Positions 1 through 14,709 of a stretch of DNA of 14,709 bases are shown piece after piece. The stretch lies in the UHGV virus genome UHGV-0109417. The stretch is one strand, 5' to 3'. The notes beneath the pieces are model-generated. The model was not told the DNA's origin. It saw only the letters and a list, made by a program, of their open reading frames with translations, and made no database searches. Both the position numbers and the translations under genes were made by a program. Source of the stretch: a virus. How positions within the stretch are numbered: position 1 is the first letter of the stretch; each line of letters begins with the position of its first letter.

Positions 1-40
1 GTCATCGGGCATTATCTGAACATAAAACACTATCAATAAG

Positions 41-259
41 TTGGAGTCATTACCGTTTTTTGGCCCCTTCTATGGTGGCTATAATGTAATCAAACTGGAT
101 GATGAGTATAAGTATGCTCTTGTCAGTGGTCCGAACAGAGAATACCTATGGATTCTGGCAAGGACCCCAACTATTCCAGATAAAGTAAAAGCAGACTATG
201 TGCGAACCGCTCAAAAGTTGGGATTCAATGTCAATGAATTATTATGGGTTAAACAATAA
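41..259 (+). pseudogene. Blc-like bacterial lipocalin, C-terminal fragment of about 70 codons; the N-terminal ~100 codons are absent
   Basis: Translation (SLPFFGPFYGGYNVI...YLWILARTPTI...) matches the C-terminal third of lipocalin Blc from memory. In-frame stop at 23-25 and no lipocalin-like sequence in any frame of 1-40. First in-frame start is TTG with no SD. Confidence 0.55.
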
Positions 260-285
260 AATCCCTACCCGAAATAATACTTATT

Positions 286-314
286 AGAAAAAAACCAGCC
301 TTTGGGGAGGCTGG
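286..314 (-). terminator. Intrinsic terminator (tR'-like) downstream of Q
   Basis: Perfect 7-bp stem CCAGCCT/AGGCTGG (295-301/308-314) with 6-nt loop, followed on the minus strand by a 7-8 nt T-run. Confidence 0.6.
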
Positions 315-414
315 CTAAATCAGGAAACAAGCTGTTATATGATAATAACTACGTTGCGATTCCAACATTTAAAATGTTAGACTAATGACAATCAGACAGC
401 AACTTTTCCTTTAA
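315..414 (-). promoter_or_regulatory. Putative Q-dependent late promoter (PR'/qut-like) region
   Basis: About 100-bp AT-rich spacer between the Q stop and the tR'-like terminator, with sigma70-like hexamers on the minus strand; position matches lambda PR'-qut-tR'. Exact hexamers not resolved. Confidence 0.4.
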
Positions 415-792
415 TTATTTCGAACAATCAGCATCCATCTCCAATCGGAGAACCAACACCATCAGCATACCCTCCACTACGCCCTCAGCTTTCTGAAGCA
501 TCCTGCCAACCCAACAATCAGATCGCCCATGCTTACGTGCAAGCGCCATAAAAGTCATGCCGCCGACATAATAGTCCACCAATAAATCATGCAAATCGCT
601 GTTGTTCTTTTTCAGACGGGCCATGCACCCGCAAATGATCATCGCGTCATCGTCACAACATTGTGGGCGAGATTTTACTTTTGAAGGAATTAATCCCTTA
701 AAACCGGCGGCAATGGACGACCAGGTCACATCTTCATGATTATTAGCCGCCCACGCTCCCCAACGCTCAAGAACCATCTGAATATCACGCAT
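415..792 (-). CDS. Q: Late-gene antiterminator Q (short DLP12 QuuD-type)
   Basis: ORF reads [24 protein letters not shown]..., recognised as the QuuD/Q antiterminator family. ATG at 792 is preceded by GGAG; the track's start at 807 is TTG. Lies downstream of the nin region as in lambdoid phages. Confidence 0.85.
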
Positions 793-859
793 CAACTTAC
801 TCCACAAAACTCAGACCAGAACGCCAATTACAAGCAAAAATCAACAAAACAGTATTAGT

Positions 860-1000
860 TGATTGTTATCTCTGACTTCATACTCCTGCTCCTGTCAGTG
901 TTTTGGCGTAATTCTTCAGTATTCGGTAATCGGTCAAAACAGAACCGGGGAAACGATATAAGCGCAGACGCCCCCAGCGGTGGCGAAGAAGTTCTGCCAT
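860..1000 (-). CDS. ylcG: Small protein YlcG-like (46 aa)
   Basis: Hand translation of the minus strand from ATG at 1000 gives MAELLRHRWGRLRLYRFPGSVLTDYRILKNYAKTLTGAGV..., 46 aa. It sits between rusA and Q as ylcG does in DLP12. Below the ORF-track size cutoff. Confidence 0.5.
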
Positions 1001-1014
1001 ATTAAACTCAAACA

Positions 1015-1377
1015 TCATTCATTCCCCATTTCGGTGATGGTCAGTTCCAGCCTCCCACCTTTGGTAACAGGCATCTTCACAACGCGGTAATCAACGACCT
1101 GAGCATCATCCAGCCAGAAACCTGCTTTAGTGAGTGCGTCAAAAGCGGCTTTTTGCAGATTATCCAGGTCACGGCGACGGCGATCCGGCATGTGGCACTC
1201 AATGCGGATTTTCACAGGCATAGCCAGACCGATATCCAGCATTGCGTTTTTAATGATTCGGGCGACGTTATCGCGGTATGCCTGCCCCTCTGCGCTGATG
1301 TGCGTGCGTCCGCGATTATGGCGGTAATAGCGATTATTGCTCGGAGGCCAGGGTAATGTGATGCTGTAGGTATTCAC
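1015..1377 (-). CDS. rusA: Holliday-junction resolvase RusA
   Basis: 120-aa [29 protein letters not shown]... matches RusA essentially end to end from memory. GTG start overlaps the ybcO stop (GTGA). Confidence 0.9.
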
Positions 1378-1664
1378 GCCTTAATAACCCCCTCTTTCAG
1401 CCAGATAACCTGTGTTCTCGCCATACCTTCCAGCGCGCATTCTTTTGCATATGCAGCATCGACAAAATGTGTGCGGCGGTCGATTTCGTCGTGGCAGGCA
1501 GAACATGCAATGGTGGCAATCAGGTCTGGCGGTTTGATACCGGTACCGCACAATCCAGCCAGCCGGATATGTGCCAGTACAGACGTCTCAGAATTGCCAT
1601 TACATACGCCAGGGATTCTTACCTGGCATTCCCGACCACGCGCTGCTTTTCTCAAATCAGCCAT
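1374..1664 (-). CDS. ybcO: YbcO-family (DUF1364) putative nuclease
   Basis: [23 protein letters not shown]... with conserved Cys/His cluster. ATG at 1664 is preceded by AAGGAGG; the longer track ORF from 1703 has no better start. Overlaps ninE stop and rusA start. Confidence 0.8.
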
Positions 1665-1827
1665 GATTCCTCCTTGCTGCCAGTCGCAACCATTTTTTAT
1701 CAACCAGGCTAGCGGTATATCCGAGCAGTGTTGGTATTTCGGATGGCTTCAGCTCAGGCTTACGCTTACGACGATTTGATACTCTGTAGATGTGTCCGTT
1801 CATGACACGAATAAGCGGTGTAGCCAT
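1657..1827 (-). CDS. ninE: NinE-like protein (56 aa)
   Basis: Hand translation [56 protein letters not shown]. Start ATG overlaps the ybcN stop (TAATG) and the stop overlaps the ybcO start. Resembles NinE in the YTA.L...WLR motif. Not in the ORF track. Confidence 0.65.
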   Translation of the reverse strand: MATPLIRVMNGHIYRVSNRRKRKPELKPSEIPTLLGYTASLVDKKWLRLAARRNHG

Positions 1828-2282
1828 TACGCCTCCTGCTTGTCGCGGAGCAGCTGGAACTCGCAGCTCTGCGGAATAGTCAGGTGGCAGCCAATATTCA
1901 TCGCCCAGGCTTCAACCTTACACAGGAAGACATACATCTCTCCGGTATCAAGATTGGAGGTATGACGTAATGACTGAATGGTGGTGATTTCACCGGTTAC
2001 GACATCAACCAGTTCTTTGGTTTCATAACCGAGATAAGTGTGTTTGAGAGCATCTTTTACCCAAGCTGGAGTGGCGAACGTTTTACCCCTGCTGATGAGG
2101 TATTCACTGATTTCGCTGTACCACATGTGGCTGAGTGCATTCTGGGAAAGACTGCGTCTCTCGCGCCACGGTTTAAGCACCATGCGAAAGCATTTGCCGT
2201 CCTCCAGATAAGGCTGGATCTGCCGACCGATAGCGGTGAAGTTACCGCGATGCAATTTGATACCATCTTGTGGGAGGTTCAC
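1827..2282 (-). CDS. ybcN: YbcN-type (NinB-position) recombination/base-flipping protein
   Basis: 151-aa [24 protein letters not shown]... recognised as DLP12 YbcN-like. GTG start is preceded by GGAGG with a 6-nt spacer. Confidence 0.75.
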
Positions 2283-2488
2283 GCTTCACCTCCGCAGAGA
2301 TCAAACGCTGGATGCAAAATATCGCAGGTGCATTTCTGCATCTGTGAATGGAGAAGAGAGGTTGGATTGTATGTGCGCATAAACGTCCCCGTTTAGCGCA
2401 GAAGTCACCGAAGTTGTTCAGGCTCCGATTACTTAATTATGGCAAGTTGATTATCGCAAATCAAAGGTTTTAATTGTGCTTTATTCTT

Positions 2489-2689
2489 TCAAGCGTTTCC
2501 TTCATACCAAAGCCTATAAAGTTTTTCTTCTTCGTTTGGGTTAATAGGCTCACCATGTTTTAATTTTTCAGTGTACAAAATTGTTGAACAAATCGCGGAA
2601 GTTAATCCAGTGATCGCCATCTGCCGCAGATCGGATTTTTGTGTCCCCCTCAACAGACGATCTCCCATCCATGTAATAATTGTATCCAT
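2489..2689 (-). CDS. Hypothetical small protein (66 aa), first gene of the moron
   Basis: ORF with ATG at 2689 preceded by AAGAAGGG. AT-rich compared with the flanking phage genes. No homology recognised. Confidence 0.4.
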   Translation of the reverse strand: MDTIITWMGDRLLRGTQKSDLRQMAITGLTSAICSTILYTEKLKHGEPINPNEEEKLYRLWYEGNA

Positions 2690-3275
2690 GCTTCAGCCCT
2701 TCTTAGTAAATAGTGTGTAGGGCGACTGAAGGACCGAGTTTATGCTTTTTCGCATTGCTTTCAGTTAGTAGACCGGTATAGCACCGGAAACAATCCTACG
2801 GCAAATTGGTTGTCTGACCTCTCGGTTTTTCGTGCATTAACCGATACCCACTACAGTCTCGGCGAAAGCTGCACACCCCCAAGGTGTACTGGTAGCACTC
2901 GGCACAGCCTAGCGCGCCACTTTCTTCTCACTATCCAGTCTAATTTTATCCCCTAGTCAGACACTCAGATGTAGTGCTCAGCAGCGGCATGCGGGGGAAT
3001 ACAAAAACTCGGACAAAATTGGGCCCTCCTTTTTGAATCACTCGCGGGGATGTAGTTATTAATACATGGGAAAAGATCTGTTTTCAAATCCAACATTATA
3101 TGGTTTCAATACCACGGGGTGGCTATGTGTTTCTCATTATTATTTACAATCTACTGTAATCGCTCCGAACGCAAATGCGTCAATACTCGAATCAACTGAT
3201 CATCCTGCCACGACTGAAATCTCAAATAGGCCGTTTCTCAAGTAAGAGATTTTGAATGCATTATTGGCTACTGAA
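2690..3275. other. About 590-bp non-coding stretch inside the moron; candidate ncRNA or regulatory region
   Basis: No ORF of 60 aa or more on either strand, and hand scanning of the minus strand found only peptides of 14 aa or fewer. Bounded by the terminator at 3276-3300. Contains a plus-strand sigma70-like promoter (TTGAAT-18-TATTAA near 3036-3065). Confidence 0.3.
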
Positions 3276-3300
3276 ATAAAAAACCCAGCGCAAACTGGGT
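3276..3300 (-). terminator. Intrinsic terminator after the secreted-protein gene
   Basis: Stem ACCCAG/CTGGGT (3283-3288/3295-3300) with loop CGCAAA, followed on the minus strand by TTTTTATTT. A T-run on the plus side lies 10 nt away, so it is possibly bidirectional. Confidence 0.65.
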
Positions 3301-3318
3301 TCATATGAAATTTTTTTG

Positions 3319-3813
3319 TCATTTCCAATTGCAAGACTGTGAAATTTTTTCCACAACCTTATCAATCTCAGACAAGTCAAACTCAACTACTTGCATAGTT
3401 GATCCATAAGGTTCAAACCCAAAAATAGCTTTTTTATGCTTAGCCAAGGTCTTTATAAATTGTATTGGTTGTGGAGCAAATGCAGAATCACCGCCTTCCC
3501 CACCTCCCCAAACACTCTTGACCGGCTTTCCGCCATCTAACCGCACTGTAATTCTTGGGTTGTCCGAACCCATATAATCATTGAATGATAAATAGGCATC
3601 TGTTTTGTTATCACTACAACGCAACACCAGTGAAGTTGCACGATCAGTACCTGCTTTGTTATATGAATCTGGTGATAAATTAAGAGCCACAAAGTCAGTC
3701 TGGTCAGTCATTTTATTTATCTCAGACTTTGTTATCCACGGCCCTAACTTCTCTACACCAGCATTTGCTGTAAACGAGGCACTTATAACAAAGGCTAAAA
3801 TAAATTTTCTCAT
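3319..3813 (-). CDS. Secreted/periplasmic protein of unknown function (164 aa, Sec signal peptide, two Cys)
   Basis: N-terminus MRKFILAFVISASFTANA-GVEK is a typical signal peptide with an AXA cleavage site. AAGGAG RBS 8 nt upstream of the ATG. AT-rich. Own terminator. Confidence 0.75.
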   Translation of the reverse strand: MRKFILAFVISASFTANAGVEKLGPWITKSEINKMTDQTDFVALNLSPDSYNKAGTDRATSLVLRCSDNKTDAYLSFNDYMGSDNPRITVRLDGGKPVKSVWGGGEGGDSAFAPQPIQFIKTLAKHKKAIFGFEPYGSTMQVVEFDLSEIDKVVEKISQSCNWK

Positions 3814-3959
3814 AACCCTATCTCCTTGGATTCAAAGAACTAAATATTATCAAGTCTCTTGCCACTAGAAAACCCACTTTATTTCCAAACTCTGATGGCA
3901 TTCCTGAAAATCCGCTTCATACTCACTTGCCCCGCCCTATCATCCTGAGTAGCTAACCG

Positions 3960-4133
3960 TTAAACAAACGTTCGCCAGACCTTACCATCAATGACCAGGA
4001 TTCCTGCCCGCGTCATTTTTGCCGCAGCCTTATTTATGCTGGTTAATGTCACACCTGTTGTCGCAGCAACGTCCGGCGCACAGAAGCTCTTGTGCGTCTC
4101 CAGATAATGAATAATTGCCTCTTTGCCCGTCAT
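3960..4133 (-). pseudogene. ren: Truncated ren (57 codons; lambda Ren is about 96 aa)
   Basis: Hand translation MTGKEAIIHYLETHKSFCAPDVAATTGVTLTSINKAAAKMTRAGILVIDGKVWRTFV* matches the N-terminal half of lambda Ren, then diverges and stops. ATGA overlap with the P stop. Confidence 0.65.
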
Positions 4134-4831
4134 ACAGTTGCTCCTTTCAGTCCGAACTTCGCTTTGATTTCTGCGATCTTCGCCAGAGCCTGAGCCCGGT
4201 TAAGTGGTCTACCGCCCATGACAGGAAGTTGTTTTACTGGTTCAGGTATAGCCTCACCACGGTTAATTCGTGCGGTCATACAGGACAGTTCATCGGCAGC
4301 CTTGCGCCGTAATTCCGCGTCAGTCAACGCATTGGCCCGCATGTTCTGATACAGGTTGGTAACCAGCCAGTAGTGCGCGTTTGATTTCCACGGATAAGAC
4401 TCTGCATCCGGATACAGCCCGCGCTTCCGGCAATACTCGTAAACCATATCAACCAGCTCGCTGGCGTTTGGCAGCCCGGCGGTAACGGATGCTTCTTCCC
4501 GGCACCAGGCGACAAACTGCCCGGGTGATGGCAGGAATGGTCGATTCTGCCGACGGGCTACGCGCATTCCAGCGTTAACCTGTTCCATTGTGGTGATCCC
4601 GTTTTCCCGAAAAGCCAGCACCCACTGGCGGCGGATTTCGTTCAGTTCATTCTGGTCACGGTTAGCCAGGCTCGCCGGGAAAGTTGCCAGTAACTGGCTG
4701 AACACACCGTTGATGATCTGCGCTACCTGCTGTACCTGCGGCTTTTCGTCGTACTGTTCCGGCATGTTGTTGGCGATCCGACGCATCTGCTCACGGTCAA
4801 AGTTAACCATCTGTGCGGCGATGTTTTTCAT
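4130..4831 (-). CDS. P: Replication protein P (DnaB helicase loader), near-identical to lambda P
   Basis: 233-aa ORF MKNIAAQMVNFDREQMRRIANNMPEQYDEK... matches lambda P along its whole length from memory. Confidence 0.92.
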   Translation of the reverse strand: MKNIAAQMVNFDREQMRRIANNMPEQYDEKPQVQQVAQIINGVFSQLLATFPASLANRDQNELNEIRRQWVLAFRENGITTMEQVNAGMRVARRQNRPFLPSPGQFVAWCREEASVTAGLPNASELVDMVYEYCRKRGLYPDAESYPWKSNAHYWLVTNLYQNMRANALTDAELRRKAADELSCMTARINRGEAIPEPVKQLPVMGGRPLNRAQALAKIAEIKAKFGLKGATV

Positions 4832-5757
4832 AAATCCACCCCGTAAATCCAGTCAGTGTTTGTCAGGTCGAGTTTTGGTTTGCTGGCTATCATGCCTGCC
4901 TGTTGCTTGTTACGGTTGATTTCGAGTTGGGTCCACTTGTCGCGGAGTTTGGCCGGACTTAGCACGTTACCGGACCAGAAGTTGTCCTGGCATGCCCAGC
5001 GGAAAAGCACGCACATGTCGCGGTGGTTACGTCCGTCACGTTCACGCATCAGGCGGATATCGTTAGCCCACCCTGCAAAATTCGGTTTTCTGGCTGATGG
5101 TGCGATGGTCTTCACCATGTCAAACATCCACTCTGCGGCGGTCAGGTCTTCTGCTGTCCCCCACTTGCTGCCGCTCTGAATTGCAGCATCTGGTTTCACC
5201 ACAGGAAGATCGTTTTCTGGTTGGTCAGAGGATTCGCCAGAATTCTCGGACGAAAAAGGTTTTATATTGTCTTTTGTTAGTTTGTCTTTTGTGTTTACCT
5301 GATTCGGGTAAACGCCTTTACCTGATTTGGGTAAACTTTTCTTACCTGATTCAGGTAAATTTACCTCTTTCAGGTAAACTTTATTTTCGTTACCTGATTT
5401 GGGTAATTTCACCCATTCGCTGACCGCTTTGTTAATCCCCACAGTTCTCCCGATTTGGGTAAATACCCCGCGCTTAACTAACGCGCTTTTAGCAGCAGAG
5501 CATTTGTGTGGGAGGATGCCGGTCAGGGCAGATAACTGATCATTGCTTACCCAGTCTGCCTTTTTGTTGAAACCGTATGTTTTGCGCATTACTGCCATGA
5601 AGACCAGCAGCTGATGCTGAGACAATCCAGCCAGCATGACAGCCTCCAGAAGTTCATTGGCGATGCGCGTATAGCCATCATCAAGATCTGCCACGCGCGG
5701 CTCCTTAGGTGCCACGTCAGGCACAGGGAAATTGATTACTTCGGCAGTGTTTGCCAT
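4828..5757 (-). CDS. O: Replication initiator O (lambda-type C-terminal domain, divergent N-terminal iteron-binding domain)
   Basis: 309-aa ORF. The C-terminal ~130 aa (...TAAEWMFDMVKTIAPSARKPNFAGWANDIRLMRER...DWIYGVDL) match lambda O; the N-terminal domain is related but divergent. Iterons lie inside the gene. AGGAG RBS. Confidence 0.9.
   Translation of the reverse strand: MANTAEVINFPVPDVAPKEPRVADLDDGYTRIANELLEAVMLAGLSQHQLLVFMAVMRKTYGFNKKADWVSNDQLSALTGILPHKCSAAKSALVKRGVFTQIGRTVGINKAVSEWVKLPKSGNENKVYLKEVNLPESGKKSLPKSGKGVYPNQVNTKDKLTKDNIKPFSSENSGESSDQPENDLPVVKPDAAIQSGSKWGTAEDLTAAEWMFDMVKTIAPSARKPNFAGWANDIRLMRERDGRNHRDMCVLFRWACQDNFWSGNVLSPAKLRDKWTQLEINRNKQQAGMIASKPKLDLTNTDWIYGVDL
5253..5407. 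repeat. Replication origin: five 18-bp iterons plus adjacent AT-rich region
   Basis: Iterons TTACCTGATTCGGGTAAA (5295), TTACCTGATTTGGGTAAA (5318), TTACCTGATTCAGGTAAA (5342), TTACCTCTTTCAGGTAAA (5361) and TTACCTGATTTGGGTAAT (5390), each internally palindromic. AT-rich run at 5253-5293. Same layout as lambda ori inside O. Confidence 0.8.
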
Positions 5758-5828
5758 AATTGCTCCTGTGAATTGATCCAGTTAATTCCACCTGAAAGCC
5801 GTTGGTGTTCCAGCACCGCGGCTTTTGC
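5732..5828 (+). ncRNA. oop-like antisense RNA: Po-like promoter plus about 60-nt transcript ending at an intrinsic terminator
   Basis: Plus-strand promoter TTGATT (5732-5737), 17-bp spacer, CATAAT (5755-5760). Downstream hairpin AAAGCCG...CGGCTTT (5795-5825) followed by TTTTGCCCTTT on the plus strand. The position antisense to the cII-O junction is that of lambda oop. Confidence 0.5.
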
Positions 5829-5839
5829 CCTTTCTGCGT

Positions 5840-6061
5840 TCATGCTTCAAAATCTCCCTTCACTCCATCCCTGCTAGAAATCAGGATGGCGAGCAGCAGC
5901 GACATGTTCGGCACCAGGTTCTCCCGCCACCGGCTTACGGTTGATTTGTTCACGCCAGCTACTTCGGCGATCCTGGTTGTCCCAAGATCTGCGATTTGCC
6001 GCTGCACCCAGCTCTCAATTCGTCGTGCCTCCGCTTTGTTGCGTGTCGTTAAGGTCTCCAT
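5840..6061 (-). CDS. cII: CII-like transcriptional activator
   Basis: 73-aa ORF with HTH GTTRIAEVAGVNKSTVSRW and ...SLLLAIL..., resembling lambda CII. GAGGAA RBS. Sits between cro and O. Confidence 0.75.
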   Translation of the reverse strand: METLTTRNKAEARRIESWVQRQIADLGTTRIAEVAGVNKSTVSRWRENLVPNMSLLLAILISSRDGVKGDFEA

Positions 6062-6093
6062 TTGCGATAATTCCTCTGATTTAATTGGTTATG

Positions 6094-6110
6094 GCCGCCG
6101 GTCAGGCGGC
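6094..6110 (-). terminator. tR1-like hairpin between cro and cII
   Basis: Perfect 6-bp GC stem GCCGCC/GGCGGC with 5-nt loop overlapping the cro stop. No U-tract, so possibly a rho-dependent or attenuating site. Confidence 0.3.
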
Positions 6111-6347
6111 ATGTGAATCTTGTTTAATTCGGTCAGGGTTAGCTGCTTGACGGAGCCATTCAGCCGTAAACTGCCCATTTGATGCGTCAGCCAAAAGCTG
6201 CGAATAGTTGGTTTTCTCTGTGTACTCAGTACGAGGCAGCGCCGCGTTCTTCACCCACTTGTGAATAGCAACGTTCGATAGGCCACACAGGCGAGCAGCA
6301 GCGGTTTGACCGCCTACAGCTTCGATTGCAAATTGCATTGGGTTCAT
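6102..6347 (-). CDS. cro: Cro-like repressor (Cro/YdaS-type HTH)
   Basis: 81-aa ORF with motif AIEAVGGQTAAARLCGLSNVAIHKW. Divergent from cI across the operator region. Confidence 0.75.
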   Translation of the reverse strand: MNPMQFAIEAVGGQTAAARLCGLSNVAIHKWVKNAALPRTEYTEKTNYSQLLADASNGQFTAEWLRQAANPDRIKQDSHAA

Positions 6348-6431
6348 AGTGTTTTCCGTTAACTATATTAACTACGAGTTAAGGTTATATCTTAACTGAC
6401 AGTTATGTCAACTCTAATTGATAATTAACGA
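6348..6431. promoter_or_regulatory. OR operator / PR-PRM divergent promoter region
   Basis: 84-bp region between divergent cro and cI. Contains the perfect inverted repeat AGTTAAG-N7-CTTAACT (6377-6397) and further TTAAC-containing half-sites. Confidence 0.7.
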
Positions 6432-7208
6432 ATGGTTAAAAAAGACGATTTAAAAGAAGAATTCTCGAAAAGACTTCGCGCTGCATTGCTTGATGCTGGC
6501 GTTGGTGGTCGTGGGCAGGCTGGTAGGATCAGAGAGGCTATGAAGTCCCAAGGAATTACTGTATCTGAGCCCGGGATCTGGAAATGGCTTAACGCATCAG
6601 CGATACCAGACCAAACCAATATCCTTGCCCTTAGCCGCTGGCTTGGGGTACGGCCTGAGTGGCTTGAATACGGAAGGAATGATCCCGAACCTGAACTGCG
6701 TAGGGAGTCATCTATCCCTCCAGAATCTGAATGGGGAACTGTTGACGCCTGGGATAAAAACACACCGCTTCCTGCTGACGAGGTTGAAGTGCCGTTTCTT
6801 AAGGATATTGAATTTGCGTGTGGCGATGGACGCGTACACAGCGAAGATCACAATGGTTTTAAGCTCAGGTTCTCAAAGGCAACCCTCCGCCGCGTTGGAG
6901 CTAACACAGATGGGTCTGGCATCCTGTGTTTCCCTGCTACTGGCGACAGCATGGAACCTGTGATACCGGATGGTACGACTGTAGCCGTCGATACGAACAA
7001 CAAACGCATAGTTGATGGGAAACTGTATGCCATTGGTCAGACAGATGGCGGGAATGGTCAACTCAAGCGCATTAAACAGCTGTATCGTAAGCCAGGTGGG
7101 AAGCTGATCATCCGCAGCTACAACAATGAGGCCTACCCTGATGAAGAAGCTGACATTGATGATGTTGAGATAATCGGCCGCCTCTTCTGGTACTCGGTAT
7201 TGCTGTAG
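6432..7208 (+). CDS. cI: CI repressor (N-terminal HTH, C-terminal S24 LexA-like autopeptidase)
   Basis: 258-aa ORF with G-D-S-M serine motif and downstream Lys (KRIK) typical of S24 peptidases. Divergent from cro. Confidence 0.9.
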   Translation: MVKKDDLKEEFSKRLRAALLDAGVGGRGQAGRIREAMKSQGITVSEPGIWKWLNASAIPDQTNILALSRWLGVRPEWLEYGRNDPEPELRRESSIPPESEWGTVDAWDKNTPLPADEVEVPFLKDIEFACGDGRVHSEDHNGFKLRFSKATLRRVGANTDGSGILCFPATGDSMEPVIPDGTTVAVDTNNKRIVDGKLYAIGQTDGGNGQLKRIKQLYRKPGGKLIIRSYNNEAYPDEEADIDDVEIIGRLFWYSVLL

Positions 7209-7254
7209 CGGTGGCCTGATGAGACGTTTTGGTGAAAGCATATAAGGACTGGTG

Positions 7255-8121
7255 ATGGAAAACACTGGCTTACACGATGTTAATTTTTCACTTAGATATG
7301 ACGGTTTGGATGCTGAAAAGCATGAGATTGAACTTTCTTCGCTCGGTGAATCGCTAAAGGGATTTTCGAAGATATTAGCTACAGCTGGAACCTTCGCATT
7401 AACCCAAAAGTACTCGCGAAGCACCTCAACTCAAGAGGTTAAAATTTACGCTACCGAAGCTAGGGCCAATTGTTTTTCTCTTGATACTATCATGAATTTT
7501 ATCAGTCAGTCTCAATTGTTCTCAGGGTCTGCGGGGGCTATACTTGGCGCATTAGTGCCTTATATCTTCGCTAAAAACTCGCAGAAGAAAGAGGAAATGA
7601 AATACCTAAAAGAAGCACTTGAGAAGGCAATTGAGGCCCTCGGAAATAAAGATAAAGATACCATCTCAGGTCTAATCTCAGTGATTGACAAGATGGCTAG
7701 TGAGTTACGCCCATCAGTTAGACAGGCAGTTTCCCCCATCGGTACCACCTGTAATAAGATAAGCGTCACACCGGGGAATGGTTTCAAGCCTGCTGTAATT
7801 GATGAGCAAGATAAAGCAGTAATAGACCAGTTGGACGACGACGAAGTTCTTGGCTTAAGGGAGTATCGAATCTTCCTTACTGAATTCGACGCTCACCGAA
7901 TGACCGCTAAAGTCATTATAGAAGGTGATGATTCAGATAAGCGCATCTCAGCACAAATAAGCGATCCATCTGCTTCAAAGGCAGACAACCCGTATCTCAT
8001 TTCACTTAGTCGTTTTCTGTCAACGGGTCTAAGTCATGAGTCAGCGGTAAAAGTAACTGCCAAAGCAGCAGTTAGAAAAGGGGCTATTAGTAAACTTTTC
8101 ATAGTTGATATTGAGCTTTAA
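7255..8121 (+). CDS. Hypothetical protein (288 aa) in the rexAB-equivalent slot downstream of cI; candidate exclusion/defence gene
   Basis: ATG at 7255 with AAGGA RBS, 47 bp after the cI stop and on the same strand. Ends at a strong intrinsic terminator. AT-richer than cI. No similarity to RexA or RexB recognised and no obvious multi-pass TM segments. Confidence 0.8.
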
Positions 8122-8124
8122 CAA

Positions 8125-8147
8125 CCGGCCACCGCGCCGGGTTTTTT
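8125..8147 (+). terminator. Intrinsic terminator ending the cI operon
   Basis: Stem CCGGC/GCCGG (8125-8129/8136-8140) with loop CACCGC, followed by GTTTTTTG. Confidence 0.75.
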
Positions 8148-8151
8148 GTGC

Positions 8152-8370
8152 CTACTTCACAGCTTTACTACCCTTCCTGACTATCTCAGCTGCATCCCGT
8201 AGCATCCCCTTATGGATCACGTTTCCTACGGCTTTGCGCTTCCCTTCCAGAAATCCCACAATGTTGTCCTTATTGATTTCAATTCCGTTATAAACCAGCT
8301 CGAACACTACGCACCCAACCTCTCCAGCCATGAAGGCCATTCGTTCATCTGCACGTTCATCTCGTTCCAT
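8152..8370 (-). CDS. Hypothetical small protein (72 aa), convergent with the 288-aa gene
   Basis: ATG at 8370 preceded by a strong SD (CAGGAGG, 6-nt spacer); translation begins MERDERADERMAFMAGEVG.... Its upstream region overlaps OL. Confidence 0.5.
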   Translation of the reverse strand: MERDERADERMAFMAGEVGCVVFELVYNGIEINKDNIVGFLEGKRKAVGNVIHKGMLRDAAEIVRKGSKAVK

Positions 8371-8412
8371 AGCTACCTCCTGATGTTTTTTGCAGCATAG
8401 CACGTACTGCAC

Positions 8413-8520
8413 AAATCCATAACAGAACTAAATTAACCAATAAATCATAACCTTAATAACCAATGGCAAAATAATTAACCAACGGTTATTGACTGAAAAT
8501 AACCATTAGTTAATAATCAG
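8413..8520. promoter_or_regulatory. OL operator / PL promoter region
   Basis: Palindrome TTAACC-AAC-GGTTAT (8475-8489) and further TAACC/GTTA half-sites like those in OR. Plus-strand promoter TTGACT (8489-8494), 16-bp spacer, TAATAA (8511-8516). Confidence 0.6.
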
Positions 8521-8582
8521 CTCATCGAAACGAAACATCGACAGCTGAGCGAAGTTAGCCAGCGGCGGACAGCAAGTCGCCT

Positions 8583-8603
8583 GCTTCTTTAACAAATCAG
8601 ACT
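8583..8603 (+). promoter_or_regulatory. boxA-like antitermination element (nutL position)
   Basis: TGCTTCTTTAACAAATCAGAC, about 60 nt downstream of the putative PL start, resembles consensus boxA (CGCTCTTTAACAA) and the rrn leader boxA from memory. Confidence 0.5.
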
Positions 8604-9143
8604 GAGTGACAGGCAAGCCGTAGCTCTCCTGGCAAAAAGAAATGGCACCCGATGGGATCGAGGTAAGCACTGAGTCCGTATGCGTACGGTAGGTGTAGAG
8701 GACCACGCTGCGATGAGCTGATAAGTCACTCAATTTGAAGCGCTCCGATGATGGGGCGCTGATTCAACTTAGAGGAGTGATTCCAATGAAGAACTAAAGC
8801 GGACAGACCGCAGCCTAAAGGCAATGCAGCAGTAATGATGCCGCCCTGAGTCGCCGAATGGCGAGCCTGTGTAGTGATGGGTCAAGGTTCTTATATCAAA
8901 ACAAGCTCCGGTAAAGCAGCGAGAACGCCAGACGCGCACCGGTTATGAGCGGCGATGAGCGACAAGGTCTCAAGGGCATGTGCGCGGCCACTGCGAGAGT
9001 GTGGCGAAGTTTACCAGCAGCTCTTTGCGAGGGGCTGACGGTAAACAAAAAGAGGAGTGTGTATGGCAGATAAAAAAACGGCGCCACTACTGCTTAACGT
9101 AGACGCCAGCGAGGTACTTACTCAGACCGGGGAGCTTTTAAAG

Positions 9144-9365
9144 TTACTTGAACTTCCAGCCAGTTCCTTTCAGGGAATTCCTGAGCATGTCGTCGATCTG
9201 TTTTTTGACCGTGTCCGTGGCCTGATTGACAACATCGTCCTTAGTGATTTCTCGACCACAGTCAGCACAACTGACGCCGGTGAAATTTGTCTCAAAGTCA
9301 AAATCATCGGGCTGGTTGAACATCTCACTTCCGCAGTCAGGGCACACGGTCCGCATGGTTTGCAT
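9144..9365 (-). CDS. Small zinc-ribbon protein (CPDCG...CADCG), 73 aa
   Basis: ATG at 9365 preceded by AAGGA. Two CxxC pairs spaced 14 residues apart. Codon usage is better than that of the antisense plus-strand ORF 9057-9404. Confidence 0.6.
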   Translation of the reverse strand: MQTMRTVCPDCGSEMFNQPDDFDFETNFTGVSCADCGREITKDDVVNQATDTVKKQIDDMLRNSLKGTGWKFK

Positions 9366-9503
9366 GAATATATCCTTTCTACTGTTGGGGAGATTAAAGA
9401 GTAAGCGATTTCTTGCTGTTGGGGAATAGCGGGAAAGCGCGCGCCGGGCGCGGATAAATACCCCGGCACTAACTGGAATGTTTTGGGCTGGCAGACGGTT
9501 ATC

Positions 9504-9540
9504 AGCTAGTTGGTGAGGTAATGGCTCACCAAGGCGACGA
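9504..9540 (+). other. 16S rRNA helix-11-like segment forming a perfect hairpin
   Basis: AGCTAGTTGGTGAGGTAATGGCTCACCAAGGCGACGA matches, from memory, the conserved 16S region around E. coli positions 240-290, in a non-enterobacterial variant with compensatory changes. Stem TTGGTGAG/CTCACCAA with loop GTAATGG. Flanks (about 9450-9585) show weaker 16S-like similarity. Confidence 0.45.
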
Positions 9541-9623
9541 CGGCCTTCCCTGCTGCTTGAAAGCGGGGAGCCAGCACCAAAACATTTCTCCCGCATCAGC
9601 GGGTAACGACAGAGGGTAAGGGG

Positions 9624-9920
9624 ATGATCGACGACATCAAGCGCATCGACTCAATGATAAATGCGCTTCGCAATATGAAACAGGACATCAAGCGTCAGCA
9701 GAAACTAAGTGAAATAAACAGTTTAGACCTGTCGCCGAAGCAAGCTCAAAAGCGCAATGCCGATGCTGACTGGATTGCGATGGAACAGATTAAGCGTCGG
9801 CATGAGCTGCACGCTCTGTCTGTTGAGCTTGGGTTCGCTGAGCGCCGGGAAAGTTATGCTCCATTTGAATTAACTGACGGGTGGCACCGATTCGACCACA
9901 AGCCGCGCGAACCTCAATAG
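9624..9920 (+). CDS. Hypothetical protein (98 aa), first clear ORF of the early-left operon
   Basis: ATG preceded by a purine-rich SD (AGGGTAAGGGG). Followed immediately by an intrinsic terminator. Not Arg-rich-motif N-like. Confidence 0.6.
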   Translation: MIDDIKRIDSMINALRNMKQDIKRQQKLSEINSLDLSPKQAQKRNADADWIAMEQIKRRHELHALSVELGFAERRESYAPFELTDGWHRFDHKPREPQ

Positions 9921-9941
9921 CCGCCTAACCAGCGGCTTTTT
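9919..9941 (+). terminator. Intrinsic terminator inside the early-left operon
   Basis: Stem AGCCGC/GCGGCT (9919-9924/9932-9937) with loop CTAACCA, followed by TTTT. Confidence 0.55.
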
Positions 9942-10075
9942 CATACCTGGAGTCATTTACGAGTGGCTCAAGTTATGACAATCGGCGGCCATCCACCGCC
10001 CATTGAAACACTGAATAAATGCGTTGAAGTCTTGTATTAACCGTTCCGTTCGCCGCGATAAGGCCAAGAGGATTT

Positions 10076-10234
10076 ATGACAGTCACCCACAACGGCAAGC
10101 AGTACACAGCCAAAAAGCTCAACGATAACGAGTGGCAGCTGACGTCGGTGTCGGCACCGCGTGAAAAACTGGTGCTTAACCGCTGGCAGATGCATGTTGC
10201 CGGACTTCTTGAGCAGGTGGAGAAACAATCATGA
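10076..10234 (+). CDS. Hypothetical small protein (52 aa)
   Basis: ATG at 10076 preceded by AAGAGG. Stop overlaps the next start (ATGA). Not in the ORF track. Confidence 0.4.
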   Translation: MTVTHNGKQYTAKKLNDNEWQLTSVSAPREKLVLNRWQMHVAGLLEQVEKQS

Positions 10235-10403
10235 CCATCAATCACCAGTTACTCCGTATGGCCCAGCAGAAAGCCCGTGACGCCATTGCACAACGCAACG
10301 GCACCAAGTGGATGGAAGCCAACGAAGAGATGAAGATAGCCGCTGGCATGCCGTGGTATCGCGGTAATTCGAATCAGCGTGGAGGCGAGCATGCAGAAGT
10401 TTG
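10230..10403 (+). CDS. Hypothetical small protein (57 aa)
   Basis: ATGA overlap with the upstream ORF; translation MTINHQLLRMAQQKARDAIAQRNGTKWMEAN.... 3' end overlaps the next gene's start. Confidence 0.4.
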
Positions 10404-10612
10404 AATATTTCGTGATGGATGGTCGTGCCCAATATGACCTTGAGCGAGCGGCAGTGTTCGAAGCGCTGGGCCAAAAAGAACCGTCGAAAAAGAGCCTGCA
10501 GCGAGACTGGGGAGATATGGGCGCATTTCTTGTGCGCGCTCCGGTAATCAGTGAGGACGCATCAGGCAATTCCCGATGCGGTGCTTTCGAAGTAGTCCGT
10601 GAAATCCAGTAA
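10391..10612 (+). CDS. Hypothetical small protein (73 aa)
   Basis: ATG at 10391 preceded by GGAGG (5-nt spacer). The track's 10379 start is GTG. Confidence 0.5.
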   Translation: MQKFEYFVMDGRAQYDLERAAVFEALGQKEPSKKSLQRDWGDMGAFLVRAPVISEDASGNSRCGAFEVVREIQ

Positions 10613-10681
10613 TCCCCCACCCCATTTCACATCTGGCAGCCAATCGCCGGGTGACGCACATTCTGATTTCAGGAGTAACCC

Positions 10682-11653
10682 ATGAGTGAAGCAACGGATT
10701 TAGTCGTCATAGAGAAGTCGAACGCGATGGCAGTCTTTACCAGCAAAGAGCAGCTCGACCCGCTTCTCGAGAAAATCGAGACAGAGGCCCGCAGCCTGGT
10801 ACCCGACCTGACCACTAAGAAAGGTCGCGACGCCATCGCATCAATGGCCCACAAGGTCGCCCGCTCGAAAACGTACATCGACAACGCCGGTAAAGACCTC
10901 GTTGCAGAGCTCAAGGCATTGCCCAAGCAGATCGACGAAAGCCGCCGAATTGTGCGTGAGCGACTCGACGCGCTGAAAGATGAAGTTCGCCGCCCGCTGA
11001 CCGAGTGGGAAGCCGAACAGGAGCGCATTAAAGCCGAAGAGGAAATGAATGCGTGGCATGCCGAAGCTCTGGAGATGAACGCAGAGTTCGATCGCCAACT
11101 GGCAGCACGACGCGAAGCAGACCACGAAATGGCTCTGCTGATGAATGACAAGTTTGACCGTGACCGCGAAGAGCAGCGCCGCCAGGCGGAACAGGCACAG
11201 CGTGAACGTGACGAGCGTCTGAAGCAGGAAGCGGCAGAACAAGCCCGCCGCGATGCCGAAGCGAAGCACAAAGCGGAGATTGAAGCCGCAGCACGCCGTG
11301 AAGCTGAAGAGAAAGCGCGTGCAGAGCTGGCAGAGCGCCAGCGCATCGAAACGGAGCAGCGTGCGGAACGCGAGAAGCAGGAAGCGGAAGCGCGGGCGGA
11401 ACGGGAAAAAGCCGCGGCAGTGGAAACTGAGCGCCTCAAGGCAAAACAGGCAGAAGAAGCCCGCCTGGCTGAAGAGAAGCGCATCGCCGACGAACAGGCT
11501 AAGCGCGAAGCTGACGTGAAGCACCGCAAGACGGTCGGCACCAACATCGTTAACGCGCTCACCAGCCACACCAGCTTAACTCGCGAACAGGCTATCGAAG
11601 TGCTCACCGCTCTGAAAGATGACCTGATCCCCTGCGCGAAAATTCATTACTGA
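10682..11653 (+). CDS. Hypothetical 323-aa protein with a long E/R/A/K/Q-rich charged helical central region
   Basis: Long ORF with ATG at 10682 directly upstream of gam-like/bet/exo. Central ~160 aa are low-complexity charged heptad-like repeats; the N- and C-terminal ~80 aa are ordinary. Confidence 0.8.
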   Translation: MSEATDLVVIEKSNAMAVFTSKEQLDPLLEKIETEARSLVPDLTTKKGRDAIASMAHKVARSKTYIDNAGKDLVAELKALPKQIDESRRIVRERLDALKDEVRRPLTEWEAEQERIKAEEEMNAWHAEALEMNAEFDRQLAARREADHEMALLMNDKFDRDREEQRRQAEQAQRERDERLKQEAAEQARRDAEAKHKAEIEAAARREAEEKARAELAERQRIETEQRAEREKQEAEARAEREKAAAVETERLKAKQAEEARLAEEKRIADEQAKREADVKHRKTVGTNIVNALTSHTSLTREQAIEVLTALKDDLIPCAKIHY

Positions 11654-11660
11654 GGCAACC

Positions 11661-11945
11661 ATGAACGCATACCTCACTTACGACCGCATCGAAGATCGGC
11701 GCTGGGTTGAGCAACAGCTCACCGACGAGAAAGAGAAGTGGATCAATGACCGGGCGCAGAAAATCATCGACATGATGCCAAAAGAACCGTCCGGCCTCTT
11801 CCACTTCACTGTCCCGATTGACTCCAGCCCATACGAAGGACTTCGCAGCGATGACGCTGGAAAGGCCTACAACGATTTCATTTCGGCAGTTGCTTACGCC
11901 CAGGCGGAATACGACTGGGAACACCGTACCGGCTGCCCGTTTTAA
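11661..11945 (+). CDS. gam: Gam-like protein (putative RecBCD inhibitor)
   Basis: 94-aa ORF MNAYLTYDRIEDRRW...EKEKW... resembles the start of lambda GamS (MNAYYIQDRLEAQSW...EEKEA...). Sits immediately upstream of the bet/exo pair. Confidence 0.6.
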   Translation: MNAYLTYDRIEDRRWVEQQLTDEKEKWINDRAQKIIDMMPKEPSGLFHFTVPIDSSPYEGLRSDDAGKAYNDFISAVAYAQAEYDWEHRTGCPF

Positions 11946-11963
11946 TTTTTGAGGGGATTAACG

Positions 11964-12809
11964 ATGGCAAACGAATTAACAATCACAGCGACGTCGCTTC
12001 AGGAGATAGGCGTCGACGTCTCCACCTGGAGCGCGCTGAAGAACAGCATCTACCCTGGCGCCAAAGACGAATCGGTAATGATGGCGCTTGACTACTGCCG
12101 AGCCCGCCAGCTGGATCCGTTGCTCAAACCTGTCCACCTCGTTCCGATGTACGTCAAAGACTCGAAAACAGGTAAAGGCGACTGGCGAGACGTGGTCATG
12201 CCGGGCATCGGGCTTTACCGCATTCAGGCAGACCGTTCCGGCGATTATGCCGGGGCTCGGGAGCCTGAGTTCGGGCCCGACGTAACTCAGACGCTAACTG
12301 GCGTCGAGGTGACCTTCCCTCAGTGGTGCAAATACACCGTCTACAAGCGCATGCCCAGCGGCGAGATCGTCGAGTTCAGCGCCAAAGAATACTGGATTGA
12401 AAACTACGCCACCGGCGGCCGCGACACCACGGCGCCGAATGCAATGTGGAAAAAACGCCCATACGGCCAACTGGCGAAATGCGCAGAAGCCCAGGCATTA
12501 CGTAAGGCATGGCCTGAGATTGGACAGCAGCCTACCGCTGAAGAAATGGAAGGCAAATCGCTGGACGTTGATATTCGTGACGTCACCCCGCGCAGCACCA
12601 CAGAAGCGCTTCCACCAGCAGCAAGCGAAGAAACGCTCCAGGCGATAACCGATCTCTTAACGACCCTGGATAAAGACTGGGAGAAAGACTTCCTCCCTGT
12701 GTGCAGCGACATCTTCAAGCGGCCAATTCTTGAGGCGTCAGACCTCACTGAAGAAGAGGCACAGAAAGGGTTCAACTTCCTTCAGAAAAAAGCTAAGGCG
12801 GCAGCATGA
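11964..12809 (+). CDS. Single-strand annealing recombinase with lambda Bet-type C-terminal tail
   Basis: ATG at 11964 with GAGGGG RBS; the track start 11949 is TTG. C-terminal ...[43 protein letters not shown]...[10 protein letters not shown] parallels the lambda Bet C-terminus; the N-terminal core is divergent. Translationally coupled to exo. Confidence 0.8.
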
Positions 12810-13486
12810 CACCCGAAATTATCCTGTCCAGGACCGGTATTGACGTAACTACTATCCAACAGGGCGATGAGGCGTGGCACCGGCTGCGCCTCGGCGTTAT
12901 CACAGCCTCCGAAGTGCATAACGTCATAGCCAAGCCAAGATCGGGGAAGAAGTGGACAGACATGAAAATGTCCTACTTTCACACCTTGCTCGCCGAGGTA
13001 TGCACAGGCGTGGCGCCAGAGGTTAACGCCAAGGCGCTGGCCTGGGGCAAGCAGTACGAGGAAGACGCCCGCACCCTCTTCGAGTTCACCACGGATGTGA
13101 AAGTCACGGAGTCTCCGATCCTGTTCCGTGACGAGAGCATGCGCACCGCATGCTCCCCTGACGGCCTGTGCAGTAACGGGTTCGGTCTTGAGCTTAAATG
13201 CCCGTTCACCTCCCGCGACTTCATGAAATTCCGCCTTGGCGGTTTCGAAGCCATCAAGTCTGCGTATATGGCCCAGGTGCAGTACAGCATGTGGGTGACC
13301 GGGAAAGAAGCCTGGTTCTTTGCCAACTACGACCCACGAATGAAGCGAGAAGGCATTCACCATGTCGTTGTTGAACGGGATCCGCAGTACATGACCGATT
13401 TCAACGAAATGGTGCCGGAGTTCATCGAGAAGATGGACGAGGCGCTGGCGGAGATCGGATTCACGTTCGGGGAGCAGTGGAAATGA
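12806..13486 (+). CDS. exo: Lambda-type 5'-3' exonuclease (Exo/RedA)
   Basis: 226-aa [53 protein letters not shown]... is near-identical to lambda Exo along its full length from memory. Confidence 0.93.
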
Positions 13487-13641
13487 AACATTACCGCGAC
13501 GCCATAACCGTAGGAAAAGTGAAGTGCATGTACTCCGTCCTTCATCGTGGCTGGCTAATGCCATCTGGTGAAGTGGTAAGAAACCCGTTAAAGGCTCAGC
13601 GGATGGCTGAAGAGCTGGCCACGAAAAGAGGTGCGCAATGA
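13483..13641 (+). CDS. Hypothetical small protein (52 aa) coupled between exo and the methyltransferase
   Basis: ATG overlaps the exo stop (ATGA) and its stop overlaps the methyltransferase start (ATGA). Not in the ORF track. Confidence 0.4.
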
Positions 13642-14165
13642 CTGATTATGGCGGATCGAAAACTCCAAAAAATGAACGTGACTACTGGCAAACACCGATT
13701 GAAATTTTCAACGCGCTCGACCGCGAGTTTGGCTTCTGGCTGGATGCTGCAGCCTCTGAGAGTAATGCGCTATGCGCTCACTATCTCACTGAGCTGGATG
13801 ACTCGCTGAACAGCGAATGGACGTCATGCGGCGCGATCTGGTGCAACCCACCCTATTCCGATATCGGCCCGTGGGTGGAAAAGGCTGCTGAGCAATCCCG
13901 GGCGCAGTCTCAGGCCGTAGTGATGCTGTTACCTGCTGACATCTCTACTGGCTGGTTTATTTCAGCCATGCAATCAGCTGATGAACTCAGACTCATAACC
14001 GGCGGCCGTGTTCAGTTTGTTCCGGCATCCGTTACAGGAAAGCGCCAGAGCAACCCTAAAGGCTCGCTCCTGTTTATCTGGCGCCCGTACATCACCCCGC
14101 GACACATCATCACGATCGTATCGCTGGCTGAGTTAAAGCGGATCGGGAATCTGGAGGCAGCATGA
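13638..14165 (+). CDS. Phage Dam-family DNA N6-adenine methyltransferase
   Basis: 175-aa ORF with WQTPIEIFNAL...FGF.LDAAAS...WCNPPYS; the NPPY motif and size fit the small phage Dam family. Confidence 0.85.
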   Translation: MTDYGGSKTPKNERDYWQTPIEIFNALDREFGFWLDAAASESNALCAHYLTELDDSLNSEWTSCGAIWCNPPYSDIGPWVEKAAEQSRAQSQAVVMLLPADISTGWFISAMQSADELRLITGGRVQFVPASVTGKRQSNPKGSLLFIWRPYITPRHIITIVSLAELKRIGNLEAA

Positions 14166-14380
14166 CGCCAGAAATAGAAAACGTTATGCGCAATCAGGGG
14201 CGCCAATGCGTTGATGAAATCCGCCGCGCCCTGAAGGCCAAGCCAAAACCGAAATGGAATGAGGTGGTGCCACCGATCCTCAAAAAGCACCACGAAAAAA
14301 TTAAGCCAATGGGCATCAGCCTTACGGCATTCGTCAGCAGCATTGGCCGCATGAATGGGCGGTATGGAGTGGAATCATGA
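14162..14380 (+). CDS. Hypothetical protein (72 aa)
   Basis: ORF with ATGA overlaps at both ends, within the operon. Confidence 0.55.
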   Translation: MTPEIENVMRNQGRQCVDEIRRALKAKPKPKWNEVVPPILKKHHEKIKPMGISLTAFVSSIGRMNGRYGVES

Positions 14381-14709
14381 AGGTAGAAAAAAGCGATGTT
14401 CTGGCATTTACCATTTCCGATGTTGAACGCCTCGACCCTGTCAGGGTGGTGATTGAAAACTACGAGCCAGGAAAGGGGCGCATCACTGTAACCTGCTTCG
14501 GAAAGGCGTGGACCGGTGCCTGGTTTGCTATGGGCGGAGACAACGTTCAGGAGTTCATTAAGCGTGTCAGCAATGGCTACCTTATCGGCTATTTCGACCC
14601 GCAACTGCAAAGCACAGTTGATGATGATAACGACGCCAACCTTGAATTTGTAAAGGGTGAAATCATCAAACTCCGGCGTCAGCAGGAAATCGATGCTGAG
14701 GAGGCCAGG
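14377..14709 (+). CDS. Hypothetical protein, 5' partial (runs off the window end)
   Basis: ATG at 14377 overlaps the upstream stop; open for 111 codons to the window edge (MKVEKSDVLAFTISDVERLDP...). Confidence 0.5.
   Translation, partial: MKVEKSDVLAFTISDVERLDPVRVVIENYEPGKGRITVTCFGKAWTGAWFAMGGDNVQEFIKRVSNGYLIGYFDPQLQSTVDDDNDANLEFVKGEIIKLRRQQEIDAEEAR

Follow-up and report, generated by a model that had tools for sequence, protein, structure and literature searches.

A Blc-type lipocalin gene cut by IS1 beside the late antiterminator gene of a lambda-like prophage, at a contig end

The left part of the virus genome UHGV-0109417 (14,709 nucleotides; this whole stretch of DNA is hereafter the window) carries the right end of an IS1 element, the 3' part of a Blc-like lipocalin gene, an intrinsic terminator and a gene for a late antiterminator of the Q21-type family (Table 1). 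An earlier sequence-only reading had placed the lipocalin fragment on the strand opposite Q, and this is indeed the arrangement, the two genes being convergent. The Q protein (WP_016246965.1, annotated in RefSeq as 'antiterminator Q family protein') shares its Pfam family with the Q protein of phage 21 and can be aligned to the structures of the latter (6p18 and 6jnx; E 1.7e-8 over residues 8-90), but it is a distant and shorter relative (125 versus 162 aa). The terminator hairpin downstream of Q has a predicted folding energy of -14.9 kcal/mol (z -3.6 against shuffled sequences) and is oriented to end transcription coming from Q; on the + strand it is followed by no T-run. The promoter PR' and the Q-loading site were located neither by a consensus scan nor by eye in the stretch from the Q stop codon to the terminator, which is more than 95% identical among relatives. 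The sigma-70 scan yielded a single threshold-level match (9/12; TGGAGA-18-AATAAT at 443..414), which overlaps the Q stop codon, and a weak candidate seen by eye is TTGCTG-17-TAACAT at 402..374. The 'PR'/tR'-like elements' claimed from sequence alone are thus borne out as far as tR' is concerned, while PR' amounts to a sigma-70 match at threshold level or below. The window contains no tRNA genes or Rfam families, and hence no tRNA cluster after Q of the kind seen in Stx phages.

Table 1. Positions of the features discussed in the text within the window
Feature	Position	Strand	Remarks
IS1 right end, last 54 bp	1..54	+	Cut at contig end; identical to annotated IS1A end
IS1 right inverted repeat, 23 bp	32-54		Reverse complement of GGTAATGACTCCAACTTATTGAT
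Mechanical 72-aa ORF	41..259	+	TTG start inside IS1 end, in-frame fusion to lipocalin remnant; not supported as a gene
IS1 target-site duplication, one copy, GTTTTTTG(G)	55..63	.	8-9 bp; also at both outer IS1 ends in 2EC1
blc-like lipocalin 3' remnant, phage-borne	56..259	+	Codons 108-174 and stop; pseudogene
tR'-like intrinsic terminator	286..316	-	Hairpin 316-293, 9-bp stem, 6-nt loop, then T7
Interval from Q stop codon to terminator	317..414	-	Expected place of PR' and Q-loading site
Late antiterminator Q, 125 aa, Q21-type family	415..792	-	PF06530, E 2e-50, profile positions 1-118/118
VasI/TagO-like protein, 164 aa, nin region	3319-3813	-
323-aa ORF upstream of GamL/RecT	10682-11653	+	No Pfam or PADLOC match
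Phage Dam methyltransferase	13638-14165	+	PF05869

The lipocalin gene is represented in the window by its 3' end. As the reference for the intact gene we used that of Escherichia coli H6 (L002 11682-12206; 525 nt, 174 aa), to which window positions 55-259 align at nt 321-525 without a mismatch over 205 nt. The breakpoint inside a Blc-like gene that had been noticed from the sequence alone is therefore real and falls at nt 321 of 525, and the estimate that a 'C-terminal third' remains was close, with 67 of 174 residues (38%) retained. The remnant matches the Pfam profile Lipocalin_2 (PF08212, E 2.2e-17) over its C-terminal part only (positions 83-146 of 146) and the NCBIfam Blc subfamily model NF007786 over positions 108-174, scoring 120 bits against a cut-off of 267 that the intact relative clears with 316. 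The intact protein further matches solved structures of E. coli Blc (3mbt, E 3.5e-69) and carries a signal peptide and lipobox, MKLWPVLTGIALSFTLIAC (…TLIAC, Cys19); both lie in residues 1-107, which are missing from the window. In frame 2 of the + strand the translation reads SSGII*T*NTINKLESLP, followed by FFGPFYGGYNVIKLDDEYKYALVSGPNREYLWILARTPTIPDKVKADYVRTAQKLGFNVNELLWVKQ* as the lipocalin part, with stops at 17-19 and 23-25. The in-frame stop and 'unrelated' upstream sequence reported earlier are thus confirmed, the unrelated sequence in positions 1-54 being the right end of IS1. The window copy is a non-functional pseudogene remnant and not a gene with an odd start.

The first 54 bases of the window are identical, base for base (54/54), to the IS1A copy of E. 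coli 2EC1, and the element ends ...GGAGTCATTACC at window base 54. Exact string checks showed that GGTAATGACTCCAACTTATTGAT bounds annotated IS1A copies opposite GGTGATGCTGCCAACTTACTGAT; the reference IS1A taken from the RefSeq annotation is 768 bp long and is bounded by IRL and IRR (L001 11287-12054). The underlying feature is annotated by RefSeq as an IS1A transposase. In the genomes that share the junction the element measures 768 bp and its IS1 transposase is frameshifted; the window holds 54 bp of the element. Immediately after IS1 the lipocalin gene resumes at nt 321, the third base of codon 107, with the sequence GTTTTTTG(G). This string occurs once in the intact H6 gene (nt 321-329), and at both outer IS1 ends in 2EC1 (L001 8805-8812/13 and 12055-12062/63); its ninth base is ambiguous, G being the first base of IS1 too. 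Of this duplication the right-hand copy is in the window, and the second copy was seen in relatives only. In a four-way alignment the window agrees with 2EC1 through IS1, the duplication and the gene, with the intact H6 gene continuous across the site. Because an IS1 end is joined to an 8-9 bp duplication that is single-copy in the intact gene, the junction is the product of IS1 transposition into the lipocalin gene. The sequence-only reading had called it a recombination junction; the breakpoint stands, and it is a transposition junction in place of a generic recombination joint. We found no evidence contradicting the IS1 junction.

The window as a whole is identical, base for base in reverse complement, to the ENA contig NODE_4017_length_14709_cov_6.05 of ERZ1304128. 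The assembly breaks at both ends, the right end cutting a gene; the left edge lies 54 bp inside IS1, and it is a contig end, with no prophage end visible. Contig coverage is low (about 6x). IS1 is a multicopy repeat: a 900-bp query starting at base 1 gave 75176 matches, spread over 5282 of the 5426 complete E. coli genomes (median 10 per genome). We infer that an assembly break inside this repeat produced the left edge, a place at which a de Bruijn assembler with k around 55 would usually stop.

In intact relatives the neighborhood has a consistent order, represented by E. coli H6: Q (- strand), lipocalin (+, 174 aa), a YbgA-family gene (-, DUF523/DUF1722), an AraC-like gene (-), and then the holin gene essD, the endolysin gene rrrD and Rz (-). 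The isolated phage IdasGreatGrand, whose lipocalin-Q region is 99.8% identical to that of H6, has the same order, and so do lambda phages from the infant gut (Lambda_ev087, 1H12 and others), which have the gene annotated as 'Lipocalin Blc'. Of 5426 complete E. coli genomes, 1168 have the lipocalin gene segment, and Mathieu et al. 2020 (PMC6969025) count blc among the morons that more than 50% of their lambda phages carry. The lysis genes come about 3 kb beyond the lipocalin. The lipocalin is accordingly the ordinary first neighbor of Q and no substitute for the lysis genes; the earlier statement that it stands 'instead of lysis genes' does not hold, and the further claim that the late region joins it directly goes beyond a window that ends 54 bp into IS1. 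The proposal that the Q-to-lysis interval is an accessory-gene site is upheld.

Compared with the blc moron of lambda-like coliphages (PMC6969025; Lambda_ev087, 1H12, IdasGreatGrand), the window holds the same gene (100% identity with H6 across the 205 nt that remain) in the same place past Q and tR' and on the opposite strand, but as a non-functional 3' remnant. The chromosomal Blc of E. coli (PDB 1qwd, 2aco, 3mbt) belongs to the same fold family and NCBIfam Blc subfamily, and the intact phage copy likewise has a lipobox (LIAC); unlike it, the phage lipocalin is a phage-borne paralogue, clearly diverged in the 3mbt alignment. The slot itself corresponds to the lambdoid accessory site between Q/tR' and the holin gene, which accommodates stx in Stx phages and nmpC in DLP12. 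In the relatives of the window it is filled by different cargo, namely the lipocalin, YbgA-family and AraC-like genes followed by DLP12-type essD and rrrD, with the lipocalin antisense to late transcription. Between tR' and the holin gene, the late operon of the relatives contains two further accessory genes: the YbgA-family product (L002 10530-11489) combines a 2-thiouracil-desulfurase-like domain (PF04463) with DUF1722, and the AraC-type regulator (L002 9449-10178) is frameshifted in several genomes.

A junction-specific query consisting of 25 nt of IS1 and 76 nt of the gene recovered full matches with 100% identity in 10 complete genomes, in which the junction has the same position and orientation as in the window and identity remains 100% over 900 bp. 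An IS1-corA-ysgD-IS1 segment lies at or near the junction in nine of these. The other half of the lipocalin gene is kept in seven of the ten and is lost in three. The inspection covered six of the ten genomes and further assemblies that carry the same Q protein. Two IS1 copies in inverted orientation interrupt the gene in 2EC1, YZB902, HE302, NCTC9080 and the assemblies L009 and L010, and between them lies a second copy, 1.7 kb long, of the chromosomal corA-ysgD region. The block in 2EC1 (L001 8813-12054) consists of two inverted 768-bp IS1 copies around corA-ysgD, and since the target duplication flanks all of it, the block looks like a composite IS1 element that was inserted as a unit. The corA gene in the block points the same way as Q-dependent late transcription. 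Past the block follow the 5' part of the lipocalin gene, YbgA, the AraC-like gene (which another IS1 interrupts in YZB902 and HE302), and then the holin, endolysin, Rz and terminase genes. Five of the six inspected genomes that keep the left half have lysis genes at a distance of a few kb. Four of these (2EC1, NCTC9080, YZB902 and HE302) have holin, endolysin and Rz, and the fifth, ET490, has holin and endolysin. The start of the holin gene in 2EC1 is 5.9 kb to the left of the first base of the window.

Other genomes with the junction are further rearranged. An inversion between IS1 copies has turned the left junction around in ET490 and ET670, and in ET979 that junction likewise lies on the opposite strand. 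An IS1-bounded inversion of the YbgA/AraC segment is visible in ET670 and ET490 (L012 and L013), with three IS1 copies in ET490, and in ET670 a portal gene comes directly after an IS1. The structures of ET490 and ET670 show further IS1-driven rearrangement of the same prophage. TC24 and the assemblies L005 and L006 (among the matches listed) share the identical junction, with the outer IS1 abutting the chromosomal ybhB-bioA, and therefore have the entire late region deleted; TC24 is the one genome inspected of the three complete genomes without the left half. The attB-lambda prophage of TC24 matches window positions 1-5836 at about 98% identity.

Taken together, these observations favor, in our view very strongly, an IS1-cut lipocalin moron of a lambda-like prophage on a contig broken inside IS1. 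The gene would have encoded a Blc-type outer-membrane lipocalin, placed past Q and tR' on the opposite strand and known as a lysogen-expressed moron. IS1 would have transposed into codon 107 and duplicated the 8-9 bp target GTTTTTTG(G), and of the product the window would keep the right-hand junction only, made up of the IS1 end, the duplication and the 3'-terminal 38% of the gene, the assembler having probably been unable to pass the multicopy IS1 and halted 54 bp in. Beyond the window one would usually expect an IS1, the second ysgD-corA copy and another IS1, and then either the lipocalin 5' part, the YbgA and AraC-like genes and those for lysis and heads, or the ybhB-bioA region of the chromosome. 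The latter state would have arisen by IS1-mediated deletion of the whole late region.

That the prophage is defective, with its entire late region of lysis, head and tail genes deleted and the Q side ending at the lipocalin stump, is a serious prospect to which we give somewhat less than an even chance. TC24, L005 and L006 provide precedents among the matches listed, sharing the junction and having the IS1-corA-IS1 block next to ybhB-bioA, and among the ten complete junction genomes three have lost the left half. Against this, the other seven keep the left half, and 2EC1, NCTC9080, YZB902, HE302 and ET490 have lysis genes. The window is mute either way: its left edge is a contig end inside IS1, because of which a late-region deletion is unreadable from it. 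The suggestion that the prophage 'may be defective' through such a deletion thus survives as a real possibility, exemplified by the TC24 state, but not as something that can be read from this DNA. It is in any case a sub-case of the IS1-cut moron explanation and not an alternative to the IS1 event. A simpler structure, in which the rest of the lipocalin gene follows directly behind one 768-bp IS1 with no corA block, does occur in 027_SK3 and ABW_S38. Their junction is, however, shifted by 1 bp (CGTTTTTTGG after IS1) and lies in a different prophage, whereas the junction of the window (IS1, then GTTTTTTGG) matches only the ten genomes above; moreover, the IS1 ends that flank the lipocalin halves are kilobases apart and not 768 bp in all six inspected genomes. 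A second corA copy is listed for four of six inspected genomes; by annotation it is present in YZB902 and TC24 and absent from ET670. A single simple insertion accordingly strikes us as quite improbable.

It is scarcely credible that the lipocalin is intact with an unusual start or that the junction is an assembly artefact. A 72-aa ORF can be drawn mechanically from a TTG at position 41, and the coverage of about 6x is low enough to raise the question of a chimera. This ORF, however, starts inside IS1 and lacks residues 1-107 with the signal peptide and Cys19, and its score stays below the Blc cut-off, which together rule out an intact gene. The same junction in ten independently finished, complete genomes likewise rules out an assembly chimera at this point.

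Common descent with the ten junction genomes would be the simplest reading of the shared breakpoint. The immunity region of the window differs from that of all ten, and independent insertion at the site is also possible, because IS1 has struck this spot at least twice. The other event is that of 027_SK3 (L027 3258-4025), where a single 768-bp IS1 sits with the 1-bp shift in a Qin-like prophage that differs from that of the window. The T-rich (A/T-rich) run thus appears to be a recurrent target, i.e. a hot spot, of IS1. In another set of genomes (L026, about 5290-6054) an IS1 precedes the start codon of the lipocalin gene by about 80 bp.

Elsewhere in the window, positions 5265-8226 share 97-99% identity with the immunity region of another lambdoid lineage, and this match overlaps the TC24-like match (1-5836) by about 570 bp, placing a mosaic joint at 5265-5836, in the N-terminal part of the O gene and cII. 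The whole-window search against complete E. coli genomes gave a coverage of at most 44%, and the prophages retrieved with the cI repressor were all unrelated lambdoid ones that have other Q types. The O protein of the window is carried by exactly one contig of the look-up collection, ERZ1304128 NODE_4017 itself. Because the O protein that results from the joint occurs on no other contig, the joint reflects either a natural recombination event of a rare kind or a switch from one prophage to another during metagenomic assembly. The window also encodes a 289-aa DUF7946/DUF7947 protein (7252-8121, + strand) right behind the cI repressor, where lambda has rexAB. It is weakly similar to PDC-S42, a candidate defence family (E 1e-5), and may be a prophage-encoded exclusion or defence gene.

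In relation to IS1 insertions and composite transposons of E. coli and Shigella, the locus is conventional in that the terminal sequence is identical to annotated IS1A and the 8-9 bp target duplication lies in an A/T-rich run. The relatives add two inverted IS1 copies around a captured chromosomal segment, as well as adjacent deletions and inversions anchored at IS1 copies. It departs from the usual picture in that the window holds 54 bp of the element and that the passenger in the relatives, corA-ysgD, is a housekeeping duplicate and not a resistance gene. A literature search for an IS1-corA composite transposon returned nothing relevant. This IS1-corA-ysgD-IS1 block is the mildly novel item, and it is located outside the window. 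By analogy with the relatives, one could imagine that a 3.2-kb IS1-corA-ysgD-IS1 block sits immediately to the left of the window, that its second corA lies along late transcription so that induction would drive extra expression of the Mg/Co transporter, and that its IS1 copies would seed deletions and inversions disabling an attB-lambda prophage; we offer this combined scenario as a speculation and consider it unlikely.

The feature is real but ordinary: an IS1-disrupted phage moron at a contig end, produced by a kind of event that is already known, and the window itself holds no new biology. It does provide a caution, in that a truncated-looking gene next to 'unrelated' sequence at a window edge can be an IS junction combined with an assembly break. 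Together with its relatives, it constitutes a small, well-documented example of IS1 repeatedly entering one A/T-rich accessory-gene site and then driving prophage decay.

Follow-up and report, generated by a model that had tools for sequence, protein, structure and literature searches.

Organization of the locus

The stretch of DNA analysed here (the window) comprises 14,709 nt of the virus genome UHGV-0109417. We focused on positions 2283-3959, which a sequence-only reading had described as an AT-rich moron that replaces the 3' end of ren. The features recognized in and around this region are the following, with the evidence in brackets where it is not evident from the entry itself.

2279-2380, minus strand: ylcH-like ORF of 33 aa, overlapping the start of ybcN (backbone, not cargo)
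2436-2464, minus strand: promoter-like TTGATT-N17-CATAAT with an upstream TG
2489-2689, minus strand: ORF of 66 aa, a cut-down version of a 118-aa ORF (phrog_12412) with a 134-nt deletion between TTGGTATGAAG repeats
2724-3051, minus strand: 328-nt structured non-coding RNA whose predicted fold has 91 pairs in 17 helices (covariation; covariance-model match at 2685-3069)
3058-3087, minus strand: promoter-like site of the RNA, with -35 TTGAAA (3087-3082), a 17/18-nt spacer and -10 TATTAA/ATTAAT (3064-3058)
3151-3237, minus strand: 3' stub of an antirepressor gene (Bro-N/P22AR_C), last 28 codons, ETAYLRFQSWQDDQLIRVLTHLRSERLQ and stop (comparison with phage IdasGreatGrand)
3281-3302, minus strand: intrinsic terminator of the VasI-like gene, GAACCCAGTTTGCGCTGGGTTT then TTTATTT, a 9-bp stem with a T-run
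3319-3813, minus strand: VasI/TagO-like gene, 164 aa (ORF, RBS and signal peptide)
3844-3852, minus strand: candidate extended -10-like TGaTAATAT upstream of the VasI-like gene (by eye; consensus scan silent)
3865-3959, minus strand: decayed 3' part of ren (PGAP pseudogene, DNA alignment, translation and megablast)
3960-4133, minus strand: ren ORF of 57 codons, the N-terminal helix-turn-helix part of Ren, ending at TAA

Congruent with the sequence-only reading, the region is AT-rich, with a GC content of 0.418 compared to 0.510 and 0.513 in the flanks. It is essentially the lowest-GC segment of its size (1677 nt) in the 14.7 kb, and only 1.3% of such segments are equally low. The AT-richness is however patchy, as a 331-nt core at 2721-3051 has a GC content of 0.505. 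The quantitative comparison separates the region from the backbone also at the level of individual genes: P, O, ybcN and rusA display GC of 0.49-0.55 and GC3 of 0.53-0.61, while the signal-peptide gene, at 0.390 and 0.315, respectively, is unlike them in composition. The right boundary, on the other hand, had been placed too far out at 2283. Positions 2283-2465 are backbone, including the ylcH-like ORF, and homology to the DLP12 backbone restarts at approximately 2465, where the promoter-like site at 2436-2464 is found.

The ren pseudogene

Ren is the protein of phage lambda that confers resistance to Rex exclusion. The ORF in the window matches phrog_142 (Ren-like) as well as a 57-aa family, phrog_7054, and over 55 aa its product shares 80% identity with the Ren of strain 405, which is intact at 100 aa. 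The claim that ren is cut to 57 codons by an insert holds for the length of the ORF, but not for the cause. Codon 58, Tyr-58 in intact Ren, carries a TAC>TAA nonsense change, and past this TAA the same frame retains Ren homology (RLATQDDRAGQVSMKRIF versus RFATREEREGKVSTNLIF). A deletion of 1 nt near 3906/3905 then shifts the frame. By megablast, homology to other ren alleles reaches at least position 3889, and the PGAP annotation carries it on to 3865, labelling the gene 'protein ren, frameshifted; internal stop'. Only some 10-15 of the last codons are missing. An intact Ren frame of about 96-100 codons is hence not present here, owing to the nonsense change, the 1-nt deletion and the absent 3' end. 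Since homology continues for about 95 nt beyond the stop, the truncation was produced by point mutation, and ren is, judged from the alignments, inactivated by point mutations rather than through truncation by an insertion.

A mosaic in an occupied cargo slot

The slot was correctly equated with the position of emrE in DLP12, as K-12 DLP12 has emrE directly after ren. There, the interval between ren and ylcH is filled by emrE-ylcJ-ybcK-ybcL-ybcM. In STEC1589 it holds two other ORFs, and strain 405 also has alternative cargo between the same flanks. Comparison with related prophages, which the sequence-only reading had proposed for delimiting the insert, indeed did so and uncovered different cargo between shared flanks, but it also showed the original limits to be wrong. 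No empty ren-ylcH junction was detected among 5426 complete E. coli genomes using a chimeric ren+ylcH query, and ren never occurs within approximately 740 nt of ylcH in this set. Direct repeats flanking the region were not found, nor was a target duplication, and Tandem Repeats Finder returned no tandem repeats in the region.

The cargo itself is composite. The whole arrangement is present in 59 of the 5426 genomes, and the junction between truncated ren and tagO in 81 (counted as at least 80% of a 320-nt junction query, positions 3814-4133). The RNA module has 183 carriers, and the RNA itself 159. As these counts differ, the modules occur independently of each other. Two modules meet at about 3240 (junction 3239-3241). 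Phage IdasGreatGrand has both, with 1839 bp more at the junction, including a complete antirepressor gene of which the window retains the 3' stub. The 1.84-kb difference would correspond to a deletion here or to an insertion in IdasGreatGrand, the direction being read only from the truncated antirepressor gene.

These observations bear on the proposal of a single AT-rich moron, inserted in ren with deletion of the ren 3' end and accounting for all of 2283-3959. The low overall GC content agrees with it, as do the RBS, signal peptide and terminator of the gene, the true absence of the last 10-15 or so ren codons and the slot shared with emrE. Yet ren homology runs about 95 nt past the stop in a manner that speaks for point mutation, 2283-2465 is backbone, the two halves are found apart in other genomes, an antirepressor stub sits in the middle, the central 331 nt are not AT-rich, and neither a target duplication nor an empty site is seen. 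We consider such a single insertion, which the alignments contradict, improbable. What survives of the original proposal is the cargo island, with its foreign composition and a self-contained secreted-protein gene; the single moron gives way to a mosaic of at least two independently distributed modules.

As read from these comparisons, the island is a mosaic of recombination and deletion. In this DLP12-type, lambda-like E. coli prophage, the interval from P/ren to ylcH-ybcN is a permanently filled cargo slot whose contents recombination reshuffles, and the present occupant is a five-part mosaic: broken ren, the VasI-like unit, the antirepressor stub, the RNA gene and the remnant 66-aa ORF. Taken jointly, a slot, a mosaic, a VasI-like gene and a trans-acting RNA gene form the explanation that we hold to be probable for the region.

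The VasI/TagO-like protein

The signal-peptide protein and its RBS were recovered as anticipated. The 164-aa ORF is preceded by a strong RBS, AAGGAG (3827-3822), located 8 nt before the ATG, and its codons 1-18 (3813-3760) encode a Sec-type signal peptide, MRKFILAFVISASFTANA, followed by G. Residues 1-17 have an AF2 pLDDT below 50. The terminator described downstream was likewise found, at 3302-3281, and is a strong one; terminators also close homologous genes elsewhere. In contrast, the promoter-like sequence assigned to the gene gained no statistical support: a consensus scan returned four sites compared to 4.4 expected, none of them upstream of the VasI-like gene, and only the extended -10-like candidate could be discerned by eye. 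Klebsiella homologues have TTGTCG-N17-TAGGAT at the position equivalent to this candidate.

The protein belongs to phrog_1848, an already annotated prophage accessory gene, and is named T6SS-associated TagO in RefSeq. The mature form is predicted to be a beta-sandwich of about 146 aa with two invariant cysteines. The match to Pfam PF11319 (VasI) is a marginal pass, at 26.7 bits versus a gathering score of 26.5, and covers profile positions 78-184 only. The NCBIfam equivalog TIGR03360 reaches 14.4 bits, far from its cut-off of 124.2. A profile of the family nevertheless reaches proteins of about 200 aa whose alignment with TIGR03360 is full-length. Among solved structures the closest fold neighbour is IalB (PDB 3dtd), with 9% identity; no PDB chain was matched in a sequence search with the protein profile, and all fold matches in BFVD are uncharacterised proteins.

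Regarding genomic context, homologues are found only in prophage accessory slots, including unrelated Klebsiella and Pantoea prophages, with terminators on both sides. In the loci examined (the window, L002, L007 and L081-L086) the gene adjoins replication genes or separates the genes for the tail chaperone and the tape measure, and no T6SS cluster surrounds it in any of them. Because these homologues are accessory and not conserved core elsewhere, and with composition differing from the backbone, the assignment of the gene as cargo stands.

Could the protein nevertheless work with a T6SS, be it as an accessory part or as a periplasmic orphan that confers immunity to T6SS effectors? The Pfam VasI match, the RefSeq name and the reach of the family profile to end-to-end matches of TIGR03360 are in line with such a role, as is the predicted location in the periplasm, where cell-wall-targeting effectors act. 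The seven loci examined are however all prophage accessory slots without T6SS genes nearby, the equivalog score is far below its cut-off, and the closest solved fold, IalB, is not an immunity protein. Moreover, a 2026 review (PMC13584744) lists VasI/TagO itself as being of unknown function. We therefore regard a T6SS role as unlikely, and the VasI-like protein is probably not part of the T6SS machine.

Instead, expression of the protein in a lysogen may start from a weak promoter that belongs to the gene and may thereby be independent of early phage transcription, as the sequence-only reading had proposed. The product would leave the cytoplasm through Sec, fold in the periplasm, where a Cys66-Cys161 disulfide is possible, and serve in lysogenic conversion at the cell envelope. 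In the lytic cycle, N-modified polymerase coming from pR would read through the terminator. Our best guess is that the protein may protect the lysogen against an envelope-level attack, by superinfecting phage or contact-dependent killing. The protein part of the finding is in any case routine, an ordinary accessory gene.

A structured RNA in the middle of the region

The GC-normal middle of the region was passed over in the sequence-only reading, and it is here that the 328-nt RNA resides. Identity of the element is 77-84% among phages of E. coli and Klebsiella and some 40 viral or metagenome contigs, and in the alignment invariant blocks alternate with variable stems. Cells of the alignment that belong to predicted pairs are paired in about 97% of cases (97.5%), compared to 33-48% when the partners are slid, and changes on both sides are seen in 17 pairs versus 2-6 in the slid controls. 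None of 500 shuffles reached the covariation score, and the result was repeated on 26 distinct sequences. Compensatory support is found in helices 5, 7, 8, 11, 12 and 16. Helices 1, 2, 4, 13 and 17 are invariant, and pairing of the 5' domain (1, 2 and 4) is thus predicted only. Folding of single sequences was uninformative, with z-scores of -0.6 and +1.1.

We also weighed whether the conserved 330 nt might instead be an overlooked protein-coding gene, or act at the DNA level, for instance as an origin or as the target of a recombinase. The annotation of IdasGreatGrand places small ORFs on the element, strain 405 has a serine recombinase gene (ybcK) upstream of it, and many variants of the RNA contain stop-free antisense stretches of 70 codons. 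On the other hand, synonymous changes make up a fraction of 0.16-0.25 whichever of the six frames is read, leaving no coding signal; the variable columns lack 3-periodicity (45/43/39), and stops occur in some members in every frame. Variation is rather concentrated in compensatory pairs, the recombinase is missing from most contexts, and invariant G-U pairs are strand-specific, which also fixes the strand of the RNA. We give a coding gene or DNA site scarcely any weight.

The RNA falls outside the models searched. Rfam 15 yielded no match to the RNA, either at the gathering score for the whole window or at permissive thresholds (E<=1-5) for 2400-3400 and five diverged homologues; a scan for tRNA and tmRNA was also negative. 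The sole Rfam result was a chance-level C0465 match, located on the terminator. When the conserved single-stranded blocks were compared with the window for antisense targets, the opposite strand of the element itself was the only match. Among GTDB species-representative genomes the two-block pattern was not found, and an 18-mer gave only chance matches in unrelated phyla, with no sign of a spread outside strain-specific prophages. Although carried by about 3% of complete E. coli genomes (159/5426), the RNA is annotated in none of them. It is also present in the isolated, viable temperate phages IdasGreatGrand, Turner and Klebsiella Kp4856-1. No description of the element emerged from searches of the literature on structured RNAs of phages and bacteria, but the IMG/VR catalogue of candidate RNAs (PMC10690425) may list it anonymously. 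A conserved 16-mer of the RNA retrieved only an unrelated primer from the literature.

Candidate expression signals and downstream genes of the RNA

The RNA is predicted to start at approximately 3051. Upstream, candidate sigma-70-like -35 and -10 hexamers are conserved in position in 24 distinct sequences, with a spacer that varies. The -10 element was missed by the promoter scan because the consensus A at -11 is absent. Most homologues have an intrinsic terminator after the RNA; the window and three diverged homologues do not. In the window the 66-aa ORF begins 34 nt past the RNA core and no terminator separates the two; in the terminator-less homologues the 118-aa ORF family is found at a fixed distance 3' of the RNA, including its RBS. 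A leader RNA and a stand-alone gene are equally compatible with this arrangement.

At least five unrelated gene families follow the RNA across its homologues. They include a 191-aa membrane protein and a 183-aa protein in which an R-x4-6-H-like motif was noted by eye. For the 66-, 118- and 183-aa ORFs no PADLOC match and no informative Pfam or NCBIfam match was obtained, and the 118-, 183-, 191- and 95-aa ORFs yielded no Pfam match above cut-off. At one locus (L014) the RNA has no cargo partner, the next gene being a backbone DUF1367 gene, and at another (L125) the next gene is also an ordinary or backbone gene. The 5' domain of the RNA contains an ORF of 19 codons that starts with UUG (position 3016 in the window) behind a perfect Shine-Dalgarno sequence; it is reduced to 12 codons here and varies in length. 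Finally, in some 58 genomes the RNA is 99-100% conserved despite the deletion that destroyed the downstream ORF.

Possible roles of the RNA

A cis-acting leader, namely a riboswitch, attenuator or antitermination element that controls the next cargo gene, would account for the order of promoter, structured RNA, terminator and an ORF 20-80 nt later in most homologues. It would likewise explain the fixed distance to the RBS of the 118-aa ORF in the terminator-less form, and the Shine-Dalgarno/UUG ORF of 19 codons could serve as a leader peptide. The RNA is, however, not consistently associated with one downstream gene family, as at least five unrelated ones occur, and at L014 and L125 an ordinary or backbone gene comes next. 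The terminators are simple, strong and varied in sequence, with no obvious alternative pairing into the RNA, and the small ORF differs in length between homologues, with 12 codons left here. The near-complete conservation of the RNA next to a destroyed ORF also argues against control of that gene. We assign the leader reading a modest probability.

The same layout raises a second alternative, in which the RNA would be one half of a toxin-antitoxin or abortive-infection defence pair, and the downstream ORF the other, in a type III-like design with a leaky terminator. Gene order is like that known for ToxIN, accessory slots of prophages are a common place for defence genes, and what follows the RNA are small, variable ORFs, among them those of the 191-aa membrane protein and the 183-aa R-x4-6-H-like protein. 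Yet the RNA is devoid of tandem repeats (Tandem Repeats Finder, minimum score 30), PADLOC (66-, 118- and 183-aa ORFs) and Pfam gave no matches for the downstream proteins tested, the partners are mutually non-homologous, L014 has no cargo partner at all, and the ORF is truncated in the window. Such a pair is in our judgement very improbable.

We tentatively favour a structured RNA that the prophage makes as a product in its own right and that acts in trans. The gene is oriented like the early-right operon and, in the window, leads without a terminator into the 66-aa remnant. As many unpaired nucleotides are invariant and the predicted fold is multi-junction, the element looks more like a protein- or ligand-binding scaffold, or a catalytic RNA, than like a small RNA that works by base pairing. 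It is plausible, at somewhat less than an even chance, that the 328-nt element (3051-2724, minus strand) founds an undescribed class of large structured RNA: an RNA-only accessory gene of lambdoid prophages of Enterobacteriaceae, working in trans as a scaffold, a ribozyme or an RNA of phage-host or phage-phage conflict.

Significance

Aggregated, the AT-rich stretch after the broken ren is a cargo slot with an ordinary secreted-protein gene and an RNA gene outside the catalogued families. The RNA is the most unusual component of the region and carries more weight than the protein part. E. coli and its lambdoid prophages have been studied intensively, yet a 328-nt RNA with clear covariation stayed unannotated. 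RNAs of such size and complexity are rare in bacteria, and earlier cases were ribozymes, riboswitches or unusual assemblies. With host and phage both being genetically tractable, the function of the RNA is directly testable. For the protein, the RefSeq name "T6SS-associated TagO" is attached to a widespread prophage accessory gene without T6SS context, which calls for caution in annotation.

Comparison with known systems

The ren-ybcN interval of K-12 DLP12 shares the flanks of the window (P/ren on one side and ylcH-ybcN-ninE-ybcO-rusA-ylcG-Q on the other) in the same orientation, and ren is a pseudogene there too. The cargo is entirely different, with neither the VasI-like gene nor the RNA. 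Classical lambdoid morons are represented by bor and lom of lambda and by the morons of HK97 and HK022 (Juhala and Hendrix). The present region resembles these in its accessory gene, differing base composition, own terminator, candidate promoter and dispensability for the phage, but differs in that no empty-site relative exists in the 5426 genomes and that the slot holds several unrelated modules.

Compared to VasI/TagO proteins (PF11319, TIGR03360), the window protein shares the C-terminal domain and the predicted periplasmic location. It is however shorter, consisting of signal peptide and domain only, scores far below the equivalog cut-off, and occurs in prophages instead of T6SS clusters. 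IalB, the invasion-associated locus B protein of Bartonella (PDB 3dtd), appears to have a similar fold, at 9% identity.

For the RNA, type III toxin-antitoxin systems (ToxIN, CptIN and TenpIN) offer the same succession of promoter, non-coding RNA, terminator and small ORF, but the element has no tandem repeats, no ToxN/AbiQ-like protein was found among the ORFs tested, and the downstream genes are mutually unrelated. DicF, IpeX (DLP12) and IsrK (Gifsy-1) are base-pairing prophage RNAs of 50-100 nt with their own promoter and terminator. The window RNA is likewise an RNA-only accessory gene in lambdoid prophages, but is three to six times longer, has 17 helices and matches no Rfam model. GOLLD and ROOL, finally, are long multi-helix RNAs of temperate phages with strongly conserved unpaired nucleotides. 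While the present element has no sequence or structure match to them in Rfam, is smaller at 328 nt and is confined to lambdoid prophages of Enterobacteriaceae, it shares with both the multi-helix architecture, the temperate phage carriers and the conserved unpaired nucleotides.

Prophage layout and composition of the region

The window is a lambdoid E. coli prophage of the DLP12 type; its early-right operon is encoded by the minus strand.

Features of the prophage outside the region in question
6432-7208, plus strand, cI
6102-6347, minus strand, cro
5840-6061, minus strand, cII
4828-5757, minus strand, O
4130-4831, minus strand, P
3960-4133, minus strand, ren ORF of 57 codons, next after P
2279-2380, minus strand, ylcH-like ORF, first beyond the region in question
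1827-2282, minus strand, ybcN, with ninE and ybcO next
1015-1377, minus strand, rusA, with ylcG next
415-807, minus strand, Q

The region at 2283-3959, present with 100% identity in E. coli AR_0369 and several other chromosomes, had been described in a sequence-only reading as an AT-rich moron replacing the 3' end of ren. Its AT-richness is borne out by a GC content of 0.418 (flanks: 0.510 and 0.513), a value matched or undercut by just 1.3% of windows of equal size; however, the low GC is patchy rather than uniform, with a central 331 nt at 0.505. The position is indeed that of emrE, which directly follows the ren remnant in K-12 DLP12. The right boundary at 2283 needs to be moved, as 2283-2465 is DLP12 backbone common to more than 2800 genomes. 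The only TG-extended promoter-like site of the region, TTGATT-N17-CATAAT at 2436-2464 (minus strand), coincides with the resumption of this backbone homology, upstream of ylcH-ybcN.

Neither was ren cut at codon 57. The ORF ends at a TAA in place of a Tyr codon, beyond which Ren sequence is recognisable in the same frame, and with a 1-nt deletion further downstream and ren-derived DNA extending to about 3865-3889, ren is thus a mutational pseudogene missing only its last 10-15 codons.

Elsewhere in the prophage, a lipocalin-family gene convergent with Q and a YbgA-family gene after it (window 41-259, plus strand, and L001:9701-11377 in the AR_0369 locus) form another cargo slot, where K-12 DLP12 has nmpC. 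A 289-aa ORF of low GC (~0.43) immediately 3' of cI (7252-8121, plus strand), the position of lambda rexAB, matches Pfam DUF7946 and DUF7947 and, weakly, the PADLOC candidate defence family PDC-S42 (E 1e-5), and is possibly a prophage-encoded exclusion or defence gene. Finally, a 323-aa ORF at ~10680-11650 (plus strand), very rich in Glu, Arg and Ala, with local GC up to 0.63, AT skew up to 0.6 and long spurious ORFs on the opposite strand, is a compositional outlier in the direction opposite to the AT-rich region.

A recombining cargo slot

Genome comparisons recovered the two halves of the region, ren'-tagO on the left and a structured RNA with a 66-aa ORF on the right, independently of each other. 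In STEC1589, two other ORFs come after ren'-tagO; strain 405 carries intact ren, emrE, ylcJ, ybcK and an antirepressor fragment ahead of the right half; and K-12 lacks both. The temperate phage IdasGreatGrand holds both halves at 94-95% identity with 1839 bp between them, a stretch containing a complete Bro-N/P22AR_C antirepressor gene, of which the window retains exactly the final 28 codons (3237-3151), so that the join at ~3240 looks like a deletion. Similarly, the 66-aa ORF (2489-2689, minus strand) derives from a 118-aa ORF (phrog_12412) by a 134-nt deletion, as compared with L003:3551-3907 in a related locus, the end points lying in direct repeats of 11 nt, TTGGTATGAAG. This shortened version is common, since it has a phage family of its own, phrog_8527.

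A single, simple moron insertion is difficult to reconcile with the independence of the halves, with ren lying close to ylcH in none of 5426 genomes, and with the absence of flanking repeats around the region. Rather, the interval is a cargo slot that is always occupied and whose contents change by recombination. IdasGreatGrand also carries, within its cargo region (L006:1934-2071), a second copy of the ylcH-upstream segment, 83% identical to window 2303-2439, and duplicated linkers like this one could promote the deletions and swaps found in the slot.

The VasI/TagO-like protein

The 164-aa ORF of the left half (3319-3813, GC3 0.315) has much of what had been proposed for it: a ribosome-binding site, AAGGAG, 8 nt upstream, a typical predicted Sec signal peptide, MRKFILAFVISASFTANA|G, and a strong intrinsic terminator on its 3' side (3302-3281). 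A promoter of its own was not called upstream, promoter-like sites across the region being at chance level; an extended -10-like TGaTAATAT (3852-3844) is the sole candidate element.

RefSeq names the protein "type VI secretion system-associated protein TagO". It barely passes the Pfam VasI model (26.7 versus 26.5 bits, C-terminal part only), does not reach the VasI equivalog model (14.4 versus 124.2 bits) and falls into the phage family phrog_1848. Salmonella, Enterobacter, Citrobacter, Pantoea, Serratia and Klebsiella have close homologues, likewise of about 165 aa. All loci examined are prophage accessory positions, never near T6SS genes; in Klebsiella and Pantoea siphophages the gene sits between those for tail chaperone and tape measure, with terminators on both sides. 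A family profile search found the same domain C-terminal in thousands of longer proteins, several of which align with the VasI model along their whole length, and the prophage protein is therefore a minimal form, signal peptide plus domain. AlphaFold models it with confidence (pLDDT 86.9) as a beta-sandwich plus two helices.

We conclude that the protein is an ordinary candidate for an exported lysogenic-conversion factor. A 2026 review (PMC13584744) lists the function of VasI/TagO as unknown, and envelope protection is our guess. In the lysogen, a weak promoter belonging to the gene would drive synthesis of the protein, which would then be exported; the terminator would provide insulation, and N-antiterminated transcription from pR would pass through it during lytic growth.

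A large structured RNA

An ORF-free stretch separates the antirepressor stub from the 66-aa ORF. E. coli copies of it share 99-100% identity, and the figure is still 77-84% for Klebsiella phage Kp4856-1 and some 40 contigs of viral or metagenomic origin, with invariant blocks interleaved with variable segments in which the changes are compensatory. RNAalifold yielded 17 predicted helices with 91 pairs. Standard pairs fill 97.5% of pair cells in 14 sequences, versus 33-48% with partners slid by 1-3 columns; both sides change in 17 pairs, versus 2-6 in the slid controls; and the covariation score was reached by none of 500 shuffles. A model-based alignment of 26 distinct sequences gave the same picture. 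Its assignment to the minus strand follows from G-U pairs that never vary, and no frame bears a coding signature. Within the 5' domain, a perfect Shine-Dalgarno AAGGAGG (3031-3025) precedes by 8 nt a UUG opening a small ORF (3016-2978, minus strand) of 12 codons in the window and 19 (MSEFLYSPACRC-x-A-x-x-LSV) in most homologues, with synonymous and radical changes alike; it may be translated, or the SD-like sequence may serve the fold.

Upstream, promoter-like -35 TTGAAA and -10 (A/T)T(T/A)AAT are fixed in position around a variable 17-nt spacer (24 distinct upstream sequences), predicting a start at ~3051, with the usual A at -11 of the -10 absent. In one clade (L042, L057, L101, L120, L124 and other comparison loci), an operator-like inverted repeat, AACCATA-N5-TATGGTT, about 20-45 nt upstream of the start, overlaps the -35 and would suggest regulated transcription of the RNA. 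Most homologues have a strong intrinsic terminator ~15 nt past the last helix; the version in the window and two diverged relatives lack it and run on into the 118-aa ORF family. In Kp4856-1, a 183-aa ORF (L005:3385-3936, phrog_27260) beyond the terminator, with no Pfam or PADLOC match, contains RLRHNLLH, an HEPN-nuclease-like R-x4-6-H motif.

Other downstream genes, some of them backbone genes, fall into at least five unrelated types, and the downstream ORF has decayed in the window beside a perfectly conserved RNA. Together with the absence of repeats in the RNA and of defence-family matches, these observations weaken both alternatives: a cis-regulatory leader, which we regard as rather unlikely, and the RNA partner in a toxin-antitoxin-like pair, which seems highly improbable. 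We favour a stand-alone structured RNA that would be transcribed from its own promoter and act in trans.

Of 5426 complete E. coli genomes, 159 carry the element, in one copy each and with no feature annotated there. It also occurs in 4 of 50,697 phage records, and searches of GTDB species-representative genomes did not find it.

Aggregated, the comparisons establish the anatomy of the region, the independence of its modules and the conserved RNA structure. The proposed cargo island is real but ordinary, and partly annotated in RefSeq, while some of its boundaries and the ren account were misread. Its interest lies in a well-supported large structured RNA whose function is readily testable and which appears undescribed: six variants matched no family in Rfam 15, and no description was found in the searchable literature.

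Follow-up and report, generated by a model that had tools for sequence, protein, structure and literature searches.

What occupies positions 2690-3275 of the window, by which we mean the whole stretch of 14,709 nucleotides of virus genome UHGV-0109417, is a question that arises from their apparent emptiness. A lambdoid prophage of E. coli AR_0369 (RefSeq NZ_CP027140) matches the window at 100% identity and has the gene order O, P, ren, a gene for a 164-aa protein, the gap, a 66-aa ORF, ybcN/ninB, ninE, rusA and Q. No feature is annotated in 2690-3275 of this identical RefSeq genome, and the gap is the largest intergenic stretch in the 19 kb examined (630 bp, versus at most about 390 bp elsewhere). 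The ORF listing agrees with the initial annotation that the gap holds no ORF of 60 aa or more. The longest ones encode 59 aa (3066..3245) and 48 aa (2810..2956) on the plus strand, and 44 aa (3334..3200) and 43 aa (3096..2965) on the minus strand, so that its accompanying statement that minus-strand peptides do not exceed 14 aa was wrong in detail. The initial annotation had also proposed that the gap contains an RNA gene belonging to no known family, in the form of a plus-strand sRNA of about 230 nt. We retain the RNA gene and its lack of a known family, but not the proposed strand, coordinates, promoter and terminator. Probably, the gap contains a free-standing gene for a highly structured non-coding RNA of about 334 nt, transcribed from the minus strand and belonging to a previously undescribed family.

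The gap is composite, with a terminator, the stump of a dead gene, a promoter-like region, the structured RNA and a linker to a truncated ORF. The gene preceding it (3319..3813, minus strand) encodes the 164-aa signal-peptide protein, described as VasI/TagO-like from its RefSeq name and from a PF11319 match whose score, 26.7 bits, is barely over the cutoff. This gene has a low GC content (0.37-0.42), is missing from phage Turner and from all distant relatives, and is an accessory insertion upstream of the RNA found in this lineage only. Directly 3' of its stop codon, the terminator scan locates an intrinsic terminator (3281..3302, minus strand) made of a 9-bp stem followed by TTTATTTC. Further on, 3151..3240 (minus strand) corresponds to the last ~29 codons and the stop codon of a P22AR-C gene; this remnant is supported by alignment and translation and matches annotated P22AR-C (antirepressor-like) genes in hundreds of E. 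coli genomes. In phage Turner, the P22AR-C ORF is intact (107 aa, PF10548 at E 1e-15). The gene for this P22AR C-terminal domain was severed by the insertion of the secreted-protein gene, and the adjoining gene ren is a pseudogene. What remains of the gap outside the RNA is debris, namely the P22AR-C stump and the terminator of the newly inserted gene.

The core of the gap (2720-3053) is found in other genera at 76-84% identity, without indels and with both flanks changed. For instance, Klebsiella phage Kp4856-1 contains a gapless match to 2716-3051 (79% identity) between flanking genes that are both different from those of the window. Pattern scans added about 90 further loci and yielded 40 distinct core sequences, 14 partial ones being excluded; the alignment (A4) comprises 26 full-length distinct sequences (76-100% identity, almost without indels) from lambdoid (pro)phages of E. 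coli, Klebsiella, Enterobacter and Obesumbacterium. Sequences that are 78% identical overall share identical stretches of 60 nt. Every locus lies in the nin region while the neighbour genes vary; the RNA is conserved independently of both of them and far beyond chance. Among complete E. coli genomes, about 3% carry the RNA, and its carriers include the cultivable phages Turner and IdasGreatGrand and the strains EC93 and NCTC9080. Only 4 phage records of INPHARED contain it and no PLSDB plasmid matches it. Two-block and three-block patterns, which do match the window and 65 out of a set of 69 loci, gave 0 matches in scans of 185,579 species-representative genomes, which indicates a rare or narrow family and not a widespread one. 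As far as sampled, it is confined to lambdoid (pro)phages of Enterobacterales.

The comparative alignment that had been suggested as a check for covariation reveals a covarying RNA on the minus strand (3053-2720). The RNAalifold prediction comprises 90 pairs, with compensatory changes in 17. A 100-pair model with two pseudoknots has 97.2% canonical cells versus 33-44% in slid controls (pairing partners shifted by 1-3 columns), 19 pairs changed on both sides versus 2-6, 164 cells changed on both sides versus 9-20, and a covariation score of 0.226 versus about 0.05; as the diversity of the RNA amounts to only about five clades from one bacterial order and the gene is itself recombinant, these per-pair statistics are inflated by shared ancestry, which the slid controls handle only in part. 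Besides this excess of compensatory substitutions, the pairs are kept in two hold-out sequences unused in deriving the model: 93/100 in a sequence from Obesumbacterium that is 88% identical to its nearest relative, and 99/100 in one from Enterobacter. Single-sequence folding was uninformative on either strand, the energy being no better than that of shuffles (z = -0.52).

The fold has about 18 helices organised in two domains, which are joined by a kissing loop and probably by a pseudoknot. The 5' arm of the kissing loop (CACUAC, columns 78-83, 2971..2976, minus strand) lies in the loop of hairpin 68-92, and its 3' arm (GUAGUG, columns 200-205, 2849..2854, minus strand) forms the whole loop of hairpin 191-214. 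The two arms occur in three co-varying Watson-Crick states (CACUAC/GUAGUG, CACCAC/GUGGUG and CGCAAC/GUUGCG), pair 81-202 being AU in 10 sequences, UA in 10 and CG in 6, and pair 79-204 being AU in 15 and GC in 10. The stem of hairpin 191-214 shows compensatory changes in 6 of its 9 pairs. The proposed pseudoknot relies on a 7-bp complementarity between columns 93-99 (UCUGAC[U/C], 2955..2961, minus strand) and columns 235-241 (GGUCAGA, 2813..2819, minus strand), the latter within the 18-nt block GAGAGGUCAGACAACCAA. This block is invariant in 23/26 sequences; the exceptions are nine sequences with C/U at column 249, a change at column 248 in L073, and L070, which is a decayed copy. In the pseudoknot, 99.5% of cells pair, with C/U opposite G as the sole variation; its strands being otherwise invariant, they show no covariation and this is the least certain helix. 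The 5' hairpin 9-63 is likewise supported mostly by invariant bases.

Non-Watson-Crick pairs settle the orientation. The model contains 285 G-U cells and three invariant G-U pairs on the minus strand, and only 86.3% of its cells would pair if it were read on the opposite strand; the RNA strand is minus. Homologues, covariation and strand-specific G-U pairs thus all define the 334-nt RNA at 2720..3053 (minus strand). They also weigh on another reading, according to which conservation would come from a site acting as DNA (hotspot or boundary sequence for recombination, operator array, origin) or from a tiny translated ORF. The swapping of cargo exactly at the 3' end, the mosaic nature of the element and a small inverted repeat just upstream of its -35-like box are what a DNA site might display, but compensatory changes and G-U pairs preserve the pairing, which is more than a double-stranded DNA site would require. 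As for translation, a perfect Shine-Dalgarno sequence (AAGGAGG) stands 8 nt before a UUG codon opening a frame of 12-19 codons (peptide MSEFLYSPACRC...) that is kept in most variants; synonymous changes are, however, almost absent from this frame, variation in its 3' half is non-synonymous, and an earlier stop interrupts the allele of the window. We consider both versions of this reading very unlikely.

The RNA itself carries no coding signal. Variable columns are distributed 49/57/49 by codon phase, that is without 3-nt periodicity, and neither a conserved ORF nor a protein homologue was found in any frame, which led us to reject the core as a coding sequence or pseudogene. The initial annotation had stated that alignment of the region with a decayed gene of a known protein would count against an RNA; such an alignment exists for 3151-3240 and not for the core 2720-3053. 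It might nevertheless be argued that the whole gap is decayed coding sequence or recombination junk without a function of its own, given the P22AR-C stump, the ren pseudogene and the truncated allele represented by the 66-aa ORF. Moreover, the copy at L070 is mutated in blocks that are invariant elsewhere and has lost pairs, which shows that decay of the RNA does occur. Against this, the length of the core and 97% of its pairs are preserved from genus to genus while the flanks are replaced, and its long identical stretches at 78% overall identity come with no codon periodicity and no protein homologue. This makes general decay the least probable of the explanations considered here.

The ends of the putative transcript are inferred from sequence. 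Its 5' end is probably the A in position 3051 (AUCCCCGCGAG...) and the conserved 3' end (...CCAGUCGCC) is at about 2720, which gives the RNA the direction (3053->2720) of the phage early-right operon. Upstream lies a promoter-like region (3058..3087, minus strand) composed of a -35-like TTGAAA (3087..3082), an 18-nt spacer and an A/T-rich -10-like ATTAAT (3063..3058) that ends 6 nt before the A at 3051. The boxes are positionally constant in all clades (TTGAAA, TTGAAT or TTGTAT, then 17-18 nt, TTTAAT, TTAAAT or ATTAAT, 6 nt and A) while the spacer sequence is variable. The consensus promoter scan flags no RNA promoter in three clades because the -10-like box has no A at position 2. The RNA would have its own sigma-70-type promoter at 3087-3058; alternatively, it might be released by processing of the long early-right (pR) transcript. 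At the other end, a clean hairpin and T-run follow the terminal ...GUCGCC after a variable linker of 5-8 nt in the downstream sequence of 13/21 variants, on the same strand as the RNA, and the scan detects the terminator that follows the RNA in L066. From the downstream sequences of these 21 variants, the place of the intrinsic terminator in most relatives is taken in the window by a 30-nt linker (2690..2719, minus strand) containing the ribosome-binding site of the next ORF. In the window type, as in L056 and L061, the RNA leads straight into the ORF beginning MDT...; the terminator being absent in the window, the RNA would there be the 5' part of a transcript into the truncated 66-aa ORF.

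These elements replace those of the plus-strand sRNA first proposed, which was to start from a promoter at 3034-3063 and end at the hairpin at 3283-3300. Both hexamers are present (TTGAAT at 3034-3039, an 18-nt spacer and TATTAA at 3058-3063, plus strand), the hairpin at 3281-3302 is real, and a T-run stands a few bases past it on the plus strand too. However, the promoter is unflagged by the scan and its -35 box, located antisense to columns 15-20 of the RNA, reads CTGGAT or TCGGAT in relatives from other clades (reverse complement of the alignments); we judge the match fortuitous. The scan scores the hairpin as an intrinsic terminator for the minus strand alone. In addition, the intervening 3066-3280 consists of the minus-strand pseudogene stump and the insertion junction, and the sequence of the supposed sRNA (about 3066-3283) is unconserved beyond close E. 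coli relatives. A plus-strand sRNA is accordingly extremely unlikely.

Searches for known families left the minus-strand RNA unassigned, in line with the initial annotation. Rfam 15 (4227 covariance models) gave 0 matches at the gathering threshold in the whole window, none at E<=10 overlapping 2720-3053, and none, even at E<=10, at the RNA in 5 diverse homologues; the weak matches obtained (C0465, rimP leader; E 2.7-6.3) correspond to the terminator hairpin only. ARAGORN predicts 0 tRNA or tmRNA genes in the window. Among 159 RefSeq E. coli genomes with the RNA, none has a feature annotated under it. Full-text literature searches, sequence strings included, found no description of it, the Gifsy-1/RtcR paper (PMC9879122) concerning a different element and the Pas sRNA preprint (10.64898/2026.05.13.724894) different elements.

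Several functional classes were also considered and, for the most part, rejected. A retron msr/msd was discarded on the basis that no reverse transcriptase is annotated within +/-9 kb and no reverse transcriptase domain occurs in the neighbours. For a ToxI-like array, expected as tandem units of ~34-36 nt, there is no direct-repeat family in 2400-3450, where the only repeat is an 11-nt chance pair outside the RNA; nor do the downstream proteins have a Pfam, PADLOC or NCBIfam match or include a ToxN/AbiQ-type toxin, as a type III toxin-antitoxin locus would. Six-frame translation of 6 variants reveals no hydrophobic Hok ORF of ~50 aa, and no hok-like CDS is annotated in the 159 carrier genomes. 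Antisense targets within the window are limited to chance 9-mers. A riboswitch or leader would be expected to accompany a constant class of downstream gene, and the RNA is followed by at least five unrelated genes, or by none.

The 66-aa ORF (2489..2689, minus strand; phrog_12412/8527) is a truncated allele of a 118-aa protein, of which it lacks the best-conserved C-terminal half. In all the nin-region contexts inspected, which come from E. coli, Enterobacter bugandensis, Obesumbacterium proteus and metagenomic contigs, the full-length 118-aa MDT gene lies about 33 nt after the RNA, with no terminator in between. Three different RNA subtypes are represented at these junctions, and the protein is consistently linked to the RNA wherever its gene is present. 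Its AlphaFold model is a four-helix bundle (pLDDT 79.6) with no significant match among PDB folds, the best hits (E 0.4; de novo bundles and HEPN toxins) being at chance level. Other downstream genes, mutually unrelated, encode a 178-aa two-TM protein and proteins of 183, 95 and 177 aa, and at L053 the RNA is simply followed by a ninB/DUF1367-like gene. In terminator-bearing loci, an orphan accessory gene usually starts 25-60 nt beyond the terminator, with no promoter evident between the two. Comparison of the neighbour proteins with Pfam, PHROGs, PADLOC, NCBIfam and PDB sequence profiles gave no functional match apart from three exceptions: the weak VasI match of the 164-aa protein, a dATP/dGTP pyrophosphohydrolase and P22AR-C. 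The point at which cargo genes are swapped coincides exactly with the 3' end of the element.

This arrangement raises the alternative that the RNA is not trans-acting and is a cis-acting 5' leader, which would control or stabilise the downstream accessory gene by regulated terminator read-through or translation. The constant association of the 118-aa MDT gene with an unterminated RNA, across hosts and RNA subtypes, is in its favour, as is the succession of putative promoter, RNA, terminator and gene, an order that is also seen in type III toxin-antitoxin loci and riboswitches; the RNA being fused to a downstream ORF without a terminator in several lineages, a leader role fits equally well there. 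The downstream genes are nevertheless mutually unrelated, down to the ninB/DUF1367-like gene of L053, although variable neighbours are to be expected anyway from the mosaic gene boundaries of all lambdoid nin regions. Furthermore, the terminator stem lies behind the variable linker and shows, by eye, no obvious conserved alternative pairing with the fold, and 334 nt with inter-domain tertiary contacts is far above the size of known leaders. On balance, we regard a leader as rather unlikely.

We favour instead, as a putative function, a trans-acting, moron-like RNA. Large RNAs with such a density of tertiary constraints are usually ribozymes, ribonucleoprotein cores or specific protein binders. 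The RNA would be expressed as a self-contained accessory cassette of the moron type. It would exert its action in trans by means of the tertiary fold and the invariant unpaired blocks, protein binding (as a scaffold or decoy) or ribozyme activity being the most likely modes, rather than sRNA-like base-pairing. New classes of large tertiary-structured RNAs are rare, and it is only as a doubtful extension that we suggest that this one founds such a class (ribozyme or RNA-protein core). It might then be the constant module of a swappable cassette, serving as sensor, antidote or decoy when temperate lambdoid phages are in conflict with other phages or with the host, with orphan effectors such as the four-helix protein, the two-TM protein and an RxxxxH protein being interchangeable.

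Few genomes in biology have been studied as intensively as those of lambdoid E. coli phages, in which a conserved 334-nt RNA, usually terminated independently, had nevertheless gone unannotated; non-coding gaps of prophages still conceal RNA genes missed by Rfam-based annotation. With a genetically tractable host and cultivable carriers, its function is directly testable. Its fixed position beside interchangeable orphan genes also makes it a marker of the cargo hotspot of the nin region.

Finally, the RNA can be compared with known systems. The put RNAs of phage HK022 are two ~35-nt stem-loops located directly downstream of pL and pR and acting in cis on RNA polymerase. An RNA of this type was rejected here, the element being ~3.5 kb downstream of pR, after O and P, with 334 nt and ~18 helices. 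The hok/sok mRNAs resemble it as structured transcripts of ~350-400 nt with long-range 5'-3' pairing, common in enterobacterial prophages, but no Hok-like or hydrophobic peptide is encoded in any frame of the RNA. Like DicF, IpeX, AsxR/AgvB, StxS, the Pas sRNAs and IsrK, it is intergenic in lambdoid prophages and has its own terminators. These known prophage sRNAs are 50-170 nt long, act by base-pairing from a seed region and are usually Hfq-dependent (10.64898/2026.05.13.724894), whereas our RNA has 334 nt, is structure-constrained throughout, matches none of their Rfam models and has no extended complementarity elsewhere in the window. With the type III toxin-antitoxin loci ToxIN, CptIN and TenpIN and the RNA-regulated AbiF system it shares a layout of promoter (putative here), structured RNA, leaky terminator and small orphan gene in a prophage accessory region; it differs in being a single unit without tandem repeats, in being found also without a cargo gene, and in having downstream proteins unrelated to each other and to ToxN, AbiQ and AbiF. 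GOLLD, ROOL and HEARO, large orphan structured RNAs associated with phages and mobile elements, differ from it by sequence and structure (no match with cmscan) and by their larger size, and the present RNA by its fixed nin-region position in lambdoid phages of Enterobacterales and its narrow phylogenetic range. It is nonetheless like them in being a (pro)phage-borne, non-coding RNA of several hundred nucleotides without a constant protein partner, with many helices, long-range tertiary pairings and invariant unpaired blocks.

The gap at 2690-3275 lies among genes that are all on the minus strand, according to the RefSeq annotation of the E. coli AR_0369 prophage, which, like that of several other strains, is 100% identical to the window over the kilobase tested. 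Along this strand the annotated order is O, P, frameshifted ren, a 164-aa "TagO", a featureless stretch of 630 bp, a 66-aa hypothetical protein, a small hypothetical protein, ybcN/ninB, ninE, DUF1364, rusA, ylcG and antiterminator Q, and it places the gap in the nin region of the early-right operon. In the same prophage, ren (window about 3867-4135, minus strand; 10466-10734 in the retrieved locus L001) is a frameshifted pseudogene with an internal stop. As previously noted, no ORF of 60 aa or more occurs within the gap; the longest are of 59 and 48 aa on the plus strand and of 44 and 43 aa on the minus strand, so that the statement that minus-strand peptides do not exceed 14 aa was inaccurate. 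Consistent with the lack of a recognised RNA family, Rfam gave no match in the window at gathering threshold and, at E<=10, only weak matches to a terminator hairpin at 3281-3302. The proposal of the initial annotation that the gap hides an unclassified RNA was borne out by a predicted 334-nt structured RNA (3053-2720, minus strand); the strand, coordinates, promoter and terminator it had given, for a plus-strand sRNA of about 230 nt, were all wrong.

Indeed, the interval chosen for that sRNA consists of P22AR-C pseudogene debris, an insertion junction and a terminator. The hexamers TTGAAT (3034-3039) and TATTAA (3058-3063) of its promoter exist, but the promoter scan flags neither, and its hairpin is real (3281-3302) but scores as a minus-strand intrinsic terminator directly after the stop of the 164-aa gene. 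Distant BLAST against complete E. coli genomes matched 3161-3239 to genes annotated "P22AR C-terminal domain" in hundreds of genomes. Over 2400-3239 the window shares 94-95% identity with phage Turner, which carries at the site of this match an intact 107-aa ORF matching Pfam P22_AR_C (E 1e-15). Aligned with it, the window retains only about the last 29 codons (...ETAYLRFQSWQDDQLIRVLTHLRSERLQ*), preceded by an in-frame stop, and upstream of this stump it departs from Turner into the low-GC 164-aa gene (GC 0.37-0.42). On the basis of this stump followed by divergence, together with translation and the terminator scan, 3151-3240 (minus strand) was assigned to pseudogene debris and 3241-3318 to the junction and its minus-strand terminator. 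Neither Turner nor any distant relative has the 164-aa gene (3319-3813, minus strand), which encodes a signal-peptide protein named TagO in RefSeq with a marginal VasI/TagO match (PF11319, 26.7 bits vs a cutoff of 26.5); the gene is inserted into a P22AR-C gene, and its product resembles a type VI secretion accessory in a prophage without T6SS genes nearby. In prophages of the Turner type (Turner itself, L003 4324-6439), the RNA comes after emrE/qacE, a ybcK-like serine recombinase of 508 aa and the P22AR-C gene. The order is that of DLP12 in E. coli K-12, save that P22AR-C, the RNA and the downstream MDT gene take the place of ybcL-ybcM.

Two Klebsiella phages match 2716-3051 only, at 79% identity. 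The alignment with the homologous locus of Kp4856-1 covers about 330 nt with 0 indels, near-identical runs of up to 66 nt alternating with variable blocks, and of the flanking genes there one encodes a dATP/dGTP pyrophosphohydrolase and the other an unrelated protein of 183 aa. Conserved blocks served as exact patterns for scanning IMG/VR, which together with one metagenome scan gave about 90 loci with 40 distinct core sequences, of which 14 partial ones were left out and 26 full-length ones (76-100% identical to the window) were aligned. At every locus the RNA follows the replication genes and precedes ninB/ninG/rusA/Q-type genes, in the same orientation, while the adjacent genes vary. It also occurs in genomes of Enterobacter bugandensis and Obesumbacterium proteus, whose contexts were retrieved later, and, as one copy each, in 159 of 5426 complete E. 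coli genomes (2.9%), none of which has an annotated feature under it. It was not found in PLSDB plasmids, and scanning 185,579 species-representative genomes twice returned 0 matches, with patterns that do recognise the window and 65 of the 69 loci collected by then. The family is real but narrow.

RNAalifold on 13 sequences gave 90 pairs, of which 17 show compensatory double changes, and a helix scan over all column pairs (alignment positions numbered along the minus strand) added two long-range interactions. Columns 78-83, in the loop of hairpin 68-92, pair with 200-205, which make up the whole loop of hairpin 191-214. The pairing takes three states that agree with one another (CACUAC/GUAGUG, CACCAC/GUGGUG and CGCAAC/GUUGCG), and by covariation it is a kissing-loop contact. 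Columns 93-99 (UCUGAC[U/C]) show 7-bp complementarity to 235-241 (GGUCAGA), probably a pseudoknot, with C/U opposite G as the sole variation; the latter columns lie inside an 18-nt block, GAGAGGUCAGACAACCAA, which 23 of the 26 sequences share unchanged, the exceptions being C/U at column 249 (nine), one base in locus L073 and the decayed copy of L070. The resulting 100-pair model, with both interactions, was scored on the 26-sequence alignment against controls in which all 3' partners were slid by 1-3 columns: standard pairs fill 97.2% of cells (33-44% in controls), 19 pairs are changed on both sides (2-6), as are 164 cells (9-20), and the covariation score is 0.226 (0.04-0.06). The best-supported helices are 130-135/185-190, 136-141/157-163, 191-199/206-214 (six of nine pairs compensatory), 261-271/277-286 and the kissing loop. 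Of three sequences held out from model building, one from Obesumbacterium, only 88% identical to the sequence nearest to it, keeps 93 of the 100 pairs, and the other two keep 99 each. The folding energy of the single sequence does not stand out (z = -0.52), and the case for a structured RNA therefore rests on comparative evidence.

Two copies deserve separate mention. The Obesumbacterium gene (L098 2136-2467) is a recombinant of an L053-clade 5' hairpin, an E. coli-clade centre and an L082-clade helix 261-286, with pairing kept within each segment. That of L070 (4024-4356, minus strand) appears to be decaying: blocks that are invariant elsewhere (5' AUCUCUC, GGUCAGUCAGGC) carry substitutions, and pairs of the kissing loop are broken.

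The minus strand is assigned from the G-U pairs: 285 cells hold G-U, three pairs are G-U in all sequences, and if the other strand were read, no more than 86.3% of cells would pair. The terminators lie on the same strand. There is no coding signal, with 49/57/49 variable columns by phase and no conserved frame, and six-frame translations gave nothing protein-like. In the 5' domain (window 2985-3031, minus strand; columns 23-69), 8 nt separate a perfect Shine-Dalgarno sequence, AAGGAGG, from a downstream UUG, with which a frame of 12-19 codons begins (MSEFLYSPACRC, then RAQHLSV in most clades); in the window allele this frame stops early. Since synonymous variation there is almost nil, nucleotide-level constraint seems dominant; the frame may conceivably be translated.

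Upstream of a conserved AUCCCCGCGAG, all clades have a -35-like TTGAAA/TTGAAT/TTGTAT, a variable spacer of 17-18 nt, an A/T-rich TTTAAT/TTAAAT/ATTAAT, 6 nt and an A (window 3087-3082, 3063-3058 and 3051, minus strand). This conservation of positions across clades is typical of a promoter, which we put forward as a candidate only, because position 2 of the -10-like box is not the canonical A and these boxes are flagged by the scan in no clade; processing of the RNA from a long pR transcript is possible. Immediately upstream of the -35-like box (window about 3088-3110, minus strand), the clades share an A-tract and a short inverted repeat, CCATA-N3-5-TATGG, which in the window reads CCA...TGG; these could be an operator or UP-like element for the promoter of the RNA. 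At the 3' end, a GC-rich hairpin and T-run begin 5-8 nt after ...CCAGUCGCC in 13 of 21 variants, with stems varying in a compensatory manner; the scan flags a terminator in L066, and Kp4856-1 has a clean intrinsic one 3' of the core on the minus strand. The window type, L056 and L061 have none, and an ORF starting MDT... follows about 33 nt after the RNA.

This ORF belongs to a 118-aa family (phrog_12412, no function assigned), predicted to form a four-helix bundle (pLDDT 79.6) whose model gave no significant structural match; the 66-aa window allele (2489-2689, minus strand) is truncated and lacks the best-conserved C-terminal half. Full-length nin-region genes (L003 3071-3427; also L098, L100, L103) are fused behind the RNA, with no terminator, in four genera. 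The main rival reading, that the RNA is a cis-acting leader of the downstream accessory gene, draws on the invariable fusion, since the RNA, in three different subtypes, directly precedes every retrieved nin-region MDT gene, and on the layout promoter-RNA-terminator-gene. We hold it unlikely, as cargo genes are unrelated or absent and no expression platform is evident. A 51%-identical MDT paralogue near an integrase does not have the RNA directly upstream. Behind the terminator of other variants stand unrelated orphan genes, encoding a 183-aa protein with an RxxxxH motif (L002 2400-2951, minus strand), a 178-aa two-TM protein with two hydrophobic segments (L068 3994-4569), a 177-aa protein (L086 5704-6237) and a 95-aa protein (L051 14155-14442), with no match in Pfam, NCBIfam or PADLOC; in L053 a ninB/DUF1367-type gene follows. 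This slot looks like a hotspot for accessory, possibly defence, cargo.

The comparison thus shows a conserved, non-coding and strand-specific element that folds in a complex manner, is bounded by a terminator and does not depend on which genes adjoin it; it is probably an independent gene for a structured RNA that belongs to a new family. We suggest that it is a self-contained accessory cassette whose RNA would work in trans by way of its tertiary fold and of blocks that are invariant and unpaired, such as GGAUAGUG, UAAU.CA.GAAAA and GAGAGGUCAGACAACCAA; this model is compatible with a cis-acting leader. Most likely the RNA would bind a protein, as a scaffold or a decoy, or be catalytic, but any specific function is much less probable than the assignment to a new family. 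A base-pairing sRNA is disfavoured because constraint spans the whole molecule and the RNA has no extended complementary stretch elsewhere in the window.

Known systems were compared in turn. Besides Rfam families (no match at the RNA) and tRNA/tmRNA, we excluded retron RNA (no RT within 9 kb), ToxI-type antitoxin (no repeats, no toxin homologue), hok mRNA (no Hok ORF) and put-type antitermination RNA (wrong place and size). The Pas prophage sRNAs (10.64898/2026.05.13.724894) and the Gifsy-1 determinant of RtcR activation (PMC9879122) are different elements. No description was found in full-text literature, including by exact sequence strings, and the RNA appears undescribed. Since every membership test failed, we rate it a new class, of narrow phylogenetic range and with a putative promoter. 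GOLLD, ROOL and HEARO, with no detectable homology to it, are closest in kind as large orphan structured phage-linked RNAs, and type III toxin-antitoxin or RNA-regulated Abi loci share a similar layout with the cassette.

Follow-up and report, generated by a model that had tools for sequence, protein, structure and literature searches.

The locus examined here raises a simple question: what is the small secreted protein that a lambda-like prophage encodes between its ren and ninB genes, and what might it do? The window, by which we mean the whole 14,709-nucleotide stretch of UHGV virus genome UHGV-0109417 that was analyzed, covers the early-right and immunity region of such a prophage. On its minus strand the genes follow in the order cro, cII, O, P, a decayed ren, an ORF of 164 codons, an ORF of 66 codons, ninB (ybcN), ninE, DUF1364, rusA, and Q; an identical segment is present in E. 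coli AR_0369, next to ybhC. A sequence-only reading had described the 164-aa product as a secreted moron protein without recognizable homology. We report that the gene is a domain-only, phage-borne, distant variant of the VasI/TagO family, not an orphan. Our confidence in this family assignment and in the moron architecture of the surrounding cassette is high.

The ORF between ren and ninB encodes a predicted periplasmic protein

The coding sequence occupies positions 3319 to 3813 on the minus strand (164 aa plus the stop codon). Its product, a VasI/TagO-like predicted periplasmic protein, is identical to RefSeq entry WP_001224618.1 and belongs to the phage protein family PHROG 1848. The ORF is a real gene, far beyond what chance would yield, as judged from several lines of evidence: dN/dS values of 0.088 to 0.16 against relatives of 59 to 81% identity, which indicate strong purifying selection; relatives at 110 viral loci in IMG/VR; presence of the cassette (window positions 3200 to 3900) in 84 of 5,426 complete E. 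coli genomes, almost always at an identity of at least 99%; and a full-length match to PHROG 1848 (E value of 2.7e-70, residues 1 to 164 against residues 1 to 166 of 166).

The translation begins with the predicted Sec signal peptide MRKFILAFVISASFTANA exactly as it had been quoted in the sequence-only reading (codons 1 to 18; positions 3760 to 3813, minus strand). The expected n-h-c pattern is present: a basic n-region (MRK) is followed by an 11-residue hydrophobic core (FILAFVISASF; mean Kyte-Doolittle value of 2.5) and by a signal peptidase I site in the precursor, A-N-A↓G. Neither a lipobox cysteine nor a second hydrophobic segment is present in the 164-aa precursor. Based on these sequence features, the precursor would be exported through Sec and cleaved after A18 to give a soluble 16-kDa periplasmic protein, with computed values for the mature form of 146 aa, 16.1 kDa, and a pI of 5.9. 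Two further observations are consistent with export, namely, that AlphaFold pLDDT values below 50 are confined to residues 1 to 17 and that the n-h-c pattern is kept in every homologue of an alignment of 25 close relatives (alignment A1).

The precursor contains exactly two cysteines, C66 and C161, in agreement with the earlier description. Both are invariant in the 25 close relatives, in 40 diverse relatives (alignment A2), and in an alignment of canonical VasI proteins (alignment A6). In an oxidizing compartment, these residues probably form a disulfide, which is predicted to tie the C-terminal helix to the sheet. Among the 40 diverse relatives, conservation falls on aromatic, Gly, Pro, and Cys residues and on D37, R65, and D93. 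Because these residues look structural, and none looks catalytic, a binding role appears likelier than catalysis, and the product most likely acts by binding something in the envelope.

The gene is carried in a moron cassette

The gene lies in a low-GC insert of ∼590 bp (positions 3275 to 3866, minus strand) that is flanked by the ren pseudogene on one side and by the nin region on the other, and this insert comprises a putative promoter element, a ribosome-binding site, the ORF, and a terminator. Across positions 3001 to 4000 the GC content is 0.37 to 0.41, compared to 0.50 to 0.58 in the flanks on both sides. The ribosome-binding site, AAGGAG (3827 to 3822, minus strand), was read from the sequence 8 nt before the ATG, and a purine block of the GGGGATAGGGAT type is conserved at this position in the relatives. 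Downstream of the stop codon, a terminator scan detected an intrinsic hairpin, GAACCCAGTTTGCGCTGGGTTT (3302 to 3281, minus strand), followed by a T-run that extends to ∼3272. The ribosome-binding site and terminator noted from the sequence alone are thus both in place. The hairpin is kept in eight of nine divergent relatives through compensatory changes in the stem (CCCAGC/GCTGGG, CCCTCC/GGAGGG, and CCCCGC/GCGGGG).

Upstream of the ORF, we identified a putative extended −10 element, TGaTAATAT (TGATAATAT; 3852 to 3844, minus strand), with the TG at 3852 to 3851 and the −10 hexamer TAATAT at 3849 to 3844. It is preceded by a weak −35 sequence, TTTTCT (3872 to 3867, minus strand), and the predicted transcription start lies at ∼3837. 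A scan with consensus promoter models returned no site upstream of the ORF, and the element was missed owing to its poor −35. Conservation argues in its favor: among 42 distinct upstream sequences from relatives, 30 contain a TGnTAnnnT motif at 39 to 49 nt before the start codon, for an expectation of 0.02 per interval scanned, and approximately 10 of the others keep TAGGAT without the TG. The T, the A, and the final T of the −10 hexamer are invariant in the alignment of upstream sequences (alignment A3). From this pattern we infer that the extended −10 element is the promoter of the gene.

Nucleotide similarity to relatives in unrelated phage backbones is confined to a segment from 3275/3278 to 3821/3827, which corresponds to the ribosome-binding site, the ORF, and the terminator, so that the hairpin is part of the segment exchanged between backbones together with the gene. 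On the upstream side, homology to the ren gene of sibling lambdoid phages ends at ∼3868. The decayed ren itself (3865 to 4133, minus strand), which is interrupted by a premature stop codon at 3960 and, by comparison with intact ren genes of siblings, has a deletion of 1 nt, marks the upstream junction of the cassette; it is annotated in RefSeq as "protein ren; frameshifted; internal stop." A sequence upstream of the gene, GTGGGTTTTCT, was considered as a remnant of a terminator and rejected, as alignment identified it as the 3′ end of ren. As a separate observation, the phage with the decayed ren also lacks rexAB, whose action Ren counters in lambda.

The P-ren segment is shared at >90% identity by 152 sequenced phages, a single one of which (IdasGreatGrand) contains the cassette. 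With its low GC content, its transferable unit of ribosome-binding site, ORF, and terminator, its conserved −10 motif, and its absence from 151 of 152 siblings, the cassette strongly supports the proposal that the gene is a moron. It occupies the nin region in E. coli lambdoid phages and a site upstream of the tape-measure gene elsewhere, and in being extra DNA at varying sites, in its base composition, and in its own terminator, it fits the moron definition of Juhala and Hendrix, with a putative promoter of its own.

The slot between ren and ninB is a hot spot for cargo

In sibling lambdoid phages (loci L104 to L108 were compared), the ren-ninB slot is a hot spot for cargo genes. It holds the defense system PD-lambda-1 in PhiR26_1 (L104, positions 612 to 2114), Rha in PhiR5_1, and, in PhiR30_1, an acyltransferase and a lipoprotein of the outer membrane. 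In PhiR68_2 the slot is filled by an SMR transporter gene and ybcK, and ybcL lies beyond these. The layout of PhiR68_2 recurs in phage Turner, where the genes are annotated as QacE and a hypothetical protein of the same size.

Between the cassette and ninB, the window contains a separate mosaic module (2470 to 3240, minus strand) that is present in only some sibling loci. It consists of the 66-codon ORF (2489 to 2689), for which neither Pfam nor PADLOC gave a match, and of ∼580 bp without ORFs (2700 to 3280). A structured RNA in this ORF-free segment was considered and rejected, since positions 2700 to 3100 fold no better than shuffled sequences (z score of −0.57). Rfam searches likewise gave no match, either for the whole window at gathering thresholds or for positions 2280 to 4000 at an E value of ≤1.

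Elsewhere in the window, an ORF of 289 aa (7252 to 8121, plus strand) lies directly downstream of the cI-like repressor gene (6432 to 7208) on the same strand, in the slot that rexAB occupies in lambda. It matches the Pfam families DUF7946 (E value of 3.8e-62) and DUF7947 (E value of 1.2e-20) and, weakly, the candidate defense protein PDC-S42 in PADLOC (E value of 1.1e-5), and it may be a prophage-expressed defense gene. An ORF of 150 aa (9144 to 9596, minus strand) gave a weak match to the PADLOC candidate PDC-M14A (E value of 4.4e-5) that may be due to chance. Beyond Q, the identical E. coli prophage (L001, 7384 to 9060) encodes a lipocalin-family protein and a YbgA-family protein, which look like further cargo of the same prophage; part of the lipocalin gene is visible at the left end of the window (41 to 259, plus strand).

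The protein is a single VasI/TagO-type domain with an IalB-like fold

Contrary to the sequence-only reading, in which no homology was recognized, the protein is related to a described family: it contains a VasI/TagO-family domain with an IalB-like fold, and the identical protein in RefSeq already bears the name "type VI secretion system-associated protein TagO." The direct Pfam match is marginal, with the VasI model (PF11319) scoring 26.7 bits for a gathering threshold of 26.5 and covering residues 56 to 163 only. PHROG 1848, the phage family to which the gene belongs, carries no functional annotation ("unknown function").

Stronger evidence for the assignment came from profile comparisons. 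A clade profile was built from the 25 aligned close relatives and searched against 1.84 billion representative proteins. This search retrieved 3,829 representatives at an E value of ≤1e-3, of which 1,231 remained at an E value of ≤1e-10, and it reached VasI proteins at E values of 1e-20 to 1e-27. In a sample of 40 of the retrieved representatives, 36 matched PF11319. For a direct comparison of profiles, alignment A6 was assembled from 23 proteins selected by motif (21 representatives of canonical-type VasI, the TagO of the E. coli Sakai T6SS-2, and gp67 of Brucella phage BiPBO1). An hhalign comparison to this alignment gave a probability of 100% (E value of 2.7e-45) across residues 20 to 164, so that the mature protein is, as judged by profile alignment, one complete VasI domain and nothing else (codons 19 to 164; positions 3322 to 3759, minus strand). 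Specific residues agree with this assignment. W163 is nearly invariant in alignments A1, A2, and A6, and the ACxW(K) motif at the C terminus is present, reading SCNWK here and ACNWK or ACHW in other VasI members.

The predicted structure is an IalB-like, beta-rich fold with a C-terminal helix, and superposition on IalB (PDB entry 3DTD) supports this classification. By sequence, a search of the PDB returned only chance-level matches, and no match of the 164-aa protein to the IalB Pfam family (PF06776) was obtained. IalB (invasion-associated locus B) shares its fold with the phage protein but only 9% sequence identity, and it is encoded by a chromosomal gene of alpha-proteobacteria, not by a phage. 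Both IalB and RgsG, an IalB-domain protein that acts in basic envelope growth, are envelope proteins of unknown action. The structure prediction and Foldseek search that the sequence-only reading had proposed as a check gave this IalB-like fold, and all matches in BFVD were uncharacterized proteins. The housekeeping periplasmic homologue that it had named as evidence against a phage-related role was not encountered.

The name TagO is too specific for the prophage gene

The phage protein and VasI/TagO proteins (PF11319, formerly DUF3121; for example, VCA0118 and ECs_0222) are homologous over the whole of the mature phage protein. Both carry a predicted signal for Sec export, the two invariant cysteines, and the ACxWK motif at the C terminus, and both keep the conserved W, D, RC, and W positions. 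They differ in length (∼200 to 250 aa for VasI/TagO versus 164 aa for the phage protein) and in genomic location, as VasI/TagO genes lie in T6SS clusters between clpV/vasH and tssA, whereas the phage version is a prophage moron. TagO of the E. coli T6SS-2 (ECs_0222), which is encoded between clpV and tssA, shares 18% identity with the phage protein (pairwise E value of 0.028) and scores 179 bits on PF11319, compared to 26.7 bits for the latter. On TIGR03360, the NCBIfam equivalog model, the phage protein scores 14.4 bits and thus fails the cutoff of 124.2.

A further difference concerns the N-terminal C...RLxCYD module. This module is absent from the phage clade, in which the signal peptide runs directly into the domain. 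It is invariant in the 23 proteins of alignment A6, an alignment assembled from motif-bearing proteins, and 57 of the 150 top-ranking representatives possess it. The domain is promiscuous and occurs, in addition to T6SS-type proteins of ∼207 aa, in 23 short forms with only a signal peptide before the domain and in 62 longer proteins, some of which have N-terminal parts resembling cytochrome c (CxxCH) or zinc ribbons.

The genomic position points the same way. The gene of the window lies in the ren-ninB interval of a lambdoid prophage, and among all relatives examined, none was located in a T6SS cluster; all were in prophages. Given the low identity to ECs_0222, the missing N-terminal module, the failure on TIGR03360, and the prophage location, the name TagO is too strong, and its use in RefSeq for the prophage gene and its relatives is over-specific. 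A practical consequence is that genome surveys relying on this name can score prophage cargo as T6SS components. Literature searches on DUF3121/PF11319, on TagO in combination with prophages, and on the RefSeq accession turned up no account of a phage-borne copy. The gene is therefore one that databases have already named, over-specifically, while its phage-borne form is undescribed in the literature searched.

Relatives recur as accessory genes in unrelated phages

The distribution of the gene is sporadic and accessory. Among species-representative genomes, a close relative was found at 3 loci only. In IMG/VR, the gene follows P and ren and precedes nin at each of the 42 loci with 98 to 100% identity. 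The more distant relatives examined, at 81, 79, 74, 68, 59, and 55% identity, all lie in the tail operon of another group of siphoviruses, represented by prophages of Klebsiella, Salmonella, and Pantoea and by prophage contigs from metagenomes. In these phages, the gene is preceded by a DUF6246 gene and by Arc, Ant, and KilA-N genes in variable combination, and it lies 42 to 110 nt before the tape-measure gene. The next ORF encodes a tape-measure-like protein of 730 to 1,220 aa in 27 of the 37 IMG/VR loci that could be assessed, and in most of the remaining assessable loci, one extra small envelope protein is interposed. Two such arrangements were observed. In loci L068 to L073, the stop codon of the VasI-like gene is followed after 4 nt by the start of a gene for a 105-aa protein that has a membrane segment at its N terminus (L069, 6522 to 6835, plus strand). 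In L053, the gene interposed before the tape-measure gene encodes a 128-aa lipoprotein with an LAGC lipobox (6591 to 6977, plus strand).

Coevolution with the adjacent tape-measure protein was considered but found no support. A single variant of 79% identity is paired with tape-measure proteins of 733 to 1,122 aa, which makes the adjacency positional rather than coevolutionary. The site upstream of the tape-measure gene is that of HK97 gene 15, the first moron to be described, which encodes a superinfection-exclusion protein (PMC3594210). HK97 gp15 and the phage VasI-like protein follow the same genetic logic, in that each is a small, envelope-targeted protein in an autonomous cassette. They are unrelated in sequence and in fold: gp15 is a YebO-like inner-membrane protein, whereas the VasI-like protein is predicted to be soluble and periplasmic. 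Furthermore, the cassette of the window lies in the nin region rather than in the tail operon, and of the two proteins, exclusion has been demonstrated for gp15 only.

More distant VasI-domain genes are found in phages of still other types. In P2-like phages, they lie at the prophage edge next to a gene for a zinc-ribbon protein; in Brucella phage BiPBO1, the homologue lies directly downstream of a cI-like repressor gene on the same strand; and further examples occur in phages of Pasteurella and Acinetobacter. In one P2-like prophage record, that of Escherichia phage 500465-2 (L091, 4235 to 5465), the gene after that for the zinc-ribbon protein encodes 297 aa, with a VasI domain and three C...RLxCYD modules in tandem. 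This record continues into the host genes flk and fabB, and the pair at the edge could be phage or host DNA. Finally, a Foldseek search of predicted viral structures retrieved uncharacterized relatives in the lytic T4-like phages RB16, KP15, and VH7D.

A tentative role in envelope protection and its alternatives

As a working explanation, we propose that the gene is a self-transcribed moron encoding a periplasmic VasI-like protein that serves as an envelope-protection or superinfection-exclusion factor. Taken as a whole, function included, this explanation is a possibility that we advance tentatively. In such a scheme, the gene's own promoter would drive its transcription in the lysogen, and read-through would do so in the lytic cycle. 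The exported protein would bind a conserved periplasmic or envelope component on the host side and would thereby hinder the passage of superinfecting phages across the periplasm, and possibly that of other puncturing devices, without being part of any type VI secretion machine of the host. We favor this role because of the recurrence of the gene at sites of exclusion and defense cargo, the family member in a repressor operon, the fold relatives in lytic phages, and slow evolution. Strong purifying selection further suggests a target that is conserved and host-side, as does the finding that tape-measure proteins from 733 to 1,122 aa accompany a single variant of 79% identity. The case is circumstantial throughout, and the genomic context lends soft support to a phage-centered role in the envelope. 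Cargo location is weak evidence in itself, as the same slots also carry nondefense genes (SMR transporter, Rha, and acyltransferase). PADLOC gave no match for the 164-aa protein, and no homology to a known exclusion or defense protein emerged from PADLOC, PHROG 1848, or BFVD. Most of the envelope proteins known to mediate exclusion are membrane proteins or lipoproteins rather than soluble periplasmic proteins. The only genetics available for the family also speaks against exclusion, as the phenotype of VCA0118, the VasI of Vibrio cholerae, concerns T6SS-dependent killing and not protection: VCA0118 is dispensable for secretion of Hcp and VgrG but is needed for the T6SS-dependent killing of amoebae and E. 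coli (PMC3166118).

That phenotype invites a different explanation, in which the phage supplies a TagO/VasI-like accessory that tunes the T6SS of the lysogen itself, for example, toward more efficient killing, so that lysogenic conversion would make the host a stronger competitor of other bacteria. A factor needed for killing and not for secretion could conceivably be supplied in trans, the protein belongs to the VasI domain family and is named TagO in RefSeq, and tagO genes are present in E. coli T6SS-2 clusters. The distance to ECs_0222 in both identity and PF11319 score, the low TIGR03360 score, and the lack of the C...RLxCYD module nonetheless set the protein apart from T6SS-borne TagO, the relatives examined lie in prophages rather than in T6SS clusters, and a VasI-domain gene occurs in a phage of Brucella, a genus without a known T6SS. 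We regard a T6SS accessory as distinctly unlikely. A moron that benefits the host is somewhat easier to entertain, although we still consider it doubtful. By analogy to Bartonella IalB and to prophage-encoded YbcL and SodC, the protein, whether periplasmic or released at the surface, might promote adhesion, invasion, or resistance to stress or serum. Such a role fits poorly with a family that spans phages of Pantoea, Klebsiella, Salmonella, Brucella, Pasteurella, and Acinetobacter, whose niches are very different. The fold relatives in strictly lytic T4-like phages argue against a purely host-virulence role, since a factor for lysogenic conversion makes little sense there. The analogy to IalB is also limited, as the phage protein does not match the IalB Pfam family, and the service of the IalB-domain protein RgsG in basic envelope growth implies that the label "invasion" says little about mechanism.

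A role confined to the lytic cycle was also weighed, in which the protein would act in the periplasm to adjust the timing of lysis, to protect against lysis from without, or to spare progeny from cell debris. The fold relatives in lytic phages are compatible with this idea, as is the orientation of the gene, which matches that of the early-right operon in the window and that of the tail operon in the relatives and would allow antiterminated read-through. Set against this are the conserved promoter-like element and the terminator that flank the gene, a hallmark of autonomous expression; the lack of the gene in 151 of 152 lambdoid relatives, which marks it as dispensable; and the homologue situated in a repressor operon. 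We consider a lytic-cycle helper very improbable. Envelope protection or superinfection exclusion is the reading that we carry forward, at the tentative level stated above.

Implications for the VasI/TagO family

Should the protein prove to act in exclusion or defense, it would be a soluble periplasmic member of a group that consists mainly of membrane proteins. A broader proposal, which we offer as speculation and think unlikely to hold, is that domain-only proteins with the VasI/IalB fold form a widespread, unrecognized class of moron-borne periplasmic "guards" in phages, which would block phage genomes or puncturing devices by way of an envelope component. The carriers envisaged are lambdoid phages, phages with the gene in the HK97 slot, and P2-like, Brucella, and Pasteurella phages, with fold relatives in T4-like phages. 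Were this proposal true, it would explain why T6SS clusters keep VasI/TagO, a protein needed for killing and not for secretion, and it would also account for the role of IalB.

What VasI/TagO does has been an open question since 2011, for 15 years, and a 2026 review of T6SS accessory factors still lists the function of TagO as unknown (PMC13584744). The version described here is minimal, comprises a single domain, is independent of a T6SS, and travels among phages as a self-contained cassette. It can be expressed alone in E. coli K-12 and would provide a simple handle on the binding target of the VasI domain.

Follow-up and report, generated by a model that had tools for sequence, protein, structure and literature searches.

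The 288-aa gene that directly follows the cI-type repressor in virus genome UHGV-0109417 is a member of the family of phage φ80 gene 40A, a two-domain family whose members recur immediately downstream of dissimilar prophage repressors. The slot in which it resides, between cI and OL, appears from the comparison of related prophages to be a site at which cargo genes are exchanged. By position and presumed expression the gene is, by analogy, like rexAB and bstA, yet it falls in neither of these families. A repressor-linked cargo gene is in itself a familiar kind of gene, and this one is already catalogued, but its protein is unrelated to the characterised examples. As to what the protein does, we tentatively favor, at a little short of an even chance, phage exclusion by a single protein that would be expressed in the lysogen, with an OB fold for recognition and a site of action at the inner membrane. 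The features on which these statements rest are collected in Table 1, with coordinates that refer to the whole stretch of 14,709 nucleotides that was analyzed (the window).

Table 1. Features of the immunity region and of the 288-aa gene, in window coordinates.
Feature	Position	Strand	Basis
OR operator repeats, ATAATTAACGAATGGTTA and related sequences, common to OL	6366..6438		Repeat search
PRM-like promoter, CTGACA-18-GATAAT, overlapping the OR operators	6396..6425	+	Predicted
cI-type repressor, 258 aa, Peptidase_S24 C-terminal domain	6432..7208	+	Pfam; PHROG 4 'transcriptional repressor'
Mosaic block, 99.1% DNA identity to phage φ80	7210..8226		DNA search with window 6300-8550
Shine-Dalgarno sequence, AAGGA	7244..7248	+	Read directly, 6 nt ahead of ATG 7255
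288-aa gene, φ80 gene 40A family (DUF7946+DUF7947, PHROG 5147)	7255..8121	+	ORF list, Pfam, PHROG, DNA match
DUF7946 region, aa 11-191	7285..7827	+	Pfam, alignments, model
Uniformly hydrophobic segment, aa 88-106, putative membrane anchor or insertion helix	7516..7572	+	Hydropathy, alignment, model
DUF7947, aa 201-286, predicted OB-fold β-barrel	7855..8112	+	Pfam, model, fold search, conservation
Intrinsic-terminator-like hairpin and T-run, predicted to close the cI-cargo transcript	8125..8150	+	Predicted
Convergent 72-codon ORF, PHROG 3975, OL flank	8152..8370	-	ORF list, PHROG, locus comparison
OL operators, inverted pair, sequence as at OR	8471..8519		Repeat search
PL-like promoter, TTGACT-17-AATAAT, overlapped by OL operator copies	8489..8517	+	Predicted

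The six-frame list contains a 289-codon ORF at 7252-8121 (+), right behind the 258-aa ORF at 6432-7208 (+). The ATG at 7255 is its likely start, because an AAGGA motif lies 6 nt upstream, because φ80 annotates the identical 867-nt CDS, and because the first methionine of the homologs aligns with this position. That a genuine gene is present here, and not an ORF by chance, is argued by its conservation, since an HMM search of 1.84 billion representatives matched 639 clusters at 50% identity (E ≤ 0.001), and among the full-length matches listed the lengths are mostly 270-300 aa. The stop codon of cI (TAG) occupies 7206-7208, and the gap of 46 nt that separates it from the cargo gene contains no terminator-like site. 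The GC content is 0.43-0.45 over the cargo gene as against 0.51-0.52 over cI. The original prediction, which had placed the gene on the cI strand shortly after the cI stop, with a ribosome binding site of its own and an AT-richer composition than cI, is confirmed on all three counts.

The operator sequence of 18-20 nt, ATAATTAAC(G/C)AA(T/C)GGTTA, occurs in OR at 6419-6438, again at 8471-8490, and in inverted orientation at 8498-8519. Ahead of cI and the cargo gene, the PRM-like site is the only promoter-like site on their strand. The cargo gene is placed for the cI transcripts from PRM and PRE to run into it, while PL starts downstream. At the other end, 3 nt past the cargo stop, lies the hairpin CCGGC-CACCGC-GCCGG (8125-8140), followed by GTTTTTTGTG. 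The architecture of a rex slot, as it had been proposed for this gene, is indeed present, with cargo on the same strand as cI, no terminator between the two, and a terminator that would shield the gene from PL. Two details of that proposal need correction. The terminator, described as strong, has the typical shape, but with five GC pairs and a local fold z-score of only -0.7 it is unremarkable in strength. OL and PL do not follow directly past it, as had been stated, since the 72-codon minus-strand ORF (8152-8370) and about 350 bp intervene. This small ORF and the 288-aa gene converge on one hairpin. Its product is listed as WP_000362427.1 in DH10B and CX21 and is related to HK225_042; the φ80 record leaves the ORF unannotated. 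By locus comparison it is part of the OL flank rather than of the cargo, because it is kept beside OL under other cargo and is absent at distant loci. A 14-nt inverted repeat, 86% complementary (GCGGTGGCC / GGCCACCGC core), was also seen at 7208-7221 and 8122-8135, one arm at the cI stop and the other within the terminator. It brackets the cargo gene exactly, but is probably a product of chance, as the 2.2-kb region contains 20 pairs like it.

The gene had been regarded as unrecognised, a view that cannot be kept in light of matches in Pfam, PHROG, the φ80 record and RefSeq. Pfam places DUF7946 (aa 11-191, E 4e-62, 210 bits) ahead of DUF7947 (aa 201-286, E 1e-20, 73.8 bits), both with a gathering cutoff of 27, and PHROG 5147 matches over its full length (E 2e-156, 1-287 of 287). 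The two domains characterize the family as a whole: in a deep alignment of 101 members, DUF7946 is found in every one, DUF7947 in all but one (100/101), and no other domain occurs. The φ80 counterpart is PHI80_46 of record JX871397 (99.1% DNA identity), with the product name 'protein 40A (acetate kinase superfamily domain)'; in the older entry X13065 it is divided into 40A and 40B. The order of genes in φ80 is cI, 40A, OL/PL and N. In the libraries and literature searched, neither the gene nor any of its relatives has an assigned function, and literature searches for DUF7946, DUF7947, PF25678, PDC-S42, PHI80_46, WP_000432054 or phi80 40A found nothing.

Judging by DNA comparison, the window is not φ80, and the cargo gene appears to be a mosaic module that has moved between immunity regions, since the cI upstream is HK225-like and identity to φ80 begins only 2 nt past its stop codon. 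The window cI is about 90% identical to the HK225 repressor at the DNA level and differs from φ80 cI, and the φ80-like block ends within the small minus-strand ORF. The horizontal acquisition that the original prediction had read from base composition is borne out by these boundaries. The 40A genes of φ80 (Lula) and of DH10B/DH5α match the window copy with 99.1% and 100% DNA identity, respectively, and lie in the same place, between cI and OL/PL, with a common terminator and small ORF beside it, but the window copy stands behind an HK225-like repressor with a gap of 46 nt, whereas the gap in φ80 is 136 nt.

Among complete E. coli genomes, 62 contain the gene with 100% identity; the majority of these belong to DH5α, DH10B, XL10-Gold and their derivatives, which carry the defective φ80dlacZΔM15 prophage. 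The copy of DH10B and DH5α is WP_000432054.1, which RefSeq names 'hypothetical protein' or 'DUF7946 domain-containing protein', and in DH10B it sits behind an intact φ80 cI. The defective prophage of this strain retains 62% of φ80, including the cargo region (PMC11148124).

The content of the slot varies among close relatives. Sibling E. coli prophages with the cI allele of the window and the small OL-side ORF hold other cargo, namely a 194-aa protein and a YafO-family toxin in CX21 (L016 1740-2734), two small hypothetical proteins in 88COLEC (L017 1982-2759), and genes similar to HK97 gp48/gp49 in HK225 (L003 3406-4352). No PADLOC model matched the alternative cargo of these three prophages. 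The repressor in front of the cargo varies as well. A Klebsiella homolog with 62% identity lies directly behind a co-oriented 131-aa CI that is not of the S24 type, and homologs from Vitreoscilla, a betaproteobacterium (48% identity), and from metagenomic lambdoids (50%) likewise lie directly behind a co-oriented repressor. In all of these cases the repressor faces a Cro-like gene.

A scan of IMG/VR extends this picture. The nearest upstream ORF on the same strand was taken at each of 80 viral loci, and the resulting 51 distinct proteins were grouped by single linkage at ≥40% identity into 15 clusters, with Pfam run on one representative per cluster. Peptidase_S24 and/or HTH_3/Phage_CI_repr was present in 8 clusters, and a CI-type repressor stands directly upstream on the same strand at 73 of the 80 loci. 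As many loci are closely related Klebsiella prophages, independence is better judged from the 8 repressor clusters. The recurrence of homologs beside repressors, which had been named as a way to check the original prediction, is therefore strongly positive.

Some family members reside elsewhere. Two homologs with 53% identity (L083 3363-4316 and L084 1177-2004) do not follow a repressor but are flanked by an Ant-like antirepressor, with the portal gene on one side and the major head gene on the other, in a setting that looks like a moron island of the structural module and is another lysogeny-control island. A few distant homologs belong to other mobile elements or to ordinary chromosomal regions, for example by SOD, MazG-like and glyoxalase genes. 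In the prophage of Vitreoscilla sp. C1, a 537-aa SIR2_2 protein is encoded about 800 nt downstream of the gp40A homolog (L008 7661-9274); it matches the PADLOC candidate PDC-S25 (E 2e-142) and the SIR2 region of ThsA. The arrangement of the two Vitreoscilla genes suggests a two-gene cargo of a single slot.

The architecture of the protein was modeled with AlphaFold2 from a 40-sequence alignment (mean pLDDT 78.9). The N-terminal region is acidic and carries the family motif RYDGxDAxxHxIxL. From this 14-residue motif, the DUF7946 region proceeds through a strand and helix, a disordered loop, a hydrophobic helix and amphipathic helices to a P161-I-G163 motif. The predicted elements are a strand (9-16), a helix (27-50), a poorly predicted loop (51-74), a second strand (75-80), and helices at 87-108, 112-128, 134-150 and 152-158, followed by a β-rich C-terminal domain. 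The hydrophobic segment within the helix at 87-108 precedes the sequence KNSQKK. Its KD19 value of 1.67 is borderline (the usual threshold is 1.6) and ranges from 1.2 to 2.2 across 40 homologs; its hydrophobic moment is 0.04 and its mean Eisenberg hydrophobicity 0.46, again borderline, while the neighboring helices are amphipathic. In nearly all of the 40 homologs the segment is hydrophobic despite a varied sequence, ends in Tyr or Trp, with a stretch rich in Lys and Arg behind it. Hydrophobicity with trailing charge is the signature of a membrane anchor, here a putative one given the borderline hydropathy, and would leave the 180 residues C-terminal to it in the cytoplasm. With this N-out topology, an N-terminus of 87 residues would have to be exported although it has no signal peptide, which would be unusual. 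It is equally possible that the protein is a soluble bundle that hides the hydrophobic helix until it is triggered.

In the predicted model, the C-terminal domain is a five-stranded barrel with the order β1-β2-β3-α-β4-β5, which qualifies as an OB fold. A fold search, also proposed with the original prediction, gave OB-fold matches for this domain that are individually weak (Foldseek E >0.01), and the full-length matches it returned were only to uncharacterised viral proteins (BFVD). The PDB sequence-profile search yielded only compositional helical matches (E ≥ 0.012). Residues G17, S33, G36, P161, G163, D237, P238, Y247, K270 and I283 are near-invariant in the 101-member alignment, and the 40-sequence alignment shows no variation at D16, D19, H23 and C73. 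In the larger alignment, position 73 (7471-7473) is either Cys or Ser (59 and 41, respectively), His is found at position 23 (7321-7323) in 86%, and an acidic residue, D or E, at position 16 in 86%. The alternation of Cys and Ser, together with a conserved His and acid, is suggestive of a candidate nucleophile site. We nevertheless do not call the protein a catalytic-triad enzyme, as the N-terminal region is too small and of low confidence (pLDDT 52-64 for residues 51-90). No catalytic domain was recognised in the protein, in line with the earlier statement that no catalytic motif could be recognised.

Among characterised systems, λ rexA-rexB shares the slot between cI and OL, co-transcription with cI and a terminator ahead of OL, and the logic proposed below, a cytoplasmic sensor with a membrane-acting part, would be shared too. 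However, RexAB consists of two proteins, of which RexB is a multi-pass membrane protein, whereas the slot here holds a single gene with one hydrophobic segment. Homology was looked for and rejected: hhalign of the family profile gave 0.4% for RexA and 0.8% for RexB, and no Rex family appeared in the Pfam and PADLOC scans. The earlier claim that the protein resembles neither RexA nor RexB agrees with these probabilities, both of which are below 1%. BstA of the Salmonella prophage BTP1, a single protein of about 300 aa, has its gene directly behind the repressor, with a terminator of its own; it is highly expressed in lysogens, acts by abortive infection and is reported to gather where phage DNA replicates (PMC8585504). 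The cargo gene is similar in being a single gene of comparable size directly downstream of a prophage repressor, with its own terminator, but its product carries an OB fold and a putative membrane helix, in contrast to BstA with its reported localisation at replication sites. BstA, Sie and Rex models gave no match in the PADLOC and Pfam scans, and Pfam yielded only DUF7946 and DUF7947.

The one PADLOC entry with detectable kinship is PDC-S42, which is of similar total length (about 300 aa) and matches as a distant homolog of the N-terminal 130 residues or so (profile positions 4-130 of 302, E 1e-5, 23 bits), with the C-terminal half unaligned. PDC-S42 also matches 23 of the 101 family members, the best at 3e-8. 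The partial alignment of the cargo protein indicates a distant relative and not a member. The 'PDC' entries of PADLOC, PDC-S42 included, are computational candidates. NCBIfam LAPAL_fam matches aa 11-188 at E 1e-5, but with 24.8 bits against a cutoff of 60, it points to distant N-terminal kinship only. P22 SieA, HK97 gp15 and T4 Imm are comparable as membrane proteins, encoded by prophages or phages, that keep other phages out. They differ from the cargo protein in that they have no sequence match to it, and none of them is known to have a large cytoplasmic OB-fold domain like the one predicted here.

Together, these observations suggest a model in which the gene is transcribed with cI from PRM (and PRE), so that its product would be present in the lysogen and would not come from PL in lytic growth. 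The cargo would accordingly serve the lysogen and not lytic growth, by analogy with λ cI-rexA-rexB and BTP1 cI-bstA. Its slot and its co-transcription with cI are well supported; that it is expressed in lysogens we infer from the same two operons. The OB-fold end would recognise a component of the infecting phage, either nucleic acid or protein, and the hydrophobic and amphipathic helical module would act on the inner membrane to abort the infection or to block entry. An exclusion or abortive function at the inner membrane is suggested by the putative membrane helix, the amphipathic helices and the OB fold, taken together with the linkage to repressors and the toxin cargo that this hotspot holds in other prophages. 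Membrane association, a sensor role of the OB fold and anti-phage activity itself are likewise inferred. Indirect support for a defence role comes from the slot itself, from the distant kinship to PDC-S42 and from the SIR2 protein that shares the slot in Vitreoscilla.

Phage phenotypes bear on the model in two ways. Lysogens of φ80/Lula, unlike λ lysogens, fail to plate T4 and cut the yield of P1 about tenfold, an effect for which no gene was named (PMC2885432), and no follow-up on the T4 phenotype was found in the literature searched. DH10B has been used as a plaque lawn for T4, T5, T7, λ, N4, EdH4, MM02 and SUSP1 (PMC9712115). Because DH10B carries a 100% identical gene and yet plates these phages, the gene at its native level in DH10B does not block them, and it is probably insufficient to account for the T4 phenotype of lysogens with a full φ80. 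It may act on other phages, only together with some other function of φ80 or only under certain conditions, or it may have no part in defence. We have also considered a bolder version, in which gp40A is a counterpart of RexAB in one polypeptide, with an OB-fold sensor fused to a membrane-inserting helical module, and accounts for the interference of φ80 with T4 and P1. The buried hydrophobic helix would then enter the inner membrane upon binding of a phage component and abort the infection, and the copy in DH5α and DH10B would be inactive for want of a φ80 factor or because of assay conditions. We regard this version as a speculative one and unlikely to be correct.

The main competitor of exclusion is that the protein is not directed against phages, but is an accessory protein of the lysogen, for example in the tuning of lysogeny or induction, in membrane physiology or in stress tolerance. 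We judge this rather unlikely, but a serious contender. It would be in keeping with the plating of standard coliphages on DH10B and DH5α, which carry the identical gene, with the absence of any family member from the experimentally validated defence set, the sole PADLOC match being to a 'candidate' model, and with the homologs in ordinary chromosomal neighborhoods by SOD, MazG-like and glyoxalase genes. Against it, φ80 lysogens do interfere with phages, and the tight and repeated linkage to unrelated repressors, with toxin-type cargo in sibling prophages, is typical of exclusion genes and morons. A different form of anti-phage action would be superinfection exclusion at the envelope, in which a bitopic inner-membrane protein blocks genome entry, as SieA, gp15 and Imm do, without killing the infected cell. 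The single conserved hydrophobic helix with aromatic and then basic residues at its C-terminal end, the predicted expression in lysogens, and the homolog of L083/L084 in a moron island by an Ant-like antirepressor among structural genes, the kind of place in which P22 sieA lies, all speak for it. The positive-inside rule, though, puts about 180 aa, including the OB fold, in the cytoplasm, which is beyond the needs of a simple blocker, and neither a PADLOC defence model (beyond the candidate PDC-S42) nor a Pfam family outside the two DUFs was matched. We consider a pure entry block distinctly improbable.

Two further explanations fare much worse. The 288-aa gene and the convergent 72-codon ORF at 8152-8370 (-) could form a pair similar to toxin and antitoxin, given that both converge on one hairpin and co-occur in φ80/DH10B, the window and Klebsiella, and that a YafO toxin fills the same slot elsewhere. 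But the small ORF stays by OL under different cargo (CX21, 88COLEC and HK225) and does not follow the homologs of Vitreoscilla and of loci L012 and L013. As it tracks the OL flank and is missing from distant loci, we rejected the pairing, which is very unlikely. Still less can be said for an enzyme of the acetate-kinase (ASKHA) superfamily or a structural protein of the virion, which we think extremely unlikely. The former goes back to the product label in the φ80 GenBank record ('protein 40A (acetate kinase superfamily domain)'), for which Pfam, PDB sequence-profile and fold searches gave no support, and the latter to the name of the weak NCBIfam LAPAL_fam match over aa 11-188 (E 1e-5). Exclusion by a single lysogen-expressed protein remains the reading that we tentatively prefer.

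The cargo of the cI-to-OL slot of lambdoid prophages, which also houses rexAB and bstA, is made in every lysogenic cell. The family described here is a widespread type of such cargo, with hundreds of clusters in Enterobacterales and beyond and at least 8 unrelated types of repressor in front of it. Cloning strains such as DH5α, DH10B and their relatives, in which experiments on phages and phage defence are commonly done, also have the gene in an intact and presumably expressed form. If it excludes phages, it would represent a new single-gene type of defence, supply a gene for the orphan phenotype of φ80, and be a hidden variable in cloning strains. If it were a RexAB in one polypeptide, it would found a defence family that comprises more than 600 clusters and accompanies phage repressors. 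Even if it excludes nothing, it would still be a conserved protein of prophage biology with predicted expression in lysogens.

The remainder of the window offers some minor observations. In the left arm, at 10682-13486 (+), the sizes and order of the ORFs (323, 94, 286 and 226 aa) fit the agt(mog)-gamL-recT-exo block of φ80, so that both sides of the non-φ80 immunity core resemble φ80. Within the PL-transcribed region, a 150-aa ORF at 9144-9596 (-) has paired CxxC motifs, and its relatives are annotated as 'ECs_2282 family putative zinc-binding protein'. Finally, a 164-aa ORF at 3319-3813 (-), between the replication genes and the nin/Q-side genes, begins with an N-terminus similar to a signal peptide (MRKFILAFVISASFTANAG) and may encode another, secreted moron product.

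What the first reader, a model, noticed from the sequence alone, without database searches (positions are those of the whole stretch)
9144..9365. Zinc-ribbon gene encoded antisense to the PL transcript
The small CxxC...CxxC protein lies on the minus strand inside what should be the plus-strand PL transcript, so the two transcripts would be mutually antisense. The overlapping plus-strand ORF (9063-9404) has a strong RBS but poorer codon usage, so which strand codes is not fully settled. Either way this is an unusual arrangement for the N-proximal region.
Basis: seen in the sequence. Interest (0 to 1): 0.4.

Follow-up and report, generated by a model that had tools for sequence, protein, structure and literature searches.

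The report
Two-stranded nested gene pair after pL
The small zinc-ribbon gene on the minus strand is real, and the longer plus-strand reading frame that encloses it also appears to be a real gene, so this stretch of phage DNA seems to code for protein on both strands, which is rare and can be tested.

Summary
9144-9365(-) encodes a 73-aa Cys4 zinc-ribbon protein, here called Z. It belongs to NCBIfam NF047912, "ECs_2282 family putative zinc-binding protein". Z lies between a phi80-type pL (8489-8517) and phi80 N (9624-9920), so it is antisense to the pL transcript.

Z sits codon-for-codon opposite a 113-aa plus-strand ORF, here called P (9063-9404; HK639_45 family). Substitution patterns across about 60 related sequences show strong purifying selection on Z (dN/dS about 0.12).

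P also behaves like a gene:
- Its 27 codons outside Z show third-position variation (dN/dS about 0.40).
- It keeps an ATG and a Shine-Dalgarno sequence in all 8 deep lineages examined.
- Its frame stays open across Z in about 13 lineages, from E. coli phages to a Halomonas prophage.
- Z-synonymous changes are biased towards conservative changes in P.

P always runs with the surrounding phage operon, whether early-left, tail or lysis genes, and Z always runs against it. Z occurs without P; P was never found without Z.

The best reading is a mobile cassette of about 476 bp that codes on both strands. P would be made from the operon transcript and Z from its own promoter, probably in the lysogen. 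No expression data exist and the function is unknown. The arrangement is a new variant of a known kind.

The parts
8489..8517 (+). pL promoter (TTGACT-17-AATAAT). It is the source of the plus-strand transcript that crosses the cassette.
   Evidence: Promoter scan, 10 of 12 matches. The position corresponds to the annotated pL of phi80.
8581..8590 (+). nutL boxA-like sequence (CTGCTTCTT). Homology with phi80 ends at 8595.
   Evidence: Alignment to phi80 L001 3568-3576. The phi80 boxB sequence is not found in the window.
9010..9485 (.). The cassette as a unit. It is a 476-bp block 98% identical to phage HK639, set inside a stretch of about 980 bp that replaces 292 bp of phi80.
   Evidence: blastn of the window against phi80 and HK639. 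The same block is seen in Enterobacter phages.
9052..9057 (+). Shine-Dalgarno sequence (GAGGAG) of P, 5 nt before its ATG.
   Evidence: Read from the sequence. An SD followed by ATG is present before P in 8 of 8 deep lineages, weak in the Halomonas one.
9063..9404 (+). P: a 113-aa ORF co-oriented with the pL operon (HK639_45 family). Codons 1-27 lie outside Z. Codons 28-101 lie exactly opposite Z, from its stop codon to its ATG. Codons 102-113 overlie the 5' region of Z.
   Evidence: Outside Z, Fitch steps by codon position are 76/57/126 and dN/dS is about 0.40. The ORF is open in 81 of 82 unique related sequences and in deep lineages. There are 36 clusters at 50% identity, all about 91-116 aa, with D14 nearly invariant. 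The AF2 model has pLDDT 67.5.
9144..9365 (-). Z: a 73-aa Cys4 zinc-ribbon protein with a C-terminal helix and a KGTGWKFK tail (NCBIfam NF047912, ECs_2282 family).
   Evidence: NCBIfam score 83.3 bits against a cutoff of 37. In the overlap, Fitch steps at Z codon positions 3/2/1 are 245/52/86 and dN/dS is about 0.12. Three of the four Cys are invariant and the fourth is kept in at least 90% of 40 homologues. PGAP annotates this strand.
9374..9379 (-). Shine-Dalgarno sequence of Z (AAAGGA on the minus strand), 8 nt before its ATG.
   Evidence: Read from the sequence. An AAGGA-type SD is present in 7 of 8 deep lineages.
9382..9425 (-). Putative promoter and 5' region of Z. It holds the direct repeat TCCCCAACAG twice (plus-strand CTGTTGGGGA at 9382-9391 and 9416-9425), flanking a -10-like TTTAAT (9393-9398).
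   Evidence: Exact repeat search. Conservation across lineages is seen in the upstream alignment. The promoter role is inferred: the consensus scan reported no minus-strand promoter here.
9438..9467 (+). Conserved element with H-type pseudoknot geometry on the P-sense strand, 34 nt after the P stop codon. Order: S1 CGCG, L1 C, S2 GCCGGG, S1' CGCG, L3 GAUAAAUAC, S2' CCCGGC.
   Evidence: A script search over 17 lineage variants found it in 14. There are at least 7 compensatory variants of S1 and 4 of S2, plus one G.U pair that works only on the plus strand. There is no Rfam match.
9624..9920 (+). N antiterminator gene (99% identical to phi80 N), downstream of the cassette on the same transcript. 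Terminator tL1A follows at 9919-9937.

Best explanation
The region is a mobile cassette of about 476 bp in which both DNA strands encode protein. In what follows, Z is the minus-strand zinc-ribbon ORF and P is the plus-strand ORF that encloses it.

Z (9365 to 9144, 73 aa) is a genuine gene for a Cys4 zinc-ribbon protein of the ECs_2282 family. It lies entirely inside, and codon-for-codon opposite, P (9063-9404, 113 aa), which is very probably also a genuine gene. P has its own strong ribosome-binding site and is read from the pL transcript together with N.

Inferred mechanism:
- In the lysogen pL is repressed, so Z can be transcribed from its own weak promoter just beyond the end of P (-10-like TTTAAT between two TCCCCAACAG repeats).
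- After induction or infection, antiterminated pL transcription runs head-on through that promoter and produces RNA complementary to the Z message.
- Z would then be shut off while P is translated, so the two products would be made in mutually exclusive states.

Z is the older partner, because it also exists alone. P arose by overprinting on the opposite strand of Z, together with an N-terminal extension of about 27 codons.

Status of each step:
- Shown: both reading frames are conserved and selected, and the cassette always has one fixed orientation in phage operons.
- Inferred: the Z promoter and the reciprocal expression.
- Guessed: that Z is a prophage accessory or exclusion-type factor, and that P either counteracts Z or works with it.
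For: Z is coding:
- It scores 83.3 bits against NCBIfam NF047912, cutoff 37.
- In the overlap, parsimony steps at Z codon positions 3/2/1 are 245/52/86, with 205 synonymous against 96 non-synonymous events, giving dN/dS about 0.12.
- Of the four Cys, three are invariant and the fourth is kept in at least 90% of 40 homologues down to 30% identity. This forces the opposite P codons to be NCA.
- Z also occurs without P.

P is coding:
- The 26 codons outside Z (9066-9143) have steps of 76/57/126 at positions 1/2/3 and dN/dS about 0.40. No minus-strand ORF covers all of that stretch.
- ATG preceded by a Shine-Dalgarno sequence is present in 8 of 8 deep lineages.
- The P frame is open across Z in 81 of 82 unique close relatives. 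It is also open in Klebsiella, Rosenbergiella, Enterobacter, Halomonas, Limnobaculum, Rahnella and lysis-module phage lineages, where Z is only 31-46% identical.
- The per-lineage chance of no antisense stop is 0.11-0.54, given a background TTA+CTA fraction of 0.18 and TCA fraction of 0.20.
- The N-terminal motif h-h-D-[AT]-[ST]-E..Q..EL lies outside Z, and D14 is nearly invariant in 21 cluster representatives. A profile of this extension finds the P frame in distant loci at E = 2e-4 and 8e-3.
- Among 113 informative Z-synonymous events, the resulting P changes are more conservative than expected. The BLOSUM sum is 46 against an expectation of -18 to +6. The p value is at most 0.007 even with a null weighted by codon usage. 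A transversion-only sign test gives 25 better, 6 worse.

Orientation: in 12 of 12 phage contexts Z is antisense to the flanking genes and P, where it is present, is co-oriented with them.

Precedents: lambda sieB is antisense in the pL operon. In phage Fc02, olg1 and gene 10 are an antisense overlapping pair at the lysis-lysogeny switch, one transcribed in the lysogen and the other in the lytic operon, and both show exclusion activity (PMC9936078).
Against: - No transcript, ribosome-profiling or protein data exist for either ORF.
- Within the overlap, the plain dN/dS of P is 1.42, so any constraint on P there is weak and secondary to Z.
- The P C-terminus differs between lineages (102-125 aa), and 9366-9401 shows no codon periodicity (steps 14/11/14).
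- P is broken or absent while Z is intact in Leclercia L010, Agarivorans L098 and L101, and it is truncated in L103.
- P has no Pfam or NCBIfam model, and PGAP does not call it.
- AF2 confidence is only moderate for both proteins (67.5 and 66.7), and no significant fold matches were found.
- No consensus sigma-70 promoter and no terminator were found for Z.
- The stop-avoidance and conservative-change tests assume roughly independent lineages and could be partly mimicked by Z's own codon preferences. Z uses C at 45% of four-fold sites against 28% in the background.
Confidence: 0.68

Rival explanations
1. Only Z is a functional gene. The P frame is kept open and well initiated because an untranslated antisense insert of about 350 nt would uncouple ribosomes from RNA polymerase and cause polarity or RNA decay in the operon. 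Selection would then act on P being translatable, not on its protein product.
For: - P always spans Z, from 18-30 codons beyond the Z stop codon to within a few codons past the Z ATG.
- P always has a Shine-Dalgarno sequence and an ATG.
- P is always co-oriented with the operon.
- The plain dN/dS of P in the overlap is 1.42, and its C-terminus is variable.
Against: - The part of P outside Z shows amino-acid-level purifying selection (dN/dS about 0.40). Its motif, with D14 nearly invariant, is conserved from E. coli phages to Halomonas.
- Z-synonymous changes are biased towards conservative P replacements.
- From general knowledge, pL and late operons are transcribed by antiterminated polymerase, which resists Rho, so the need for such a bridge is reduced.
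Confidence: 0.17
2. Only Z is a gene, and P is a shadow ORF. The exactly opposite frame stays open by chance because Z has few Leu and Ser codons, and gene callers then pick the longer frame.
For: - Z in the window has only 2 Leu and 3 Ser codons, giving a chance of 0.34 of no antisense stop.
- The exactly opposite frame is the classic shadow-ORF frame (general knowledge).
- PGAP annotates only Z.
- P is missing in some Z loci.
Against: - It does not explain the 27-codon extension outside Z, with its periodicity, dN/dS of 0.40, conserved ATG and Shine-Dalgarno sequence, and conserved motif.
- It does not explain the fixed orientation in 12 of 12 phage contexts.
- The joint probability of open frames in 8-12 deep lineages is about 1e-5 to 1e-8 if the lineages are independent.
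Confidence: 0.1
3. The main product of the minus strand is an antisense RNA. Made in the lysogen, it would pair with the pL leader of the resident or a superinfecting related phage and lower expression of N and other early genes. Its zinc-ribbon ORF would be secondary.
For: - Z lies in the leader of N, antisense to the pL transcript.
- A prophage antisense RNA acting as a superinfection-exclusion factor is documented: STnc6030 of prophage BTP1 (PMC7067206).
Against: - The protein-level constraint on Z is strong: dN/dS 0.12, conserved Cys, and a family reaching 26-46% identity with only protein similarity left.
- The cassette also sits in tail and lysis modules, far from any N leader.
- An RNA role could co-exist with coding but cannot be the main constraint.
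Confidence: 0.05

Closest known systems
NCBIfam NF047912, 'ECs_2282 family putative zinc-binding protein' (ECs_2282_CxxC)
   Same: Z is a member. It scores 83.3 bits against a cutoff of 37, matches profile positions 4-60 of 60, and has the two CxxC pairs. RefSeq annotates identical copies under this name.
   Different: The family carries only a name, with no function attached. No paper was found that mentions it. Nothing in the annotation says that members are nested antisense in a second conserved ORF.
HK639_45 of Escherichia phage HK639 ('unknown'), with a weak match to PHROG phrog_29546
   Same: P is 98% identical to HK639_45. Both are the first ORF downstream of pL.
   Different: In HK639 the plus-strand ORF is annotated and Z is not. 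HK639 has a putL-like antiterminator RNA annotated between pL and this ORF. In the window the cassette sits between nutL boxA and N.
Phage lambda sieB, a superinfection-exclusion gene antisense within the pL operon
   Same: It is a gene next to N on the strand opposite the pL transcript. From general knowledge, it is expressed from the prophage. That is the same logic of being on when the operon is off.
   Different: sieB is not homologous to Z: it is a 184-aa protein without a zinc ribbon. It lies downstream of N and is not nested inside a sense-strand gene.
Pseudomonas phage Fc02 olg1 and gene 10, an antisense overlapping pair at the lysis-lysogeny region (PMC9936078)
   Same: Two ORFs on opposite strands overlap next to the repressor. 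One is transcribed with the repressor in the lysogen. The other is an early lytic gene, the next gene after ner in the lytic operon. Both show exclusion activity.
   Different: It is a different phage type with no sequence relationship tested or expected. Here the overlap is complete, in exact opposite register, and conserved across many phage types and host orders.
Embedded antisense overlapping genes proposed in E. coli (for example PMC9927249 and bioRxiv 10.1101/2020.11.18.388249)
   Same: Both concern a protein-coding ORF embedded antisense in another gene.
   Different: As I recall, those cases are mostly young and taxonomically narrow, and are supported by expression data. This pair has deep comparative support, is mobile, and has no expression data yet.

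Membership tests
NCBIfam NF047912 ECs_2282_CxxC | Whole-protein HMM score at or above the curated cutoff of 37 bits | tested here: met
   83.3 bits, E = 7.9e-24, profile positions 4-60 of 60.
NCBIfam NF047912 ECs_2282_CxxC | Two CxxC pairs forming a Cys4 zinc ribbon | tested here: met
   C8/C11 and C33/C36 are present. C11, C33 and C36 are invariant and C8 is kept in at least 90% of 40 homologues. Zinc binding itself was not tested.
Antisense overlapping protein-coding gene pair | Both ORFs are intact, each with a start codon and ribosome-binding site, across diverged lineages | tested here: met
   Exceptions where Z stands alone are L010, L098 and L101; P is truncated in L103.
Antisense overlapping protein-coding gene pair | Purifying selection attributable to each frame separately | tested here: met
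   Z has dN/dS 0.12 in the overlap. P has dN/dS 0.40 in its 26 non-overlapping codons. Inside the overlap, Z-synonymous changes are biased towards conservative P changes, p at most 0.007. The signal for P inside the overlap is weak, with a plain dN/dS of 1.42.
Antisense overlapping protein-coding gene pair | Both products are actually translated | not testable with these tools
   No expression data were found. This needs ribosome profiling or tagged proteins.
Prophage 'moron' or accessory gene, of the lambda sieB type | Oriented against the surrounding lytic operon | tested here: met
   Z is antisense to the flanking genes in 12 of 12 phage contexts.
Prophage 'moron' or accessory gene, of the lambda sieB type | Own promoter and terminator; expressed in the lysogen | tested here: inconclusive
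   There is only a -10-like TTTAAT between conserved repeats. The consensus scan found no minus-strand promoter or terminator for Z. Expression cannot be tested here.
Lar/Ral-type restriction alleviation (TIGR03655 anti_R_Lar) | HMM score at or above the cutoff of 39.6 bits | tested here: not met
   17.0 bits. The PHROG Lar-like hits have E = 0.05-0.1. This is generic zinc-ribbon similarity only.
MqsA/YgiT zinc-ribbon antitoxin (TIGR03830 and TIGR03831) | HMM score at or above the cutoff, plus a C-terminal HTH domain | tested here: not met
   16.9 bits against 61.8, and 16.7 against 20.2. A 73-aa protein has no HTH domain.
PADLOC candidate defence system PDC-M14 (component A) | Full-length match to PDC-M14A, with its partner genes adjacent | tested here: inconclusive
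   The hit is partial and weak: 24.6 bits, E = 6e-6, profile positions 20-90 of 152. It recurs in distant Z homologues. Partner genes were not examined, and no literature was found.

The most novel reading that the evidence does not exclude
P and Z are an anciently conserved, horizontally mobile pair of proteins encoded on complementary strands of the same codons, and they function together. For example, Z could be a lysogen-expressed exclusion factor or toxin-like protein. P would then be its lytic-phase antidote or partner, and head-on transcription would act as the switch between them. The covarying pseudoknot just 3' of P would be part of the same control unit. This would be a new type of genetic module in which linkage and reciprocal expression are enforced by using both strands.
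Probability: 0.25. Interest if true: 0.85.

Novelty: new variant of a known kind. Interest (0 to 1): 0.62.

Why it matters
Whether bacteria and phages really use long antisense overlapping genes is still disputed. Most proposed cases are young, confined to one species, and rest on expression data alone.

This pair is the reverse. It is small and completely nested, and it has moved between phage types and host orders: Enterobacterales, and Halomonas in the Oceanospirillales. Both frames are kept, and each frame carries its own signature of selection.

Clean single-frame knockouts can be designed, because a stop codon in one frame can be made silent in the other. Cultured phages and lysogens that carry the cassette already exist, including HK639, Enterobacter phage ENT1 and E. 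coli ABWA45. The pair therefore offers a tractable model for how overprinted genes arise and persist.

It also corrects annotation. Phage GenBank records call only P. RefSeq calls only Z, often with a spurious N-terminal extension that gives products of 109-150 aa.

Tried and rejected
- **Known protein families.** Pfam gives only generic zinc-ribbon hits for Z, all below cutoff, and nothing for P. PHROGs gives only families of unknown function.
- **Rfam.** A search of 8300-10300 at E up to 1 returned only a spurious microRNA-family hit.
- **Lar, MqsA and RNA polymerase subunit P assignments.** All rejected because the scores are far below the curated cutoffs.
- **Fold searches.** P against BFVD and Z against PDB gave no match at E of 0.001 or better. 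The afdb50 library was not available.
- **Literature.** Searches for ECs2282, HK639 and PDC-M14 gave nothing relevant.
- **"Only the plus strand codes".** Rejected. In the overlap, plus-frame position 1 is the most variable (245 steps against 86 at position 3), and the Cys codons of Z are conserved.
- **A minus-strand ORF explaining the periodicity in 9066-9143.** Rejected, because none covers all of that stretch.
- **GGGAAAG (9431-9437) plus the pseudoknot as a -1 frameshift site.** Rejected. It lies after the P stop codon, the spacing is 0 nt, and the heptamer is not conserved.
- **The element upstream of Z as an intrinsic terminator or attenuator in the Z sense.** The U-tracts are poor and the loop lengths fit a pseudoknot only on the plus strand.
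- **MAFFT alignment of the pseudoknot region.** It was not structure-aware, so the stems were tabulated with a script instead.
- **Window 8780-9012.** Its folding energy is unremarkable, z = +1.05.

Full report
**Names used.** Z is the minus-strand zinc-ribbon ORF (9144-9365). P is the plus-strand ORF that encloses it (9063-9404).

**Context**

The window is the early-left region of a phi80-like lambdoid prophage. Window 7210-8595 is 90% identical to phi80 gene 40A, pL and nutL boxA. Window 9577-10079 is 99% identical to phi80 N and its terminator tL1A.

A promoter match, TTGACT-17-AATAAT, lies at 8489-8517 on the plus strand, and a terminator lies at 9919-9937. The 98-aa N gene is 9624-9920.

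Between boxA and N, about 980 bp (8596-9576) replace 292 bp of phi80. Within that stretch, 9010-9485 is 98% identical to phage HK639, where it covers the annotated gene HK639_45 just downstream of pL. The finding therefore lies inside the pL transcript, upstream of N.

**The observation**

The minus-strand ORF 9144-9365 encodes 73 aa with CPDC at residues 8-11 and CADC at residues 33-36. The plus-strand ORF 9063-9404 encodes 113 aa and has GAGGAG 5 nt before its ATG.

The two frames are in exact opposite register: plus-frame position 1 pairs with minus-frame position 3, and position 2 pairs with position 2.

**Z is a real gene**

- Z scores 83.3 bits against NCBIfam NF047912, "ECs_2282 family putative zinc-binding protein", whose cutoff is 37.
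- RefSeq/PGAP annotates this strand in the 33 of 5,426 complete E. coli genomes that carry the region.
- A profile search found 78 clusters reaching Rahnella, Rosenbergiella, Limnobaculum, Halomonas and Agarivorans at 26-46% identity. Three of the four Cys are invariant and the fourth is kept in at least 90% of 40 homologues.
- On a neighbour-joining tree of 63 unique related sequences, Fitch steps in the overlap are 245, 52 and 86 at Z codon positions 3, 2 and 1.
- Event counts are 205 synonymous against 96 non-synonymous, giving dN/dS about 0.12.
- Z also exists without any opposite-strand ORF, in a Leclercia chromosome, in Agarivorans and in one metagenomic contig.

The 109-150-aa versions in some RefSeq records are probably over-extended. 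Upstream protein similarity is absent, and in-frame stops occur there in other lineages.

**P also behaves as a gene**

Phage GenBank records annotate P rather than Z. The evidence that P is coding is as follows.

1. *The part outside Z.* The 26 codons outside Z (9066-9143) have steps of 76, 57 and 126 at positions 1, 2 and 3, and dN/dS is about 0.40 (86 synonymous, 103 non-synonymous). No minus-strand ORF covers all of that stretch.
2. *Internal control.* The 12 codons beyond the Z ATG (9366-9401) show no periodicity (14/11/14). This fits constraint from the promoter and 5' region of Z rather than from P.
3. *Start signals.* ATG preceded by a Shine-Dalgarno sequence is found before P in 8 of 8 deep lineages.
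4. *Open frame.* The frame is open in 81 of 82 unique close relatives.
5. *Distant lineages.* Where Z is only 31-46% identical, and in unrelated phage modules, an ORF of 80-103 aa again encloses Z on the opposite strand. These include a Klebsiella baseplate/Bro region, a Rosenbergiella early-left operon, an Enterobacter tail module, a Halomonas prophage next to its repressor, Limnobaculum, Rahnella, and a lysis module. Each ORF starts 18-30 codons beyond the Z stop codon.
6. *Chance of an open frame.* In neighbouring long ORFs, TTA+CTA make up 0.18 of Leu codons and TCA 0.20 of Ser codons. The per-lineage chance of no antisense stop in Z is therefore 0.11-0.54. The product over 8-12 deep lineages is about 1e-5 to 1e-8 if they are independent.
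7. *Family size and shape.* An exhaustive profile search found 36 P clusters at 50% identity. The 21 that were aligned are 91-116 aa. D14, which lies outside Z, is nearly invariant. All carry Ala or Thr at the two C-terminal positions opposite the Z Cys codons that could be read unambiguously, so no P without Z was seen.
8. *Effect of Z-silent changes on P.* Among 113 informative Z-synonymous events, the resulting P replacements sum to BLOSUM +46. The expectation is -18 to +6. At most 67 of 10,000 simulations reach the observed value, even when the alternatives are weighted by local codon usage. A transversion-only comparison gives 25 better, 6 worse and 23 ties.

Against this, the plain dN/dS of P in the overlap is 1.42. 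Its C-terminus varies. It is truncated in L103 and absent from three Z loci. It has no curated family. No expression data exist.

**Orientation**

In all 12 phage contexts examined, Z is antisense to the flanking genes and P, where it is present, is co-oriented with them. In a Rac-like prophage the cassette lies between racR and kilR. The unit that moves is therefore P in the operon sense with Z embedded against it.

**Signals around Z**

- On the minus strand, Z has AAAGGA 8 nt before its ATG.
- Upstream of that is a -10-like TTTAAT (9398 to 9393).
- Two exact copies of TCCCCAACAG flank it (9391 to 9382 and 9425 to 9416). They are conserved in most lineages.
- The consensus scan reported no minus-strand promoter or terminator for Z, so the Z promoter is an inference.

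**Structures and function**

AF2 models are of moderate confidence.
- P: pLDDT 67.5, an alpha/beta domain whose first strand comes from the part outside Z.
- Z: pLDDT 66.7, a zinc ribbon followed by a helix at residues 42-68.

No fold match reached significance. Z weakly matches part of the PADLOC candidate PDC-M14A. Matches to Lar, MqsA and similar families are far below cutoff. The function remains unknown.

**Proposed mechanism**

- Shown: both frames are conserved and selected, and the cassette has a fixed orientation.
- Inferred: with pL repressed, Z is transcribed from its own promoter. After derepression, antiterminated pL transcription collides with that promoter and supplies complementary RNA. 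Z is then silenced while P is translated.
- Precedents:
  - Lambda sieB is antisense in the pL operon next to N.
  - Accessory loci antisense to prophage lytic genes, and an exclusion antisense RNA, are documented in Salmonella prophages (PMC7067206).
  - In phage Fc02, olg1 and gene 10 form an antisense overlapping pair at the lysis-lysogeny switch, and both have exclusion activity (PMC9936078).
- Guess: Z is an accessory or exclusion-type factor, and P is its partner or antidote.

**Verdict**

Z itself is already a named family, though nothing more than a name is attached to it. The new point is that it is conserved as a fully nested, mobile, two-strand coding cassette with selection signatures on both frames. 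This is a new variant of a known kind, with moderately high interest because clean experiments are possible.

Noticed in passing
window 9438-9467 (+): A conserved element with classical H-type pseudoknot geometry lies on the P-sense strand, 34 nt after the P stop codon. S1 is 4-6 bp, L1 is 0-3 nt, S2 is 4-6 bp, and L3 is 6-9 nt and A-rich. Both stems covary across lineages: S1 has at least 7 variants, S2 has 4, and one G.U pair is valid only on the plus strand. It has no Rfam match. In many relatives an intrinsic terminator in the P sense follows it closely. Its function is unknown.
   Followed up: partly
window 8785-9005: A stretch of about 220 nt between nutL boxA and the cassette is 80-89% identical to unannotated intergenic DNA in many lambdoid phages. 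These include mEp213 (upstream of a second N-like gene), Stx2c-converting phages and Hafnia phage yong1. Its folding energy is unremarkable (z = +1.05).
   Followed up: partly
window 8581-8640 and the whole window: The phi80-type boxA is present and N is 99% identical to phi80 N. However, the phi80 nutL boxB hairpin (CACGTAAACGTG) is absent from the window, because homology to phi80 ends at 8595. Where this N protein loads on the leftward transcript is therefore unclear.
   Followed up: partly
window 9382-9391 and 9416-9425: There are two exact direct copies of CTGTTGGGGA (TCCCCAACAG on the minus strand), 34 bp apart, upstream of the Z ribosome-binding site. They are conserved in most lineages, with the variant TCCACAGNCAA in others. 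They may be a protein-binding or RNA control site.
   Followed up: partly
window 9144-9596 (-); L091 4088-4540: RefSeq/PGAP annotates Z as a 150-aa protein starting at 9596, and as 109-120 aa in other records. Homologues show that only the last 73-76 residues are conserved, so the long form is probably an annotation artefact.
   Followed up: partly
window 8440-8520: The repeats around pL (TAACCAATGG, TAACCAACGGTTA, TAACCATTAGTTA) differ from the phi80 CI operators, although the flanking DNA is phi80-like. This suggests a different immunity specificity.
   Followed up: no
window 9919-9937 versus L084: The terminator after N (AGCCGCCTAACCAGCGGCTTTTT) has the same stem-loop as a terminator that directly follows the P/Z cassette in the viral contig L084. 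In such relatives the cassette appears to be followed directly by tL1, with no N gene in between.
   Followed up: no
L001 4541-4806 (phage phi80): The phi80 GenBank record itself annotates another mutually antisense ORF pair, PHI80_43 and PHI80_44, just downstream of N and before kil. The window is about 85% identical to the 3' part of it (L001 4583-4729) at 10076-10222.
   Followed up: no

Follow-up and report, generated by a model that had tools for sequence, protein, structure and literature searches.

A compact RNA resembling the 16S helix 7/11/12 junction in a lambdoid early leader and in diverse phages: a candidate mimic of the uS17 site

The window analysed here (14,709 nt; virus genome UHGV-0109417) carries a 114-nt structured RNA element in the pL leader of an E. 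coli prophage, separated by 35 nt from the phi80-type N gene that lies downstream of it. A segment resembling 16S rRNA helix 11 (h11) forms the central arm of this element, a three-way junction considerably larger than the 37-nt core of the rRNA match, and at least seven sequence types of the same rRNA subdomain occur in different phage groups and genomic contexts. In our view the element is best explained as a transcribed, plus-strand miniature of the 16S h7/h11/h12 junction, which would mimic the site of the ribosomal protein uS17 or of another host factor; we put the probability of this reading at roughly 45%. The recurrence of the element in many unrelated phages suggests that rRNA mimicry is used to engage a component of the host ribosome. 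Although rRNA mimicry is a classic means by which bacteria regulate their own ribosomal-protein genes, its use as a phage tool would be new, and we know of no earlier account of a phage-borne RNA that imitates an rRNA subdomain. Among Rfam families, RefSeq annotations and published papers we found none that describes the element, nor was there any description of a phage rRNA mimic in the literature searched, a set to which Meyer's rRNA-mimicry review, the M3 RNA papers and the phi80 genome paper did not belong. The features discussed below are collected in Table 1.

Table 1. Features of the early-left leader in the window and the basis on which each was assigned.
Feature	Position	Strand	Basis
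pL-like promoter, TTGACT-17-AATAAT, followed by phi80-type leader	8489-8517	+	consensus scan
boxA-like TGCTTCTTTAACAA, homologous to annotated phi80 nutL boxA	8582-8595	+	alignment A7, phi80 feature table
ECs_2282-family CxxC zinc-ribbon ORF, outside the RNA element	9144-9365	-	NCBIfam NF047912
Whole structured RNA, three-way junction of P1, P2 (h11 copy) and P3	9475-9588	+	fold, covariance model, covariation
P1 5′ strand	9475-9492	+	folds, covariation, sharing with other cassette alleles
P2, copy of 16S helix 11	9497-9545	+	Rfam match, BLASTN, alignment with E. coli and Salmonella 16S
P3 hairpin, 8 bp and 7-nt loop, 16S helix 12 position	9547-9569	+	fold
P1 3′ strand: GCCAGC, bulged A9576, CCA (9577-9579), AAACAUUUC	9570-9588	+	fold
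Small hairpin CCCGC-AUCA-GCGGG, invariant frame	9590-9603	+	alignments
phi80-type N-like gene, 98 aa	9624-9920	+	BLAST to phi80 N, phi80 annotation, PHROG 25091
Terminator-like hairpin directly after N-like gene, phi80 tL1A position	9919-9937	+	

The core occupies positions 9504-9540 of the plus strand (AGCTAGTTGGTGAGGTAATGGCTCACCAAGGCGACGA) and contains, as the initial annotation had noted, a perfect 8-bp hairpin, in which 9510-9517 pair with 9525-9532 across a 7-nt loop. Its proposed likeness to 16S is borne out by a covariance-model scan and by BLASTN. When positions 9300-9750 were compared with 4227 Rfam models in permissive mode (cmscan), SSU_rRNA_bacteria was the sole match, with model positions 237-283 (h11) aligned to 9498-9544 (+) at 32.2 bits (E=9.4e-8). 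This score lies below the gathering score of 50 for RF00177 because a single helix is present; a gathering-mode Rfam scan of the whole window gave no match. BLASTN of 9493-9570 against 5426 complete E. coli genomes led to annotated 16S rRNA genes, with 40 nt aligned at 90% identity (E=3e-5). The element differs from the host's own 16S at four of these 40 positions and does not match the host's h11 variant.

Within P2, the distal hairpin (9510-9532) is followed by GGC-GAC-GA at 9533-9540, which, together with the opposite A9504, is identical to 16S in the alignment. We take this strand to resemble the Kt-11 kink-turn strand of 16S; the sequence presumably fits the Kt-11 pattern of a C-stem, a 3-nt bulge, G-A on the bulged strand and an opposite A. 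The flanks, which had been read as a decayed continuation of 16S, bear that description only weakly: the 5′ flank has CAGACGG where 16S has CAGATGG, and the immediate flanks in the window otherwise do not align to 16S, whereas relatives in other phages keep a 16S-like h7 and h12. Continuation into the neighbouring conserved 16S segments ACTGAGACACGG and CCTACGGGAGGCAGCAG was seen in none of 108 instances, the window included.

The whole element folds with a minimum free energy of -60 kcal/mol (z=-6.28 relative to shuffles). Its closing stem is composite: P1a (5′ strand 9475-9486, GGAAUGUUUUGG) belongs to a conserved frame common to other cassette alleles of the same locus (see below), and P1b (5′ strand 9487-9492, GCUGGC) is restricted to the present cassette. 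P1b is stacked straight on P3, so that the two form a stack of 6+8 bp capped by a 7-nt loop, and the fold places the CCA at 9577-9579 in base pairs inside P1a. Compared with the 16S h7/h11/h12 junction (RF00177 positions ~106-311), the element keeps h11 nearly base for base, retains the K-turn-like GGC-GAC-GA strand and, as in 16S, joins the hairpin at the h12 position to the closing helix with 0 nt in between. It differs from 16S in that the phage element spans only ~95-125 nt with h8-h10 deleted, in that the window's version lacks h7 and has an 18-bp stem in place of a 3-bp closing helix, and in that it lies on phage DNA, outside any rrn operon. Versions in GC-rich phages keep GAGUAAC, the h7 base and the h12 loop CUGAGAGGG.

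Covariation supports this architecture. In a MAFFT alignment made without reference to any structure (A3), 95.8% of cells are paired and 18 of 43 pairs show changes on both sides, a result reached by none of 500 shuffles. The model-fitted alignment of 57 distinct sequences (A6) has 95.9% of cells paired and 33 of 40 pairs changed on both sides (again 0/500 shuffles), with a covariation score of 0.371 compared with 0.124 for shuffles; slid controls gave 32-48% pairing. Compensatory changes are present in every helix that varies. They include all 17 of the P1 pairs across the mini-16S family and all six basal pairs of P2, and the P3 loop and stem also vary among relatives, with compensatory changes. 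That the distal h11 stem hardly varies is due in part to the search pattern; in loci identified without recourse to the core, the core does now and then carry changes that are not compensated. The many G-U pairs would be A-C mismatches on the opposite strand, so that the plus strand is the functional one, in the same sense as 16S.

The same P1-h11-P3 architecture is found in all of the IMG/VR viral contigs listed as matching the core (at least 100); none of those listed is a genuine 16S gene, and phage DNA lies on both sides. The element is present in named Yersinia, Escherichia/Klebsiella (ZCEC13, SBP), Shewanella and Streptomyces phages, and at least nine RefSeq E. coli genome records contain an exact copy of the sequence described here, while eleven carry it at 98.8% identity or above; E. 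coli lysogens with the identical locus include ABWA45 and the CX04-CX21 strains. Contexts range from a site between P2-like tail tube and chaperone genes to one between terminase and portal genes and to the end of a Streptomyces phage genome. A covariance model (R1), built in part from the window's own sequence, matches 9476-9588 at 120 bits (E=5e-34), and the independent types C, D, E, S, B, F and G match it at 40-116 bits. Two relatives exceed the Rfam gathering score for 16S, namely a contig of a GC-rich phage (L216; 71.1 bits against SSU model positions 108-309) and Streptomyces phage Omar (68.4 bits, positions 106-311). Both contain GAGUAAC, the h7 base, h11 and h12, and in both ~95 nt of h8-h10 are swapped for a loop of 3-8 nt; in GC-rich phages generally, the P3 arm is recognisable as h12. 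The initial annotation had offered chance convergence and a captured host fragment as possible origins. Chance convergence can be rejected because of the significance of the match and because the similarity in relatives covers h7, h11 and h12 and exceeds the Rfam 16S threshold, and plain capture is insufficient since the element is conserved in unrelated phages, is reduced to the junction and carries compensatory changes.

Placement in an early-left leader, also claimed at the outset, is confirmed by the pL-like promoter, the phi80-type leader and the N-like gene of Table 1. Directly downstream of the promoter, the phi80 leader aligns with the window nearly base for base, whereas the region of the promoter hexamers aligns poorly. 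The Shine-Dalgarno region of the N-like gene lies at ~9612-9620. The element itself contains neither boxA nor boxB, and no tRNA was called in the window by ARAGORN or the Rfam tRNA model. The put RNAs of HK022 and HK639, and the lambda N leader with its RNase III site, are likewise structured RNAs in lambdoid pL leaders. The HK639 putL-like RNA is nevertheless separate from the slot occupied by the element's counterpart (1577-1680) and lies upstream of it, at L001 1042-1167; in some relatives (CUPF06) the cassette comes directly after an RNA of this type. Cleavage of P1 by RNase III, as in the lambda N leader, is conceivable.

Comparison of lambdoid phages identifies the element as one allele of a hypervariable RNA cassette slot, in which an almost invariant frame holds ~25-30 unrelated structured inserts. 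Slot loci were retrieved with the frame hairpin sequence at 9590-9603 as the probe; this hairpin is common to phi80, HK639 and every cassette allele, and the phi80 match to the frame region covers query positions 178-231 (BLAST). phi80 carries a separate insert in the slot, an allele that is also present in DH5alpha/TOP10, and some slot loci are without any insert. In at least 80 of 94 slot loci the inner stem is followed by R-CCA (here A9576 and the CCA at 9577-9579). ARAGORN calls two of the slot alleles tRNA-like (HK639, L001 1591-1660; L164, 11356-11426). In 15 loci with other cassette alleles, the inserts gave no match to rRNA, tRNA or another Rfam family at E<=0.1, so that support for a ‘host-RNA mimic library’ is limited to the h11 copy and the two tRNA-like alleles; with ~25-30 inserts lacking rRNA similarity, the general function of the slot need not involve ribosomal proteins. 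The wide phage family, the status of the element as a slot allele and an overlapping minus-strand ORF called by PGAP had all escaped the initial annotation.

That ORF (9144-9596; ‘ECs_2282 family zinc-binding protein’ in PGAP/RefSeq) allows a reading with no RNA feature at all, in which the segment would be the coding start of the ORF or else an assembly or contamination artefact. RefSeq does annotate the ORF over the element, and genuine contaminating 16S exists in some phage records: a match in Moraxella phage Mcat16, which we excluded as a member of the family, is a full-length 16S gene, probably contamination, and does continue into the neighbouring conserved 16S segments, and a second phage record (L217) also contains contaminating 16S. 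We nonetheless consider this reading extremely improbable. The NF047912 HMM (60 aa) covers only aa 84-139 of the 150-aa PGAP call (nt 9180-9347), an extent that leads us to reject the coding interpretation; the ORF probably starts at Met78, giving a 73-aa protein, and the element corresponds to aa 3-41 of the unsupported N-terminal extension, which is R-rich and of low complexity. The element is also present where the ORF is absent (CUPF06 and M37H), and the lengths of the indels that separate cassette alleles are not divisible by three. An artefact is further opposed by the identical copies in RefSeq E. coli records and by recurrence in viral contigs with flanking phage DNA.

The identity of the putative partner is suggested by what the phages have kept. 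uS17 (S17) contacts 16S helices 7, 9 and 11 (PMC3359968), and within the 16S 5′ domain uS17 binds the very part that is retained (h7 base, h11 and h12). The absence of the h7 arm from type A, to which the window belongs, argues against uS17, since S17 contacts h7. S20 was set aside as a partner, as most of its helices (8, 9 and 10) are the deleted ones. Representatives of types A, C, D, E and G2, and one type S locus out of two, have a same-strand ORF with a Shine-Dalgarno sequence that begins 13-64 nt past the end of the element. The downstream genes are mutually unrelated (phi80 N-like, DUF2528, a tail chaperone and proteins without an assigned role), which makes a host factor a more likely partner than any phage protein encoded nearby. 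Type B is antisense to the flanking late genes and in ZCEC13 has its own terminator after the element, and there is no ORF near the element in Omar and Stella; some members therefore cannot be 5′-UTR operators.

A decoy or operator role exercised through uS17-site mimicry is the most likely mechanism, and the suggestion, made at the outset, of a decoy for a ribosomal protein or factor fits the evidence best, as a predicted function. The module would be transcribed from pL, downstream of the phi80-type nutL, and the RNA would then expose the surface by which 16S helices 7 and 11 are recognised by uS17, or by some other host factor that reads it. The bound protein could tune the translation or stability of the gene directly downstream, in the manner of a ribosomal-protein operator, coupling early phage expression to the host's level of free ribosomal protein. 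Alternatively, the RNA may be freed from the leader by processing and titrate the protein as a small RNA.

rRNA-mimic operators are familiar from the S15, S8, S7, S4, L1 and L20 leaders. The element would share their rule, a folded 5′-leader RNA that imitates the rRNA site of a primary binder some tens of nucleotides before the start codon. It departs from them in that known operators lie in the mRNA of the ribosomal protein that is bound and are usually rRNA-like in a few key nucleotides, whereas the phage element precedes unrelated phage genes, carries a near-verbatim rRNA helix and is mobile; the downstream genes checked place it in the mRNA of no ribosomal-protein gene. We know of no uS17 operator, nor of an extraribosomal or regulatory role for uS17. 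A 2023 review of the extraribosomal functions of ribosomal proteins names uS17 solely as a primary binder and makes no mention of a uS17 operator, and no natural uS17 mimic appears in the sources checked.

A fuller version of this proposal, that phages of several bacterial phyla carry a mobile mini uS17-site RNA which binds free uS17, with the lambdoid copy as an allele of an RNA-cassette hot spot that is maybe the phi80 M3 locus, is possible but in our estimation doubtful. If it were true, capture of uS17 could act as a sensor, coupling phage expression to the state of ribosome assembly, or as a sponge that perturbs 30S assembly; a phage that monitored or depleted the supply of a primary 30S assembly protein in this way would be communicating with its host by a new route, and studies of ribosome assembly would have in the element a minimal uS17-binding RNA ready to use. 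The slot would then display both tRNA-like and rRNA-like look-alikes of host RNAs, as a hot spot of RNA-level manipulation or counter-defence.

With a smaller but still appreciable likelihood, the element gives rise to a small stable RNA like M3 of phi80, released by RNase P and/or by RNase III acting on P1 and active in trans, whose h11 likeness serves stability or shape and for which uS17 is irrelevant. phi80 M3 RNA has been known since the 1970s solely as an RNase P substrate, and the slot may matter as much as the element in offering a testable handle on its purpose. Like M3, P1/P7 C4 and P4 CI, the element lies in an early-operon leader, and the R-CCA after its stem may be a further likeness; it shares its frame with phi80, and insert variation from phage to phage could set specificity. 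The R-CCA found in most slot loci, the two tRNA-like alleles and the stack of P1b on P3, which resembles an acceptor/T minihelix, all favour such an RNA, and M3, P1 C4 and P4 CI are all documented as hairpin-type substrates of RNase P (PMC5499578; PMC11143913). The CCA of the element is, on the other hand, paired within P1a, and the position of the M3 RNA at the slot is one that we infer. P1 C4 and P4 CI are antisense RNAs whose targets lie in the operons that encode them, whereas no antisense target of at least 11 nt was found for the element in the 14.7-kb window (the two 10-mers are both direct copies), and for that reason a C4/CI-type antisense model was dropped; the Rfam C4 model likewise had no match at E<=10 in 9300-9750. 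Processing would also leave unexplained why the uS17 subdomain is conserved in phages without the frame. Release as an M3-type RNA and mimicry of the uS17 site are compatible rather than exclusive.

Mimicry of a different kind is envisaged if the 16S-like RNA is an anti-defence decoy, absorbing an effector (a toxin, nuclease or modifying enzyme) that attacks or senses this part of the ribosome. There are precedents in phage tRNAs, which defeat defences directed at tRNAs, and in pseudo-ToxI RNAs, which likewise counter a defence system; they too are phage-encoded look-alikes bound in place of a cellular or defence RNA, but they imitate tRNAs or antitoxin RNAs, whereas the element imitates an rRNA subdomain. 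A hypervariable slot with ~25-30 inserts in an invariant frame is the pattern of an arms race, tRNA-like alleles occupy the same slot, and the module is mobile among unrelated phages and contexts. We know, however, of no effector that targets 16S h7/h11/h12, the other inserts lack similarity to host RNAs, and the frequent position just before a start codon is needless for a decoy; we regard the proposal as improbable. Quite improbable, too, is that the insert is neutral filler, a piece of an rRNA gene brought into the leader stem by illegitimate recombination, with the conserved base alone functional (for example as an RNase III site, as in the lambda N leader). The frame is indeed kept while the insert is freely exchanged, some loci being insert-free, and occasional core mutations are uncompensated. 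Filler would not, however, be expected to stay folded through compensatory changes in every varying helix, to be the same rRNA subdomain in at least seven sequence types across varied phages and contexts, or to have lost h8-h10 so precisely. Across these comparisons, mimicry of the uS17 (or other host-factor) site by a plus-strand mini-16S junction is the reading that we prefer.

A practical consequence is that these elements produce partial 16S matches within genuine phage genomes, and that PGAP at present places a spurious ORF extension over them.

The RNA encoded at window 9475–9588 (+) is predicted to fold as a three-way junction (MFE −60 kcal/mol; z = −6.3 against dinucleotide shuffles, and −3.5 for a 206-nt context fold). 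Within it, the 37-nt core for which the initial annotation had claimed a 16S rRNA-like fragment is present as quoted (9504–9540; AGCTAGTTGGTGAGGTAATGGCTCACCAAGGCGACGA) and forms the perfect 8-bp hairpin described there (9510–9517 paired with 9525–9532). The proposed partial match to the bacterial SSU rRNA model was also obtained: 9498–9544 (+) aligns to model positions 237–283, i.e. helix 11 (h11), with 32.2 bits (E = 9.4e-8), and this is the sole match among 4227 Rfam families in a permissive scan of 9300–9750. At the default gathering score the element has no Rfam match, because a single helix cannot attain 50 bits. A BLASTN search with 9493–9570 against 5426 complete E. coli genomes matched annotated E. 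coli 16S rRNA genes (90% over 40 nt, E = 3e-5); in the aligned 40-nt stretch there are four differences from E. coli 16S and two from that of Salmonella. On these sequence comparisons, the 16S likeness of the core is confirmed as far beyond chance.

Features of the element and its setting (window coordinates unless a locus is named)
Feature	Position	Remarks
P1 closing stem	P1a 9475–9486/9577–9588; P1b 9487–9492/9570–9575	18 bp; A9576 bulged
P2	9497–9545	helix-11 copy
P3 hairpin	9547–9569	8 bp, 7-nt loop; abuts P1, no linker
Small hairpin	9590–9603	3′ of P1, followed by Shine-Dalgarno region
Cassette slot	9475–9623; L001 (HK639) 1577–1700; L002 1577–1700; L110 (phi80) 1068–1245	also ~100 IMG/VR loci (L111–L211)
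pL-like promoter	8489–8517	upstream of phi80-like leader
phi80-type N gene	9624–9920	ORF, 98 aa
PGAP 'ECs_2282 family zinc-binding protein'	9144–9596 (−)	150 aa; overlies element
Type A elements (window)		lambdoid pL leaders; at least 5 different upstream sequences, different genes downstream
Types D, E		P2-like phages, between tail-tube and tail-chaperone genes
Type B		between terminase and portal genes, antisense to both
Type G		non-coding genome end, Streptomyces phages

A search of IMG/VR viral contigs with a degenerate 30-nt h11-core pattern returned at least 100 contigs; the 100 listed all have the same architecture (closing stem, h11 copy, variable hairpin, closing stem again), and in none of these 100 does the match continue into the neighbouring conserved 16S strings. 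The element is also present in GenBank phages (Yersinia vB_YenM_30.14, Escherichia ZCEC13, Klebsiella SBP, Shewanella Y11, Streptomyces Omar and Stella). The element occurs as at least seven sequence types in differing settings. At one of the two type-S loci and in representative loci of types A, C, D, E and G2, an ORF that has a Shine-Dalgarno sequence and lies on the same strand begins 13–64 nt past the element's end. The type-B element of ZCEC13 has an intrinsic terminator of its own downstream. Two candidates were set aside: Moraxella phage Mcat16 (KR093640, 1277–2648) carries a full-length bacterial 16S (1141 bits), probably a contaminant, and an IMG/VR contig (L217, 5300–5371) terminates in genuine E. 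coli-type 16S. Each of the two has the look of a contaminant or chimera, not of a mimic, and is outside the family count.

Alignment of the copies points to an element whose structure is under selection. With MAFFT, 43 distinct copies had 95.8% of cells paired and 18 pairs changed on both sides, which none of 500 shuffles equalled. A model-fitted alignment of 57 distinct copies of all types was 95.9% paired (slid controls, 32–48%), with a covariation score of 0.371 versus 0.124 for shuffles and both-side changes in 33 of 40 pairs, including 17/17 in P1, 6/6 at the P2 base and 6/6 in P3. The search pattern itself accounts for part of the invariance seen in the distal h11 stem; loci found without use of the core are for the most part identical, yet a few single uncompensated changes occur among them. 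G–U pairs, which would be A–C on the opposite strand, are frequent, and the + strand is therefore the functional one.

The copies differ in how much of 16S they preserve. In two GC-rich phages the match exceeds the Rfam 16S threshold (L216, 71.1 bits, model positions 108–309; Streptomyces phage Omar, 68.4 bits, 106–311), and the alignments retain GAGUAAC, the helix 7 (h7) base, h11, helix 12 (h12) with its CUGAGAGGG loop, and a short closing helix. A 3–8-nt loop replaces ~95 nt (the rest of h7 and helices 8–10), and the h12 stem has compensatory changes. The Yersinia phage copy can be aligned over model positions 113–308 and the Shewanella one over 237–308. By alignment, the family reproduces in miniature the junction that h7, h11 and h12 form in the 16S 5′ domain. 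The window's type A diverges from 16S in that the closing helix is extended into P1. Its flanks had been read as decayed 16S, which holds weakly, for a trace of the h7 3′ strand (CAGACGG versus CAGATGG); the h7 arm is lost and P3 corresponds to h12 by position only. The non-enterobacterial character noted for the core was borne out in the enterobacterial-phage copies (AUCAGC...GACGACGG). Streptomyces-phage and AT-rich copies look host-like. This points to capture on several occasions or, alternatively, to a long residence accompanied by horizontal spread.

The window is a lambdoid prophage of E. coli. A 231-bp query spanning the element (9400–9630) is 100% identical in E. coli ABWA45 and other strains. 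The leader following the pL-like promoter aligns near base-for-base with that of phi80, including the annotated nutL boxA (8582–8595). Given this promoter, leader and the phi80-type N gene, the element therefore lies in the early-left leader, as initially proposed, 35 nt 5′ of the start codon of the N-like gene and oriented like the pL transcript.

Aligned against HK639, Enterobacter phage BHUENT6 and phi80, the window shows identical flanks (5′ GGAAUGUUUUG, 3′ CAAAGCAUUUCUCCCGCAUCAGCGGGUAACGACAGAGGGUAAGG) around wholly different inserts; that of HK639 is a 70-nt tRNA-like sequence (L001 1591–1660; ARAGORN). Scanning viral contigs by the 3′ frame alone gave at least 120 loci. Among the matches listed, about 22% hold the h11 insert, the others fall into about 25–30 unrelated clusters of structured inserts, a few are insert-less, and the arm-to-arm span (5′ arm, insert and last bases ahead of the probe) is 80–194 nt (median ~105). 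One further insert is tRNA-like (L164 11356–11426; ARAGORN). Rfam scans of 15 loci with other inserts gave no similarity to host RNAs (E ≤ 0.1), and the covariance model of the phage mini-16S family does not match the other inserts. The near-invariant frame comprises the outer stem (AAUGUUUUGG/CCAAARCAUU), the bulged purine, a CCA that immediately follows the inner stem (at least 80 of 94 loci have R-CCA), the hairpin CCCGCAUCAGCGGG and the Shine-Dalgarno sequence, while P1b, the inner stem, changes in concert with the insert and downstream genes differ. phi80 is known to induce 'M3 RNA', which RNase P cuts as a hairpin-type substrate and which belongs with P1 C4 and P4 CI in one class (PMC5499578; PMC11143913), and we suspect that the phi80 slot allele (L110 about 1068–1212) may be M3 RNA. 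This hypervariable pL-leader slot is a second finding, possibly more general than the first.

No matching family besides SSU is present in Rfam 15, no ncRNA is annotated in RefSeq at any of ~115 E. coli loci, and a full-text literature search found no description of such a phage element. In bacterial r-protein operons, rRNA mimicry by leader RNAs is a familiar principle; a phage carrier, the uS17 site as target subdomain, near-verbatim copying and mobility are not known to go with it.

S17 contacts helices 7, 9 and 11 (PMC3359968), and uS17 binding is placed near h7–h11 (PMC13389312). Judged by 16S position, the part retained by the phages is the uS17 site and the part deleted includes most of the bS20 site (helices 8–10). 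The element is a conserved, folded + strand RNA module copying the uS17-binding subdomain of 16S and mobile among phages; in the window it sits in the pL leader just 5′ of the N-like gene, as one member of a swappable cassette slot. Our preferred reading, to which we give a probability of roughly 0.45, is that it acts by mimicry of this site. Its transcription would come from pL, once antitermination through nut has set in; RNase P or RNase III might release it; and it would bind free uS17 or another reader of the same rRNA surface. Binding might exert an operator-like effect on the ORF 13–64 nt downstream, making early phage expression sensitive to host r-protein surplus, a proxy for growth state; an abundant small RNA might also titrate uS17. 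Both outcomes are plausible, and one does not preclude the other. A 2023 review of r-protein moonlighting lists uS17 as a primary binder only, with no regulatory role.

Other readings are less favoured. The window's element could be a processed RNA acting in trans, its likeness to rRNA being incidental; we consider this unlikely. That the copy is a decoy for an rRNA-directed defence effector is rather improbable; slightly more so is neutral filler inside a processing stem, which suits the exchange of unrelated inserts and sits poorly with the both-side changes in P2 and P3. Coding sequence or artefact is scarcely credible: the annotated PGAP ORF does cross the element, but the 60-aa family HMM matches its residues 84–139 only, and its N-terminal 77 residues are an R-rich extension ahead of an internal Met (Met78). 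That ORF is probably over-extended, a 73-aa CxxC...CxxC protein from Met78 (nt 9365; about 9144–9365 (−)) is more plausible, and the element is non-coding.

This small ECs_2282-family gene lies antisense within the pL leader. Relatives, M37H among them, lack both the gene and its flanks, and there the leader directly joins the cassette. Between the cI-like repressor and pL, in the position of rexAB in lambda, are two genes (about 7150–8140; L005 7745–8739), one for a YafO-family type II toxin and the other for a hypothetical protein. In two prophage-derived contigs the SraC/RyeA–SdsR/RyeB sRNA pair was found (L112 8444–8588 and L127 11955–12099; 175 and 115 bits), 8.4 kb into an examined stretch of 9.0 kb and 12.0 kb into one of 12.5 kb; this could represent adjoining host DNA or a site of integration beside the sRNA locus.

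In type-B elements the loops of the h7-position hairpin GCGCAGGCUGAUGCGC and the h12-position hairpin CCGGAGAUCAGCGCCGG are complementary (GCUGAU/AUCAGC), so that the two loops may kiss; a scaffold of the same two hairpins also surrounds non-h11-like inserts in the lambdoid slot (L007, from ZCEC13, 1466–1590; L013, L017 and L029; also L150, L195, L198, L131 and L160). Several tiny, overlapping ORFs are annotated as 'hypothetical protein' in the ~500-nt stretch 5′ of the ZCEC13 element (L007 1150–1470). This stretch has a non-coding, structured appearance, includes a GGTTCGA motif resembling a T-loop, and could harbour more small RNA modules. Omar (NC_054662) encodes a type II hammerhead ribozyme (L009 1717–1781 (+); 47.8 bits, gathering score 37) ~1 kb downstream of its mini-16S element, between gp03 and gp04.
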